A program made the translations under genes and the position numbers. Source: Calcarisporiella thermophila CBS 279.70 (Eukaryota > Fungi > Calcarisporiellomycota). From it: a stretch of 64,000 bases of DNA. Below the pieces are notes generated by a model that worked only from the letters and a program-made list of their open reading frames with translations, did no database searches and was not told the origin of the DNA. Shown one piece after another: positions 1 through 64,000 of this stretch. The stretch spans positions 506,492 to 570,491 of the forward strand of contig NW_027192208.1 in assembly GCF_041956535.1 (NCBI RefSeq), read 5' to 3'. The stretch's first letter is position 1. Each line of letters starts with the position of its first letter.

Positions 1-1000
1 AGAAGATTATGCTATCTGCGAAGAAGGTGCCAAAGAGATGCTGGCGAGTGTTTCAGGCTTGATTTACGATGAAAATTCCGAGTATGTACAATGGGCACGC
101 ACAGTATGCGCAAATCTTGCACGAGTGATTGATAAAGATTTGCGCCCAGGTGTGAACGAACCGATCACTGTTCCATCTGAATTTGAGGTGTTTGTAATCG
201 ATGACAGATCTACATTCAATGCATATGCACTTGGATCGTCCAACAAGATCTTCCTTTACACTCCAATGCTTGAACTCATTGACCACGATGATGATATACT
301 TGCGTCAGTACTCTCTCACGAGATGGCACATATTGTACAGCGACATCATATTGAATCACAGGCGGTTGCATCGATATTGCTGATGATAGAAGACATTGTT
401 CGCGGTGCGACATGGTACATTATTGATGCATTGGGGCCCTTTATAAATGATTTTTTCAAAAATATAATGGATGGGCTCATTGAGATATCCACTTCGACTA
501 CTTACAATCGTCGACTTGAAAAGGAAGCAGATTTAATTGGACTTGAATGGATGGCACGTGCTGGCTATAATCCAGAGAAAGCAGTGGTATTCTGGGAGCG
601 AATGCGAGAACTAGAGCTGTTAGTAGAGAATGAGAATATGGAGGGAGAGAAACAAAGTGGGCAAATTGTTTTAAGAGAGGGAAAGCGAACCTCTCAGAAA
701 ATACCTGGCGAAAATAACGAAAACGAAGATGAAAGGCAAATTAGTCGATCATTTGCACAAACTGTCGACGACTGGTTTGGTGCAAGCCATCCGTCTACAG
801 AGGAACGTATAATGTATTTAAGTGCTCAAATGGAGCATGCGTTGGTGACGTACCATACAGCACTTAAGCAGAATGGTCCTCCAAAAAGATTTTTTGAGAC
901 AATCAAGTTGCCTGAACATAATGTTAGTGAATCGACGATTGCATACTTACAATCATGGATTAAGAATACTTTCTTTAGTAAAAAATCGTCTTCTACTTAA
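1..1000 (+). CDS. OMA1: Peptidase M48 family metalloendopeptidase, OMA1-like (3' part; gene begins before the window)
   Basis: The frame is open from base 2. It has the HEMAH zinc motif in 'LASVLSHEMAH', then 'RRLEKEADLIGLEWMARAGYNP' and the C-terminal 'SHPSTEERI', all typical of M48/Oma1. Confidence 0.88.
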   Translation, partial: EDYAICEEGAKEMLASVSGLIYDENSEYVQWARTVCANLARVIDKDLRPGVNEPITVPSEFEVFVIDDRSTFNAYALGSSNKIFLYTPMLELIDHDDDILASVLSHEMAHIVQRHHIESQAVASILLMIEDIVRGATWYIIDALGPFINDFFKNIMDGLIEISTSTTYNRRLEKEADLIGLEWMARAGYNPEKAVVFWERMRELELLVENENMEGEKQSGQIVLREGKRTSQKIPGENNENEDERQISRSFAQTVDDWFGASHPSTEERIMYLSAQMEHALVTYHTALKQNGPPKRFFETIKLPEHNVSESTIAYLQSWIKNTFFSKKSSST

Positions 1001-1681
1001 AATTTCTTAATACTAGTGAAAAATAATTTATCTCAAATCTCTGCGATTATCTGCCGGAAATTTTGACCGGGCTTGGGTTATATCCTAGGATGCATGCAAA
1101 TTTGATATGTCTGCGATAGAGGATTAAGATATCAACATGGATTTCATACATATCTTAATTATCATTGATCTTAGCGGCTTAATAATTTACGACATGTTCC
1201 AATGAAATATTGGGCATCAGTTATTGTGATTTCGACATCTATATATTTTGTATCAGACACGTTTCCAAGGGCTGGCATGTTTTTACTCTGTTTTCTCAAT
1301 ATGCTGACATATACTGTGTCATAATTCATCTGTAAGCTTTTGAAGTTTCACGTTTGAAAGAATGAAAGAATGTTTTCGCATGTTTGCGATAAATATTTTA
1401 GATTTTTAAATCAAAATAGTTTTCCAATAGGTATGGAAAAAACATATCATGATATGAAATGATATAAAGAACCTAATAAACCATCCATGTAGATAATTTG
1501 AAATGTTGTCTAAAAGCAGTGGGCATATTTTCATATTATATACCTATGATTCTGCTAGTATAATGTACACCTTGCCCAAGCTCAATTTCACCAGAATCAG
1601 TGAATTAATGAAGTTCAATTTGAAGAGGTTGAAGGGCGCCCAATTAAATTTTCGAACAAAACGACTCCCATATGTTCTATA

Positions 1682-2844
1682 ATGAAGGAATATTTTTCGC
1701 GTCTCCTACGTCTTCTTCCGCGTAAAGACTCTAATCAAATATATGACATATTTTCTTCACTTCCTCCTGATATATCTTCCGCTGCTATTATCAATTACCG
1801 AGACGAGCACGGGGACACTCTTGTTCACCATGCAGCACGACACCATAATATTAAAGCATTGCGTTTATTTTTGGAGCTCGGAGGAGATGCACAGGCTGTG
1901 AATAATCATGGTCGACATCCAATCCACGAAGCGATTGACAGCCGAGAATGTGTGCAAGAATTAGCCAAAGTGTGTGATGTTAATTGTATGAAGCGAGGAG
2001 ATTGGACACCTGCGATGACTGCTGGTATTTTGATACTATACTGATAATTTCACTTTATTTTGTGTAAATATTAAATAGATTATTTTAAGCGATGAAAGGA
2101 AGGCTTGATATCGTTGAGCTACTGATTTCATTTGGTGCTGATGTTAATCGCGTGAACAGAGACGGGTGGAATTGTTTACATCTTGCTATAAAAGAGGGTC
2201 ATCGTGATATCGCCGAATATCTTCTTCGAATATCACCCGAATGCTGGAAGCGTAAGACGCGGAGCGGAAGGCTCCCAATACAAACAGCTGCATTATGCGG
2301 ATACACAGAAATAGTAAGATCAATTCTTTGTCTTGTAAAAGAAAAGGATCGTAGAATGCTTCTCGAAGAAGCTGATAATAGCGGTATGGGACTTTTGCAT
2401 GTTGCAGTTGCGGGAGGAGATCTGGTATTGGTTAAAGAATTAATCGAACGATATGAATTAAACGTGGATATCCAAGATAATACAGGACGACAACCTGTAC
2501 ATATTGCAGCACTCACTGATCAGCCAAAAATGATTGTCTTATTAATGGAGCATGGTGCTAAGCTTGACGCCCGCGACCAGTGGGATCAATCGTCTCCACT
2601 CCATTTGGCAGCACGAGAGGGCCACATAGAGACAGTTCAAGTACTACTACAGCTAGGAGTGGATAGTTTTGCAAAAGATAAATTTGGAAGAACAGCGTTG
2701 GACTTAGGTATTGAAAATATTTTTATAAATTGTCACCAAAATATTGTATTCACCTCTTCTTTATCTTCATTTAACTCTAGCTCGTTCATGGCACCGTGAT
2801 GCTATTTCTGAATTGCTCTCACCCGTTATCGAGTTTACGACTTG
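1682..2844 (+). CDS. Ankyrin-repeat protein, ANKRD16-like (3 exons)
   Basis: Multiple ankyrin repeats (GDTLVHHAA, GWNCLHLA, GRQPVHIAA, SPLHLAAREGH). 'MKRGDWTPAMTA' resembles ANKRD16. GT-AG introns at about 2025-2089 and 2708-2780 join the ORFs. Confidence 0.8.
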
Positions 2845-2980
2845 ATCCCAATAAAAACTTGATATAGTTGATGAATTTTAGACAACTATTATAAGACAGG
2901 TTTATTTTATACATAAGAGAATGGCCATTATGTAGATTTTTGGAAAAGATTCCTAAAATTTTAACGATTCTCTACTCTGT

Positions 2981-4378
2981 TTATTCCGCTGTTACGCTTG
3001 GCTCGCTTGAATGTAGCGTCACTTCAAGGCGGGTCAGTTTTTCTGCGTTCTCTCTATTTCGGCGGTTCCAGTGTTTATTCTTAAATTTATCAAAATTTAG
3101 CGTTCGACTACTATCAAGAAATCACTACTCAAACTTACTGTAGCGCGCTTCTTGCGTAATTGGAACCTGTCGTATATTTGAGAGTAAAGTAGTCCTTCAC
3201 CTTGGCGCATAACAAACACTTTGTGAGAATTGTCAAACTTGGAAAGTTTAAGTGTATAGTCGCGTGCCCAATGAAATTGCAATTGTAATTGCTAGCAATT
3301 CAATAATAAGGAATTAGACGAGTATAAAAATTGGTAGGTAATAACGATGTATACTTCATTCGATTCTTCAGATTGAGTCGAGTTTCTTTTTCGCTTTAAT
3401 TTTCGAGCGCTTTCTTCATCTGGGATATAGTAGTAAACTAATCGGTCCAAAGAATCTTTCTCACCAGAAGGCATCATAACGCTAAATCGCGCTTTACTGG
3501 TATCACTCACTCCCTCTCCATTGACATTAGAATTGTTTGGTTGAGCTTGACATGGGTCTTCATCAAACACGATTAGCGAAAAATTAGAATCAAAGGTGCT
3601 GAAATCAGGAAGTACAGGGACAGCATCGATAGCTTTGAGTTTCGGATTTGTGGGATGCTTGAGCTTCTCAAGCAGATTGGCGTCGTTTGCCGCATTGAAG
3701 GTATTCTCAATCGTTTTTATTTGACCCTCTCGAGAGATATCAAAGTCTGTTCGATGTTTCTTGGCGGAGAGGCCGAATCTGTAGGCATAGATATTACTCC
3801 CTCGGAGAATCATAAAATAGAACTGATTTTGCTTACTGAGATTCAACACTCTGAGTCTTAGTTCCTTTAGAAACTTCCTCCGCAAAATATTCTGTTCTTC
3901 TTAGCCAGGCAACCATGGGTTTGTTCTTAGGAGTAGCAGCCGTTCCCCGCGTATGTTTTTTCACGTTTGTTAATAAAAACTCATCTTCGGAATCAAGAGT
4001 TTTTGCTGGACGAGTTTCTCCTAAAAAGTTGTCATCGATTTAACAAAATTATCTCATTAATTGAGTAAAAAAAAAAACACCTCTAGCCTCAGTCTCATAA
4101 TCGTTGATTATACCCCCCTCAAGCGGCATCCCTAGATCTTGCTCTACCATTAAGTTATAAGGGGTCTTTTCAATAAGGCTAGTGCTCTCATAGCGACTGT
4201 AACGTGTAATATCAGGATGATATTTGAGAAGTTTTGGAGAGAAGGGAAGGGAGGGTAAAAGATTTCGATAGCGCACTCGGCATACAAATTCAGAACTATA
4301 GGTTAAAGTGTAGTTAGTCGTGCAAGCTATTCTAATATAAGAGACATCACACTTAAATGCCTACCGATTTGACGACAT
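2981..4378 (-). CDS. PAF1: RNA polymerase II-associated factor Paf1 (multi-exon)
   Basis: 'FVCRVRYRNLLPSLPFSPKLL', 'WLPKNRIF'-region exon, and 'QIKTIENTF...KHPTNPKLKAIDAVPVLPDF' match Paf1. ATG at 4378; last exon ends TAA at 2981. Confidence 0.85.
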
Positions 4379-4519
4379 TATTGTATTGGGTTAAAGGAAT
4401 ATTATCAGTGGATTTTTTATAAGTTTTGTGGCGCAATCGCTATCGAAATTTAAATCCAATTTCAATTTTATTCATAATTTTATAGGTTGAGTATTCACAT
4501 AAAGCTTTTTGAATTGTAT

Positions 4520-5734
4520 CTATGCGAGTGTCTTTGCGTCGACTTTAATGGCTCTTTCCTTAACTTTTAGAATATCCGAAAATATTCCAAATGCTGTTAC
4601 TGCAGCTCCGGCTCCAGCCCCTTGAATGATGAGCCCATTGGGGAAACGCTGTGTCGTAAACTTAATGATATTATCCGACCCTTTTAGAGAGGCAAAGGGA
4701 TGAGACGCAGGATAACGGCCTAGTTTTACACCTGAATCTTTCCCTAAACAGTCTACTACTCCCACATAACGAAGCACTTCATTCTGCGCGAGAGCGTGTG
4801 CATTCATTTCGCTAAATTGATTATCGTACTCGGGCAATTTAGTCATAAATTCATTAACAGACGAGACATTACGCAAGGCTTCGGGTACAATATTTTCTAC
4901 GGAGAGTGTTTCAAGAGACAACTTCACCCCAGCAACGCGCCCACAGATGATAACCTAGGAGAAAGTATTTGTTGTGAAAAATAAGTTGATAAAGCAAAGA
5001 ATATAGGGCTAACCTTTCGAGCAACATCGAGTCCATTCAAATCATCGCGTGGATCTGGCTCCTAATAAATCAAAAATGCCAAAGACATATTAAAGGGATA
5101 AGACAACATTTGATTAAATGAATCTAAAAAAATATCAAACCGTATATCCAAGTTCCTTCGCGGTCTTTACTATTTCTGAGAATTTGCGTTCTTCTGCCAC
5201 AGAAAGACTCGAAAACTCATTAAACAGATAGCTTAGTGTCCCCGAAAAAATGCCCTCAATTCGTGTCACACGATCACCCGTTTTCACGAGATCGAGCAAT
5301 GTATTAATTACTGGCAATCCGGCTCCTACGGTCGATTCATGATAAACCAGGCCGCGGTTATTTGGATTGTAAATTTCATTAAAAAGGGAAAGCTCGCCCG
5401 AGAAACCCTTCTTATTTGGCGTAACTACGTGAATACCCTGTTGGAGCCAGCTTGGATATCTCTCAGCCACTGACTGTTCGGACGTGCAGTCAATCACAAT
5501 CGATGGGTCCGTTTGACTCGATAGAAACCGATTAAGCTCGGCGAAATCTAGACTAGTAGGGGTCTCGGCGAGATCCTTACGCCATTGAGAGAGATTAATC
5601 GAGTTATCGAGCAACATGCGCTTGGAAGAAGCAAGGCAGACAACACGCAATGCATGATAGATCCCATGGGACTGCAATTGGCTTATCAATTCTGAACCTA
5701 CAAGGCCCACTCCGATAATAGCAATGTTAATCAT
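4520..5734 (-). CDS. HOM6: Homoserine dehydrogenase
   Basis: Rossmann motif 'IAIIGVGLVG', 'HVVTPNKK', 'YHESTVGAGLP', 'GIFSGTLSY', a small exon 'EPDPRDDLNGLDVARK', and 'GAGAGAAVTA'. Confidence 0.95.
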
Positions 5735-6128
5735 TTTTAAATAATACAATTAGCAACTACTTTTTTCGTGTGTAAGGTGATTTTAACTACGCCACTGCTC
5801 CATTTATCGAAATTTGATATTATGAGATGCATTTAATGCATATCAACTAATATTTTCTCATTATTACTCAATCCTTTGTAAGAAGACTATTTTCAAAATT
5901 GTTAAAATATAGAGCATAATAATAAAAGAGTAAAAATTATAAAATATAATAATGAAGATAGCATAATATATAATAAAGATATTATTATAAAAAGATAAAA
6001 TTAGAAAAATGACTACTGCTTCGCACGAAAATAAAAAAACCAAGAAATTCAATAAAATCTCAATATTAAAATACTCCAAAACGAATTCATTCATGAATAT
6101 TTATGAAAAGAATAAAATATGTTTTAGT

Positions 6129-7896
6129 TTAGGCTGTATTCTTTTCATCTTCTTCCCTAATCGTCATTTTTTGCTGAGCTAGTGAAGCAAGCTCAGAGTC
6201 TTCCGGAGACTCTAGGGAAGTGTTTTGGTAGCTTTGAGGATCTTGCGGACGTATAGAGCCGTGCGTGTAGCTGGGAATCTGCCCGTAATAGCCCATGGGT
6301 ATGTTGCTCGAAGTACCAATGCTAAGGATAGTTTCGGGGGTCAAAGGCTGAGTCATCACTCGCTACTCAAAACAAATTTGTTAATATATTGTTATATAAA
6401 GTGGGCACTAATATAATACCCCAAATCCAACCCCATATTGCGGGGTTTTCCACATTCGCCTTTTAACCACTTGGTCTTTCAGCTTTTTCTGAGCAGTAGA
6501 ATCGGCAAAACGAGCCTGTAGAGGAGCGGACGAGCCTTGAAATGTGATTCCATTGAATTTCTGGATTATAGCTTCGGCTGATTGTCGATCAACCATTCTT
6601 AAATATAGGTTTAATAAATAATTGTTTAATAGAATATATAATATACAGTTACCGGGCAAAGCCGACCCCTCGACTAACATTCGTTGCAGGATCGCGCATA
6701 ATTTTTGTGGAGGTTGTCTTGTAGGGGAGAAGCAATTGCTCCAATTTCTATATAAGGATTTATATATAAAATTGAACTCAATAGCTCGGTTCAAAACATT
6801 AAATATATTTACCGCTTCGTCCATATCAACGGGTAAATTGGAGAGATATACATTGGTGGAGGAATGGTCCTGCAGACTTTTCAACCGTATACTGAAAGAA
6901 TCCTGGTGTTGAAATGTCAGTTACCAAAAAATATTAATCTCAGTTGATGTATATAATGTTCACCCTTGCAAACGAAACTTGAAATCCCATCTGTGACAAA
7001 GCTTCTATTGCATGTTCCGCTTCCTCTTTAGTCTCATACATCACGAATCCAAATCCTTTACAATCGCCTGTCTGCTGATCGATCATCGCTTTAGAGGACG
7101 AAATCGTACCATAACTGCAAAGTGGTGAGTGTACTCCAAATAACCCATATCCAAAAATAATGCACACTTACACTGCGCACATCGAATAGAGGTTCTCGTC
7201 AGTCATAGTGGGGGGGAGCCCGCGAATATAAATATTATTCAAGATTTGGGGAGAAAACCCAGAAAAGTTTAATCCTGGTGTACGCTGTCCAAGAGGTTGA
7301 TTTATGTGTACAGAATGATGCGGGAATTGGATTGTGTGGCGACGATTGCTAGGTAGATTCCACATTGGATGATGCTGCGGTGGAGAAAGGGGAGGAGAGC
7401 CAAGATAACGTGCCTGTTGTGGGGGAGAAGAGGGTGCTGATGATACCTGGAAGGAGGATGGGGTTGGCATATTTGGCTGATATGCCTGAGGATATCCAAA
7501 TGGCTGTAATGAGGGGGAATGCATCACTGGCCCTGTTGGGGGGGTTTGTGGAGCTGATTGCGCATAATAGACAGGTGTAGGACTTCCAGGCGAGTAGTAT
7601 GCTGCACCTTGTGGAGTAAATGTGGGTGATTGAGGTGGAAGCGGTGAATTTATCGATCCATATGCTGGTGCAGCAGCAGCAGCAAAATAAGGAGCAGGAT
7701 ACTGTTGGAAAAGACCATAATTATATGCTATTTGATAAGTGGATGGATCATTAGGATCATATCCCGCCGCCAATGCAGTCTGATAGGCTTCCGATACACT
7801 CTGGGACTGTTCGCCTTCCTTTTCATCTGTCGTGACATCAGTTGGGATTGATTTTTCCTTTACATCTTGACTGATATCATTGCCGAGTCGCTTCAT
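6129..7896 (-). CDS. RRM RNA-binding protein, RBMS/MSSP-like (two RRMs, Pro/Gln/Tyr-rich N-terminus; multi-exon)
   Basis: 'NIYIRGLPP', 'YGTISSSKAMIDQQTGDCKGFGFVMY', 'STNVYLSNLP' and 'LQARFADSTAQKKLK' in successive exons. Confidence 0.82.
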
Positions 7897-8530
7897 TTTG
7901 GTCTTCTGGTAGAGGAGAGAATAAAAAATATTGAATATATCACGGCGACTCTGAAGGTGCTTGGCGACTATCAATAATTGAGAATTAGCAAATTAATACA
8001 AAAAATCAATGTATCTTATGAAAATTATGATTGCAAAAAATGGAAAATGACTATATATCCTATTTACATTTAAAATAGATCGTAACGCTCTAATAATTAA
8101 CTAGAGTGCCATGCAAGATTTAGCACGCGAAAACTATACTTTTGTAGAATAATTACGCGAATAAAAAGAAAATGTATTGAATTTTCACGAAATCAATTTG
8201 GTTTAAAAACGATTAGTATTACCTCTTAAGAGAAATGATGTATTCTCTCAATATTTATATCGTAAGGTGGAAAAGAAAAGGTATGTGCGGAATGAGGTAT
8301 AACGCGGTATTACGAAATAAAAGAGAACGTACGAGATGTACGTGATTTTATAAAAGAAAGATATTTCTTTAGGTAGCAAGAGTGAAACTGAAAAATCTTC
8401 GACGATTTCACCGTTGCGATTTTTAACCAAATTATTAATGCAATTGAATTTACACTTCTCTGTTTGTTTGCAGAAATCTCTTAACCAAAAAAAAAACAAT
8501 TACATCCATCGCTACGCAATTTTCATTTTG

Positions 8531-8809
8531 ATGCCACGATCTATTTCCTCGCAGTCTCTGGCTATTCCACATCTTCCCTCCCTGCATCTTTATCGCCGTG
8601 CCTTACGTATCATTCATAATTTTCCAGTTGTATATCTTCGTCAAAAACTCATGCTGAACACGCGTGATTTGTTCGAGCTACATCGCACCGAACGCGATCC
8701 CAAACGAGTAGAAAGATGGATTCGATGGGGAGAACAAGATTTACAATTTATCAAGTCATGGCAGGACGTCGACGAAGAATCACTGAAGAAAATATTTAAA
8801 GGAATTTAA
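8531..8809 (+). CDS. LYR-motif (Complex1_LYR) small mitochondrial protein
   Basis: 'LHLYRRALR...NTRDLFELHRTERDPKRV' is the LYR family pattern; 92 aa from the ATG at 8531. Confidence 0.75.
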   Translation: MPRSISSQSLAIPHLPSLHLYRRALRIIHNFPVVYLRQKLMLNTRDLFELHRTERDPKRVERWIRWGEQDLQFIKSWQDVDEESLKKIFKGI

Positions 8810-9111
8810 GGATGAATTTAAGGATTTTGCACTTGTACAGTAGATTGTAATCATTATATTATCGGCACACGATGTCAGAACCACTGTAAAATGTTAACAC
8901 AATAGATCTCCAAACTTAAAAAGTTGATCAGTATATGGATATTTTTGCTCACTCCTCAAATATTTATATGGGCCTTCTAAAACGCTACTTCAATATTGGA
9001 AGGTTACAAGGTGTATGAAAAAAGTTTGCTAAGCCACAGTCGAGCCTATAATGATAATTCTTTTGTGAAAAAGGTCTCCTTCCTCCGCTTTTTTTACAGA
9101 TAAATTTCAAA

Positions 9112-12100
9112 ATGAAACAAGCGGTTCGATTTACCGTTCCGCACACACCCTGTGATGGGGATGACGGTGAGGTGCAACATGCGGAAAAAGAGATGCAATC
9201 TTCCCCAAAGCAAAATTCAAAAAGGGATGCTGAGGGGCGACGATCGATTTTCGGCAAGACATTTTATGTACATGGCGCGACTGAAGATAAATCAGAACTA
9301 GAAGAATTTATCAGATCATTAGGAGGAATTATTACAGGCTCTCTGCGAGAAAATGTAAGTTGTGCTATTTTTTTCATCTTAGCTTGATCCGATGAGTGAC
9401 GGTATAATTTCTTCCAATATTTCATAGACAAATTATTTCGTCGCAACCAAGAAGTCATCTGAAGAATTGACTAGAGAAATGGAAATTGCTTTAGATTATA
9501 ACATTTCCATCATAGACGAGGAATATTTATGGCAAGCCGGAAAAGGGCCCACACCTTACGAGGTTGTTACGTAAGTACAGTGTTTGAATAGTTGCCCTAG
9601 CAACAATTCGACAATTTCTATTTGATCTTTTGATGCAGCATTATTATCGATCCTAAAATATTAACATAATAAATAGCGATGCTGATGGAGTGACGCGAAG
9701 AGTTTATGACAGTAGAAGCGCTGAACATAGATCACCCAGTGCTGGCCGGCGCCCACGTCCTCTCTCTTGGAATAAGCGACCTCCAAACCCTAGGCGCAAA
9801 TCTGGGCTTATACAAAATCTGCGACGCTATCCATACGACCATTCCCGTGGAACGTCTATGTACGATCCAGATTCACATTATAATGACGTGGATTCGGTTT
9901 CCGAGGTGTCTGAGCTCGATAACCTTGATGATTTTGAGGATGGCACGCCAAATGAACTTAGTGTTACTACCTCTGCGTATCCTCAAGATTATCCTCCTCC
10001 CGCTCCTCCAAGAGAAGATCTTGAGGAGCATCAACAGGAACGAATAGAGTGGCAAAACATGCTTTCTTCAGTATTAACAGGCGAGCTTGTCAGAACTGAA
10101 AAACGTCGCCTGCAAGATATGCCTACAGATCAACGCTCTCAGGCAGCAAATTTACACTACGAAATTTGGTTGGATCTGCGAGCAATGTTGCGTGCAAGGA
10201 AGACTGTCGATGAAAAGCGGATAGTGGATGCGGCTAGAAGACATATAGATCCGATACTAGAAAAAGTGCTACACTTTCGGGTACAGGATGGTGATCGTCC
10301 CGCGCTAGAGCAAGTGAAACAGCTGCTTGATCAGGTTGATAGGTTAGAGAGTCTCTATCCGTCACGTCACGCTTTTATGCAAGTGAGTGCTATTTTCGGA
10401 TGGAAAGTCTAATTTAATCCATATCTGACTGACTTTCTTATAGGACAAACCTCTCTATGGATCTGATGAATTTCAGAATAATCTCGATGCCTTGAACGCG
10501 TGGTATACATTGACCTGCAATTTACAGCAACAACTTCAAATTCTCAAAACATGGACTGGCTCTGATGACTTGAAATTTGCTGAGCCTAAAGAAGCAAATA
10601 CATCGAGCCAACATGGCCAGGGCAGTGACGGTACGCCTTCGTTCATAGAGCGCATTCTAAAAGAGAATAATTTGCAGCGTACCCTTGAAAAGCGCACTCT
10701 CTTCGCACTGAACCAATTACTACGCAAGGCTAAAGAAACGATGAAACAGATGCATCAGGCTTTCGATAAAATGAAATTGCCGCCTTTCAAGGATGAACTC
10801 CTGCAACTTATCACCTTCCCCACTGAGCTTGTAGAGGGGTCAATCAAGCTACGTCTAGGATATTCTAAACGCATTAATGAGCCTACGATGCTTATTGTCG
10901 ATCAGATGATGGAGGACTTCCGAACTTCTCTAAATCTTGGCTATCGTATTAAACGCAACTATGAAGAGCTTTTGGCACCTTCCGATGGCTGGGATTTGCC
11001 TAATTGCATCGATGAGCAGTATGACTCGGTATTGCTTAGCGCGTTACGTTACTTTTTCAAATTGCTACAGTGGAAACTCAAGGGCGAGTCGAAAGCAATT
11101 TTTTTCAAGGAAGCAGAGATCCTTGAAGAGGAATGGAATTTCTTGAGCAATGTATCGCCTCATATTGAAGGCGCTGAGCTAGAAACTGCAGAGCATTTCT
11201 GGTAATACTAGACTGAATGAATTGATTCATTAAAGAGTGTGCTCAAACCTGTTGCTTTTTCTTTATAGCTCACTAACCAACCGACTTCTTATTCGACTTG
11301 TGAATTATTATGACTTGAAATTGCGAATGCGTCCGAACGAGATTAAAGACCTCTTCAAATGGTTTTCACGGGTACTCGAAAACGTCAGATTGCGAGGAAG
11401 AAAATTGATGCGATTCACCAGGTATAAAAAATCGTGACTCTCTTCATCTCAAGATGATTACTAATGCGATTTTCTTAGAGTACTTACTTCACAGCTTGAG
11501 AACATGACGGAATTCCAGTTGAATATTTCTAATTTCAACGATTTCATCGCCTCTCTTGTTGCGTCCGATCATGTATTCGTATACACGGGCAGTCTAGAGC
11601 AAGACGGCATTTATGTTATTGCGTCGCCGGGACTTTACGAGGACGAACAGCACATTCGGCGCATGCTACGATCATGTTTTCTCAAGTACAGCGAATATGA
11701 GAAGGATGACGCCTATCTCATAGTCCTCTCCCCTAAGGAGAGCTTTGTTTGGTCGGGCTATATGATCAATGTGCCAATCGAACGCATGAACGTTGATATG
11801 AAGCCAAACCGCGTAAGGTTAATTGCTGGCACAGCAATGCACTTGCATGAGACCCGTCAACGTATTTTTGAGATCATTGGAAATCCGACCATGTTGGAGT
11901 TGGTGCACGAACAGCGCTCTCATCTCACTCGTTTGAACAGAGAGCTGAATAAAGTGAAAAAGACGCTCTTAAAATTGGTGGACGTAATCATGAACAGCAT
12001 ATGCACTCTGCGTTCCGCCACCAAAGGGTTACAAGCCCAAGATCTCTTGGAGGAATGTTTTTCGTTTGCAACGGATTTTGGACAACGGGCCGCAAAGTTC

Positions 12101-13861
12101 CTTGACCAGCCTGCTCGGCATCAGCTCAACTTAAAGCTTCTCCGACTTGCGATTGATTGGGTTGGGTTTATTTGCGACGATTGCGTGGCCACTGACCGAA
12201 AAACCTTTCGATGGGCGGTGATTGCACTTGAATATGCCATGGTGATGACACGCGGGTCAAATGTGCTAGAGCTGACAGACGAAGAGTTTGACAAGCTCCA
12301 GATTAAGGTCGCCAACTGTATGACGCTGCTTATATCGCATTTTGACGTTCTGGGATCGCGCACTTCGCAAGCGGAAATTGGGGCGCGTACAGACTTACGT
12401 GCTGAACCCCCGAGCACATCCCAGGCAATACGCGGGTTGCAGGCTGGCGGTCATGAGGAAAATGCTGTGGGCGGAGAGAACTCTATTATGTATATACGAG
12501 ATGAGTGGGTTCGGCAAATCCGAGAGCTCGATGAGCGGCGCACACGCTTCGAACAGGAGCACAAGTGGATTGGTATGATTCTGGACGATGAGCGACCAGA
12601 AGACCGTTCTTTGATGTCGCTAGCCCCTTCGGCTAGCAGCATCAGCTTCAAGTGGCAGCAAGGAAAATTTCTTGGGAGCGGGACCTTTGGCTCTGTGTTT
12701 TTGGCCATTAACGTGGATTCTGGGGCGTTGATGGCCGTTAAAGAGATTCGGTATCAGGATACGCAGCAGCTCAGTGCGTTGCACCGTAGCATCCGCGAGG
12801 AAATGCGTGTGATGCAGATGATGCATCACCCAAACATTGTGCAGTACTATGGAATGGAGTGCCATCGCAACAAAGTGCTAATCTTCATGGAGTATTGCGA
12901 AAATGGATCGCTGGCCAACCTTCTCGAACACGGGCGCATCGACGACGAGGCGTGGATAATACTTTACGCATACCAGATGCTTCTTGGGCTCGCCTATTTG
13001 CATGATAACAACATAGTCCATCGTGACATAAAGCCTGATAGTAAGAATAAAATTTGCATGGTAAAAGCTTGGTGTAAGTTGATTAAGTATATTTTTCTCG
13101 TTATTTTTTTTATCTCAGACGTTTTACTGGATCACTACGGTCGGTTGAAATTTGTGGATTTCGGCGCTGCAAAAATACTTGCCAAGAATCAGAAAACTCT
13201 TGGCCGCACGACGATGAATCCAAACGTGAATAGCCTGACCGGAACACCGATGTATATGTCTCCAGAAGGTTTGTAACCAAAAGATTCCACCAGCCAACTC
13301 AAACAATTCTAAACTTTCTCGATATTTCTAGTGATCACGGGCAGTGACAAGGGTCGCAAGGGCGCAATGGATATCTGGTCGCTGGGCTGCTGTGTTTTGG
13401 AAATGGCGACGGGCCGTCGGCCCTGGTCCAATCTCGACAACGAGTGGGCCATCATGTACCATGTCGTTACTGGTCACCCACCCCTTCCGGACCCGTCGCT
13501 CCTCTCAGAACTCGGGATGGACTTTCTTCAAAAGTGTTTTATTCGCTCGCCGCACGAGCGTCCTACCGCAAGAGAGCTCCTTGAGCACCCGTGGTTCCAG
13601 ACGATCGACATAGAGACTGCTCTAGAGCAACCTTGGACTCTGCAACAACAAACCCCACAGCAGCAGATTCCCAACCCTCTGAGCCCCTCGACGACCCTGG
13701 GCGCAACCAGCCTGGATAGCGTCATGATAAATGGACTCACCCCTCCAGCGTCGACGAGTTCGGAGCGATCCTTCAATTTCCCGGTGAAGCCTTCAGAAGG
13801 AACTCTGCCTCCGACGGCGATGGCCGATCCTCCGTCAACCTCACATAACTTGCATAGCTAA
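9112..13861 (+). CDS. SSK2: MAP kinase kinase kinase of the Ssk2/Wis4/Win1 (MEKK4) family, with an N-terminal BRCT-like domain
   Basis: Ssk2 N-domain motifs 'ERIEWQNMLSSVLTGELVRTEKRRL' and 'WVGFICDDCVATDRKTFRWAV'. Kinase domain GSGTFG, MAVKE, HRDIKPD, DFG, 'GTPMYMSPE'. About 8 exons; introns 9355-9427, 9571-9676 and 10383-10443 checked for frame. Confidence 0.93.
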
Positions 13862-14216
13862 ATCACCATGCTTTTTAATTGACCTGTTTTTCATCCAGTT
13901 TCCGCTTTGTTTTATATGCTCTTTAATATGCTTCTGATGATTCTCCATATTTATATATAAATATATATATATACTTTTCCCATATGTGTATGTAATGGCT
14001 CCTTTGACCTTTTTTCTTCCTTAGCGTATTTTCTTCTCATACTTGTTTGCTGTGTACTATTATATTTTTGAAGAGATCTGGAATGGTTCTCCTTCATGAT
14101 TTTCAAGTTTTATATTTCTAGACTTATCAAGGAGATTAAAAGGAATCGTTTTTGGTGAAAAAGAGAAGAAACATATCTACATCCTTTCCAAATAGATAAC
14201 TATAGGATAGATACTT

Positions 14217-16067
14217 TTACTCGACATCACTCTGACACTTGGGGCAGGAGCACTCGTAACGATAGCGCTCCAAGTCCTTCTTGCGTTCCTCCAGGGATCG
14301 GTCGGCCACCTCTATAAAGCTCACTCGCAATTCGTCGCCCGCTTTAATGGGCTTCGCAGCAATCAAGCTCAAGGTGTGGTCCTCTCGGAAATCGACCTTC
14401 ACGTTAGGAACACAAGAGTGCACCATGTAGCTCGTTGCGCGGTAAAGACCAGAACCAATGATGGGTCTCTCGCGGGGACTGCGGAGTTGGTCACTAGGCT
14501 AAAGCGCGAACACGCACCGCGGAAATGCAAGTCAACCGTCAATTTTCCCTCTTACCAAATCTCTCGATGCCTAAATCTCTCACCTGAACAACTCCCTCAA
14601 CTCCGTATATTCCGTACAGGTTATAGAGCAATTTTCCTTTGAGTAGGAGGTATCTCTCGTCGTTCAAAAACTCCTCCACACCCGGTACTTTGCCGCGCAA
14701 TGCCACCTTCAGAGCCTCCATCTCACGCTCCTCCTCCTTGGTTTTGGGCAGATCGAGGTAACGCAGCCTCTCGATATGATCCCAGGCGGTTTCTTCGGCG
14801 GCGTTTGGATCGGTGACCTTCTGCATCTCATCATGAACCATGGTGGTGAGGAATCGGGCAATCATCGATGGAATTTTGGAGGATTGTTCGAGCTCATGCA
14901 ACGGCGCAGCCTCGGGGCCGCAGATATGGTTGTGATATTTGGCAGCGGCCTTGTCTTTGCAAGAGGTGGAGCAGTAGACAGCCCGATCGCACTTTTCGCA
15001 AGAAATTTTGGACTCATCGGTCACCTTACGCATGCAATAATCGCAAAATTCTTTGCCCTGAAAAAGAAAAACCCATTACGGGGGGTTTGAGATAAAGACA
15101 CATCACGACAAATCACAGGGCAGAAACGAACCAATAGCTCGGGTTCCAACATAGAGAGTAACGGTTCCTCACGATAGATCAGCTCGTTGGCTTCGAAATC
15201 TTTGGTAGCTACAAGGGCACGGCGTATGATTGTCTTACCGTCGGCAGTGTGTCCTTCCGGAATCTCTCCGATCTTCACGTTCCATTCTGCAGGCGGGTAG
15301 GACTCGTAGTATTGCTCTTGCTTACGCTTGATCTACACAAACGAATACGTGAATAGATCATATTAAACTTTAGAAAGCGATCCAGAGCACCCACATCAAG
15401 CTGCATCATCCCCATAACCAATGCAAATACACTCTCCGGAATGGTTTTTTGGTAGATCATTACTAGCTCCATCGGTTGCGGATAGACCTTGAGAGCCTTA
15501 AAGAAGCAGATTGCGGCTTCCTGGTGTTTGCTTTCACCTGATAGAGTTTAATTTTCGAGGTATAAGCTAAGGGCCGCCGTGGATTCTTGATAACCAGCAT
15601 TATCTTACCCTGAACAAAAAGTGCTTCTCCCTTGGAGATGTAATCCATGAAATATTTCTCTTTTGCCTCCACTGAATCGGGGAATTTCTCTTTGTCCACC
15701 TCCTCCAAAGCACTCTTGAGCGAATCGAGGAGTTCCTTCTTGCTCGCCTCTTCCTTCTCCTGTTTGACCTTTTGTGCCCTCTTTTTCTCTTTCTCTACAT
15801 AGAATTAAAAATAAAGAATATTCATAGATTAGCAAAAGTGGGCTGCATGGTACCGAAATGGGTTGATCCATCGAGTTTTAGTATCGTGTTTCATGATTGA
15901 AGGATGTAGCCTATGTCTGAGCTGTCAATCGTAAGCGGAAACTTACTCAATTTTCTTCTGAACTGCGGATCATTTCTTCGCTTGTGATCAAAGTAAATTG
16001 CATATCCAACTCCAGCAGCCGCCAATGCGCTCAAAACACACAGCGTAATCACTGTCGATTGCTTCAT
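14217..16067 (-). CDS. TOM20: Tom20 (MAS20) mitochondrial import receptor fused to a SMYD-type SET/MYND domain
   Basis: N-terminal TM plus 'GYAIYFDHKRRNDPQFRRKL' and 'FFKALKVYPQPMELVMIYQKTIP' identify Tom20. Phase-0 intron 15333-15394 joins it in frame to 'RALVATKDFEANELIYREEP', the MYND cysteines, 'VHSCVPNV' and post-SET 'CSCPKC'. Confidence 0.88.
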
Positions 16068-17277
16068 TCTGATCTTCTCTTTTTGTATCTTTAAAAGATA
16101 AAGAAAAATAGAGAAGACGGAAGTAAATTCAAAGGTAAGAGAACGCGAGATATAGGCGCAGGGACCCGTATTTTGTAAAATTCGGAGAAAGATTTTTTAA
16201 CCGAAAACAAAACTTCGTGGTAATAAAATATTTTTTCTCAATAAAGAGTGAGAAAATCACACATTTCAATGAATTTTCTCCAACATCGATGGAAAAGAGG
16301 GCCAAGCACAATTTCTCATACAGCCTGCCACCTCAGCTCGAGATGATTAAATAGAGATATAGATAGAAATAGATAGGTGTACCCCTATACCATAGTTGAG
16401 GGAACATCATACAAGCTGGTGTTTCAGCAGACATTTATGTACCATTAAAACATCGCACTGGACAGTTTAATTTTTAAAGAATCTTCCCAATCATGTGAAG
16501 AGATACCTCCATTAACATTGAATAAGGTGCCTCCTGTCTGAATTGGGTTAATATGCCATTCATAAAACACAAAAGCAAGCATTAAGGTGTCTATATCTTC
16601 TTTATTAGCTATCCAAAAATTAGCATGCAAATAAAAAAAAAATACGCCGGCTGCTAAAATAAAAAGGAGAACAGTAGATATTAGGAAAAGCAGCAACCGT
16701 ATAAATAAATAGTCTCGAGCATTTATTTATTTTCGAGTGGCTTTCAAAGAAATACTCGGAGCCAAGAAATAGGGAAAATGATTTGATTGGATGTTGATAT
16801 CTAGTATGTGTGGTAATAAATTTTTGCGCTTTTAAATTGGAGGTTGCCCGTGGATATGTACAAGACCTCGTGAAAATACGGGGCAAAGTAGACTTCGATG
16901 CAATATAGTTTTAAAGCACTATGGATGAGTTTATGTAAACTCCCGTTCTCTCATCTCGTTAAGAGTTCCTTTTTCCGAATTTCACCTTGTCGGATAAGGA
17001 TTTTCCGAGTCCAACTACCAAATACTTCAATGGATATCATAGAGGTTACCTATGTTTCCATGGGGCATGTAGAGCGCTGTGAAACATGGTTAGACGATAC
17101 TTGTATCGCGTTCGAGTAAACAACACGCAATGCTAATTACTCGAAACACAAGCTTCATGCTTTCTAGAGTGTACGAGCTCCTTCAACCGATCATCTTAAT
17201 AAATTTTATATAATGAAGTGAATATAAAAGTGGGAATACAAAATCTTACAGCTAAAAAAAAAATCGAGGCTAGATAG

Positions 17278-18386
17278 TTATTGACTACTCCTTGCGCTGT
17301 CTTTGAATGCTTTCCGAATGCGTTTAAGAAATCCGAAAAAATCGCGTGTTTCGTTTAGCCACGCTACTAACTCGTTTATATTTTCAATTTGAGGATTGCA
17401 TTTCGGAACTAGAGGTAGAGAGAGAGCAAGAGAAAAAGATGGAGCATTAACATCAAGATGAATCATAAGCCAAAGTGAAAAATCAAGGATCTTTACCCTT
17501 GTACACTCGCTCGCTAACATCCACGGTGAATGAGTACTCTTTATCCCAATTTTTCTCGTTGATATGCGTGAACACAAATTTGAGCCAATTACCTATGGAT
17601 AGCCGAGGGTAAGCAAAAGTAAAGTAAAAATTACATGCAGCAAGATACTACTCTTCACGCTATGGATCTTCATCGCCAACTTCTCTTCGTAGCATCTAAG
17701 CTCCGGTTCGTTCCTTGATTTTTTTGCTTCGAGGGCCTTGATCCTTGCAATCCTCGCTAGAATATAAGACGATAAATGGAATGTTCTTGACCATAGAGAC
17801 GTTTAAGATAATACCATCTTTTTTTCGCTTCAATTCGACGCGGATTTGATCTAATTGTGCTTGGAGGATGGCCTTGCGATCCTCTATAGACTCTTTCTGC
17901 TTGCTGAGTTCGTATATCTTGTTCTGCGCATCATCCAGCTCTCGCTGTTCCCTTTCCATCGCTAATTGTAGCATGATGTTAGAATGACATAATTAAAACT
18001 TCGTGTTACGTAGACCTCTACATACTCTCTGTAAGTGCGGCTTCTTGTTTCTTATAATGCTCCAGCTGCTCCTTCAAGCTAGCAAAGCGCTCTTTGTGGT
18101 CGTTCGCAAAGAGAGTGGGCCCAGAATTAATCGCTGAATAGTAACAGCAGCTACAATATATGCTTAGCTCACCTCTGCTTTCAGCTATACTCTGCATCCA
18201 TTTTTCCTGCTTGTCTAGGATCTGATTTTTTTCATTCTCCACGTACATGTCGAATTTCTTCAGGAATAATGAGGTTTTCTTGCGTAGTTCATCATACCGA
18301 ATATTTGCAGATGGGAGAGTTAGACTGAGGGGAGTGGACAATGGAACGTTGCTGGGTTCGGTTTTCATCGCCGCTGAGACTGACAT
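17278..18386 (-). CDS. SPC25: Kinetochore Ndc80-complex subunit Spc25 (multi-exon)
   Basis: Long coiled coil followed by 'LKFVFTHINEKNWDKEYSFTVDVS' and 'CNPQIENINELVAWLNETRDFFGFLKRIRKAF'. Confidence 0.88.
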
Positions 18387-18424
18387 GGTAGGGTAATGTA
18401 TTAAAGCTATTTTGAGAAAATTGG

Positions 18425-18439
18425 ACGCGTTTGTCGCGT
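18425..18439. promoter_or_regulatory. MCB element (ACGCGT) plus a near-match (TCGCGT) about 40 bp upstream of SPC25
   Basis: ACGCGT at 18425-18430 and TCGCGT at 18434-18439. Confidence 0.5.
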
Positions 18440-18885
18440 CTCTCATTCAAATGGTGGATTCAACTGACGTCAAAGGAAACACGCAGTCACAAGAATTTTA
18501 TAGGAGAAGGCTAACTCATCTGGCCAAATATGGGAGTAGAATCTGCTTCGTTCGAAGAAGCACTCTACAGCATACCACAGCCTCAAGTGCTGTCAACTGC
18601 TGCAAGAGGTATATTTAAGCATTTTGTAAATTTGTTAGAGAAGCCGTGTTCACCCAGTATCTTGATCAGGTATTAAGGAACTTGAGCTCGGGATATTGTT
18701 AGCACTTCTGGGGGTATTTGGACAATGGGATACTTTGATCCAAAATGCATCCCATATATACGTTGATGGTCGGTTGGTAATCGCCTCATGGTTCGTGGCC
18801 CAGTTTGCAGCACTCATGCAAATAGCGGTGGATTTCCTCGACACTCTCCCAGGGAGATTCAGGGGAACGCAAGAGAGTTACACAA

Positions 18886-18910
18886 TTTTCGCGTTTTCGC
18901 GTTTTCGCGT
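18886..18910. promoter_or_regulatory. Three tandem TTTTCGCG (= CGCGAAAA, SCB/MCB/E2F-like) elements in the SPC25-ECO1 divergent promoter
   Basis: TTTTCGCG x3 exact, 140 bp upstream of the ECO1 ATG, with an inverted CCAAT (ATTGG) just downstream. Confidence 0.6.
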
Positions 18911-19049
18911 TTTTTTATTTCTCGATTGGTACCACATTAGGTTGATTTTCACTTTGCTTACAGCTCGACCTATTCCTGCCAACGTTAATTTGAGCTCGGA
19001 ATACATTCTTTACTTTTTCCCGGATTGTTTCCATCGTTTATCCACGTCA

Positions 19050-20223
19050 ATGCCGATCACTAGCAAGACGGGGCAGCCGTTAGCCGCGGATGAGGGTGCA
19101 CCAAAGACACCAACGTAGGTCATGTGTCCATTTCTTAGTTTCGTACTAAATTGACCCGCGTCATTACTATCTGCAGGAGACCGGTGGTGAGAATGACTTA
19201 TTCGAGTCGCCGTAAGAGAATAGAGAGTCCCCCAGATGAGTAAGTGTTTGAAACTCCAGGACACAAGCTATCTTGAGTGGTCTTATCTTTTCTTAAAGTG
19301 CCTTCATTTCCACAGAGTACCCTAAGCGCCGGAGGCACATTCGAACTTTCGACCTATCTACCCTGCTTTCCCGTAAAAATTCGTCCAACAACCCTAACAA
19401 AACCCCAACCCGAGCCGGTAGTCAAAAAGGCCCATCCTCTCTTGATGCAAAGCCTGTCAAGCGCCAGCTCCAACAGCTTTATCTGGATTTTGGCCAAAAA
19501 AACGTTGGGCCGATTACGTGCAAAGAATGCGGCATGTCCTATTCGCACGGCACCGAAGATGACAAGCTACATCAACGCTTCCACCGGAGCACCACGAGCC
19601 GTCTTGAATACCCGGGCTACCGGTCAGAGCGGGTGGTGTCGTGGTGTGGCGATACGGGGGCAAGGATCGTTCTAGTTGGTGAGGGCGGCAAGGGCGAGCA
19701 ACAAAAGGCACAGGAGATCCTGGAGATATTACTCAAGGAGACGGAGGGAGTGTCGTATAGGGAAGAGCAGCTGAAAACTTGCAAAACCTATCTTTACATT
19801 CAAGGGAAATGGGTCGTTGGCTGTGTGGTGGCTGAATCACTCGACTCGAGTCGTCCTGTGACCCTCGCGTCAGAGCACTCTCCGCGGTCGCTTCGAATGG
19901 ACACCCCCCCCCTGACCTCGCCTGATATTGTCGGGGATTCGGTGTATGAAAACGTAGACAAAGAAAGGGGCGAGAGCGCGGAGGATTTTTTCACCGCTCC
20001 CAGCCCTGTTCGGCCTGCATGTGGCATATCCTTCGTGTGGGTTCGAGCCGATATGCGCCGACACAAGATTGCAACAAGGATGTTGGATACGGTGAGAAGA
20101 AATTTCGTGTATGGATTTCCTCTCTTGCCCTCGCAGCTCGCCTTTCGTCACTTGACAGAAAGCCTAAGGCCGTTCGCAGCGCGATACGTGGGCACCGACC
20201 ACTTCCTCGTATATAATGAGTAG
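19050..20223 (+). CDS. ECO1: Cohesin acetyltransferase Eco1/ESCO2 (3 exons)
   Basis: 'QLYLDFGQKNVGPITCKECGMSYSHGTEDDKLHQRFH' zinc finger and acetyltransferase 'CGISFVWVRADMRRHKIATRMLD...LAF'. Two introns near 19115 and 19240 reconstruct one frame from ATG 19050. Confidence 0.9.
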
Positions 20224-20592
20224 GTTTGGACCCCGAGCGAGTATCTACCCACGGGGACCTCTCTACCTCCTCCTATACCTATTGATATCCATTCTACGTA
20301 TTCATTTACCAATCGGGTCGTTCTGAACCATTTCATGTATCATGTAATTAGCATTTCCAAAGTGCTTTTCAAGGAAATCATAAACCATGGAATTATTCAA
20401 TCGCAGCTATTTTCATTTTACAAATTAGAGAAAATTTAAGAATCAAGCTCTCTGATATAACGCTGAATCGAAAGCGCGTCCATCTCGTGAATTCATACCA
20501 TGCAAAAATGCTCTCGGTGTTCTCGTTGTCCGCCCTGCTTCTGCACTCTATTTCAGAATCTAAATGGTTCGCACCTCCCCGCCCTTCGGTCC

Positions 20593-22731
20593 ATGTTTTC
20601 CTCACTTCACCCGGCCTCAAAACGTAACAGCTCCAGTATACTTCCACTATGGTGTGAGCTCGAGGATCTGGATTGGCCTGTAGAGATCAACGCAACTATG
20701 ATGGAACAGGACTGGGATAGGGAGTGCCTGTGGCGGTTATCGGGATGGTATCTTGGAATGGGGCTAGCCCGTTTGGAAAAATGGGGAGAAGCAGCCGAGA
20801 TATTCGAAGAAATACTGACAGGGTCTCTCGGTAAATTAGGCATAATAGATGGAGTTCCTTCTACCTCTAATTTACATCTAACACTGACAGTGAATGATGA
20901 GGGTATAGACGAGATGAGTTTGCGGGGCAACATTATTATCTGCCAATATATGGTATTAAGAGATCATTCTTGTAGAACTTGGAATTTATTATTTTAACCA
21001 CTCGAGGAATGAATAGCAGGCAAAGGACAAGTCAGCCCTGAACAAGCTGGCCAAGTTGCTTGATCAGTTAATGTGTACGCGCATTTCTTACTATTACCAC
21101 TCCTAGGCTAACTAATCCACCATTGATCCTATCCAGTCATGCCCAGCACCCGAGGTCAAATGGAACTTCGACTTGTGACGCTTCATAATCTTCTTTTTGC
21201 CTACATGCGAGAGTCAGAGGACGAGGTATCTCTTGGCACTCGACTTCCTGAATATCTTCGACGAATCGTTCGATCCGACGCATCCCCTACTCCCGAGGCA
21301 CTGATTCGGTCGCTTCATTGCCTTGCTCTAAGTATGGGAGGAGGAAAAGAGGGGAGCCTGGTGAGCTATATGACCGAAATAGCAGGTGCCTACGGTGTGT
21401 TGGCGCTCCTCCACGAGAAAACTCTGCTAGCGCGTACCTGCCTAGATGTTTTGACTAGCCATTCACGGATATTAAGCGGAAACGCGACTTTGATAGCCTG
21501 GACTCTCTGCACTGTCTATGGCGTAACCCCCCTTGAATTACCACCCCTATCCCCTGCTGATGATGAGCAGCCTCCTTATGCATTGTATGTACACGCCCAT
21601 TCCCTATCTCATCATCAGCCATTAGAAGCCCTCAGGGCCTTTGCACGTGCTGCCAAGCAGCCATCCGCCTCCCCACTTCTTCGTGCCCACAGCTACAATA
21701 TGATGGGAATATGTCTTCATCGCCTCGATAAGCCTAATGCTGCCTTTGTGCGGTGGAAACAAGCCCTTGGTTGCCTGGAGGGCAAAGATGCATATGAGAC
21801 GATCTGGAACATTGCTAGCGCACTTCGAGGCAGGGAGGAGGAGAGGGAAATCTTGAGAGTGTTGGCGGATGAAATATTGCCGGAGGTAGAGGATAAGCGC
21901 TATCTGACAAAAGCATTAATACGATTAACAGAGCTATTGCAGCAAACTGCATCTGCCGACGTTGACCATTATCTCTCCCTCCTTCTCCAGCTTCCGGGAT
22001 TACCCCCCACTCTTCGCCGTCAGGCCACTCGCGATAGGATCTGGTACCTTCTCGCCTCCAATCAGGCCGAAGAAGCAGCCAAGGAATGCAGGCGAGTATT
22101 GGCCGTGGACACTAACGATATTGTGTGTGCGATCTATTTGGCAGATGCCTTGTGGCGCATGGCAGTGACAGAGGAAAGGGGGGAAATAGAGGAAGGGATA
22201 CGTGTCTTAAGGCGAGCGGAGTTGATTCTGGAAGGGGTGTTGAGATGGAAGCGGGAACTTGTTAACAGGAGAGATGGAGAGATGAAGATGGAGGTGGATA
22301 TGACGCCAGGAAACGAGGAAGAGGAAGAGAAGCCGGTCGAAGAGCAGGAAGAACGACCAGTAGTCTCTCGGGAAACTATACAGAAAATCCACGATTCAGG
22401 CCTGTCGGCGCGACTCTTTCAAGATCTAGCCACGCCTACCGCCCTAAAGGTAAGTCATTTTCAAATGGATGGAAGAGATAGTTTGACCCATGTTCTTGGT
22501 TATACACTCTAGTCGAGAGTGCATAATAATCTGGCGGTTTTGTACTATGCCGGCGGGCGGACCGAGGAGGCAGTGGCCGAAATGCGAAAAGCACTTGTAC
22601 TGGATCCGGGTATTCATTGGTTTCGAAATTGCAGAATAGCTAGAGTCGAGCCTAACTTCGCATACCACCTTTGTTTGCTATTAGAAAATGAACAAGTTGC
22701 CGCTAACCTAGAGGAGATGTTACGGAGATAA
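20593..22731 (+). CDS. TPR-repeat protein of unknown function (multi-exon; start uncertain)
   Basis: TPR-like segments 'YLGMGLARLEKWGEAAEIFEEIL', 'SYNMMGICLHRLDKPNAAF' and 'HNNLAVLYYAGGRTEEAVAEMRKALVLDP'. Confidence 0.65.
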
Positions 22732-23191
22732 TTGGACCCTGAGTGGCCGAAGACAAGAAGACAACCAAGGTCACGAATTTTGATAGAGCATGCGGTCTAC
22801 CGGAATAGCATCCACGATGAGATGGAGGATTTGGCCATGTATCTTACATGCTCCAAAATCTTTCAAAATCTCTGTACAGATTCATATTCCGAGCTTAGGT
22901 AGTCCCTCACCCCCTCGCACTTTGATATGAAGTCCAAGTTTACCGAGAATAAATTGAATCAAGAGTCCTCCCCTTATGCTGGCTACCATGCCAAAATATG
23001 ACAGGAGACGAGGATTTCGATTTGGGATTCGGAGTGAAAAATAGGGAAGAAGGGCGGAACGAGGTATTTTAGAGTTTCAGATGGAAAAACGGCACTCTGC
23101 CTTTGCCACCGATTTTTTTTTTTTTTCCTATCCTCTCAGCCTCCACAAGGGTTTCTCCTCCACGAGATCAAGAACATCGAATGAATTAACG

Positions 23192-23523
23192 ATGGCCAAT
23201 CCAAAGGTTCAAACCTCCATCACTTCTTCACCGGCCGCCCCCTCTAAAGTCGAAGAGTCAGGCCCTCCCGACATCGACGACAAGCTGTGGCGTACCGAAA
23301 TGCTTCTCGATTCTGAATCAAAGAACTGGTAACATTTCTCGATCTCCATCGGGATTGGCAATGTCTATAAGCTTTATGTTTTGGTAGGTCGTGGGCCGAG
23401 CTTGGCGCTGGCCACAACATTCCGCGCCCGGATTCAGCCTCGCTTCCGAAGCTGGATGAGCAGGACACAACGCCGGTAGTGCACCGAGAAAATGAAGGAG
23501 AGGGAGGATTGGAGGAGGGATGA
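23192..23523 (+). CDS. Small (~90 aa) acidic hypothetical protein, 2 exons
   Basis: ATG 23192, intron GTAACA...TGGTAG (~23329-23387), spliced frame ends TGA at 23523: MANPKVQ...DIDDKLWRTEMLLDSESKNWSWAELGAG...EEG. Confidence 0.5.
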
Positions 23524-23654
23524 AACACACTGCATTTCCAAATGTATAGTACTGTGAAAAATGGACTTTGTCTTTCCCAGTAGGGGGTGCAATGAATGTG
23601 ATGTAAGCGTTTCCCATTATTATTTCGGTATCCAATGACAATAAAAAGCTATTA

Positions 23655-25217
23655 TTACGGGGGGAATCTTTCCATAATGGCATGTCTAATTGATCTCGCG
23701 AGTATCAGGGCCAAGGGATGGCGCCTTCGAAGCATCCACCAGAAAACCAAAAGGCCTATGACCAGGTCGAAGAAAGCATGCCACATCATAGCCTATGCAA
23801 CAAGACACAGAGGCAAACAGGGTTAAATTTCGGTCTTTCCACAGCTCAACAAAATAGCCGACCTTGAGGACACCGAGGAGTGTTCTGTAGAGCCAGAGCC
23901 TGCGTTCAGCGCGCTGCTCTAGGCCACCGCGGAGGATATCGATGCGTTCGTTCAATGCCGCAATTTGGGTCTGCAGCATCTCGAGCCCTCTCTCGACGAC
24001 AGCGTTCGCATTGGTTACGAGCGGGAGAGGCCTCCTTCTCAGTGCGGGAGGGGCCCTAGAGCGGGACAAAACGGGGGGAGCCGCTGTAAAGCGGCCACCT
24101 GGGGTTTGGGGGGGAGGCGCGAGAGATGAGCTGGGGATGGCTGGGACTTGCCGGACGGAGCGAGCTACCTGTTGAGACCAGCGAGATACCGACTCAGCTT
24201 TGTCGCGATTTAGATGCTTGTACTGGGAAGTGGTGGAATGATAGGATCGTGCCGTGGATGCTATGGAGGGAGGACGACGGGAGGGCAGAGCGGGGGCGGG
24301 ATGCAAGGGGGGATGCTCGTTTTCCGAGGTCGAGAATGAGGGGTCCGAGAGCGGGGTGAGGCGTTCTTGAGCCTCTTGGAACTCCTCCTCGACCTCCACC
24401 GCATCCTCCACCCTCTCAAAGTATGCTCTGTCTCCTTCTCCTATCCCGGGCTCTTTCTTCTCCTCTTCCTCCTCCTCCTCTTCACCTTCGGTTTCTTCTC
24501 CTTCTTCGTCGTCGTCGTCTTCCTCCTCTTCTGCATCCCCCCTCTCTTCTTCCGCACCTCTTTGGTTGTAATCTCGATTATCGGATGTATCTCCCGAGTC
24601 CACCTCATATCCGTCTAAGGAGGGGGAATAAAAAGGCGCGATTAGTCTTCATTCCCAGCAATCCAAGCCTGCGCATCGGGTGCAATCCCACCTTTGATAT
24701 TCTCGTCATTCACTCCCTGCAGAACATTGATGTATTCCAGCACCTGGTCCCTTTCCGGATGACGCTTCAAGATTTGGACCAGCGTGTCGACATATCGGAT
24801 CTTGGCTTCTGTCTGACCTATACCACGGAATTTGCTCCACGCATCCCTACACATCATAAAAAAAGGATGACTTCGCTTCAGGTTGGGAGGGAAATCACGA
24901 GAGGACAAGATTCGGACCATTTCTGTCGGCCCACCACATCCCAGATGGCGGGCCTGCTGCCCTGGCAATCTCCAAGCAGCGCTTGCTTATACAGCCCATA
25001 CAGCTAAGCGAGACAAGGATCCGTGAGATGGATGCAAGGAATCGATCCGTCGGGGAGGCAGATGACTTACCAGGAGCTTCTCGTCCGATGTCGGCTTGAT
25101 GTCGCGGGTGGAGGGCATCGACATGAATGAGAGCGCGAGGCGGAATCGGGTGGCGGGGTCCATGCCCGAGCCTCGGCCGGCAGCACTGGATGAGATGGAA
25201 GGAGCAGGCTGGGCCAT
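23655..25217 (-). CDS. Acyl-CoA-binding-domain tail-anchored protein (ACBD4/5 / Atg37-like)
   Basis: ACBP domain 'PTSDEKLLLYGLYKQA...WDVVGRQKWDAW...EAKIRYV', then an acidic tract, a coiled coil 'LQTQIAALNERID', and a C-terminal TM 'AFFDLVIGLLVFWWML' followed by RRR. Confidence 0.85.
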
Positions 25218-26183
25218 GGTTTTCGGCAAAGTATCGGGGGCATGAAGCGGCGACGCGATGATGATGCGATAATCGATCAAACTCTGAAGAAAGTTCAGCC
25301 GGGCGGTTTCCCAGAGCGGAGGGTGGCGAGGGCCGGCTTGGATGTGGGGAAGTTGGGGGGAGGGGGCGGGCAGTGTGGAGAGACTGCGGGGGATCGGATA
25401 GGCGAGAGCAGGCCGTTCACGTGCGGGTTTCAAGCCGGGTCCGAATCTGTGTTTCAGAGAGGACACGGGGGAAACTCTAAACTCGCTATGTCTCGGTGAT
25501 AGGGGAGAAAGAGGAAAGGGCGGGAGGGGAAAGGGCGGGTCCGCCATGTGAAAATGGGTAGAGCCGTGGTTGTACCAGGTCCTTCGAGATGCGCGAGCTT
25601 ACTTTAATCATATGAAGAAGGCGGGCAAGGCGGGCCCACAGGGCCGCAACCCGCCAACTCTAATGCTCGCGCGGCGGCTGCTGCAGCCCTGGCACCGGCC
25701 CACGCCTGCGCAACACGGCGGACATATGATAACGCTAGCCCCGCCGCGGGTGATAAGCATCTTGGAATGCTGGAAGAGCTGTGCTCTCGAACTCGCCCTC
25801 CCCTCCACACGGCTCTTCCTTGTACATCCTCTCCACAAAATCTTCAAAAACAATTAGTGCACAGATTCAGCGAATTGGGCTCGAGCTTTTTTTTTACGCC
25901 CGACAGACGCTTGCCTCATGTTGAAAACGACCGAGATTGAGGATCGGTATTATAAATAGGTTGGGGCACTGCTTGCTCCTCCTTTCCTTCCGAGCCTTGC
26001 ATCTCCCCTTGTCCCCTTCCCCCCCCCCCCCCATTTCGCCTTAATAGCCCATCCCTAATCCACTAATCCTCCTATTTATACTCCTCACTCGCACATACAT
26101 ATACACGCACCCGTACATACAGCTGTACTCTTTCATATTTAATCTGTTGTCATTCCTCATACACTCGTAATCACCGCACAGCC

Positions 26184-27546
26184 ATGTTTGTCGATAAGCA
26201 GCCCCCGCCGCCCGACCAGACCGAGATGACGGGCTATCTCGGCCGGCTCACCCCCGAGCAGAAGGTCAAGCTTGCCGAGCTGTGGGAGGCCATGGAGGAG
26301 GTGATGAATCGGGAGCCCGTCAAGGCGGATGCTCCCCCCGCCGCACAGAAGAAGAAAGGCGGCATGTTTGGCGGATTGTTCGGCGGACAGGCCGCTAAGA
26401 AGGACGTGGAGTGGGAGATCAACGAGAACGGCGAGAAGGTGTTCCCTGGTCTCGACGAGCTCCTCAAGGGGATGAACCCCAAGGATCTCCAGCGCTCCTT
26501 CTGGGACATCACCACCCAAGATTATCCCGACACCATCTTGCTCCGCTTCCTGCGCGCCCGCAAATGGGACGTGCAGGCCGCCCTGCGCATGATGCTGGCC
26601 ACCCAGAAATTCCGGATGGAGGAGGACGTCGCGGGCCTGATTCAGCAGGGTGATCTCGGCATGGAGAAGCACTTCAAGAGCACCGGCGAGAAGGGCTGGC
26701 GATTCCAGTGGGAGTCGGGCAAATCCTTCTTCCTCGGCACCGACAAGTGGAACCGCCCCATCTGGTAGGCCTCCTCCTTTGCCCTCGCGGCGATCCCTCG
26801 CACGCACTAACCCATGCGCTCTCTCTCTCCCCCTTCTCCTTAGCTATATCAACGTCCGGCTCCACTTCAAGAAGGACCAGGACGATGTGCCGCTGCGCAA
26901 ATTCACCCTCCTTGTGATCGAGACCGCCCGCCAGCTGCTCGTCCCGCCCGTCGAGACGTCGTGCCTCGTGTTCAACATGACCGGCCTCTCCATGGCCAAC
27001 CTCGACCTCGGCTTCCTCAAGTACCTGATCATGTGCTTCGAGGCCTACTACCCCGAGTCCCTTGGGCTCTGCATCGTCCACAACGCCCCCTGGTTCTTCG
27101 AGCCCGTGTGGCGCGTCATCCGCCCCTGGCTCGACCCCGTGGTCGCCAGCAAGATCCGCTTTACCAACAGCACCGACGACCTGCTGCAGTACATCCCCGA
27201 GAAGTACCTCCCCAAGGACGTCGGCGGCACCAGCGATTTCAAGTGGAACTACATCCCCCCCGTGGAGGGCGAGAACGACAAGCACAAGGACACCGCCACC
27301 CGCGACGCCCTCCTTGCCAAGCGCCGCGAGCTCGAAAACCAGTTCGAGGAGAGGACTCGCGAGTGGGTCAAGGCCGTCAAGGCCGATGACAAGGACGCGG
27401 CCGACGCAGCCTGGGCTAAGCGCGAAGAGCTCAACCCTCAACTGCGGAGAGCCTACTACGACTTGGATCCCTATGTGCGTGGGCGCAACGTATACCATCG
27501 TACGGGTGTGCTGAAGCCGGACTTTTCTGTTCATTGGCAGGCCTAA
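26184..27546 (+). CDS. CSR1: CRAL-TRIO / Sec14-family lipid transfer protein, Csr1-like (2 exons)
   Basis: 'GYLGRLTPEQ', 'PDTILLRFLRARKWDV', 'CFEAYYPESLG', 'WLDPVVASKIRF' and 'LDPYVRGRNVYHR'. Intron about 26765-26842. Confidence 0.9.
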
Positions 27547-28367
27547 TGAGGAGAGGGGATGTGTGTATGTGTGAAGGGGTGGTCGAGAGAGAAGGGGAAG
27601 CGTTGTTGGAGGGAGTGAGAACCCTTGCTTTCTTGTCTTTAATTTTTTTTTTTCTTTAGTAGTTGCCTTGGATGGCCGTTTTTGTTATTTTTTTTTTCCT
27701 AGCCTTATACTTCTCTTAGGTTGTTTAGATATAAATTCTCTATAGTCTTTCTCTTGTGGTGGAGGATAGGGAGGGTGACGTCTTGTTTTCCGATCTAGTG
27801 CCTATTATTGTTCTTGTTTCATGTTCAACTTATGTTGTGTGTATCTTATCCAATATTACTTTTTAAGCTCTCATCGTGCTTCTCTCGGTTAACTCGGCAT
27901 CCGATTTGGGCGGGTTCTCTCTAGCTGGCGTTTCAGCTTACCGTCCATCTAGCGAGGACGACAGGAGAAATTGAGTTTGAGGAGAATACCACCTAGCTTA
28001 TTCGAAATTAGAATACACTCCTAAAGGGGTTGCGATTTGCCCTAGTGGATCCATCATCTTAAGGGTGGTCTGAGTTTCTATTTTTATTGTTATTTTCAAC
28101 AGAAAAAAAAAGGAATTTAATAACCGTGCTCTCCCACTGTTCTTCCGGTTTCAGTTGCTTTTTTTTTCCCTCTCTCTTCCCCTCTTCTCCTCCATTTTGT
28201 CTAGACTGCTCGCGGACACTCACTAGAGAGGTTTCACATTGACTAATAAATAGCTCTCTCTTAACCGTCTTCACTCCTCTCTTTCTTCTCACCTTTCATG
28301 TGCAGCATTCAGCCTTAACCCTGACGCTTCATTCGTGAATAACCCCCTCCCCAAACCGCTATCCTAA

Positions 28368-29411
28368 ATGGTCTCCTGTGGTTCCACTAGTCCCCATTCT
28401 TCGCTCAGAAATCTAGCCGGCCTTCGCATCGATAATGGTGCCATAGAGCTGGTTGAGATGGTGGGAGTCGGCGCCTACGGGGTCGTCTATCGAGGGCAGT
28501 ATGTGCAGAGCGGGCATTGGTGCGCTGTGAAGTGTTTGGCAAGAAACAACAGCAGAGACAGAGGAGACGGATGCTTGGAGGTGGCCCTGCACGCGAAGGT
28601 GCTGGGACACCGCAACGTTCTTCGCCTAGACAAGGTAATGGAGGCTTGTGCTGACTAATGGACCAGGAGCCCCTTCCCGCCTACTAACACCCTCTTTCTT
28701 TTGTGTCCTTCTCCTCCCCATCAGATCGTGGAAACGCCCCATATTATCTACATGGTGATGGAGTATTGCCACGAGGGCGATCTCTTTCACAACATTGCCA
28801 CGCTGCGCCGGTATATTGCGGACGATGCCCTTATCCGGTATGCCTTCCTTCAACTGCTTGAGGTGGTGGCGTACTGCCATTCGCTCGGCGTATATCACCG
28901 CGACTTGAAGCCGGAGAACATCATGGTGTTCGATCAGGGCCACACGCTGAAGCTTGCCGACTTTGGCTTGGCGACTGGGGATGCGGTGAGCAGCGAGAGA
29001 GGCTGCGGGAGCGAGTATTACTACAGCCTGGAGTGTGGCATGCAGCAGACCTATCTCTCGGCGCCCAACGACGTGTGGTCGTTAGGGGTGATTCTCGTCA
29101 ACCTTACCACGGGGCGCAACCCTTGGTCTCGCGCCGGCGATGATGCATTCCACGCGTACACCCAGGATCCCGAGCATCTCTGGCATGCCTTGCCGATCTC
29201 GCGGAGCATGCTACGGGTGCTGTGCCGGGTGTTTGTGCCGGTGGAGCAGCGCGCTTCGCTGGAGGAACTCCGGGAATTGGTGTGTCGATGCGACCGCTTT
29301 TGGGACGCGAGCCCAAGGATGATTGTGCGAGGGATAGAATGGAGGGGAAAGGAGAACCGGGAGGAGGGCAAGAGGAAGGGGGTGGAGGTCCTAAGCGTCG
29401 TTGCGCGATAG
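28368..29411 (+). CDS. Ser/Thr protein kinase, Ran1(Pat1)/Sks1/Vhs1 family (2 exons)
   Basis: 'GVGAYGVVY', 'AVKCL', 'YHRDLKPEN', 'LADFGLAT', 'GCGSEYY' and 'NDVWSLGVILVNLTTGRNPW'. Intron about 28635-28724. Confidence 0.88.
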
Positions 29412-29889
29412 ACTTTATTAACCTCCCGCCCCCCCTCCCCCCAAGCTACGCTATCGCTCTTCTTCCTCTTCCGCCTCCTCCTCCTTCTATCTATTTAAAT
29501 ATATATTTATGCTTTTATATAATGTATAACACGAAATATGTTATTATGATCTTTTTTTTGAGTATTTTGCACTTGTACTTTTTCTTTTCCATTTGCCCAA
29601 GACCTGCTTTGTATCATACAATAGGACAGCGCTGATGCATCCATTTTGCTTGAACGATGCCTGTGTGCCCTTTCTGACGGCGCTCGAAAAACATCCTCCT
29701 CCTCCATGCCCTTAAGGGGGCTCCCATTTTCGACTAACAGAGCCAATTCCTCATGACCAGGTCCGTTCACAATGGCAAAGTGAAAATTATATTAATACCA
29801 ACACAAGAGAGTGGAACATGATATGGACCGTGCTGCAACAAAACCAGACAAAGTGAACATTTGACGTCACAAAGAATCGGCATCTGTAC

Positions 29890-31250
29890 ATTAGCCTTTG
29901 GATGTTGGCTTGGGACAAGTAATATCTGTGAATTCATCTTGGATAAAGGGACCAATATTATGATAGAGATATTCCTGGCGTTTCAACCCCACAGGAGGAG
30001 GCACAAGTGCTAAAAATGACAGGACCTTGAATTTTTATGTAGGCTTTGTGGCCTCGGTTTTACTAATCTTCAGTAACATGAATTCTTGAAAAGGACCATT
30101 GGCGACTTCCTGGTAAAAGAAAATGTGTGAAATTTTTGCAAACCAGGCAACTTTTTAAAATATGTTTCTAAAATACTTGTGGTGTCAAAATATTGGAAAC
30201 CTTCATTACTGTTATAACATGGAGTTTTGTTTAGTCCAGCAATGCTAGATCTTTTTATCACGTCTACAACGTGCGCTACACAATCCATGGTGGTTTTTAC
30301 GATAAAGCCTTTTTATCGTCCAACAAAAAACTCGCTGGGTGAAAACTGCTAGTAAACGAAAAGAAGCATGTAGAAAAGATAGAGAACATAGACAATTCCC
30401 TATAAACTTTCAACATTATCACTCCAATTCATAGACTCCTCTCCCACTATAAATATCGTGAAAAGTAGGTGAAAAGTTTGTAAAAACTTAGGGAATTGCA
30501 TACGTCCTCCATCTTTTCTACATATTTTTATACGTTTACTAGCTGTTTTCACCAGGCAGGTTTATTGTAGGGTCGGCCTGAAACTTACCATCACATTTGA
30601 ATTTAGTATGGCCTGGAATTATGAAATTCAACTTAATACTTTCATAATACCCACAAATTACTAAGTATATGCAAAATCAAATGGTCGCGCTATTTTTGTT
30701 TTGCCCTCCCACGTAATCACAAGTGATTCTAAGATGCTTTTCACCTTAATTTTGGCCTTTGATTCCATCGAAAACTAGGCTAAGCATACCATTTGAGCCT
30801 TTCCTAAGAAGTTCGTTTTCATTCAGCACGTAGTTAATTTACTTACCGACCGCTTCATCTTGGATACCAAACAAGTGTACCTTGCGAGCGCAAAGAAAAC
30901 ACACTTTGCCAATCTGTTTATCCAAATGAGGTACATGGACATTTTGGACTCGGTCGTAATTGTAATGGGCAACTGCGTCAATACTGCAACTCGGTATCTT
31001 GTTTTTCTGTACAGAATAATTCTGGTCAACTAGCTTTCCATGTTCTTCCGCCAACTTAGTATTTTTGTTATAATAATTTCGCACCAACTTTGTTTTGGCG
31101 AGATGTTTTTTATCTCCTTAATAAATCTTGTATCCCCTATTTCATACGAGCAATGAATTGCAAGTCATTCTGTAGGTGTTGACAAGTATCGCATAAATCA
31201 GTTCGTGGGCTCATGATCTGAATATAGAGTGTTATCTGATGCCATATTTT
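29890..31250 (-). mobile_element. Decayed Sola-like (DDD) DNA transposase pseudogene
   Basis: Minus-strand fragments with stops and frameshifts, in order: 'SPRTDLCDTC', 'HYNYDRVQNVHVP', 'RKVHLFGIQDE', 'KGSNG', 'ITCDYVGGQNKN', 'FIIPGHTKFKCDG', 'KKLPGLQKFHTF', 'RQEYLYHNIGPFIQDEFTDITCPKP'. Confidence 0.75.
30319..30572. mobile_element. MITE / fold-back element (254 bp, ~90-bp imperfect TIRs, TCG target-site duplication) inserted in the transposase
   Basis: Left arm 'ccaacaaaaaactcgctgggtgaaaactgctagtaaacg...tgtagaaaagat...caattccct' matches the reverse complement of the right arm 'cctacaataaacctgcctggtgaaaacagctagtaaacg...tgtagaaaagat...caattccct'. TCG at 30316-30318 and 30573-30575. Confidence 0.8.
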
Positions 31251-31455
31251 GCGGAACATATCACTTGAGAGCATGTAAATTACTATCTCCTATCAATCCG
31301 TGCCAAAAAGTCGCGATGGACAGACTTTGCAACTCTTTTCTGCTGGTAGAAAGATAATTGACTGAGTCATGATTAACATTTCTTACTGGGCTAAATAAGC
31401 CTGGACTTCAGCATAATTTACGAGAAAATCCTTGACCGCCTCTTTCTCATCCATA

Positions 31456-31890
31456 TCACTTGAAAAACGAAGACCAATCTGTGACTTTTCTAATCTTAGT
31501 TAAATGAAGAGTTTTTATATCTATTGGAGGAAATTTATTATTTGAAGTGGAAAGGAAAATCAACTTTTTATTATTGCTTAAATCCAACGCTTTTAATCTA
31601 TTATCCCAGCTAGAGAATTCTCTTAACTTAGGATAATTTGTAATATCCACACGTTGCAGTTTATTTTATGCCAAGTCTAGCTCTCTCAACCCCCCACAAC
31701 CATCTAATTCAATCGATGATAAAGGACATTCTTGAGAAAAAAGTTCCTCTCCAATTTGTTCAATCACTACAATCCAAAGTGTTTTGGACTCGATTAAGAT
31801 AGCGATGTAATCATTTTATATACTTAAAGTATTGGCCATTTAGCGCTTTGAGATGGTTATTATCACAGTATAAGCCATAAATCATAGTCT
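31456..31890 (-). pseudogene. Decayed leucine-rich-repeat gene
   Basis: 'LYCDNNHLKAL', then 'LSSIELDGCGGLRELDLA*NKLQRVDITNYPKLREFSSWDNRLKALDLSNNKKLIFLSTSNNKF'. LxxLxxxxNxL periodicity, with in-frame stops and a frameshift. Confidence 0.7.
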
Positions 31891-32488
31891 GCATATCCTG
31901 TAAAAGTACTAACCAGCGTAGCAGCTAAACTAATCTTCCATCCCAGCAGTATAAACCTGCATCTGTAGTAGAAAACTAGTAGTACAATATAGGTCCTATT
32001 GAACACATATAAATATAAAGCTGATATAACTCTAAAACTTAAAGGTTCCTTCTACTTCGAAAACTTCATCGATCAACGTTTTCTTGAACTGTTTCCACTT
32101 TAGTGGTGGTTCTCGTCAATTCATAGCCGGCGGTGTTCTTGCAAAGAATTCGGGTGTGTATTTTGCACGTGTTTCTACACGGACGACATCTAATTTTAAC
32201 TAGTATCTTTGTCGTGGAGTAAGGATGAGATTTAGTGTCAACGGAGGCAAGACCGCTGCTTTGCCGAGATGAAATGGCGGAATTATGCTGCATCTCCAAG
32301 ACAAACATAAAGAAACGCGTTCAAATTACCTTATTTGGATTTCGTGATTGTTTTATTTTGTGACGCAATTCCCCAAATTAAAATGATTTTTTTCTTTTGC
32401 ATGCAAACTTCTCTTTCCCAGTTTCATCATTTTTTTCAAAACACACAAAAACCAAGTCGATTCTTGCTATCCACTTTGAATAACCGTA

Positions 32489-34723
32489 ATGGATGTCAAG
32501 AAGAATTATACAATACGTGAAGGCAAATATTACTGCAAGCGATGCAACAACAAAAAGCCTATAGCAGCTAATAAGCTCCGCGATCATATTACAGAGCTGC
32601 ATCCAGCTAACGACTCAACTACTGAAAAAAATCCTTCGAGTGTGGCGCAATCCTCCAATACTACAGTTCATCTTCAACATAATGAAGCTCTATCTACAAA
32701 TGCATCAGCCGTTATATCCCCCCATTTTATTTCGAATTCCGGAATACAATTGAGAAATTCTGACTGAACCCAAGACGGCCTTGAATTGGAACATAAAAAA
32801 GATCTTATACAGCCTATCCCGTACAGAAAAGAGACCACTCAATGGATCATAGATAGGATCAACGTTGACCATATCATGCTTATCCGCGGCCCAAGATTCA
32901 GCGGTAAAACTTCAATGTGTGAGCTATTGGAAAAACATTTAAAGGAGATAATAACCGAGAACGATCGTGTTATCAGCATCAGTAATCTCCTCTTTAAATT
33001 TAACTCTCATACTACTTACGATGACTTTTGGAAAAGTGTGACGGGAAAAATATACTGGGAGTGGCAAGAATCCTTTCCAAATGGTCTCGTTTATATCATT
33101 ATGGACGAGACTCAGCTCACGTATAGCCATAATAAGTTCGTGGGCTTCTGGAACTGGGTGCGCGGAGAGCAAAAAAACAAGAATACCAACATACGTCTCA
33201 TTATGTTCGCTGTATATCCAGTAGATTCGGAATCGGGTGATATTTCCATGGAACTTGCTCCTATTACAGCTTCACCAATTCATCTCCACCACAAGTATGG
33301 CGCACGTCTTTTGATGTCCCGTGCTGGTGAACACAACGAACTTATGGATGATTTTTCTCGCAAGCTTGGGTGGGGAGAAGCAATGACAGAAACGGTCAGA
33401 GACGCTATTGTGGATCTGGTAGCTGTTCGCAGCGATACTACGGGAGAGGATAAGAACACGAGAAGCTGTCACTTGGGCTTGATCCGCCGCATCCTTCATT
33501 TTATTTATGAACGTCATAATCCAACCTATGGTATTCCCCCTCCGACAGAAGTTGACATTTTGAAATATCTCACTTCCTCAGCGTTATTCGAGCATGTCAG
33601 GGATCACCGGGGTGCTGTTCATCTCTACAAATTCAACAAGGAGGAAGAAGAAATACTTCGGGAAGTTGTTTTAAACGACTTCATTATTGCCTCTCCAATG
33701 CGAGAAAACTACAGAACTATTGCTTCGTTGTGCAAGGCCGGTTATTTGCATTTCATTGATAAAGATTGCACGCAAGATTACGTTGCAGATTCAGGAAGAG
33801 TTGGATTCTTGACCAACTATGTTTATATCATGTGTTTCACGAAGTTGAGTGAAGGGAAGAAAGAGGTGATCCCCATCGATCGGGATCAATTTGAAAATTT
33901 TTTGATGGAATCAATTAGACGACTTGATGCAGAAGTTGTGGAAAATAGCCTTGGGGTTCTTAGAAGAAAGGGCGATTCAAGGTTGTTAGCAGAAAGATCG
34001 TGGCAAATGGAATTTTATCGGACAGCATACTCGTGCTTACCATCAGATTATTATATCTCTCCTGATGTCGGGGCTACCTTTGGAATCCCAGGCCGGCTGA
34101 ACTTCTATGTAGATACGGGATTAAATTGGGCTGTAGAACTCGCAGCCGAAGGGGACGATATTCCTGGCCATGTTGCACGCTTTGAACAGGAAAACAAATA
34201 CAAGAACATTCCCCATTCCAAAAATATCGTATTAGATTTTCGCATGGGAACGACTATCAGAAAATTGGTTCATGGTGCTTGGCATCTTCTCTATGATAAG
34301 AGTTCTCGTACATTCACTATAAAGAGATTAGACGAAGAAGATCAACTTATTAAGTTGTCGAAATGCAAGATCGGATTTACGATACGGAGTGGGGATGAAA
34401 CAGAGAAACTTTTTCAAGAGGCACTGTCGAAAAAGGCGATCGCAGACATTAAGAAAGCGGATGCGGAGATTAAGAAAGCGGATGCGGACTTTAAGAAGGC
34501 TGAGTTAGAGGCTGAAGAGGTTGAAAGAAAGCGTAAGCGGGCAAAGGAAGAAGAGGAATTAGAGCAACAGGAGCGAATGGCAGAAAAGGAAGAGTTTAAA
34601 TTGAGACAGAAGCGGGCAAAGGAAGAAAATTTGAAATTGACGATAAAGTATTGGCAAGATCAAGGAAATTTGGACAATGTCGCTAAATACAGAAAGCAGC
34701 TTGATGAGCTAATGAATGATTGA
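32489..34723 (+). CDS. Crinkler(CRN)-like protein: C2H2/BED-like header + P-loop NTPase + restriction-endonuclease-fold domain + coiled-coil tail
   Basis: Header 'YYCKRC...LRDHITELH'. Walker A 'GPRFSGKTS', Walker B 'YIIMDETQ'. REase-like 'ERSWQMEFYR...ISPDVG...GRLNFYV...WAVELAAEG...HVARF'. The two ORFs are in the same frame, split by one TGA (32765-32767). Confidence 0.75.
34436..34504 (+). repeat. 21-bp coding tandem repeat (heptad ADAEIKK, about 3 copies)
   Basis: gcagacattaagaaa / gcggatgcggagattaagaaa / gcggatgcggactttaagaag. Confidence 0.8.
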
Positions 34724-36937
34724 TTTAATTATGTAGCCCAAGTTGAAAAAAGATTTAGTGCAGTGTTGGATAAACTTAACGTTGTAACAAGATTGTTTTG
34801 CACTTAGGTCCTTAGCTCTGATGAATTAGCACATAATCCAGTGTCAGAGGTGATGTTATCACGTAACAAGGGATTAGTTTATACTAACGATATTACCTGT
34901 ATACAGCTGTTGGAGAGCCTTCTATCAATAAGTGGACTGCACACTTATCGAATTGTATAATTGTATAAGTCGCGTTAATTTGTTCGTTCGGTAGTGTAGA
35001 TTTCGGTAAAATCGTAAAATAGCGAGAGATATTGAGTTCATAAATAAATCATAATAAAATCAGGTAAAAAAGTACAATTTTATGTTTGTAGAGAGTAATC
35101 TTGATAAGGCCTTTGGAGACACTGCACCGAGATAAAAACTTGGGGTAATAACCTCACTGGAGTCAAAGCTCGACTTTATTGAGAGGAAATTCGTTTCCTT
35201 TTGAACGCTTTTCGGTGATATCCTGTAACAAACGTCAAACCATGGTATCATAATCTATGTTATTTTCTATCTATTGAAAACTATTACACCTATATAGCTG
35301 TTATAATTTTTGAAAACGGCTAAATAATGGTTGTATTTCATTGGGTAAACCGGATTACACGTGTTAAACATATACGGTATATATATATTGGATAGAGAAA
35401 AGAGAAGTCATTATAGAAAAAATATGTATGAGATGATAAGGACGACTTATCGTTACTAGCAGCAGAGCCAGCTGTCCATGGTGAAAAATAATTTGGGACC
35501 CTTAAATTCATCTGGCGTTAAATATTCACTTTGTCTGGTTTAGTTGCAGCACGCCCCATATTAGTGAGCTTCCCCCGCTTGGTGAAACATAAAAATCCAA
35601 TTTACTAACTGACAGATTAAAATGAAACCTGCGTGACTGCCGGTTTCAAGAAGCACGCGGCAGGCGTTGGAGCCACATGCTGCTTCAGCCTCCCCTCCCC
35701 TCCTCTCCCCCCACTCCCGCTTGTCTCAAAGCCCCTCCCCTTTGCGGTGCAGGGACGTGCTCGGAGATAGCCTGCCCTCACTTTCCGGGATTAGACTCAC
35801 GGTTTGCGCAGTGAGTAATGCGAGCAGCATTTTTGATGCGCTTGCCGGGCCGGATGATCTAATCGGGAACGAGCTGGATTGGTAAGCGGATGGGGCGGCC
35901 ATTTTCTCCATAGGCCTCATAACCATGAGCTGGAGTGGGATGCTCGAAGCCGAGAACTGTGCTTCGACAATCGCCCGGCTCTAAGAATTCAACGCTTAGG
36001 CCAACATCTCGACTCGGTCACCTGATGCCTTTGCCAAAAAACTCTCTCAGCGATGAAATTTGCCTCATCGTTTTTTTCGTTGACGTAACATTGAGGCCCG
36101 AGCAATCACCGCTTCAACCATTTATCCCGGGCCACGGGACTGGCTAACGACAGGGCCCACTGTGGGTTGAGCTGGAGCCATACGGAGTGAAACTTCCGCT
36201 CGAGGTCATGTGGGAGCGTCGGCGTTCGCTGAGTGCTGACCTTTTGGCCGAGCATCTGGAAAGGACGCGCCAGAGTGAACGCATAAGCTTCCGTAAGCAC
36301 GGTGGAGGGGTCTGAAGGAATCGAGAGGCCAATCGAGACGGAGGGAAGGCTGATAGGGCAAACTTTAGTCGATGCCTTCACCCGGACACCTTGCTTTTAT
36401 GGATTTGCTTTGTTATCCTCTCTACAGACCCTCGGTTGCATTTCATCTTAGAAACTTTGCGCTCAAAAGCAGAGCTTCCCACCGTCGGATGCCAATTTCA
36501 GCGGGCCAAGCGACCCTCATTATGGCGAGCGACGAGCCAAGAACAGAGGAAGATGCATACTTCGGGAGAGGCAAGGTTGACTCCTTAGCACTGGTGAGAA
36601 ATGCGGCTTGTTGTGGAATACACTCTTAGTTTTGCGTTCAGATGAATGGCTTGTTTGCTTTCTTGTTTTAATCCTATTTCCAGCAATTTGTGTAGAAGCC
36701 TCGTTCCTTTTTGATCATGCGAGTTGGGCTTTTCAGAGGACTCCATTTCTGCTCATCCCGAGCGGGACTGCTCGATCTGCAATTATTCTCTCACTTTTAA
36801 GGTTTCAATGGACCTGTCATAATTCACTGGAGATTAGACTTGCGTTTCTAGATATTTATTGTTTTTTTTTATTTGTTGGCTGGCGTGGTGGTTGCATTTC
36901 TTCAACTTCCCTTCCAATGTCATTGATGTTATGTCAG

Positions 36938-39144
36938 GGCTGCATCACCTCGACATAGACAATCACCCATCTAATGGAGCATTTGGCATCGGCGAGGCCC
37001 TATATATGGGGAGGAACAGCCTAGAGTCTGATATGTAAGTGCTCTCCCCCTTGTCTCATACTCAGGTCTCCGGTAACACGGCCTTTTCGTCACGTTTATT
37101 AGCCTTCGCATCCGCTTCCTCGGGATCCCGGAGCAAGGCGCTAAATCCCGGGTGGAAACGCAAATCAAATTAACGCTCCAATTGGCGCGAGCATGCGGCA
37201 ACTCGATGAAAGCCTGGCCATGGACCCATGTGCGGCTACCGGAACGAATGATGGCACGAAAAAAACATGCGGCGCGGCATATGACCCGGCAACGTATAAG
37301 ACTGCTCCTGGCTCTGTTATCCTTCCATTCCAACTAATGAGCTTGGCCTCAATAGGATTAGCTGGGCAAAAGCAGTCATGCTATGTTGAGGAGAAGAACA
37401 TTTTAAGACTTGAAGCCGCCCTCTTATGCGCGTGCGACCCATACCGCGTTGTCCTTGCGTGCCGGTCATGTGTTTACCGTGAGCGGCGCCGCGCCTATCG
37501 CGACACCCTTTTCAGAAGCACCCTTGGTGAAGACAAGGACGGAGGCGAAGAGCAGTTTGCACGGGACCGGCAGAGGGTGCTGCTTTTCACCAGCCCGGAG
37601 TTAGTGGAGCTCCAAGGGGGCGAGGTGAAGCTGGGGGTCCGGATGACGTGTTATTGCCGCCATCACGGAGAGAAGGTCGGGTTTATGTAGGCAGCATATT
37701 CATTTTGGCTTTGATGTGTGCTTGCTCACCCCCCCCCCCCACCCTCCTCTCTAGAATACACTTTCAGCTGCGTGACTCCCAAGGCCACCTTGTCGCGCAA
37801 GGCATCTCTCCCCCCATTCTCATCACCGATGACCACAAGCGGAAGCGCCGTGCGCTCATCGCTGGCCAGCATCTTCGTCGCGATATTACGTGCCTATCCA
37901 ACCCGATGAAGCCGATTAGCGCAAAGGAATTAAGCAGCCCATTGCAGAGTTCCAAGCAGGCTCAGATGCTGCCAATGCTGCACGAGAGGGTAGACCCGAC
38001 ACTCGCCGACGAAGCGAATACCACCAGACTGGAATCTGCCGTGTCCTCAGATAAAAGATTGGGCACTACTCTCCCTCCGACGGAGCCTCTGTCCCCGTCG
38101 GAATACTGCCCCCACTCGTTAAATCTCCTTCGGTCTCCTGCCAGCACCCTTCAAATTTACCCAAGTCCTACCGATCCCTTGCCGACGCTCCCTTTCTTCA
38201 CACCCCCCCCTCCGCTCCCCAGTATTTCCCGACTCGTTCCATCTGAAGGCACCGTTCTGGGCGGCACCCAGATCACCCTCCTTGGTTCGCACTTCCATCC
38301 ACAGCTGACTCCCCACTTCGGGGAAACCCCCGCGCTGGCCACTCTATTCTGGAACGAAACCACTATTATTTGTTTGGCGCCGCCCGCCGTCGTCCCCGGA
38401 CCCGTCCCCGTCACTTTCAAAGACATCCCCTCGTTGGGCGCGAGATCGGAGCAGAATGTCTACACGTATAAAGACGGCGCAGAAGAGCGAGAGCTCATGG
38501 AGCTGGCTCTACAGGTGATTGGGATGAAAATTGGAGGAAAGCTGGAAAGCGCGCATGTTGTGGCCAGGAGGATTATGCGTCGGATGCATGAGGTAGACTG
38601 GAGCTGTACCCATGGCTCTTCCGAGAGCTCAACCTGTGTCAGTGGATCCAATGTCGATTTAAGATTCTTGTTATACCATCTGTGCTTAATGAGTAGTGAG
38701 CTTACGGCTACCTGTGGCTTGAGAGCTGGGACCCTGGGTAGGACAACTAAGAGAATCGAGCATCCTACTGCAAGTCCAACCGATACCAGCTGCACTCTGC
38801 AACCTTCGAATAGGACAAAGTGTGGAAAATGGGTCAGGGCATGTGACTGGAAGGGGAGGAAGACAGAATGTATTTGCTACTGGATCTCCCTAGTTATTTC
38901 ACGCATTGTAAAACGGACAAAGTCGGAACAAGCTGGGCAGAGGGCCCAAGGAAGCTTGCCATCGACATCCAAAATAACTACAACAATAAATCCCGACGGG
39001 CCCACCCTCGCAAAACTAGCCAGCAGGTTGGCTTCCTCTTGCGACATACTATCAGCTAGATCCCTCATACGCCTCCTAGGGTCGATGGCAAGCATTGGCA
39101 CTTGTAATATTGTCAAAATCCTCATCGCCCCACTTTTGTCTTAA
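36938..39144 (+). CDS. Spt23/Mga2-like transcription factor with IPT/TIG domain (5' exons probably extend to ~35.7 kb, unresolved)
   Basis: 'GAKSRVETQIKLTLQL', 'CRSCVYRERRRA', 'RMTCYCRHHGEKVGF', 'SPPILITDDHK', IPT 'RLVPSEGTVLGGTQITLLGSHF', and 'ELMELALQVIGMK'. Confidence 0.8.
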
Positions 39145-40435
39145 ACTTACCGCGTAATTGTATCACCATCACTACTATTCTGTCGATACGACTATGCAAT
39201 ATCTATCTATTATATCTTCCATAAGCGCTCGGATATTCCACGTATATACACGCACATATATACATATATATACATATTCCTTCTGTTTATGTTTGCACTG
39301 CATTCCATTGTCGTGTGTACTATTATATGTGTTGAGTTGGACGATATTCCATATCTTCCCTGTGTCATTTCCTCTACCCCTCCATTATTAATGTGTACTG
39401 TTTTCATTCATGCTCGGTCCGTTGAAACCCACGCGGGGACTGTTAAAATGTAGCTTACCTCCCGTTTCCACTGGCATCGCGGAAATCAAGGCGCCATTCA
39501 ATTTATTTCCAAACAGAGCCGTCCCATAAATCAGAGCGCACACAATCGGATTTTCAAAAGAGAATCCGGGCCGAAAATTGGCTCCTCATTTCACAATCCC
39601 AGCACCTCTTTTTAAAAGGTCGTCTCTGGACGTTTCCAACCTATTAAAACAAAGCTAGACGGGATTAAGACACAGATGGTCGGGCACTATTGGAATCCCT
39701 TGGTCGCTTCTCTTCTAAACGACAGGTGATTCAACCTCTCGGCCAAACATATCGTTCCCGAACACAAATGCAAGGGTGATGGCAAGAAAGTTTAGGGAAG
39801 AATGCAGGATAGATCCCAAGTTTTTTGAAAGAAATCCAGGAGACTCTTGTCCTCTCTCTACTTGCGGATTATGAAAGGTTAACTAAAGTAGCATGAAGGC
39901 TGAAGGTGATTTCTCAGCCTTCTTCTCCCAAGATGAATCGTTTGGGCATTGTATTACCATTGCGACGTCGGAAATACATTGGCAAAATGAAAACTATGCT
40001 ACCATGTTCATTTCTCTTTGGTTCATAACTGTTGGACCTTTGGTTCTGTGAGGGCTGCATGAGTGGAATAGCCCACTTGCTTCTCTCATATTCTCTCTCC
40101 TCCTCATATATACAGGTTACCCTTCATACTGGGGTTTACTAGGCTCTTGTTCTATTGGTGTTGAAATCCTCAATATAACAGAAATATCTATGTAGAACCA
40201 AGGCCACATCCTGGCACGTGCGGTCACTCTTGAAGAGAGCCGTCAGTTTTTTTTTTGCCCATTCAGTGGGGGAAGACTGCTTATCCTTGCCCTCAATACC
40301 TCGAATTTCAGCGAACAGATGTATCTCTGTGGCGCGGGTTTCAAAGGTTCACATGCAATTTATTCAGAGACTGCAATATTTGCTGCCATGGGCACTATTT
40401 ATTAATTTATCTCGAAAGACCCACTTCTCATTGGT

Positions 40436-41785
40436 ATGGAAGAGGAGAGCAATTATCCGCAGAATACTAGTCCTGTCCGCCAAGGGTACTGATGCTCGCG
40501 ATTGTTTAACATCTCTAGGATGCTTATCTTTACAATCCAACATAAAACATAGGCACGAGCTGGATAAAGCTGCGCTCGAGGCTTATTTAAAGGAAAACGT
40601 GGGGGGCATTCAGGTGCCAATTCAAATCAGACAGTTCAAGCACGGTCAAAGTAATCCCACCTTCTTTATTGTAGACAGCAGGTACGTGTTCACATTGTTG
40701 TTTTTTTTTTTCTGCAGCCTCAGTGTATAGCTTGTCATCGTTAGTGGAAAAAAGTATGTCTTGCGTAAGAAACCCCCCGGTGCCATCATTTCCAAAACCG
40801 CCCATGCCGTAGAGCGGGAGTATCGCATTATCAAGGCCCTGGGTCCGACCGACGTGCCTGTACCCAAGGCGTACTGCCTCTGTGAGGATTCGGCCGTGAT
40901 TGGCACGCCTTTCTATATAATGGAGTTCTTAGAGGGGCGGATATTTACCGATACCACTCTCTCGTCTCTGCCGCGTGAGGAACGCGCAGCATACTGGAAT
41001 GCCACGGTGGATGTCCTTGCCAAGCTTCATCGGCAGGACTACCAGGCTCTGGGCCTTGGCGATTACGGTCGCCCGTCGGGATTCTATGAAAGACAGCTGC
41101 GGTCCCTGGGCAAGGTGTCTGCCTTGCAAGCACAGGTGAAAAAGGAGGACGGCTCCACGGTGGGGGAGATTCCCGGGCTGCAGGAGATGTTCGAGTGGTT
41201 CAAGCGGAATATGGTCAAGGATGAGGTGAGCATCGTGCATGGCGACTTCAAGGTGAGCTCCTTTCTACGGTTGCTAGCTTCGATTTCCCATCCCACCTCA
41301 CCCCATCCCCTCTCTCTTTTGCACAGTTGGACAATATTGTTTTCCACCTCACGGAGCCTCGCGTCATCGGCGTGTTGGACTGGGAGCTCTCCACCATTGG
41401 GCACCCGCTCTCGGACCTTGCGAACCACTGCATACATTACTATATGCCGTACCTCGAGGGCGCAGCCATCGTTGGCCTCAAGGGCTATCCTCACCCGCTC
41501 TACGTCCCGACCGTCGAGGAGGTCTTGGCCCGGTACTGCAGCCAGGTCCGCCGCCCCTATCCTATCTCCCGCTGGGAATTTTGCGTGGTGTTTGCCTTTT
41601 TCAGAATGTGCGTCATCACCCAAGGTATTGCAGCCCGAGTGGCGAGAAAACAGGCGAGCTCGGCCATGGCGACCAGCTTCGGCGACGTGTTCGTGATTTT
41701 GGCCCAGCTGGCGCATAAAATCATCGAGGAGAAGGGAGAATTGGATGATGCAGCGACATCGGCGAAGGAAAAGAGCAAATTATAG
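40436..41785 (+). CDS. Stand-alone APH-family phosphotransferase homologous to the ACAD10/ACAD11 kinase domain; C-terminal PTS1
   Basis: 'VRQG|HELD', 'QFKHGQSNPTF', 'VLRKKPPG...AHAVEREY', 'HGDFK|LDNIVFH' and 'VLDWELSTIGHPLSDLA'. The protein ends SKL*. Confidence 0.88.
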
Positions 41786-42351
41786 GGGGGAGGACCAAGG
41801 CTATTTGTGTATTTCTTGTAAAAGTCCGCTGGTGGATTTGATGTCCGAAGCAAACATTTGTGTAGGAGGGGATGATTCAGTATTTTAAAGCTTTATAAAG
41901 ATTTAAGAAAAGTGGAAGGGAGGATCAAGAGGAAAATAGGTAGTTAAGGGGAGAAAAGAGAAGAGACATCAAAAAGAGAAAGAGAAAAAGAAGAGAGTGG
42001 GCATTAAAAGACGAAACGAAGGAAAGGGGAAAAAGAATAAAAATCAAAAAGCAAAAAAGGAAGGGCCGATGAGAGTGAAAGCAAATCCATACTCAAGAGA
42101 AGAAAGCAAGGAGAGAGAGAAAAAATATAATAGATATTCAACATGTTTTCAGTCATGGCAAAGGATGAAAAAAAAAAGCTTGGAAAACACATAGAGGTCT
42201 TCTCTCCATTCTTCTCGCCTGCATAACACGCTAGCTTAAGGTAAAGAGACAAGCACTTCCTATGATTCAATTTTGATTTTCATTTACAATTTTCCGCCCT
42301 CACACTACATCCCGTATTTTGCCCAACCCCTCTTTCCTCTCCCTCATTCAT

Positions 42352-43441
42352 TTACTTGCGCTGTTTCTGAGCCAAGAAGTCGGAGAACTCCTGGTAAGGC
42401 GCCTTGGTGAGCGGCCACTCTTTCCAGAGGTCGGGCGTAAGGAAGCCATAGGTGTTTCCGATGGCGGCGAAGGTGGCCTTGACGAAGTTGCCCATGGTAC
42501 GGGTGGAGCCACGTGAGGTGGTGTAGCAGTCGGAGATACCAGCGAGCTGGAGCAACTTCTTGGGGGTGGGAGCGGCGACAATGCCAGTACCACGGGGAGC
42601 CGGGACAAGACGGCAAATGACGGAACCGCACTTACCGGTAACCTAAATGTCAGGGTAAAAAAGAAAGGTTAAAGCATTGGCACTGTGTTTAAGACACGGT
42701 AATGGCATTAACATACCTTGGCCGGAACGGTGTGGGGCTCACCCAATTTGGAACCCCAGTAGCCCCTCCTCACGGGGATGACGCTCAACTTGGCGAGGAT
42801 GATGGCACCGCGGATGGCAGTCGCGACTTCCTTGGAGCACTTGACACCCAAGCCGACATGCCCGTTGAAGTCACCAATGACGACGAAAGCCTTGAAGCGA
42901 GTACGCTGACCGGCACGGGTCTGCTTCTGCACAGGCATGATCTTCATCACCTCATCCTTAAGCTTGGGGAGGAAGAAGTCGACAATCTGGTACTCCTTGA
43001 TGGGGAGAGAGAAGAGGTAAATCTCCTCCATAGACTTGATCTTGCCGTCTTTGACGAGGCGGCCAAGCTTGGTCACGGGGACCCTAAAAACAATTGCTGC
43101 GTCAATCATCAAGCACATCCCGGAGGCATGGAGAAAATGACACTTACCACTCGCCTTTCTCATCACCATCACGACGGCCACGACCACGGCCACGACCACC
43201 GCGACCACGACCACGACCGCGATCACCGCCGCGACCACGTCCAAAACCACCACGTCCTAAGTCAATGTGAAAATAATTAGATCAAAATGGATATTGGTTC
43301 CTTCATCAGCGTTGCCCCTCCAAAGCAAAATGATCCGAATCGTTCCATGGGAAAGATGATCCACCTCTTGCCCGAAGAACGCCAGAGTGTAAAAATGTCA
43401 TAGAACTTACCACGAGATTCGGCCGTTGCAGAGTCAGCCAT
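42352..43441 (-). CDS. RPS2: 40S ribosomal protein S2 (uS5), 4 coding exons
   Basis: RG-repeat N-terminus, '[12 protein letters not shown]', '[19 protein letters not shown]' and '[10 protein letters not shown]'. Confidence 0.97.
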
Positions 43442-44401
43442 ATTCTGTGAGTCATGATGAGAAACCAATTAGCATCAAAGAAGCCGAGTGCAGAATAAGT
43501 TCATCCATGCATCCATCTATCGGGGATGGATTGATGGCGATACTCACGTATTCCTTTCCTTTCTTTGTTTTTATAACTAGTCTAAAGACAAAAAAAGGGG
43601 TTCTGTTCGAAACGATGGAAAGGAGGAAGGAGTAATCTCTTTAGGTGGCAGCTATTTTATTATTATTCCCCCTGTCTACCTCAGAGGATTTTAGCCTGCC
43701 CGCAACAAATCCCATTACGAGTTCTCGGCACAATTTCTGCAACTCCCGGGTTAATACAGGTCTGGGTGATAGCTATGGAGTCTTTGGAAAAAGGGACACG
43801 CAGGAGAGCATTGTTTGAGGATACTCAGGGTTTCCCTTCATTTGTATGGTGGAAAGAGCAGTTCAAAAACCTGTGGATCGTTTGATCAATTTTATAATTC
43901 CCATAGCATCATTCCGCTAGAATCGTTTCTGTTAACCATAGTTTTTGGGATGATTCTCTAAACTTTCAGAGTTGGCTGCTGACACCAACTCGCTGCACTT
44001 TTTTTAGGGCGAGAGCTATACATGATGCCATTTTTATCACTGCATTATGAGAACAATTTAGCTTACATCATCGCCATCCGGTTAAACTAAGAAAAGTATT
44101 ATTGAAAATGTTTCAATTCTGCTCTTACTGGAACCAGCTATTTATTTTTTTTTAAAAAAAAAAGGTGGTTTCAGTGGATGTGGTTAATGATAGTCTACTG
44201 TCTGAAGACTCTTGTATGGTTGAACAATACGACTGAGCTAAAAAAAAGCTGCTAGCTGAAAATATCTCATTATGGATGATAGGCCGTGAAGTATTATATT
44301 AGTTTTTATTTTATGTTAAAGGGTCTTATTAGTCGCGCAAAATAGACAGCGGGTATCTATATAAGATAGTTTTCGTTTTTTTTTTCTTTCTTTCTTTTGA
44401 A

Positions 44402-47400
44402 TTACTTTACACGCAAGAATCCTCGGACGTTCATCAAGAACTTGGTCAGGCGCTCTCTAAAACCGGCGGACAATCCCGTCAGCACGGCACTTCTTGCTCT
44501 TCTCGTCTCAATGGCATTGTTTCCTTGCACAGACACTCCCATTTGCTCTTCGGAAGGCATATCTTCTGTCAAGTGCCTGAAGGCGTCGGCGAGGCGTCCT
44601 TGGAACTCGTGCGTCTTCTGCTGCACAATGAGGTGCTGTGCCAAGTGTGCAAACCGCTCACGCCGAGCAAGAATCAGGGCAAGGAGCGCGTCAGCAGCAG
44701 GCTGAATAAGCACGCTGTCCAAGTCCTTGAAGAGAAGCAGATTCATCACTTCCTGTAAGAGGATATCCAGAGGCTCCTCGAGCGATATCCCGGAAGGCAC
44801 CCCGCCTATTTGCATGCTAAAGAGCGCCAAAGGCCCAATCGCCCTGAAGGTCAACCGAGCAACATCGGTGATGGCGTGATCGATGCCGAATTTGAGCGAT
44901 TCGAAGATGTTCGAGAAGAGGGCAGGTGGAAGCTGCACCAATTTTTCCGGGTACAGCTCAACCAAGGTCGATATCAGCTGGATGAAGCGCGAGCAAATGT
45001 GCGGTTGCTTGAGGATTTCGAGATTGATATGAGGGATGATGACGTTGGCACCATGGAAGGTGACTTCTGCAAGGGTGGGACCAGCGGAGGCAGGCTCAAG
45101 ATTCCTTCCTAAAATGGTAGCCGGTGAGTAGGAGTCGGCAGGGATACTTCGGATCCCAATCAAACCTTCAAACTCGGAAGCCAGGGCCCCGTTGAGCATA
45201 TCCAGAATCGCGCAGATGTCCGCGTAGGGCTCGTCCATCTCTTCTTCAAACGTGTGCGACCGACTCCGTCCTAGGGAGGAGGGGGAGCAAAAGGCATGAG
45301 GCTCCTCATAGACATTCAAAAGTAGACGAAGAGATAAGTTTACCGGCATTTGCTGCAGCATATGCGCTTAAAACTCCCATTACCGCCTCCCAAACCTGTC
45401 TTACTCTCTCGGCCCCAAGAGCCTCCACATCCATATATTGCACGTAGTCTCTAAAGAAACCTAGCACGAGCAGCTGCATTTCTGATCTCGTTTCATATAC
45501 CGAGATAAGCTTGATGAAACTCTCGAAGAAACGGACACAAAAGTGGAAGATGACCTCGTGACTGTTTGCGCGGGCGGATGCGGATGCGAGGGCCAGGCCA
45601 TCAAACATTTCAAGTGCACTCATCAAATTGGACATAACATCAGGTGATTGATATGCTTGTAGGAAGTCAGGTCGTTGGAGGACCGAGGCGATGTATTTCT
45701 GGGTGAATAGAGAATAGAAAAATTGAATGTTGCTGACTTTCTAGTTAAGATTTTTTGGTCAAAATACCTCGATGGTGCATGTAGTCATGTTAAAGTAGCG
45801 GTGGGCATCAGGCGAGGAATCAGATATAGCAAAGGTGACAATAGATTGGATCAACGAACTATTAATAAAGACAGGGGTACTTAGAAACAGTGCAAAGACG
45901 GGGGACATGGCTGAAGATTACTTGTGGATGACTTCTGGGAGTTGCTCGAGGTGCTGGGTGAAATATTCGATAAGGTCGTGGAACTTTGCTAGAAATGCAA
46001 TGTTAGATCAGCAAAACGTAGGTTATCCAAGGCCGTTACCCGAACATACCACAGTGTAATACAGCACTACGAAGATCAGATAATTTAGCAAATGTGCTTA
46101 GCATGTGTACGATCTAACGGGTGGTAAAACAATTGAGTTCTTAACAAGTGCAAAAAATAAAAAAAGGTAAACCAACCTGTTTTAGTGTTTCTGGTTCTGC
46201 GCTCCATAGGATTAAGTTGCCCTTCACGTTCCCCAACAAAAAGTCAACTACAGCTGCACCCTCGCGTTCCGTCGAGGTAATTGAAGATTTTCCAAACGCT
46301 CGTGCGATGTTAGGACTAAGATTCAAGAATTGAGAGTATATCAATAATAAAAAAAGGAAAAATCGAAGAGCTAAAATGAAATACCTAATAAATTTATAAT
46401 TCGACTCGCTGATTAACAAATAGGTTTGGCCCCATCTTTCTAAAAACCAGAAGAGGGTCTCGGACACCTGAGGACTGCAATAAGCAGCCTAACACCAGCC
46501 AGTTAAACACCCACCATTTTTCGAATGGAATAAAAATCCTTACCTCAATCTTATTAGCATCCAGGGTGACCGCATCGAGCAGGTGTAATATCAATTTTGG
46601 AATCTGTACCACGAGATCCTGAGATGGATCAATGTTAGACTACAGCATAGGTCAAGAAGGTGTGTTAATATGCTGTATCATGCTAGAGGATTGGGAAGAA
46701 TATATAACCATTCGTGCCGACAGCTCCATTAGAGTTTCTGGGACAAGTGGCTTCTCCCCTTCTCCTGCGTCTGCCAGAACATGCCCCGCTATTAGAATAA
46801 GCCAATGGATGTGCTCGTGGATATAGTAAAAATCTCTTCCTACAGTGATCATGATATTATGGCTTTGCAGATTGCAACCTTTGTTCGCTGAGGAGACTTA
46901 CCTGCGTCCTCCCTTCCGGCCTCTTTCAAACCATTGATAAATAAACCAATTCGCTCCTGCAGCAGCCCATAGAGATGCTGCAATGCTTTCTCAGGCACCA
47001 TGCGAGCTAATATTGCAATTCCCAACAGCTGGTCCCCATACGTTTCCTAGAGCAGCAATGAGATGAATGGATTTGCACCATTGCCATTATTGACAATCAA
47101 AATGCTGAATACAGATTGATGCTTACAACATCCTTGTAACCGCCCTGATTTCCAGATTCATCTTCTTCATCATCTGCAAAAAGCTTGGCACGTTCAAGAC
47201 GTGTATCAACGTAAACAACGAAAACATGAAGGGCAATGTTCCAGAGGAGGTGCGCGAAATGATTGATCTCTGGGCTGCTGGTAGCGGGATTCATGACTTG
47301 ATCCACTAAGGCAAAGGAAAAAATTCTCGGTAAACCAAGGGTTAACGAAAAAAACATGGACCGGGACATATACCAAGCTTAACCCACGTTTCCAGTAATT

Positions 47401-49289
47401 CTCCGAAAGCTTCCGTGTAGTAACTGTCGCCACTCTCCTGCACCGTCTCATTCAGGCACTTCGTTGTCAAAGCAGCGGAGTCATTTACAAATTGCCCAAA
47501 GATGGAAACAGTACATAGGATGTCGAGGGGCATGACATCCAGAAGCTGGCGAATCATCTGCGTCACGCCAAGAAGTCCACTGCCGTAATCATAGAAAGAG
47601 AATTCGTCGTGCGAGCTGGTTGATAGGCTGAACGCATATAAATTAATTGCCATGGAATTAATCTATTGTCGGCCACATCCGATCGACTTACTCGTTTATC
47701 ATGGACAACACACCACGCATCACCGTCTCCGCATGCTTTTTCATTTGATCAGGATTTTCAAAGAGGCTACCGTGCAAGCCTGCAAATTGAACCAAGCATT
47801 GCAAAACTTGGTGCGACATGACCTCCTCTTCACGCACAGCCTTGTAGAGCTGATCAAAGAGAATATAAGTTAAGCTTACTGGTATAGCTAGCCCTTAAGC
47901 GAACAATTCCAGTACCTTAAAAAAAATTTCAAGCACCTCATGGTTCAATAGGAGATCACGCCAATTGGGTGGAAAAGCCGGCGATTTAGATCGAATTGGC
48001 ACGTCGTCATCAACATCGCCATCCTTTGCGAAAAACCCAGCCAATACATTGTCGTCTAAAGACGCATTTATATTATAAGTATCATTCCAGAATAGAACCA
48101 AATTTTATGCTACCTGTCGAAGCAAAATCCCAGTTCATAATCTTTTCCGATAAAGACACGCTCTGCGCAAGTAATGTGTTCTCCGCGGGGTTTGCGTGTG
48201 TGTTATCACTAAATTTCATATGTAGGTGAGCGACCTGCTGGTGAAGAATCTGGAGTACAATCTCGAAAATGCGACGTAAATAATAAGACTGGGAAGAATG
48301 GGAAGATAAGTTTTGGATATAGAGGTAAGGATATAATAAACATCTCCCTAAAAATGAGATTCCATTTACTTCGAAAAGCTCTCTGCATTTTTGGTGGAAA
48401 TTCCAGGTCAAACCGACACTAGATGCCTTGGTACTCGAAAATTCGTCCACCAGAGCGTTGCAAATGCTCACGGCCAACAGGTGCTGCAAATCATAGTAAG
48501 GAGTGAGTGAGTCAATTGTTTGAAAGAGAGACGGATAAATGCCCGATATACCTCCTGGGAACCCATATTCAGACAATCGTGAATATTCTTGATGATTGCC
48601 TCTCGATCAGCCTCCGAGCACTCGGGAAACCCTCGTTTCGTTACGACGGCAAATGCCTATTGAAATAAAGGATGGTATTGATATGATGAGTATATAAGGT
48701 GTTAGAAATTGGATATATAATGATAGCACAACCTGTAGCAATTGATCTCGCACATATCGAACAAGGCTATTAAAGGATACGGACATCAGCAATATATATA
48801 TTTCCACAAATTCCATTAAAACCTACTTTGGCCGGTGGGCGCAATACCCTAGTAAATAATTCTGCAGATTTGACAAATCCTCCTTGGAATAGAGAGCATA
48901 TTCGCGCACTATTCCTTCTTTGATGGCGGAAGCAGCCTGAAACTGCACATAAGGCGTTGTAGTATGATCTAAAAGAAAAGCCGTTGAATAAATGGAGCTA
49001 ATGATAATGAATTTTGTAATGTAGTGAGAATTACCTAGGATATATTTGCAAACAGGAAGGATGTTAGGGGTTTGGCGGAAGTTAAGAAGTACTTGCTCGG
49101 CGTTGTGGCGAGCTGAGGCGACCTGGGAATGAAAATTACAATCAAGATTTAGCATATATATGGCATTAGCATCGTGCTCTTCTACACGTCTTATTCATCA
49201 TTGTTCTACATTTCATTCACTGAGTCGGTACCAACCTGAAAGTCCGCGCATGCCTTTTCGATCTGCGCCAAAATGGCCGTGTAATCCAT
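44402..49289 (-). CDS. XPO4: Exportin-4 (importin-beta family), many exons
   Basis: 'IEKACADFQ...AEQVLLNFRQ', 'EFSSTKASSVGLTWNFHQKC', 'HIHWLILIAGHVLAD...GEKPLVP', 'WFLERWGQTYL', and C-terminal 'FLMNVRGFLRVK'. Confidence 0.88.
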
Positions 49290-49455
49290 GATCTCGTTGA
49301 GATGTTCAATTGGTGAACACAAGGGATCTTTAAAACGATTCTCGAGAAATAAGTATAAATTGCGCCACCGGATCCTCAAACAGTCACAATTCCAATATTG
49401 AGTAAACAACCTGTACAGATATTTTGTAGAGGTAAGATCAAGTAAATCTAAAATA

Positions 49456-50922
49456 ATGAGCGCTCCATCGGAGAACAGGCGCAAGGACATCGTGCTTAAC
49501 CTTGTGCTCGATACGGCCGCTTTTGTTCGGCAAGTACCTTTGCGTCATCTCGCTCAAAACTTCGTGACAATCCCCGAGGTGTTAGCGGAAGTCCGCGATG
49601 AACGGGCGCGAGAGTACCTGAATAATCTTCCCTTTAAAATCCAAGTGCGCACGCCCACGGAAGAAGCAGTCAAAGCCGGTATTTTGTCTAGATCTTGCTA
49701 AAGTTTAAAAATTTTTCTCTCTAATATGAGGTATATAGTTGTAAGCTTTTCGAAGAAAACTGGTGATTTCCCCAGCTTGTCGATGGTAGACTTGAAGGTC
49801 CTAGCTCTAGCATACATGGTTGAGGTTGAATGCAATGGAACCCGACGTCTACGGACAGAACCCCAGAGACCAAAGACATTTAACGGACCCAAGCCAAGAC
49901 AAAACGAAAAAGTGGAGACAACAGAAACCGTGGCACCTAATAATGAAGAAGAAATTTCAGTCGAAAATCAGGAAACCAACGACAATGAGGAAGCAGCAGA
50001 GGCAGAAGATCAACAGGAACAAATAGAGAAGAAGAAGGAGGAGGAGGAGGAGGAGGAGGAGGTAGAAGTAGTGGTTGAAAATGAGAATCAAGAAAGAGAT
50101 TCCAAAGAAGAACATATCGATAATGCTGAAGACATAGTCGCGGAATCAGTCGACAGTATCACCAGCCAAATTAACACTATATCCCTTAATGGCACCACTG
50201 CTACATCCGAAATTCCCGATAATACGCCAATTTCAACAGATACTGTCAAGGAAGTAAATGAGGATGAAATTGAAGATGATGACGAAGGAGAGTGGATCAC
50301 TCCCGATAACGTACATCAGCACAAGGAAAAAGCATATGGGCTCCTGCCCGGCCAGCGCTCTTCTCGCCGCACCATAATCAAATCCGCCTGTATGACCGGC
50401 GATTTCGCAATGCAGAACGTGATTCTTCAAATGGGTATGAATTTGCTCTCTGTTGATGGCCTCCGAATCCGCCGCCTTAAATCCTATGTCCTACGGTGCC
50501 ACGCTTGCTATAAGATCACCACTGACATGGAGCGAAAATTCTGCCAGTCATGCGGAAATGCAACTTTAATAAGGACATCGTGCACTGTAGATGAGCACGG
50601 CAATGTTACATATTATCTTAAAAAAGATTTCAAATACAATCTTCGAGGAACGAAATATTCGATCCCGGATCCTAAAGGAGGGCGGTGGCAATCCAACAAG
50701 GACTTACTTCTTCGCGAAGATCAGGTGGAGTATCAGCGTGAGTTGAAACGATCGCAGCGGGCCAAGGAAAAGGCGCTCAAATCCGATGTGTTTGATCCAG
50801 ACTACATACCCTCTTTGATTAGCGGCACACATAGCAATTTAATGGGGCCAACCATTGGGTATGGCCGGAAAAATCCAAATGAAAGGAGAAGAACTGGAAA
50901 TAAGAAGAAAAAGAACAAATAA
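49456..50922 (+). CDS. NOB1: 20S pre-rRNA D-site endonuclease Nob1 (2 exons)
   Basis: PIN 'LVLDTAAF', 'TGDFPSLSMVDLKVLAL', 'GEWITPDN', 'TGDFAMQNV', and zinc ribbon 'CHAC...CQSCGN'. Intron 49679-49738. Confidence 0.95.
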
Positions 50923-51099
50923 CCTGTATCCTCTATATAATTAGTTTTTTTTATCAATGTTTCCCGCACGTATTTATAGCCATTTATGTTTCTTTGTGTA
51001 TTTGGCTTTTTCCTCCTCCTTTATTGAAGGCATTGGCTTACAACATATATAAACATTTAAAATAATCATTCTCCATACTCCAGATAAATATGAGCCTGT

Positions 51100-52596
51100 C
51101 TATTTCGGCTTCTTATTATCTTCTTTCTCTTCTATATCTTTTGCTAACTTCTCCAAGTCTACATCTTTCTCTAACACGTCTTTCAGCGATATTTTTGCAG
51201 AACCGCGTTCAATTGGTTTTCGTTGTGTAGGCGAAGGCTTCCATCCAATCTAAGTGTCAGGGTAATAATAGCTTAATATACTATCGTTCAGCGGGAGAAT
51301 GCGGAAGCTTACCATATGTACAATCTGAAAACTCGCGGGTATACTCCCATCTGGATTCCCATGAAGTTCTAAAAACGTATACTTGAATAAGTGGCCAGAC
51401 TTTTCAGTAGAACTAAAGAACATTTTACCCTTATAGATTGCCGCTGCCGCAAGTAGATTATCTCGTTTCAGTAGTGGCCGCCTAAGAATGATAAAGCGAT
51501 TGTTAATTTGGTCGCTTAAATCGTATAGGTTGAAAACATAGAGCGAATGAATAGTACCTGCTCAGTACCGCATTGCTCTCGCCCATCATTCGCAGATCCT
51601 CCATCAGTTCAAAGGGACTTGGATAGTTAACCACCACCTCGTCCACATCCACAGTTGTGATAGTGAAACCAGCGCGCGAAAGCAGGCCGCCAGCATCTCT
51701 TATCTCTATGTTAAAATCTTTTGCATTTAGCCTCCAGTGACAGGATAACCACCAATGAAAAAACTAACGGATCATCGGCGAAATACGTGGGGATATTCCT
51801 CCCTCGCGTTCAAGATCTGCAAGCTGTAAGGCACCTCGCAATTCAAAGAGGGTGTCTCCTCCAAACATCGATGCAATAAACACTCCGTCTTCTCGAAGGG
51901 CTTTATTGGCTTGAATAAGGGCTCCCGGTAAGTCGTTTACCCAATGTAATGATAGATTGCTCACGATAGCATCAAAAGTGTTCTCTTTAAAAGGGAGAAG
52001 TTCTTCATCGGTTTGAACCCGTTCAATTTCAACTAACAAGTCATAAAAGTATTAGGGTCGCGTATATAATTGGCGATGAGAGGTAAATACTCACACTCGT
52101 ATTCGGAATCCTTCTCTGCATCCCGGTAGAGCATGTTCTCTATCGATAGGGATCATGAGGTCAATTAGTTGAGTTCAAGTATAGGTACAATATAAACTCA
52201 TGATCATACTTGACATATCGCACATGACCAGCTTTTTTACAATCCCATTCTTTAGGTATTTACTGACATGTCCACATCCACTCCCAAGGTCCAATACCGT
52301 GCCAAAGTCTCTCTTCACATCCTTTAATACGAAATTAATAAATGTGAATGAAACATTTCCTACACTATGAATTTTACCAATAACCGATCCACAACACGCT
52401 CTGCAATCTCATCCTTCAGATAATCAACTTGTCGACTTGCAACGGGATCGAAGGATGCGCGTTCACGTTGAAGCCGTTTGGCATTGCGATCGAAAACGGT
52501 GAACGCTGATGTATTGGTGGTGGAATATGGAGAGTGATGGAGGAGGGGTACCGTGGGCCGAAGGAAAAATGAAAGACGGCTAATCGAGCTTGGCAT
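51100..52596 (-). CDS. NDUFAF5: Complex I assembly factor NDUFAF5 (SAM-dependent methyltransferase fold, arginine hydroxylase), many short exons
   Basis: '[14 protein letters not shown]', 'DYLKDEIA', 'LDLGSGCG', '[11 protein letters not shown]', '[12 protein letters not shown]', '[10 protein letters not shown]' and 'IGWKP'. Confidence 0.92.
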
Positions 52597-53619
52597 AACT
52601 ATGAATCCCTACACAAACTCCTCTATCGTATTCAGTAGATCGAAGTAATTACATTTCAACGTGACTGCATGGGCGCAGCTGAATGCCGCGAATTCGCAGA
52701 CTCTAAGTAGGACCAAACTAGTGTTGATATTAGGTTTCCCTAATGATGAAAATACACTACAGGAGAGATAGATCCATGGAGGTCAAGCTCGGTGGCTAAT
52801 AATTGTTATAGTTTATTAGAAAAAGGTTCATGGGGGATAAATGAGAGGCTAGAACAAAGAACAAAATACTTGAACACTTTTACAATTGAAAATTGTATTA
52901 ATTGTATTAAATGAAATTCAATTAAGTGAGCCCATAAGAGGCTTCAGGGAGTACAAAAAAATATCGCATATCTGCACAAATATAACCTTGTATATCTTTT
53001 TCAAGTGAACGCTGTCTTATTTTGTGACTGTATGGATTCAAAGAGGATATTGCATTAGCAAATTCGAGTTTCGCTACTTCTTTCACACGGCCTCATGATT
53101 TTTAACGCGTCAATCAACACTGGCAACAAATCTCACCCTTATGCTCTCGAACCTCACTAGAAAAGGCCGTGCCATGACTCTGGTATACACCCGAGAAATG
53201 CATATGTCAAATGCGAGATAGGGTGGCGTTTGGTGTTATTTAGTAAGAGATGATGCATGTTGCCTCCAATAAATGGATCATGGCATATCATTTCAGATTC
53301 AGTTTTCCTGTGCCGATACCCGACGAGACAATCAGGAATAAGGTGATATCGTGATGCGATTAAAGCTATGTCTATATTGCTCTAGTGATAAGAGGGGGCT
53401 GTCAGTGTGCAGGACGACCCCCCATGCCTCCATAGACCCGGCCGTCTCCTGCCCTAGCGATCCCATGAAATCAGGACCGGATAAACCCGTAGTATAAATT
53501 AAACCAGGAAAGGCGTACAATAGCTTCATTCCATTTCCCGCTACATCCCTTATTGTCATTAGACGGTTAGAAGCGCACTCAGCGAGGTTGCCCAAAATTG
53601 AAGCCCCGATAGTGAATTC

Positions 53620-53684
53620 ACGCGTTTTGCAAACTTAAATTTCACGCGTCTTATTCCATAAACCTCTCTTTGTCTCCAACGCGT
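53620..53684. promoter_or_regulatory. Cluster of three perfect MCB elements (ACGCGT)
   Basis: ACGCGT at 53620-53625, 53644-53649 and 53679-53684, about 180-240 bp upstream of ATG 53862; a fourth copy at 53105-53110. Confidence 0.6.
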
Positions 53685-53861
53685 TATTATTCTCCTGTTT
53701 ATTTACTAAGCCTGCGATCCTGTCCATCTTGTTAGTCTTCATTTCTCTCTCGGCAAGGGAGGTGCCCCATTTCCTTCCCTCTTACTCCCCCCTCTCCCCC
53801 CAATACAACCAAATCGCAATTCTTACCGACTGTCCAAAGGCTTCTTCGAGTATTCAAACAA

Positions 53862-55228
53862 ATGGTCACGTACAACAACGGCAAAGATCCTGCTCGCCCA
53901 CGTTCTACCTCTGAATCCAGCACTTCTGTCCCATCAAACCCAACTGTAGCTCCTTCGCCCTTTCCCCTGGGAGGCGTTGCACGAGGAATGCATCAAATAA
54001 GATATATGGTTCCACCGGGGGCGCTAGCAGCAAGCGAATTCCTACAAGAGGAAGAGTCGAACACGGCGCCGTCCACCCCCCGTGCTGCACAGGCTCATCC
54101 ACAGGCCACAACGGCAATGACCCAGACGATATATACATCAATGTTTTTGGAGCAATTGCCGCATGCGGCTCTCTCTCAACCCCATTCTTCCGGGAGTTCA
54201 CAGAGAAGAGAGGGAGAAAGAGAGAGTAGGAGGCGAGAGCGAAGGGCAACAGGACACCCGCCGCCAGCTGCATTCATTATACCACCTCCTCCGCAATTTA
54301 TGGAGGCGCCTCAGCGATTTCCTCCTGGCGATTCCGCTACACAATTACAAGCAGCGACTGCATTTTTCCCGCCTGCCTTCCACCTACCGTATGGTTTCCA
54401 TCCCCATGTGGTGTACGCTGCTCCCTCATCAATGGCATCTCTGGCACCCACCTCCGAGCAACAACAGGGGGGTTTTACCGATGCCAGGATTGTGGATCTA
54501 GACAGTGAAGGTAACGATTGCCCCTCGACTCATGCCGCTCTAATTTGACCAATGTTCTCTATATAGGTGCAAATAGTCAGGCAAAAGCAGCAGGCAATGT
54601 CCAAGCGCTCAATCAATCCTCTCACCCGCAAGTGTCTACTGTCTCCCCCTCCACCCACTCCCAGCAATTCCACCCGCAGCAATATTCATTTCAACCTCCA
54701 GCTCAACCCCAATACCCTGCCGCTACTCCCCCCGCCACCACCTCTACCACGGCTTCCACTCGCAGCGAAACCTCCGATATCGAGCTTGAAGAATTACGCC
54801 GCCAAATCATCGAGCTTCAAATCGAGCGAGATGAATTTTACCGCCAGGAGAAAGAGCACCGTCAGCGCGAACACAAGATCCTTGAGAAATTGGCACGCGG
54901 CCAAGTATTTTTGCAGCGCATTTTGGCCGAGCAGGGACTCTTCGAGCCACCTCCGCCCGCCCGAACATCGTCAAGATTCCCCGCCACCACACTGAGAGAA
55001 GGCAGAAGAGATGTACGGAGATATCCTTATGGGTATTGGCCTTATGAGGGATATGATGATGAGGAAGGATATGGATATTCGCCTGAGCTATATCTTTACG
55101 GGAATGACGGAGAGAGCAGCTATGAGGAAGAGGAAGCATACTATGGTAGAGATCAAGAGAGGGAGAGTGATGAGGGCAGCCGCAGGAGAGCAGGAAAGCA
55201 TCGTCGAAGAAGGAAGAGTTGGTACTAG
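53862..55228 (+). CDS. Hypothetical low-complexity protein with a short coiled coil and a basic C-terminus (2 exons)
   Basis: Two long ORFs joined by a GTAACG...TATAG intron (~54510-54566). Coiled coil 'ELEELRRQIIELQIERDEF...'; NLS-like 'RRRAGKHRRRRK'. Confidence 0.65.
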
Positions 55229-55494
55229 AGATATAGCGAGTGGGCGCATCGACCGAACTTTTCTGAGAGAGAAGATGGGAGAAAAGCCACAAATCCACTG
55301 CTGTTTAATTTATTAAATAATTCAATTAATAGAGAGAAATATCGTTTCATTTCGAGAAGGAAGAGAATGTGAGAGAAGGAGGTGTAATGTATGTAGAAAT
55401 GCACAAAATACAAGCAAGCAAAATGAAACCTATAGCTAATTCGCATAGCTATATACAATAAACAAATAAATAATAGATAAATAGATAATGGAAG

Positions 55495-57314
55495 CTAGAA
55501 TTTTCTAAACGCCGCCCAACACAGGCCGAATCCAGCCAGGATGTCTGAGATTTGGGTGATCGCATACAGGGTCGTCAAGGCGGCCATGAGCCGGAGCTCG
55601 CGCCGCAGCTGGAAAAACTGCAAACCAAACCCAATGCTTACAAAACTGCACGTGGAGAACCATTCCCCAACGGTGAAGCAGAATTCGTTGACCTCAGCAC
55701 GGTGCTTGGGGTTGATAGCGGTATTGAAGATGACGGCCGTCATGATGAAACCAAGAACAAACTTGGGAAACCTAAAATCAGAAGAAGAAACACGCCAGTT
55801 ATAAGCACACACAAGAGAAAGGAGGGGGAGGCTCTTCTCATGTACCTTTGCCAAAGACTTCTCAAGCTGTCCATGATTCCAGACTTTTTCCTCGGCTTTG
55901 TCTCCCCGTTGCCGAGGATTCTTTCTTCTTCAGCCAACTCCCTTTGTTTCTCCACGTGAGTCCAAAAGGCGGCTACTCCTACACTGATCGGTCCAATAAG
56001 CACGTTTTGCATCATCTTGACGACGGCAGCGGAGTCAATTGCAGCCTTGCTTCCATAGATGGTTGCACTGGCAATGACGGCACCTGTACTATCCACGGCA
56101 CCACCAAACCAAGCTCCAGCCATCTCGTCGGGAATCCGGAGTGCTTTGGCAACGTAGGGCATTGCGAGCAAACTGGGGATGGTGAATACTGAAATAATAG
56201 CTGTTTGCGAACGTAAAAACGGATCAGTATTCATTCCTCTTGTTACCATTGTGGCAGCAGCAACATCAATGTAGGTATTCAACACGCTTACCTATTGGCA
56301 TTTGCGCTTTCGTTGGCGTACCAAGGCTTGCGGCCAGCGCAACCGCTGCAGAGGATCCGCAAATGATGGAAGCACCTGCCATGATGATGGCGAGCTGGAT
56401 GTCTATACGTAGCCACTTGTAGCCCACAAAGTAGGCCATCAAGGGGAAGAGCAGTGGGGTGTCAATCCAGGAGACGAAGATGGCGCGGGAAGCAAGAGGT
56501 TTTAGCACGGATATATCGATGCTGAATCAAGATATCAAAACGAAGAGAGAGATAGTGGGATAAGAGCACTCAGCATATGAACTAGAAAAAAAGTGAAAGC
56601 TTACCAGAGCAAGACCAAGCTGATGGAGATGTAGAGCTCGGTTTGCATAGCAATCTTTAGCCACCGCGGAACCACTTCGCCTCGTACACACACGTTTCGC
56701 AGCACCATCCCGAACACAATGGCCCACACAGAATCCCCCAAACTGATGCTCTTGATGCCCTTTTGCGCAGCAAGCCACTTGGATATCATAGCCAGAAACC
56801 ACACGACCGCAAAACCAAAGGGAAAGAGTCGGTATGAGGGAGAGCGCAGCGAGGCAAGGCAAAGTGTGAGAAGAATGGTGGATATAGGGAAAAGGGCAAT
56901 CAGGCCGTAATTTCCTTTGGTGGCAAGAGAGGAGAAGGGATTGGCGGTCCAAGGGAGGAACTTGGGCTCGGGTATGTGGTGGCTCACACATGCTACGACA
57001 CAGCCTAGCAGAATAAAGCCAATCCAGCATGACCACCAATCCTCGGTGTTCCACCAGAGAAGTAGCGAGAGAAAGCGCTTTTTTCTCTGCTCATTGGGAT
57101 TCTGTTCCTGTTTCTTTACCGATTTGGAATCAGTGGTGGAGGCGGCTGAGGTCGATGGGGTTCGAGAACTTTGGGAGCATGTAGGATGCAATTCTTCTTC
57201 AATGCCGAGGTATAAGTTAGCGATGTCGGTGTTCGAGATCCCACTTGCGGATTTAGTCGTTCTTGCATGTAATTCCCCTAGCTCGAGGTCATCTTTTGCT
57301 ATACTCTTGCTCAT
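55495..57314 (-). CDS. YeiH/UPF0324 (putative sulfate exporter) family membrane protein, 4 exons
   Basis: About 12 hydrophobic segments with 'EDWWSCWIG', 'GASIICGSSAAVA', 'GAWFGGAVDSTGAVIA' and 'VKMMQNVLIGP'. Introns at 56522-56604, 56201-56291 and ~55772-55845. Confidence 0.82.
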
Positions 57315-59211
57315 GTCTATCGATTATTAAAGCCGTTGAGAGAAAAACTCGAGAAAAAAAAAAAGGAAATCCTATGGGGATTATATATCGGAAATGATTG
57401 GTTTCTGGCTAGAATAAAAAAATCGCTCTGCCGGTTTGAAAGCATTTCAGAAAATGCTTAGATTGGGGTCAAGTATGACTATTACCGTAGGTTGCCGAAC
57501 TATAAATATTGACTCAAATCGATTCGGCTGCGGATAGTTAATATGTCACTTTCCTAACGTAAATTACGATTAATTCCTGCCTTTTCACTTTTGAAGCGTC
57601 TGAAGCTTGTGCTAGGCTTAGCTAAGGATGAAATATGCTTTGGCCATAATTGAAATACTAAACTGCAGTAAAGTCGAGAAGCTGCTTGTCCAAAGGGAAG
57701 CTAAAACCAGGCCGTAGAGGTTTATTTATAGAAAACTTGTCTTGCACAAGGCTCTTAGCCTGTTCCCTCATTTAGCATTAAAATATCACATCTTCTAGAC
57801 AAGCTCGCGTGCCTTTAAGGTGTAAGTTTTCTGCCATCAGAGGCGAAGGTGAGGAGGCCGCTTCTAGTCTTTTGACTCGGTTCAATCACAGTAATATCTG
57901 GCATAACTGGGATGGAGTTTTCAATTTTTAGAGTAAATACTCCCTACTAAAATCCAGAGTCTTTCACTTTGAGTTAAGAGTTTAATTACTCTCCATAATT
58001 TTCAGAAAGAAACTTCCCCCAACTCTTCACTTGCTAAGTTTGGTTAGTATACAATATTTCATTTGCATGTAACTCGGTTGAAAGCCTACTCTAGCATTTA
58101 ACTCAATATTAACCATGCAGAAAACGAACTATCATGATAAAGGAAAACCACGCCCATAGAGCATCGGAGAGTCTGAAATTGAGTTGCTAGCCTGGTAAAA
58201 TGGGGGTAAAGCCAATTCACTCAACCTGAAACATATGGTCCGTGGAAATGTCAAGTTTCAGTAGACTTTGAGTAGTAGTGCAATTAGGTAGATATCATTA
58301 TCCATATTCTCTGTGTGGGACGCAGGCAAGCCAACTAATATCCATTAGATATACAATAATTGAGCCGCCCAAAATTATTTCCTATATATACTTCCCTAAA
58401 TACTCACAGGCAGTCTCTTACCATAAGTAACTTCGTATATCATGTTTCACACTAATGCTTGGCAACCCACAATTTTATGATTGGAGATATTAATATGAGA
58501 TGAACGTATTTTTTTTCTAAGCGGGATTTGAGTCTCTTGCACTCCTTTACTCTAACAATATTGCACATATTTCTCTTTCTCTGTACTATAGCAGCACTTA
58601 AATGTGAAATTTCGCCCTCCTCACCCATTGCAGATACTGTGAAAGCTATTCTACGTGAATGTTCTCCTGTGAACCTATTAGCATCAATGAGACTGGTTCT
58701 GACTGTAGGACAGATTGATTGAAACAGAGGAAAAAAATTGCTTGGCAACCCATTAAGGGGTTCGGTTGACTGGCAGCTTGACACGTGCTGAAGTTTAATG
58801 GAAATCTGGCAGCTTGGGTTAACAGAGTCGGTATCCAAATGCAATATAGCTGACAATGTGAGGACTTACGTTATATACACTATGTTATATACGTGCCATT
58901 CCAAAAAAGTATTTTCTTTTGAAGTCTCAACTCCTTTGTCCTGGGGTATGTTTGCTACATCTGTCTGAGTGACTTTCAAGTTTTAGCAGATTGGTTGGCA
59001 TTGGTTGAATTGGTATGAAAGCCAATTCCAGGAATAGTATAGCTATTGAAAAACTTGTCCTGTATTGGGGTATATTGAGGACGTTCAAGCCTTTAATAAA
59101 ATTAGGACAAACTATAATATGTTCGCTCCTCAATAATAAATAGAAGACATGCTACTAGTTAAATAGCTGGAAGCATTCGTTGTGCAGGTCGAACAGGAAT
59201 AAGCTACGCCC

Positions 59212-62200
59212 TTACACAACATCTTGTCTCTTTTGGAATTCGTCTTTGACTGCCCATATCAGATCCAAAATCGTTGCAGCACTCCAAGCTTGCGTCGGAC
59301 AACTGTCTGTACAGGGTGCGCCGTCTTTATTAGTGAGCTCGGGCAGCCCGGCCCATGGGGAATTTTGGATGTATCGTTTATGGGGTAATAAAGTTCGTTG
59401 GACTCTTAAGGAGACCTCCTATTGGCAGGAAACATGGTGAGAAGAGCATATTAATACTATTCCTTTTCTTTCTACGCGTTGCTGAATGTACTTGCCTGAG
59501 CATCGAATTTATCACCACAGGCCTGGAAAATCAGAAGTGCACGCAGGAAATAGCCTGCGCACCACACCCACTCCTATAAATATGAAAGAAGAGCAATCTG
59601 TTAGCACTAATGATTCAGCAGAGTATATACATTTATAGCTGATGCCTACCGGTCCTTGGTGGTAATTCCACCCTTTTGCAATCAATCGATCGGCCCCATC
59701 ATTCGAGTTATCATAGTTTGGCCGGTAGGCCCAATCGGCCGGATCCAGTGTGCGCATTCCAAGCGGGCCCATGATAATTTTCTTAGCTATTTCTAGTGCC
59801 GACGCCGCATGTTTTGCGTCGAAAAGTTCCGGTGCAACTACCATTGCCACTGCGAAATTGGGCCTCAGTTGGTAATCGCAATAGGGCTCGGCAGAGCCGT
59901 AGGTATCCTTGTAAATGCCGCGGCGATTGATGAGTTTGGGATCGAGGGCATATTGGGAGTCATCGGAAGGAGAAGTGGGGATATAGAAACAGCGTTCAAA
60001 CGAAGATTGGATCAAAGCTCCCCACTCCTTGTAGCTTATCTTCTTCTCTGCCTGGTCGTCCTCAGCAGGTATCACCACACCTTCGTACGGGTATTTGCCT
60101 TCCTCCCAGAGCGAGGCCAACCACCGTACCGCACTCTTCTCCAGTCCCACAATTTCCACTGCGGCCCCGTCTCTTGGGGTGGCGGGGACCCCTTTATTTC
60201 CAGCGCGTTCGCTCTCTCCCATCTTATCCATCCAGGTCCCACAATTCCACCGATTTCCCCCGCACACAAATCCTGTGGTCCAGTCGACTCGCGCGGTGAC
60301 GTTGAAGCCGGGGTCGGTCATCTGCGTATCCAGTGCCGGTCCGGCGTTCCACTCCCGGAAGGAAATTCCCTTGGCATGCCGCTGCATGATTTCCTGCACT
60401 AATTCTGCGATGGTGGATGAACGCGAGTACGCCCGTTCATCCTCCACCTCAACAAACGTGTCTCCGTCGGGAAATCTTCTTGGCACTCTCACCTCCAAGA
60501 ATTTTAGCCCCTCGGGTGAGAACTTGCAGTAGTCCTGCACCGCTTGCGTAAACCACCAGGCCGCGTCCCGTGCATTATACCTAGGATAGCGCACCGCATC
60601 GAGCAAGTTCGGGATAAGCCCGTGCTTCAAGCTTCCGCCGAACGCTATTATATGCCTGCGCGCGGCTTCGAATTGACCAGTAACGAGGTAGAGTCCCCGC
60701 AGTGAAATAAACACGTCTCTTCCCCAGCACCGCATGTGCTGGTGTGTAAAATGAGGCAGGCCTGCGGCCATAGAAGCCCCGGGCTCGGTGGGGTGTAGGC
60801 CAGTTGAGCTGACACGACCATACATCTGTAGTGCGCACAAACTTAACGACCTGGTGAAAAAGTCCCCGTTTCGAATGAATTCCGACATTAATTTTTTGGT
60901 TGCGTGTTTGCGCGCCGCTTGGTAGACGGTGTTGAGGACGAGGGCGAAGTATTTGGGCAGTAAGAAGTTTGGAAACTCTTGCACGATCTTGAAGTGGCTC
61001 TCGAGCCATTTCCTAATGCCATCCAATTTCGGGTACCACCGCACATACTCCTCGAGGCGAGAAACGCAGTAGTCCAATGCCCAGCGGCCATCCCGCAGGT
61101 GCGCACAGAATGGATGCCCCAGGTCATTCCACTTCATAATCGGCTTGAGCACCGACATGAATCCCTCAAGCCCGCAGTATGGAAGCGCCCCCCACCCAGG
61201 AATCTTATAGACCCCGCGACCCACGCTGTCCTGCTCCTCTCCATCGCACCGGTACAAGAGAACATTCATCTCCTCCGAGCCCAGCTCCTGCACAGCCTCC
61301 TCCACGCCCTCTTGCAGTTTCGTGATAAGGTCGGTGGGTGTGTGTCGGATCCAAGTGCGTAGAAGCATCACGCTTCCCGCCGGGAATTCTCGAGGTACCA
61401 CCACCTCTGTGTACATGCCTTTCTCGTCGGTCAGTTCCTTTATCATTGGGGCCTCTAGCGCCTCTAGTCTTACCCTCAGTCCCCTAAGATAAGTTTTGTT
61501 CTCTGGAATATCTCTCGATAGCACGTCTAGGGTAGTCGTGAAGATATGCTCCACCTCGCTACCTCGCAGCTTGATGGGCGCAATATTGCCCCGCTGCGAC
61601 TTGTTATTGGCAAACGCAGTATGTGCGACGAGAAGATAACCCTGGTGGGTAGATGGGTGCTGGCGGTGCACCATAATGTAATTATCTTCGTGGTGAACAT
61701 GTGTCTCGATGAATCCCTTGCGTGCCATTTCGGTGTGAAGGTGCTGGAGCACCCGTTTCACTGTAAAAATATGACACAACAAACCGTTAAACATCAGTAA
61801 AGCCACGCGCCAACGAGCGCCCCAATCATCCTACCTTTTCCTATGCCTCTGTCTTCAATTTTACTCCCCCCCTCATAGTGCCGCTTCTCCTTAACTAGAT
61901 CCAAAAGCGTTGGGTATACCTCATCGTATCCCTTCACACTCCCAATTGCGCACGCAGACATCGCCACAAGTGCAGCATTGGAAAGCGTATCCTCCGCTCT
62001 TCGCTTCTGATGAGGTGTCTCGTTGTCGTGGGTGCAATCCATGAAAAGTGCATGCGGAGTCGAGCCGGAAAGTGGGATTTTGACGCAAGGTTCGACCGCC
62101 CCGGTCCTGGGATGGACGCACTCGGAATACTCGGTCAAACAGTCCATGTCCATCGATCCGACAGGTTTCCCGCCATGACGATGTAAAAGCCGGCTAAGCT

Positions 62201-63952
62201 CTCGTGGATCCCAGGCCTGCATCGCCTCGCGTATCAATGAGGTAATGCCCAATCGCGAAACAAATTTCACGTCCATGGTTTCGGAGCCCGTGAACAACTC
62301 TGCTACCACGTACAGATCCTTTCGCACTCGCCGTGCCGCATCTAAAAAGTACTCGGCGACATGAATAGGGGTCGAGTGGCAATTGTCTATACGGAAGCCA
62401 TGGAAGAGCGAGGCGACTTTTTCAGTGTAGAGTCGCATATGCTCCCACAGCCAAGGGTTATCGTCCGGCGAACGGCCGTATCGTAGTTTGACGCAGTCGC
62501 CCCACACGATGACCTCTCTTCGCAGATACGCCTGTGACTCGTTCGATGCAAAATCTTGAAGTGGGTTCGCATTCCAAATCCATCCGTTATTAGCTAACAT
62601 AAGCTCTCCCTCCTGACGAGACCGCGTCCGCTCGTCATCCTTCGGTAACCGCGTAAAATAGGTTTCAATCAACGGTGCCTCTCGTGTGATCTCCCCGAGA
62701 TTAGGCCCATCTTTAGCAAGGCGAGTATAGGCGGCACGATTGGCAACGTTCTCTATAATAGCTTTGGTGTCATCGTCATACTGTATGTAGAGCGGCAAAT
62801 TCACTTCATTGAGTAATGCATGATAGCGCTTGCAAACACGATCAACCTCCGCATCCTCTCTCTCAAGAGCCTTCATGAACGCCAATGCCTTGTGTACGTT
62901 GATTTTTATCCCGAACCGTTTCCCTAATCGTCGCTCTTCTGTAGCATCCTGCGCCAATCGATCTGCTAATTGCTTCAGTGTCATATTTTGCAATTCCTCC
63001 CTCGAATATACCTCCGAGTCATACTCTTCCCCTCGCTCGATCGCTCCCCGCAACTCAGCCACAGCGGACTCGACATCAACAACATAATACTCCCACAATC
63101 GGATTTTTTTGATAACTTCGTCCTTGGCGGCATCCATCACCTTGTCAAGGTCAGCACGTGTAGTGAGAACAGTAGGAAGACCTAGTTCTTTCAGGCGTGC
63201 GGAGAAGTCCAGAAAAGCGGTATCTAGCTCGTATGCAGGCGCTAAATGCGGCGAATTGATCAAATTGTAGCCTATATTAGCAAATAGTTTGAGTATTAGA
63301 GTGTATTGAAAAGCCAATGCGTTAGGCGCATATACCAGCTTCTGGGTGTTCCAATAGCCATTCAGAATTATGTGCCGTATGATTCCAAACCACATCAGAC
63401 AGGCAGTTTAATCCAAATTCATTCCTAACTCTTTCCAACGTTCGTCTCATAATCTCGAATCTTTCCTCCTTCGTCTTCCATGCGCCCGGCTCTTCGTCGG
63501 CATACAAATCATGTGAAAAGTCAAGCTGATCTGCAATTGAATATGGGGAATCCGAAGCCCCGCGCACTTGAAGCGGTACGAAATGGACCCAATTGTATCC
63601 AGCAGCCTGGAGCGCGCGTAGGTGAGGGGCCCACTGAGGGAAGGGACCAAGCCACTTGGCTATAACCGAGGCAATAACTATCCCGTCCAGAGGGAGAGGT
63701 TGCCACTCATCCATTCCCCCGCTCTTTGGAGTGATGTTAGAACTCAAGCTGGAGAACGATGGAGAAGGCCTTGCGCGGAGCCGAGGCTCGACCATAAAAT
63801 GCCCAGAATCGGAGCGTTCGATTTTATGTGGTTCTGTCCAGTTTTGATATTCAATAAAATATTCATACGCCCCAGACTCTTCTATTACTAGATCGCAATA
63901 GCCGTCCATGGAGGGATCATCTTTGAATCTGCCAGGCAAATTGGATTTCTTT
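59212..63952 (-). CDS. GDB1: Glycogen debranching enzyme (5' end beyond the window)
   Basis: 'DVVWNHTA', 'LRREVIVWGDCVKLRYG', 'GFRIDNCHSTP', 'DCTHDNETP', 'RCWGRDVFI', 'CGTWMDKMG', 'NYHQGP|EW' and 'QAWS'. Confidence 0.97.
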
Positions 63953-64000
63953 TAGGTTTTTTTTTTTTTTGCTTCCATATTTCTCATCTTTAGGTACTTA

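What the first reader, a model, noticed from the sequence alone, without database searches (positions are those of the whole stretch)
14217..16067. Tom20 import receptor fused to a probably catalytically dead SMYD-type SET/MYND domain
Seen: a complete Tom20 (TM anchor, FDHKRRNDP, TPR-like core) splices in frame through intron 15333-15394 (GAT|ATC) into a split SET domain with an intact MYND finger and post-SET cysteines. All three SET catalytic signatures are altered: motif I GxG reads 'RRAL', NHSC reads 'VHSC', and the catalytic Tyr of ELxxSY reads 'ELRVSF'. Known: yeast and animal Tom20 carry no such domain, and SMYD proteins bind Hsp90. I recall similar Tom20-SET gene models in basidiomycetes and other non-ascomycete fungi, but no functional characterisation. 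Inference: a cytosol-facing pseudo-methyltransferase on the mitochondrial surface, acting as a chaperone or precursor docking module or a methyl-lysine/peptide reader.
Basis: partly seen in the sequence, partly recalled or inferred. Interest (0 to 1): 0.8.

Follow-up and report, generated by a model that had tools for sequence, protein, structure and literature searches.

The report
Tom20 receptor fused to SMYD-like domain
The only Tom20 mitochondrial import receptor gene of this fungus (Calcarisporiella thermophila) really does carry a 300-residue SMYD-type SET/MYND module that has lost key catalytic residues; the fusion is ancient and widespread in non-ascomycete fungi, is already in databases, and has never been studied functionally.

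Summary
A six-exon minus-strand gene (16067..14217) encodes 468 aa. These are a complete Tom20 (MAS20 profile 3-131 of 132), a conserved helix/linker, and a SMYD-type N-lobe (split SET, MYND, post-SET, no C-terminal TPR domain) ending in SDVE. My exon model equals the public protein of Calcarisporiella thermophila. It is the only MAS20 locus in the 28-Mb genome.

The same architecture occurs in more than 100 fungi: chytrids, Blastocladiomycota, Zoopagomycota, Mucoromycota and Agaricomycetes. The junction intron is positionally conserved in 8 of 9 lineages. In Allomyces it is absent, so one exon spans the junction.

The window protein has Val for the SAM-contacting Asn and Phe for the catalytic Tyr (SMYD3 N205 and Y239). 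Published Y239F kills SMYD3. Three paralogs in the same genome keep NH and Y. Across 116 orthologs, Asn survives in 4, the first Gly of motif I in 1, and Tyr in 74. Mucorales copies lost His and post-SET. The module is nevertheless under strong purifying selection (dN/dS 0.055).

Best reading: a non-catalytic docking module on the receptor. No RNA run was available. A 2022 survey mentions the architecture in one sentence, and its function is unknown.

The parts
15947..16067 (-). Exon 1 (aa 1-40 plus the first base of codon 41): start codon, TM anchor, basic flank FDHKRRNDPQFRRKL
   Evidence: (MAS20 profile 3-29, E 6.7e-11)
15987..16055 (-). Predicted N-terminal membrane anchor, about aa 5-27, hydrophobic and followed by a K/R-rich flank
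   Evidence: Direct reading. Helix 3-32 in the AF2 model. Aligns to Tom20 in the C. thermophilum TOM complex 9i7s_K.
15795..15946 (-). Intron 1 (152 nt, GTAAGT..TAG, phase 1); position conserved in all 8 orthologs threaded
15609..15794 (-). Exon 2 (186 nt, the same length as in Umbelopsis, Podila, Diversispora and Basidiobolus): Tom20 linker and start of the TPR-like core
   Evidence: (MAS20 32-90, E 4.8e-9)
15538..15608 (-). Intron 2 (71 nt, GTAAGA..CAG, phase 1)
15395..15537 (-). Exon 3 (143 nt, the same length in 5 other lineages): end of the Tom20 core, ...MGMMQLD
   Evidence: (MAS20 92-131, E 9.5e-14)
15333..15394 (-). Junction intron 3 (62 nt, GTGGGT..TAG, phase 0) between the Tom20 and SET parts. 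If retained it reads 39 codons, shifted out of frame in exon 4, to TGA at 15277-15275.
   Evidence: The position is conserved in 8 of 9 lineages and absent in Allomyces.
15132..15332 (-). Exon 4 (201 nt): conserved linker (KxxQxxYYxxYPP) and N-SET strands. Motif I reads R187-R188-A189-L190 at 15224-15213.
   Evidence: (P163 invariant, F/Y162 at least 90%)
15058..15131 (-). Intron 4 (74 nt, GTTCGT..CAG, phase 0)
14584..15057 (-). Exon 5: MYND finger (aa 222-263, 15045-14920, all 8 Zn ligands present) and helical I-SET region
14499..14583 (-). Intron 5 (85 nt, GTGAGA..TAG, phase 0)
14217..14498 (-). Exon 6 plus stop: C-SET with VHSCVPN (14423-14403), F436 (14318-16), post-SET C458-x-C460-xx-C463 (14252-14235) and the C-terminal S-D-V-E (14231-14220)

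Best explanation
One gene encodes the only Tom20 of this fungus as a two-module outer-membrane receptor. The N-terminal anchor puts everything else in the cytosol. The Tom20 TPR-like presequence-binding core runs through a predicted continuous helix and an invariant F/Y-P-P linker into a SMYD-type N-lobe (split SET, MYND finger, I-SET helices, post-SET zinc cluster, no C-terminal TPR lobe). The protein ends in an acidic S-D-V-E tail of the kind that closes ordinary fungal and animal Tom20. In this species the SET pocket lacks the cofactor-binding Asn (Val401), the catalytic Tyr (Phe436) and both glycines of motif I. It therefore most likely does not methylate. It is kept as a folded protein-binding module (peptide cleft, MYND finger, acidic tail) that adds a second docking surface for precursors, chaperones or other TOM receptors next to the import pore. 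Shown here: the architecture, single-copy status, conservation, purifying selection and residue states. Inferred: the topology, the loss of activity and the docking role.
For: Gene model: the exons carry MAS20, zf-MYND and SET and are exact stretches, in order, of the public protein P0195. Full-length Pfam gives MAS20 4.6e-45, SET 1.2e-11 and MYND 2.5e-5.

Sole Tom20: PF02064 hits only this locus in the 28.2-Mb genome.

Fusion is conserved. In a HMMER search with exon 5, the hits of about 480 aa start their match near residue 217-223. Of 29 full-length hits, 29 have MAS20 and 28 have SET. About 105 named fungal orthologs were found. The junction intron is positionally conserved in 8 of 9 lineages, and a single exon spans the junction in Allomyces.

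Structure: AF2 pLDDT 94.4, pTM 0.84, helix 137-161 across the junction. Residues 162-468 align to SMYD2 5-272 (Z 22.8, rmsd 2.6 A over 255 residues). Residues 19-152 align to Tom20 9i7s_K (Z 17.6).

Inactivity: V401 aligns to N205 and F436 to Y239. Y239F abolishes SMYD3 activity and Asn205 H-bonds AdoHcy (PMC3105404). SMYD5 Y351A is dead. Three paralogs in the same genome keep NH..Y. Family-wide, Asn is present in 4 of 116 and the first Gly in 1 of 116. Mucorales copies lost His, Cys and post-SET.

Constraint without catalysis: dN/dS is 0.055 for the SET-MYND part against 0.063 for Tom20 in two Umbelopsis species.

Tail: 36 of 44 orthologs that end just after post-SET end in D/E. Stand-alone fungal Tom20s end -DIE, -PIE, -DVE or -NVE. 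The Tom20 DDVE tail binds the Tom70 clamp (PMC6212638).
Against: No transcript data: none was listed for this locus, so splicing rests on comparative evidence and the public model. Tyr is retained in 74 of 116 orthologs and His in 83 of 116. Several pocket residues are invariant or nearly so (N363, the SMYD3 N181 equivalent; G390; Y394). SAM binding, or weak activity in some lineages, therefore cannot be excluded. No partner has been identified. A two-chain test of Tom20 core against the SET lobe gave no verdict.
Confidence: 0.6

Rival explanations
1. The module is an active, membrane-tethered lysine methyltransferase that modifies precursors, TOM subunits or translation factors at the mitochondrial surface, using a divergent cofactor-binding mode.
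For: The fold is an intact SMYD N-lobe with the post-SET zinc cluster. H402, Y454, Y456, N363, G390 and Y394 are kept. 74 of 116 orthologs keep the catalytic Tyr. The nearest free-standing relative, SMYD5, is an active CTD-less enzyme acting on a ribosomal protein.
Against: The window has the natural equivalent of SMYD3 Y239F, which abolishes activity. It also lacks Asn205 and both motif-I glycines. The Asn position is free to vary (G, S, T, M, A...) across the family. Mucorales copies keep Tyr although His, Cys and post-SET are gone, so Tyr retention does not track an intact active site.
Confidence: 0.2
2. The fused mRNA is a minor form. The main product is an ordinary short Tom20 made by retaining the junction intron or ending in it, and the SET-MYND part is expressed rarely or separately.
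For: In Agaricales the junction 'intron' encodes a conserved tail (...SSQEWDKVTDP...). That tail is the C-terminus of annotated 199-209-aa Tom20s, and the SET exons lie directly downstream. One Umbelopsis annotation lists a SET-only 'variant 2'. No RNA data for the window.
Against: Here the intron is only 62 nt. Read-through gives 39 out-of-frame codons with no conserved or acidic tail. The SET part has no Met before residue 211. The linker across the junction is among the best-conserved segments (P163 invariant) and lies in one predicted helix. The SET part is under the same purifying selection as Tom20. Allomyces has no intron at the junction.
Confidence: 0.1
3. It is an annotation artefact: two neighbouring genes (Tom20 and a SET-MYND gene) are wrongly merged.
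For: Some Agaricales annotations split the locus into two genes.
Against: There is no stop at the end of exon 3 and no start codon for the SET part. The intron is a 62-nt in-frame GT..AG with no room for a terminator and a promoter. More than 100 independent gene models agree. A single exon spans the junction in Allomyces.
Confidence: 0.03

Closest known systems
Canonical Tom20 (yeast, Neurospora, Chaetomium thermophilum TOM holo complex 9i7s; human TOM20)
   Same: It has the N-terminal anchor with a basic flank and the full MAS20 domain. It is 40% identical and at 2.8 A rmsd to C. thermophilum Tom20. It has an acidic D-V-E C-terminus. It is the sole copy, so it is presumably the presequence receptor.
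   Different: About 300 residues of SMYD-type SET/MYND fold lie between the Tom20 core and the acidic C-terminus. Canonical Tom20 has only a 20-60-residue disordered tail there.
SMYD5 (animal RPL40 K22 trimethyltransferase)
   Same: It is the closest non-fused sequence relative of the family (E 6e-15). It has a split SET with a MYND insert and post-SET, no C-terminal TPR lobe, and an acidic C-terminus.
   Different: SMYD5 keeps GxG, NHSC and the catalytic Tyr and is active. This genome has its own canonical SMYD5-like gene on contig 20, so the Tom20-linked module is a paralog, not the SMYD5 ortholog. It is membrane-tethered through Tom20.
SMYD2 / SMYD3 / SMYD1 (solved structures)
   Same: They are the best structural matches (Z 21-23, about 255 residues, rmsd 2.6-3.3 A) over the SET, MYND, I-SET and post-SET regions.
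   Different: It lacks the TPR-like C-terminal domain that closes the substrate cleft and is linked to Hsp90 binding. N205 is Val, Y239 is Phe and G15/G17 are Arg/Ala.
'Group 25' fungal SET genes with an upstream MAS20 domain (J Fungi 2022, PMC9692433)
   Same: This gene is a member of that group. MAS20 lies upstream of SET, and the group is absent from Ascomycota.
   Different: The paper gives one descriptive sentence. It does not discuss Tom20 function, catalytic residues, copy number, gene structure or isoforms.

Membership tests
Tom20 / MAS20 (PF02064) | Full-length match to the MAS20 profile above the curated cut-off | tested here: met
   153.4 bits against a cut-off of 27, profile 3-131 of 132. 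Each of exons 1-3 is above the cut-off on its own.
Tom20 / MAS20 (PF02064) | N-terminal single membrane anchor followed by a basic flank (N-in, C-cytosol) | tested here: met
   A hydrophobic stretch at about aa 5-27 is followed by DHKRRNDPQFRRKLKKEKKR. It aligns from residue 6 to Tom20 of the solved TOM complex. The topology itself is inferred.
Tom20 / MAS20 (PF02064) | TPR-like cytosolic fold of solved Tom20 | tested here: met
   Model residues 19-152 against 9i7s_K: Z 17.6, rmsd 2.8 A, 133 residues, 39% identity.
Tom20 / MAS20 (PF02064) | Binds presequences and works in the TOM complex | not testable with these tools
   Inferred from it being the only MAS20 locus in the genome.
SMYD family (SET and MYND domain proteins) | SET domain split by a MYND zinc finger, followed by a post-SET Cys cluster | tested here: met
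   zf-MYND at 222-263 lies between N-SET (169-217) and C-SET (365-440). C458-x-C460-xx-C463 is present. Z 22.8 to SMYD2.
SMYD family (SET and MYND domain proteins) | C-terminal TPR-like domain (SMYD1-4; absent in SMYD5) | tested here: not met
   The protein ends at residue 468, five residues after post-SET. It aligns only to SMYD2 residues 5-272.
Active SET-domain lysine methyltransferase | Invariant catalytic Tyr (SMYD3 Y239, SET7/9 Y335) | tested here: not met
   F436 aligns to Y239. Y239F abolishes SMYD3 activity (PMC3105404).
Active SET-domain lysine methyltransferase | N-H of the NHSC motif (the Asn side chain binds the cofactor) | tested here: not met
   V401-H402: Asn is lost and His is kept. 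Asn is present in only 4 of 116 orthologs.
Active SET-domain lysine methyltransferase | GxG of motif I | tested here: not met
   R187-R188-A189. The first Gly is present in 1 of 116 orthologs and the second in 70 of 116.
Active SET-domain lysine methyltransferase | SAM binding and methyl transfer | not testable with these tools
   Needs recombinant protein.
MAS20-SET 'Group 25' (PMC9692433) | MAS20 domain upstream of a SET domain in one fungal protein, non-ascomycete | tested here: met

The most novel reading that the evidence does not exclude
The ancestral fungal Tom20 was a two-module receptor. Its SMYD-like lobe, no longer an enzyme but with part of the cofactor pocket and the lysine channel conserved, works as a ligand-gated or lysine/peptide-reading gate. 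It could sense SAM, or capture Lys-rich precursor segments, ribosome-associated factors or the Tom70 clamp, and so couple cytosolic state to presequence import. Dikarya later uncoupled the two halves by using the junction intron as an alternative terminal exon, and the model yeasts lost the module altogether.
Probability: 0.15. Interest if true: 0.85.

Novelty: new variant of a known kind. Interest (0 to 1): 0.62.

Why it matters
Tom20 is the textbook presequence receptor, and nearly all mechanistic work comes from ascomycete yeasts, Neurospora and mammals, where it is a small protein. In this genome the receptor, which is the only copy, carries a conserved and strongly selected 300-residue SMYD-like module. 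Chytrids, Blastocladiomycota, Zoopagomycota, most Mucoromycota and many Agaricomycetes carry the fused gene as well.

This implies that the ancestral fungal TOM complex had an extra cytosolic module that the model organisms lost. It also offers a clear natural case of a SET domain kept for a non-catalytic role. C. thermophilum is a thermophile, which helps biochemistry and cryo-EM of its TOM complex. Mucor, Mortierella, Umbelopsis and Coprinopsis offer genetics. The Agaricales locus looks like an intermediate between fused and split states, so the evolutionary route is testable too.

Tried and rejected
RNA evidence: the look-up of sequencing runs listed no run for the locus. 'None was listed' does not mean 'none exists'.

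Joined model: I did not hand a self-joined spliced protein to any search tool. The exons were searched one by one by reference. Full-length work used the public protein P0195 returned. A script showed that P0195 contains the six exons in order.

Complex prediction on the Tom20 core (62-150) against the SET lobe (165-468) returned 'no answer' with score 0.00. This is not evidence either way. I therefore do not claim that the two lobes pack against each other; only the continuous linking helix and the high single-chain pTM are reported.

Literature searches for Tom20+MYND+SET, Tom20+SMYD+fungi, and Tom20+lysine methyltransferase+early-diverging fungi found no functional study. A Mucorales methyltransferase survey does not mention the family.

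Hsp90 binding through a SMYD C-terminal domain is rejected because that domain is absent.

The idea that the SET part is the genome's SMYD5 ortholog is rejected. A canonical SMYD5-like gene sits on contig 20.

dS was saturated for the Podila/Haplosporangium pair, so only dN could be compared there.
Full report
**1. What is in the sequence**

The gene lies on the minus strand. Reading the reverse complement gives six exons with GT..AG introns:
- E1 16067-15947
- E2 15794-15609
- E3 15537-15395
- E4 15332-15132
- E5 15057-14584
- E6 14498-14220, with the stop at 14219-14217

The introns are 152, 71, 62, 74 and 85 nt long.

Pfam results:
- MAS20 on exons 1, 2 and 3, covering profile positions 3-29, 32-90 and 92-131 of 132. 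Each exon is above the curated cut-off.
- zf-MYND on exon 5.
- SET on exon 6.

**2. The model equals a public protein, and the organism is identified**

A HMMER search of 1.8 billion representatives with exon 5 found 211 relatives. The hits of about 480 aa start their match near residue 217-223, as expected for the same architecture. A follow-up word search returned P0195, 'uncharacterized protein VTP21DRAFT_3721 [Calcarisporiella thermophila]', 468 aa.

A script showed that the six window exons are exact stretches of P0195 at 1-40, 42-102, 104-150, 151-217, 218-375 and 376-468. Residues 41 and 103 are the two split codons. The window therefore comes from C. thermophilum (Calcarisporiellomycota), or from a genome identical at this locus. 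I used P0195 as the reference for full-length analyses.

Pfam on P0195:

| Domain | Residues | E-value |
|---|---|---|
| MAS20 | 14-144 | 4.6e-45 |
| zf-MYND | 222-263 | 2.5e-5 |
| SET | 397-435 | 1.2e-11 |

**3. Is the fusion real?**

No RNA run was listed for the locus, so direct junction reads are missing. The comparative evidence is strong.

- **Shared architecture.** All 29 full-length relatives scanned carry MAS20 and 28 carry SET.
- **Taxonomic breadth.** About 105 named orthologs share the architecture:
  - Mortierellomycotina, Mucorales, Umbelopsis, Endogonales, Bifiguratus and Glomeromycotina.
  - Zoopagomycota (Piptocephalis, Syncephalis, Dimargaris, Coemansia, Smittium and others) and Basidiobolus.
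  - Blastocladiomycota (Allomyces, Blastocladiella, Catenaria, Paraphysoderma, Coelomomyces).
  - Chytrids (Polychytrium, Rhizophlyctis, Entophlyctis, Thoreauomyces).
  - Agaricomycetes (Coprinopsis marcescibilis, Lentinula, Heliocybe, Crepidotus, Botryobasidium, Auricularia, Trametes, Tulasnella and others).
- **Gap to other families.** The next best non-fused relative is animal SMYD5 at E 6e-15, far below the family, whose weakest fused hit has E 3e-66.
- **Conserved junction intron.** I threaded eight orthologous proteins onto their genomic loci.
  - The 143-nt exon that ends the Tom20 core, followed by a phase-0 intron, occurs in Umbelopsis, Podila, Diversispora, Basidiobolus and the chytrid Polychytrium.
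  - The same junction is present in Phycomyces and Coprinopsis, although neighbouring introns differ.
  - In Allomyces macrogynus there is no intron there. One 353-nt exon runs from the Tom20 core into the N-SET strands, so the two parts form one reading frame.
- **No room for two genes here.** Exon 3 has no stop, the SET part has no Met before residue 211, and the intron is only 62 nt.
- **Conserved linker.** The linker is among the most conserved segments. P163 is invariant, and F/Y162 and V169 are at least 90% conserved in 65 sequences.
- **Possible transcript-level support.** One ortholog (P0197, 485 aa) is filed under the plant Anthurium amnicola. To my knowledge that species' public proteins come from a transcriptome assembly. 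If so, P0197 is a fused fungal mRNA. This point rests on memory and was not tested.

**4. Structure**

AlphaFold2 on P0195 with a 65-sequence alignment gave mean pLDDT 94.4 and pTM 0.84. A single helix spans residues 137-161 across the exon 3|4 junction.

Structural matches by VIA-align:

| Model residues | Best match | Z | rmsd | Aligned residues |
|---|---|---|---|---|
| 162-468 | SMYD2 residues 5-272 | 22.8 | 2.6 A | 255 |
| 19-152 | Tom20 in the C. thermophilum TOM holo complex (9i7s_K) | 17.6 | 2.8 A | 133 |

SMYD3 and SMYD1 score nearly as well as SMYD2. The aligned part of SMYD2 is the SET-MYND-I-SET-post-SET N-lobe only. The TPR-like C-terminal lobe of SMYD1-3 has no counterpart, and the protein ends five residues after post-SET. 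In this respect it resembles SMYD5.

A two-chain test of the Tom20 core against the SET lobe gave no verdict. I do not claim that the lobes pack against each other.

**5. Catalytic residues**

HMMER aligns P0195 385-465 to SMYD3 189-268 in native numbering:

| P0195 | SMYD3 |
|---|---|
| S398 | S202 |
| V401 | N205 |
| H402 | H206 |
| F436 | Y239 |
| Y454 | Y257 |
| Y456 | F259 |
| C458, C460, C463 | C261, C263, C266 |

With A192 anchored on SMYD3 A20 by the first HMMER stretch, motif I R187-R188-A189-L190 corresponds by my counting to SMYD3 G15-N16-G17-L18.

Xu et al. 2011 (PMC3105404) report three relevant facts:
- The Asn205 side chain H-bonds the homocysteine amine of the cofactor.
- Tyr239 is the Tyr conserved in all SET enzymes.
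- Y239F, like Y239A, completely abolishes SMYD3 activity.

In SMYD5, H316L, Y351A and Y372A abolish activity on RPL40. The window protein is thus a natural equivalent of the Y239F mutant that also lacks the cofactor Asn and both motif-I glycines.

This is gene-specific. Three other SET/post-SET genes in the same genome keep N-H and Tyr. They lie on contig 20 (SMYD5-like, '...INHDC...CISY...'), contig 5 and contig 15.

**6. The family view changes the picture**

Residue states over 116 fused orthologs:

| Position | State |
|---|---|
| First Gly of motif I | Gly in 1; Arg or Lys in 95 |
| Second Gly of motif I | Gly in 70 |
| Asn of NHSC | Asn in 4; otherwise G, S, T, M, A... |
| His of NHSC | His in 83 |
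| Catalytic Tyr | Tyr 74, Phe 35, Trp 3 |

Phe occurs in at least seven clades. The Asn and first-Gly changes are therefore ancient and family-wide, while the Tyr-to-Phe change is recurrent and lineage-specific.

Mucorales copies have gone further. 22 of 26 have Gln for His, the Cys is lost, and 23 of 26 lack the post-SET cluster entirely. All 26 still keep the Tyr, so Tyr retention does not track an intact active site.

The MYND finger's first zinc site (C222, C225, C246, C250) is essentially invariant. The second site (C237, C240, H259, C263) is kept in only 39-43 of 65 sequences. The window has all eight ligands.

Despite this erosion of catalytic positions, the module is strongly constrained. 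Between two Umbelopsis species, dN/dS is 0.055 for the SET-MYND part and 0.063 for the Tom20 part. In a Mortierellaceae pair, dN is 0.080 against 0.069, with dS saturated.

This pattern, a fold under purifying selection with catalytic positions free to vary, is what a pseudoenzyme with a binding role predicts. Some pocket residues remain invariant (N363, the SMYD3 N181 equivalent; G390; Y394), so cofactor binding without turnover is not excluded.

**7. Copy number and paralogs**

PF02064 hits only this locus in the 28.2-Mb assembly, and exon 5 has no paralog. The fused protein is therefore the only Tom20 here.

Mucorales differ. They also have stand-alone Tom20 genes of 161-184 aa. These are 47-63% identical to the Tom20 part of the fused paralog in the same species. 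This fits the heavier decay of their fused copies.

**8. The C-terminus**

Stand-alone fungal Tom20s end in -DIE, -PIE, -DVE, -NVE or -NIE, like the animal DDVE that binds the Tom70 dicarboxylate clamp (PMC6212638). The window protein ends -SDVE.

- Of the 44 fused orthologs that end within 12 residues of post-SET, 36 end in Asp or Glu.
- Over all 116 orthologs, 58 end in D/E, against a 16% D+E background.
- Several long-tailed orthologs end -DDVE, -GDVE, -GEVE, -QEVE or -MDIE.

The SET-MYND module thus looks inserted between the Tom20 core and its acidic end. The tail is a candidate Tom70 or chaperone-clamp ligand; this is inference.

**9. Isoforms**

In the window, retaining the junction intron would add 39 out-of-frame codons up to TGA at 15277-15275, with no conserved or acidic tail.

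In Agaricales the picture is different:
- The 388-nt junction 'intron' of the fused Coprinopsis marcescibilis model reads through in frame for 50 codons.
- That stretch is clearly homologous to the conserved tails (...SSQEWDKVTDP...) of the annotated 199-209-aa Tom20s of Coprinopsis, Ephemerocybe, Candolleomyces, Collybiopsis, Psilocybe, Tricholomella and Clathrus.
- In Ephemerocybe the short Tom20 gene is followed on the same strand by the SET-MYND exons, which are annotated as a separate gene.

There the locus gives a conventional Tom20 and possibly also the fusion. This looks like an intermediate on the way to the split or lost state of other Dikarya. It does not apply to the 62-nt intron of the window.

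**10. Known or new**

The gene model is public. A 2022 survey of fungal SET genes notes in one sentence that 'Group 25' genes, absent from Ascomycota, carry MAS20 upstream of SET (PMC9692433). I found no functional work.

As far as I could find, these points are new:
- the sole-copy status;
- the family-wide loss of Asn and the first Gly, with recurrent Tyr to Phe;
- the purifying selection on the module;
- the conserved junction intron and the Allomyces single exon;
- the SMYD5-like lobe without a C-terminal domain, distinct from the genome's own SMYD5-like gene;
- the retained acidic tail;
- the Agaricales read-through tail.

**11. Verdict**

A pseudo-methyltransferase is likely for this species (about 0.7-0.75). 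The docking role is plausible but untested. The Hsp90 rationale is not supported.

This is a real, conserved and unstudied variant of a textbook receptor. I score interest at 0.62.

Noticed in passing
L011:1613-2000 (Coprinopsis marcescibilis) and L021:4001-6361 (Ephemerocybe angulata): In Agaricales the Tom20|SET junction 'intron' encodes, in frame, a conserved 50-codon tail (...SSQEWDKVTDP...). This tail is the C-terminus of annotated short Tom20s in at least 7 genera. The SET-MYND exons follow within about 250 nt on the same strand and are annotated either as fused or as a separate gene. The locus is a candidate alternative-isoform or gene-fission intermediate.
   Followed up: partly
P0274-P0312 compared with P0205-P0231 (Mucorales proteins): Mucorales carry both a plain Tom20 (161-184 aa, ending -DIE, -PIE or -DVE) and a fused paralog. 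The Tom20 parts are only 47-63% identical within a species. The fused paralog's SET part has lost His, Cys and the whole post-SET cluster.
   Followed up: partly
window 14220-14231 (-): The fused protein ends in S-D-V-E, like the D-[VI]-E end of ordinary fungal Tom20 and the DDVE of animal Tom20 that binds the Tom70 clamp. 36 of 44 orthologs that end just after post-SET end in D/E.
   Followed up: partly
G000:C20:524594-525380 (-), outside the window: A canonical SMYD5-like SET/MYND gene ('...INHDCSPN...CISY...FDCECESC') lies in the same genome. Two further SET/post-SET genes with intact NH and Tyr lie on contigs 5 and 15.
   Followed up: partly
P0256 compared with P0253 (Umbelopsis sp. WA50703): An annotated 'tom20 variant 2' is exactly residues 166-483 of the fused protein. 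It is a soluble SET-MYND-only form starting at an internal Met. The window has Trp at that position, so this form is not available here.
   Followed up: partly
L010:1794-2124 (Polychytrium aggregatum): The 331-nt junction intron reads through for 17 codons ending ...EEITVE, an acidic Tom20-like end. Diversispora also has an unusually long (531 nt) junction intron.
   Followed up: no
Alignment A2, columns of P0195 C237, C240, H259 and C263: The second zinc site of the MYND finger is lost in about 40% of family members, while the first site is invariant. This explains why Pfam zf-MYND hits only 16 of 29 members.
   Followed up: partly
Only about 355 nt separate the two stop codons.
   Followed up: no
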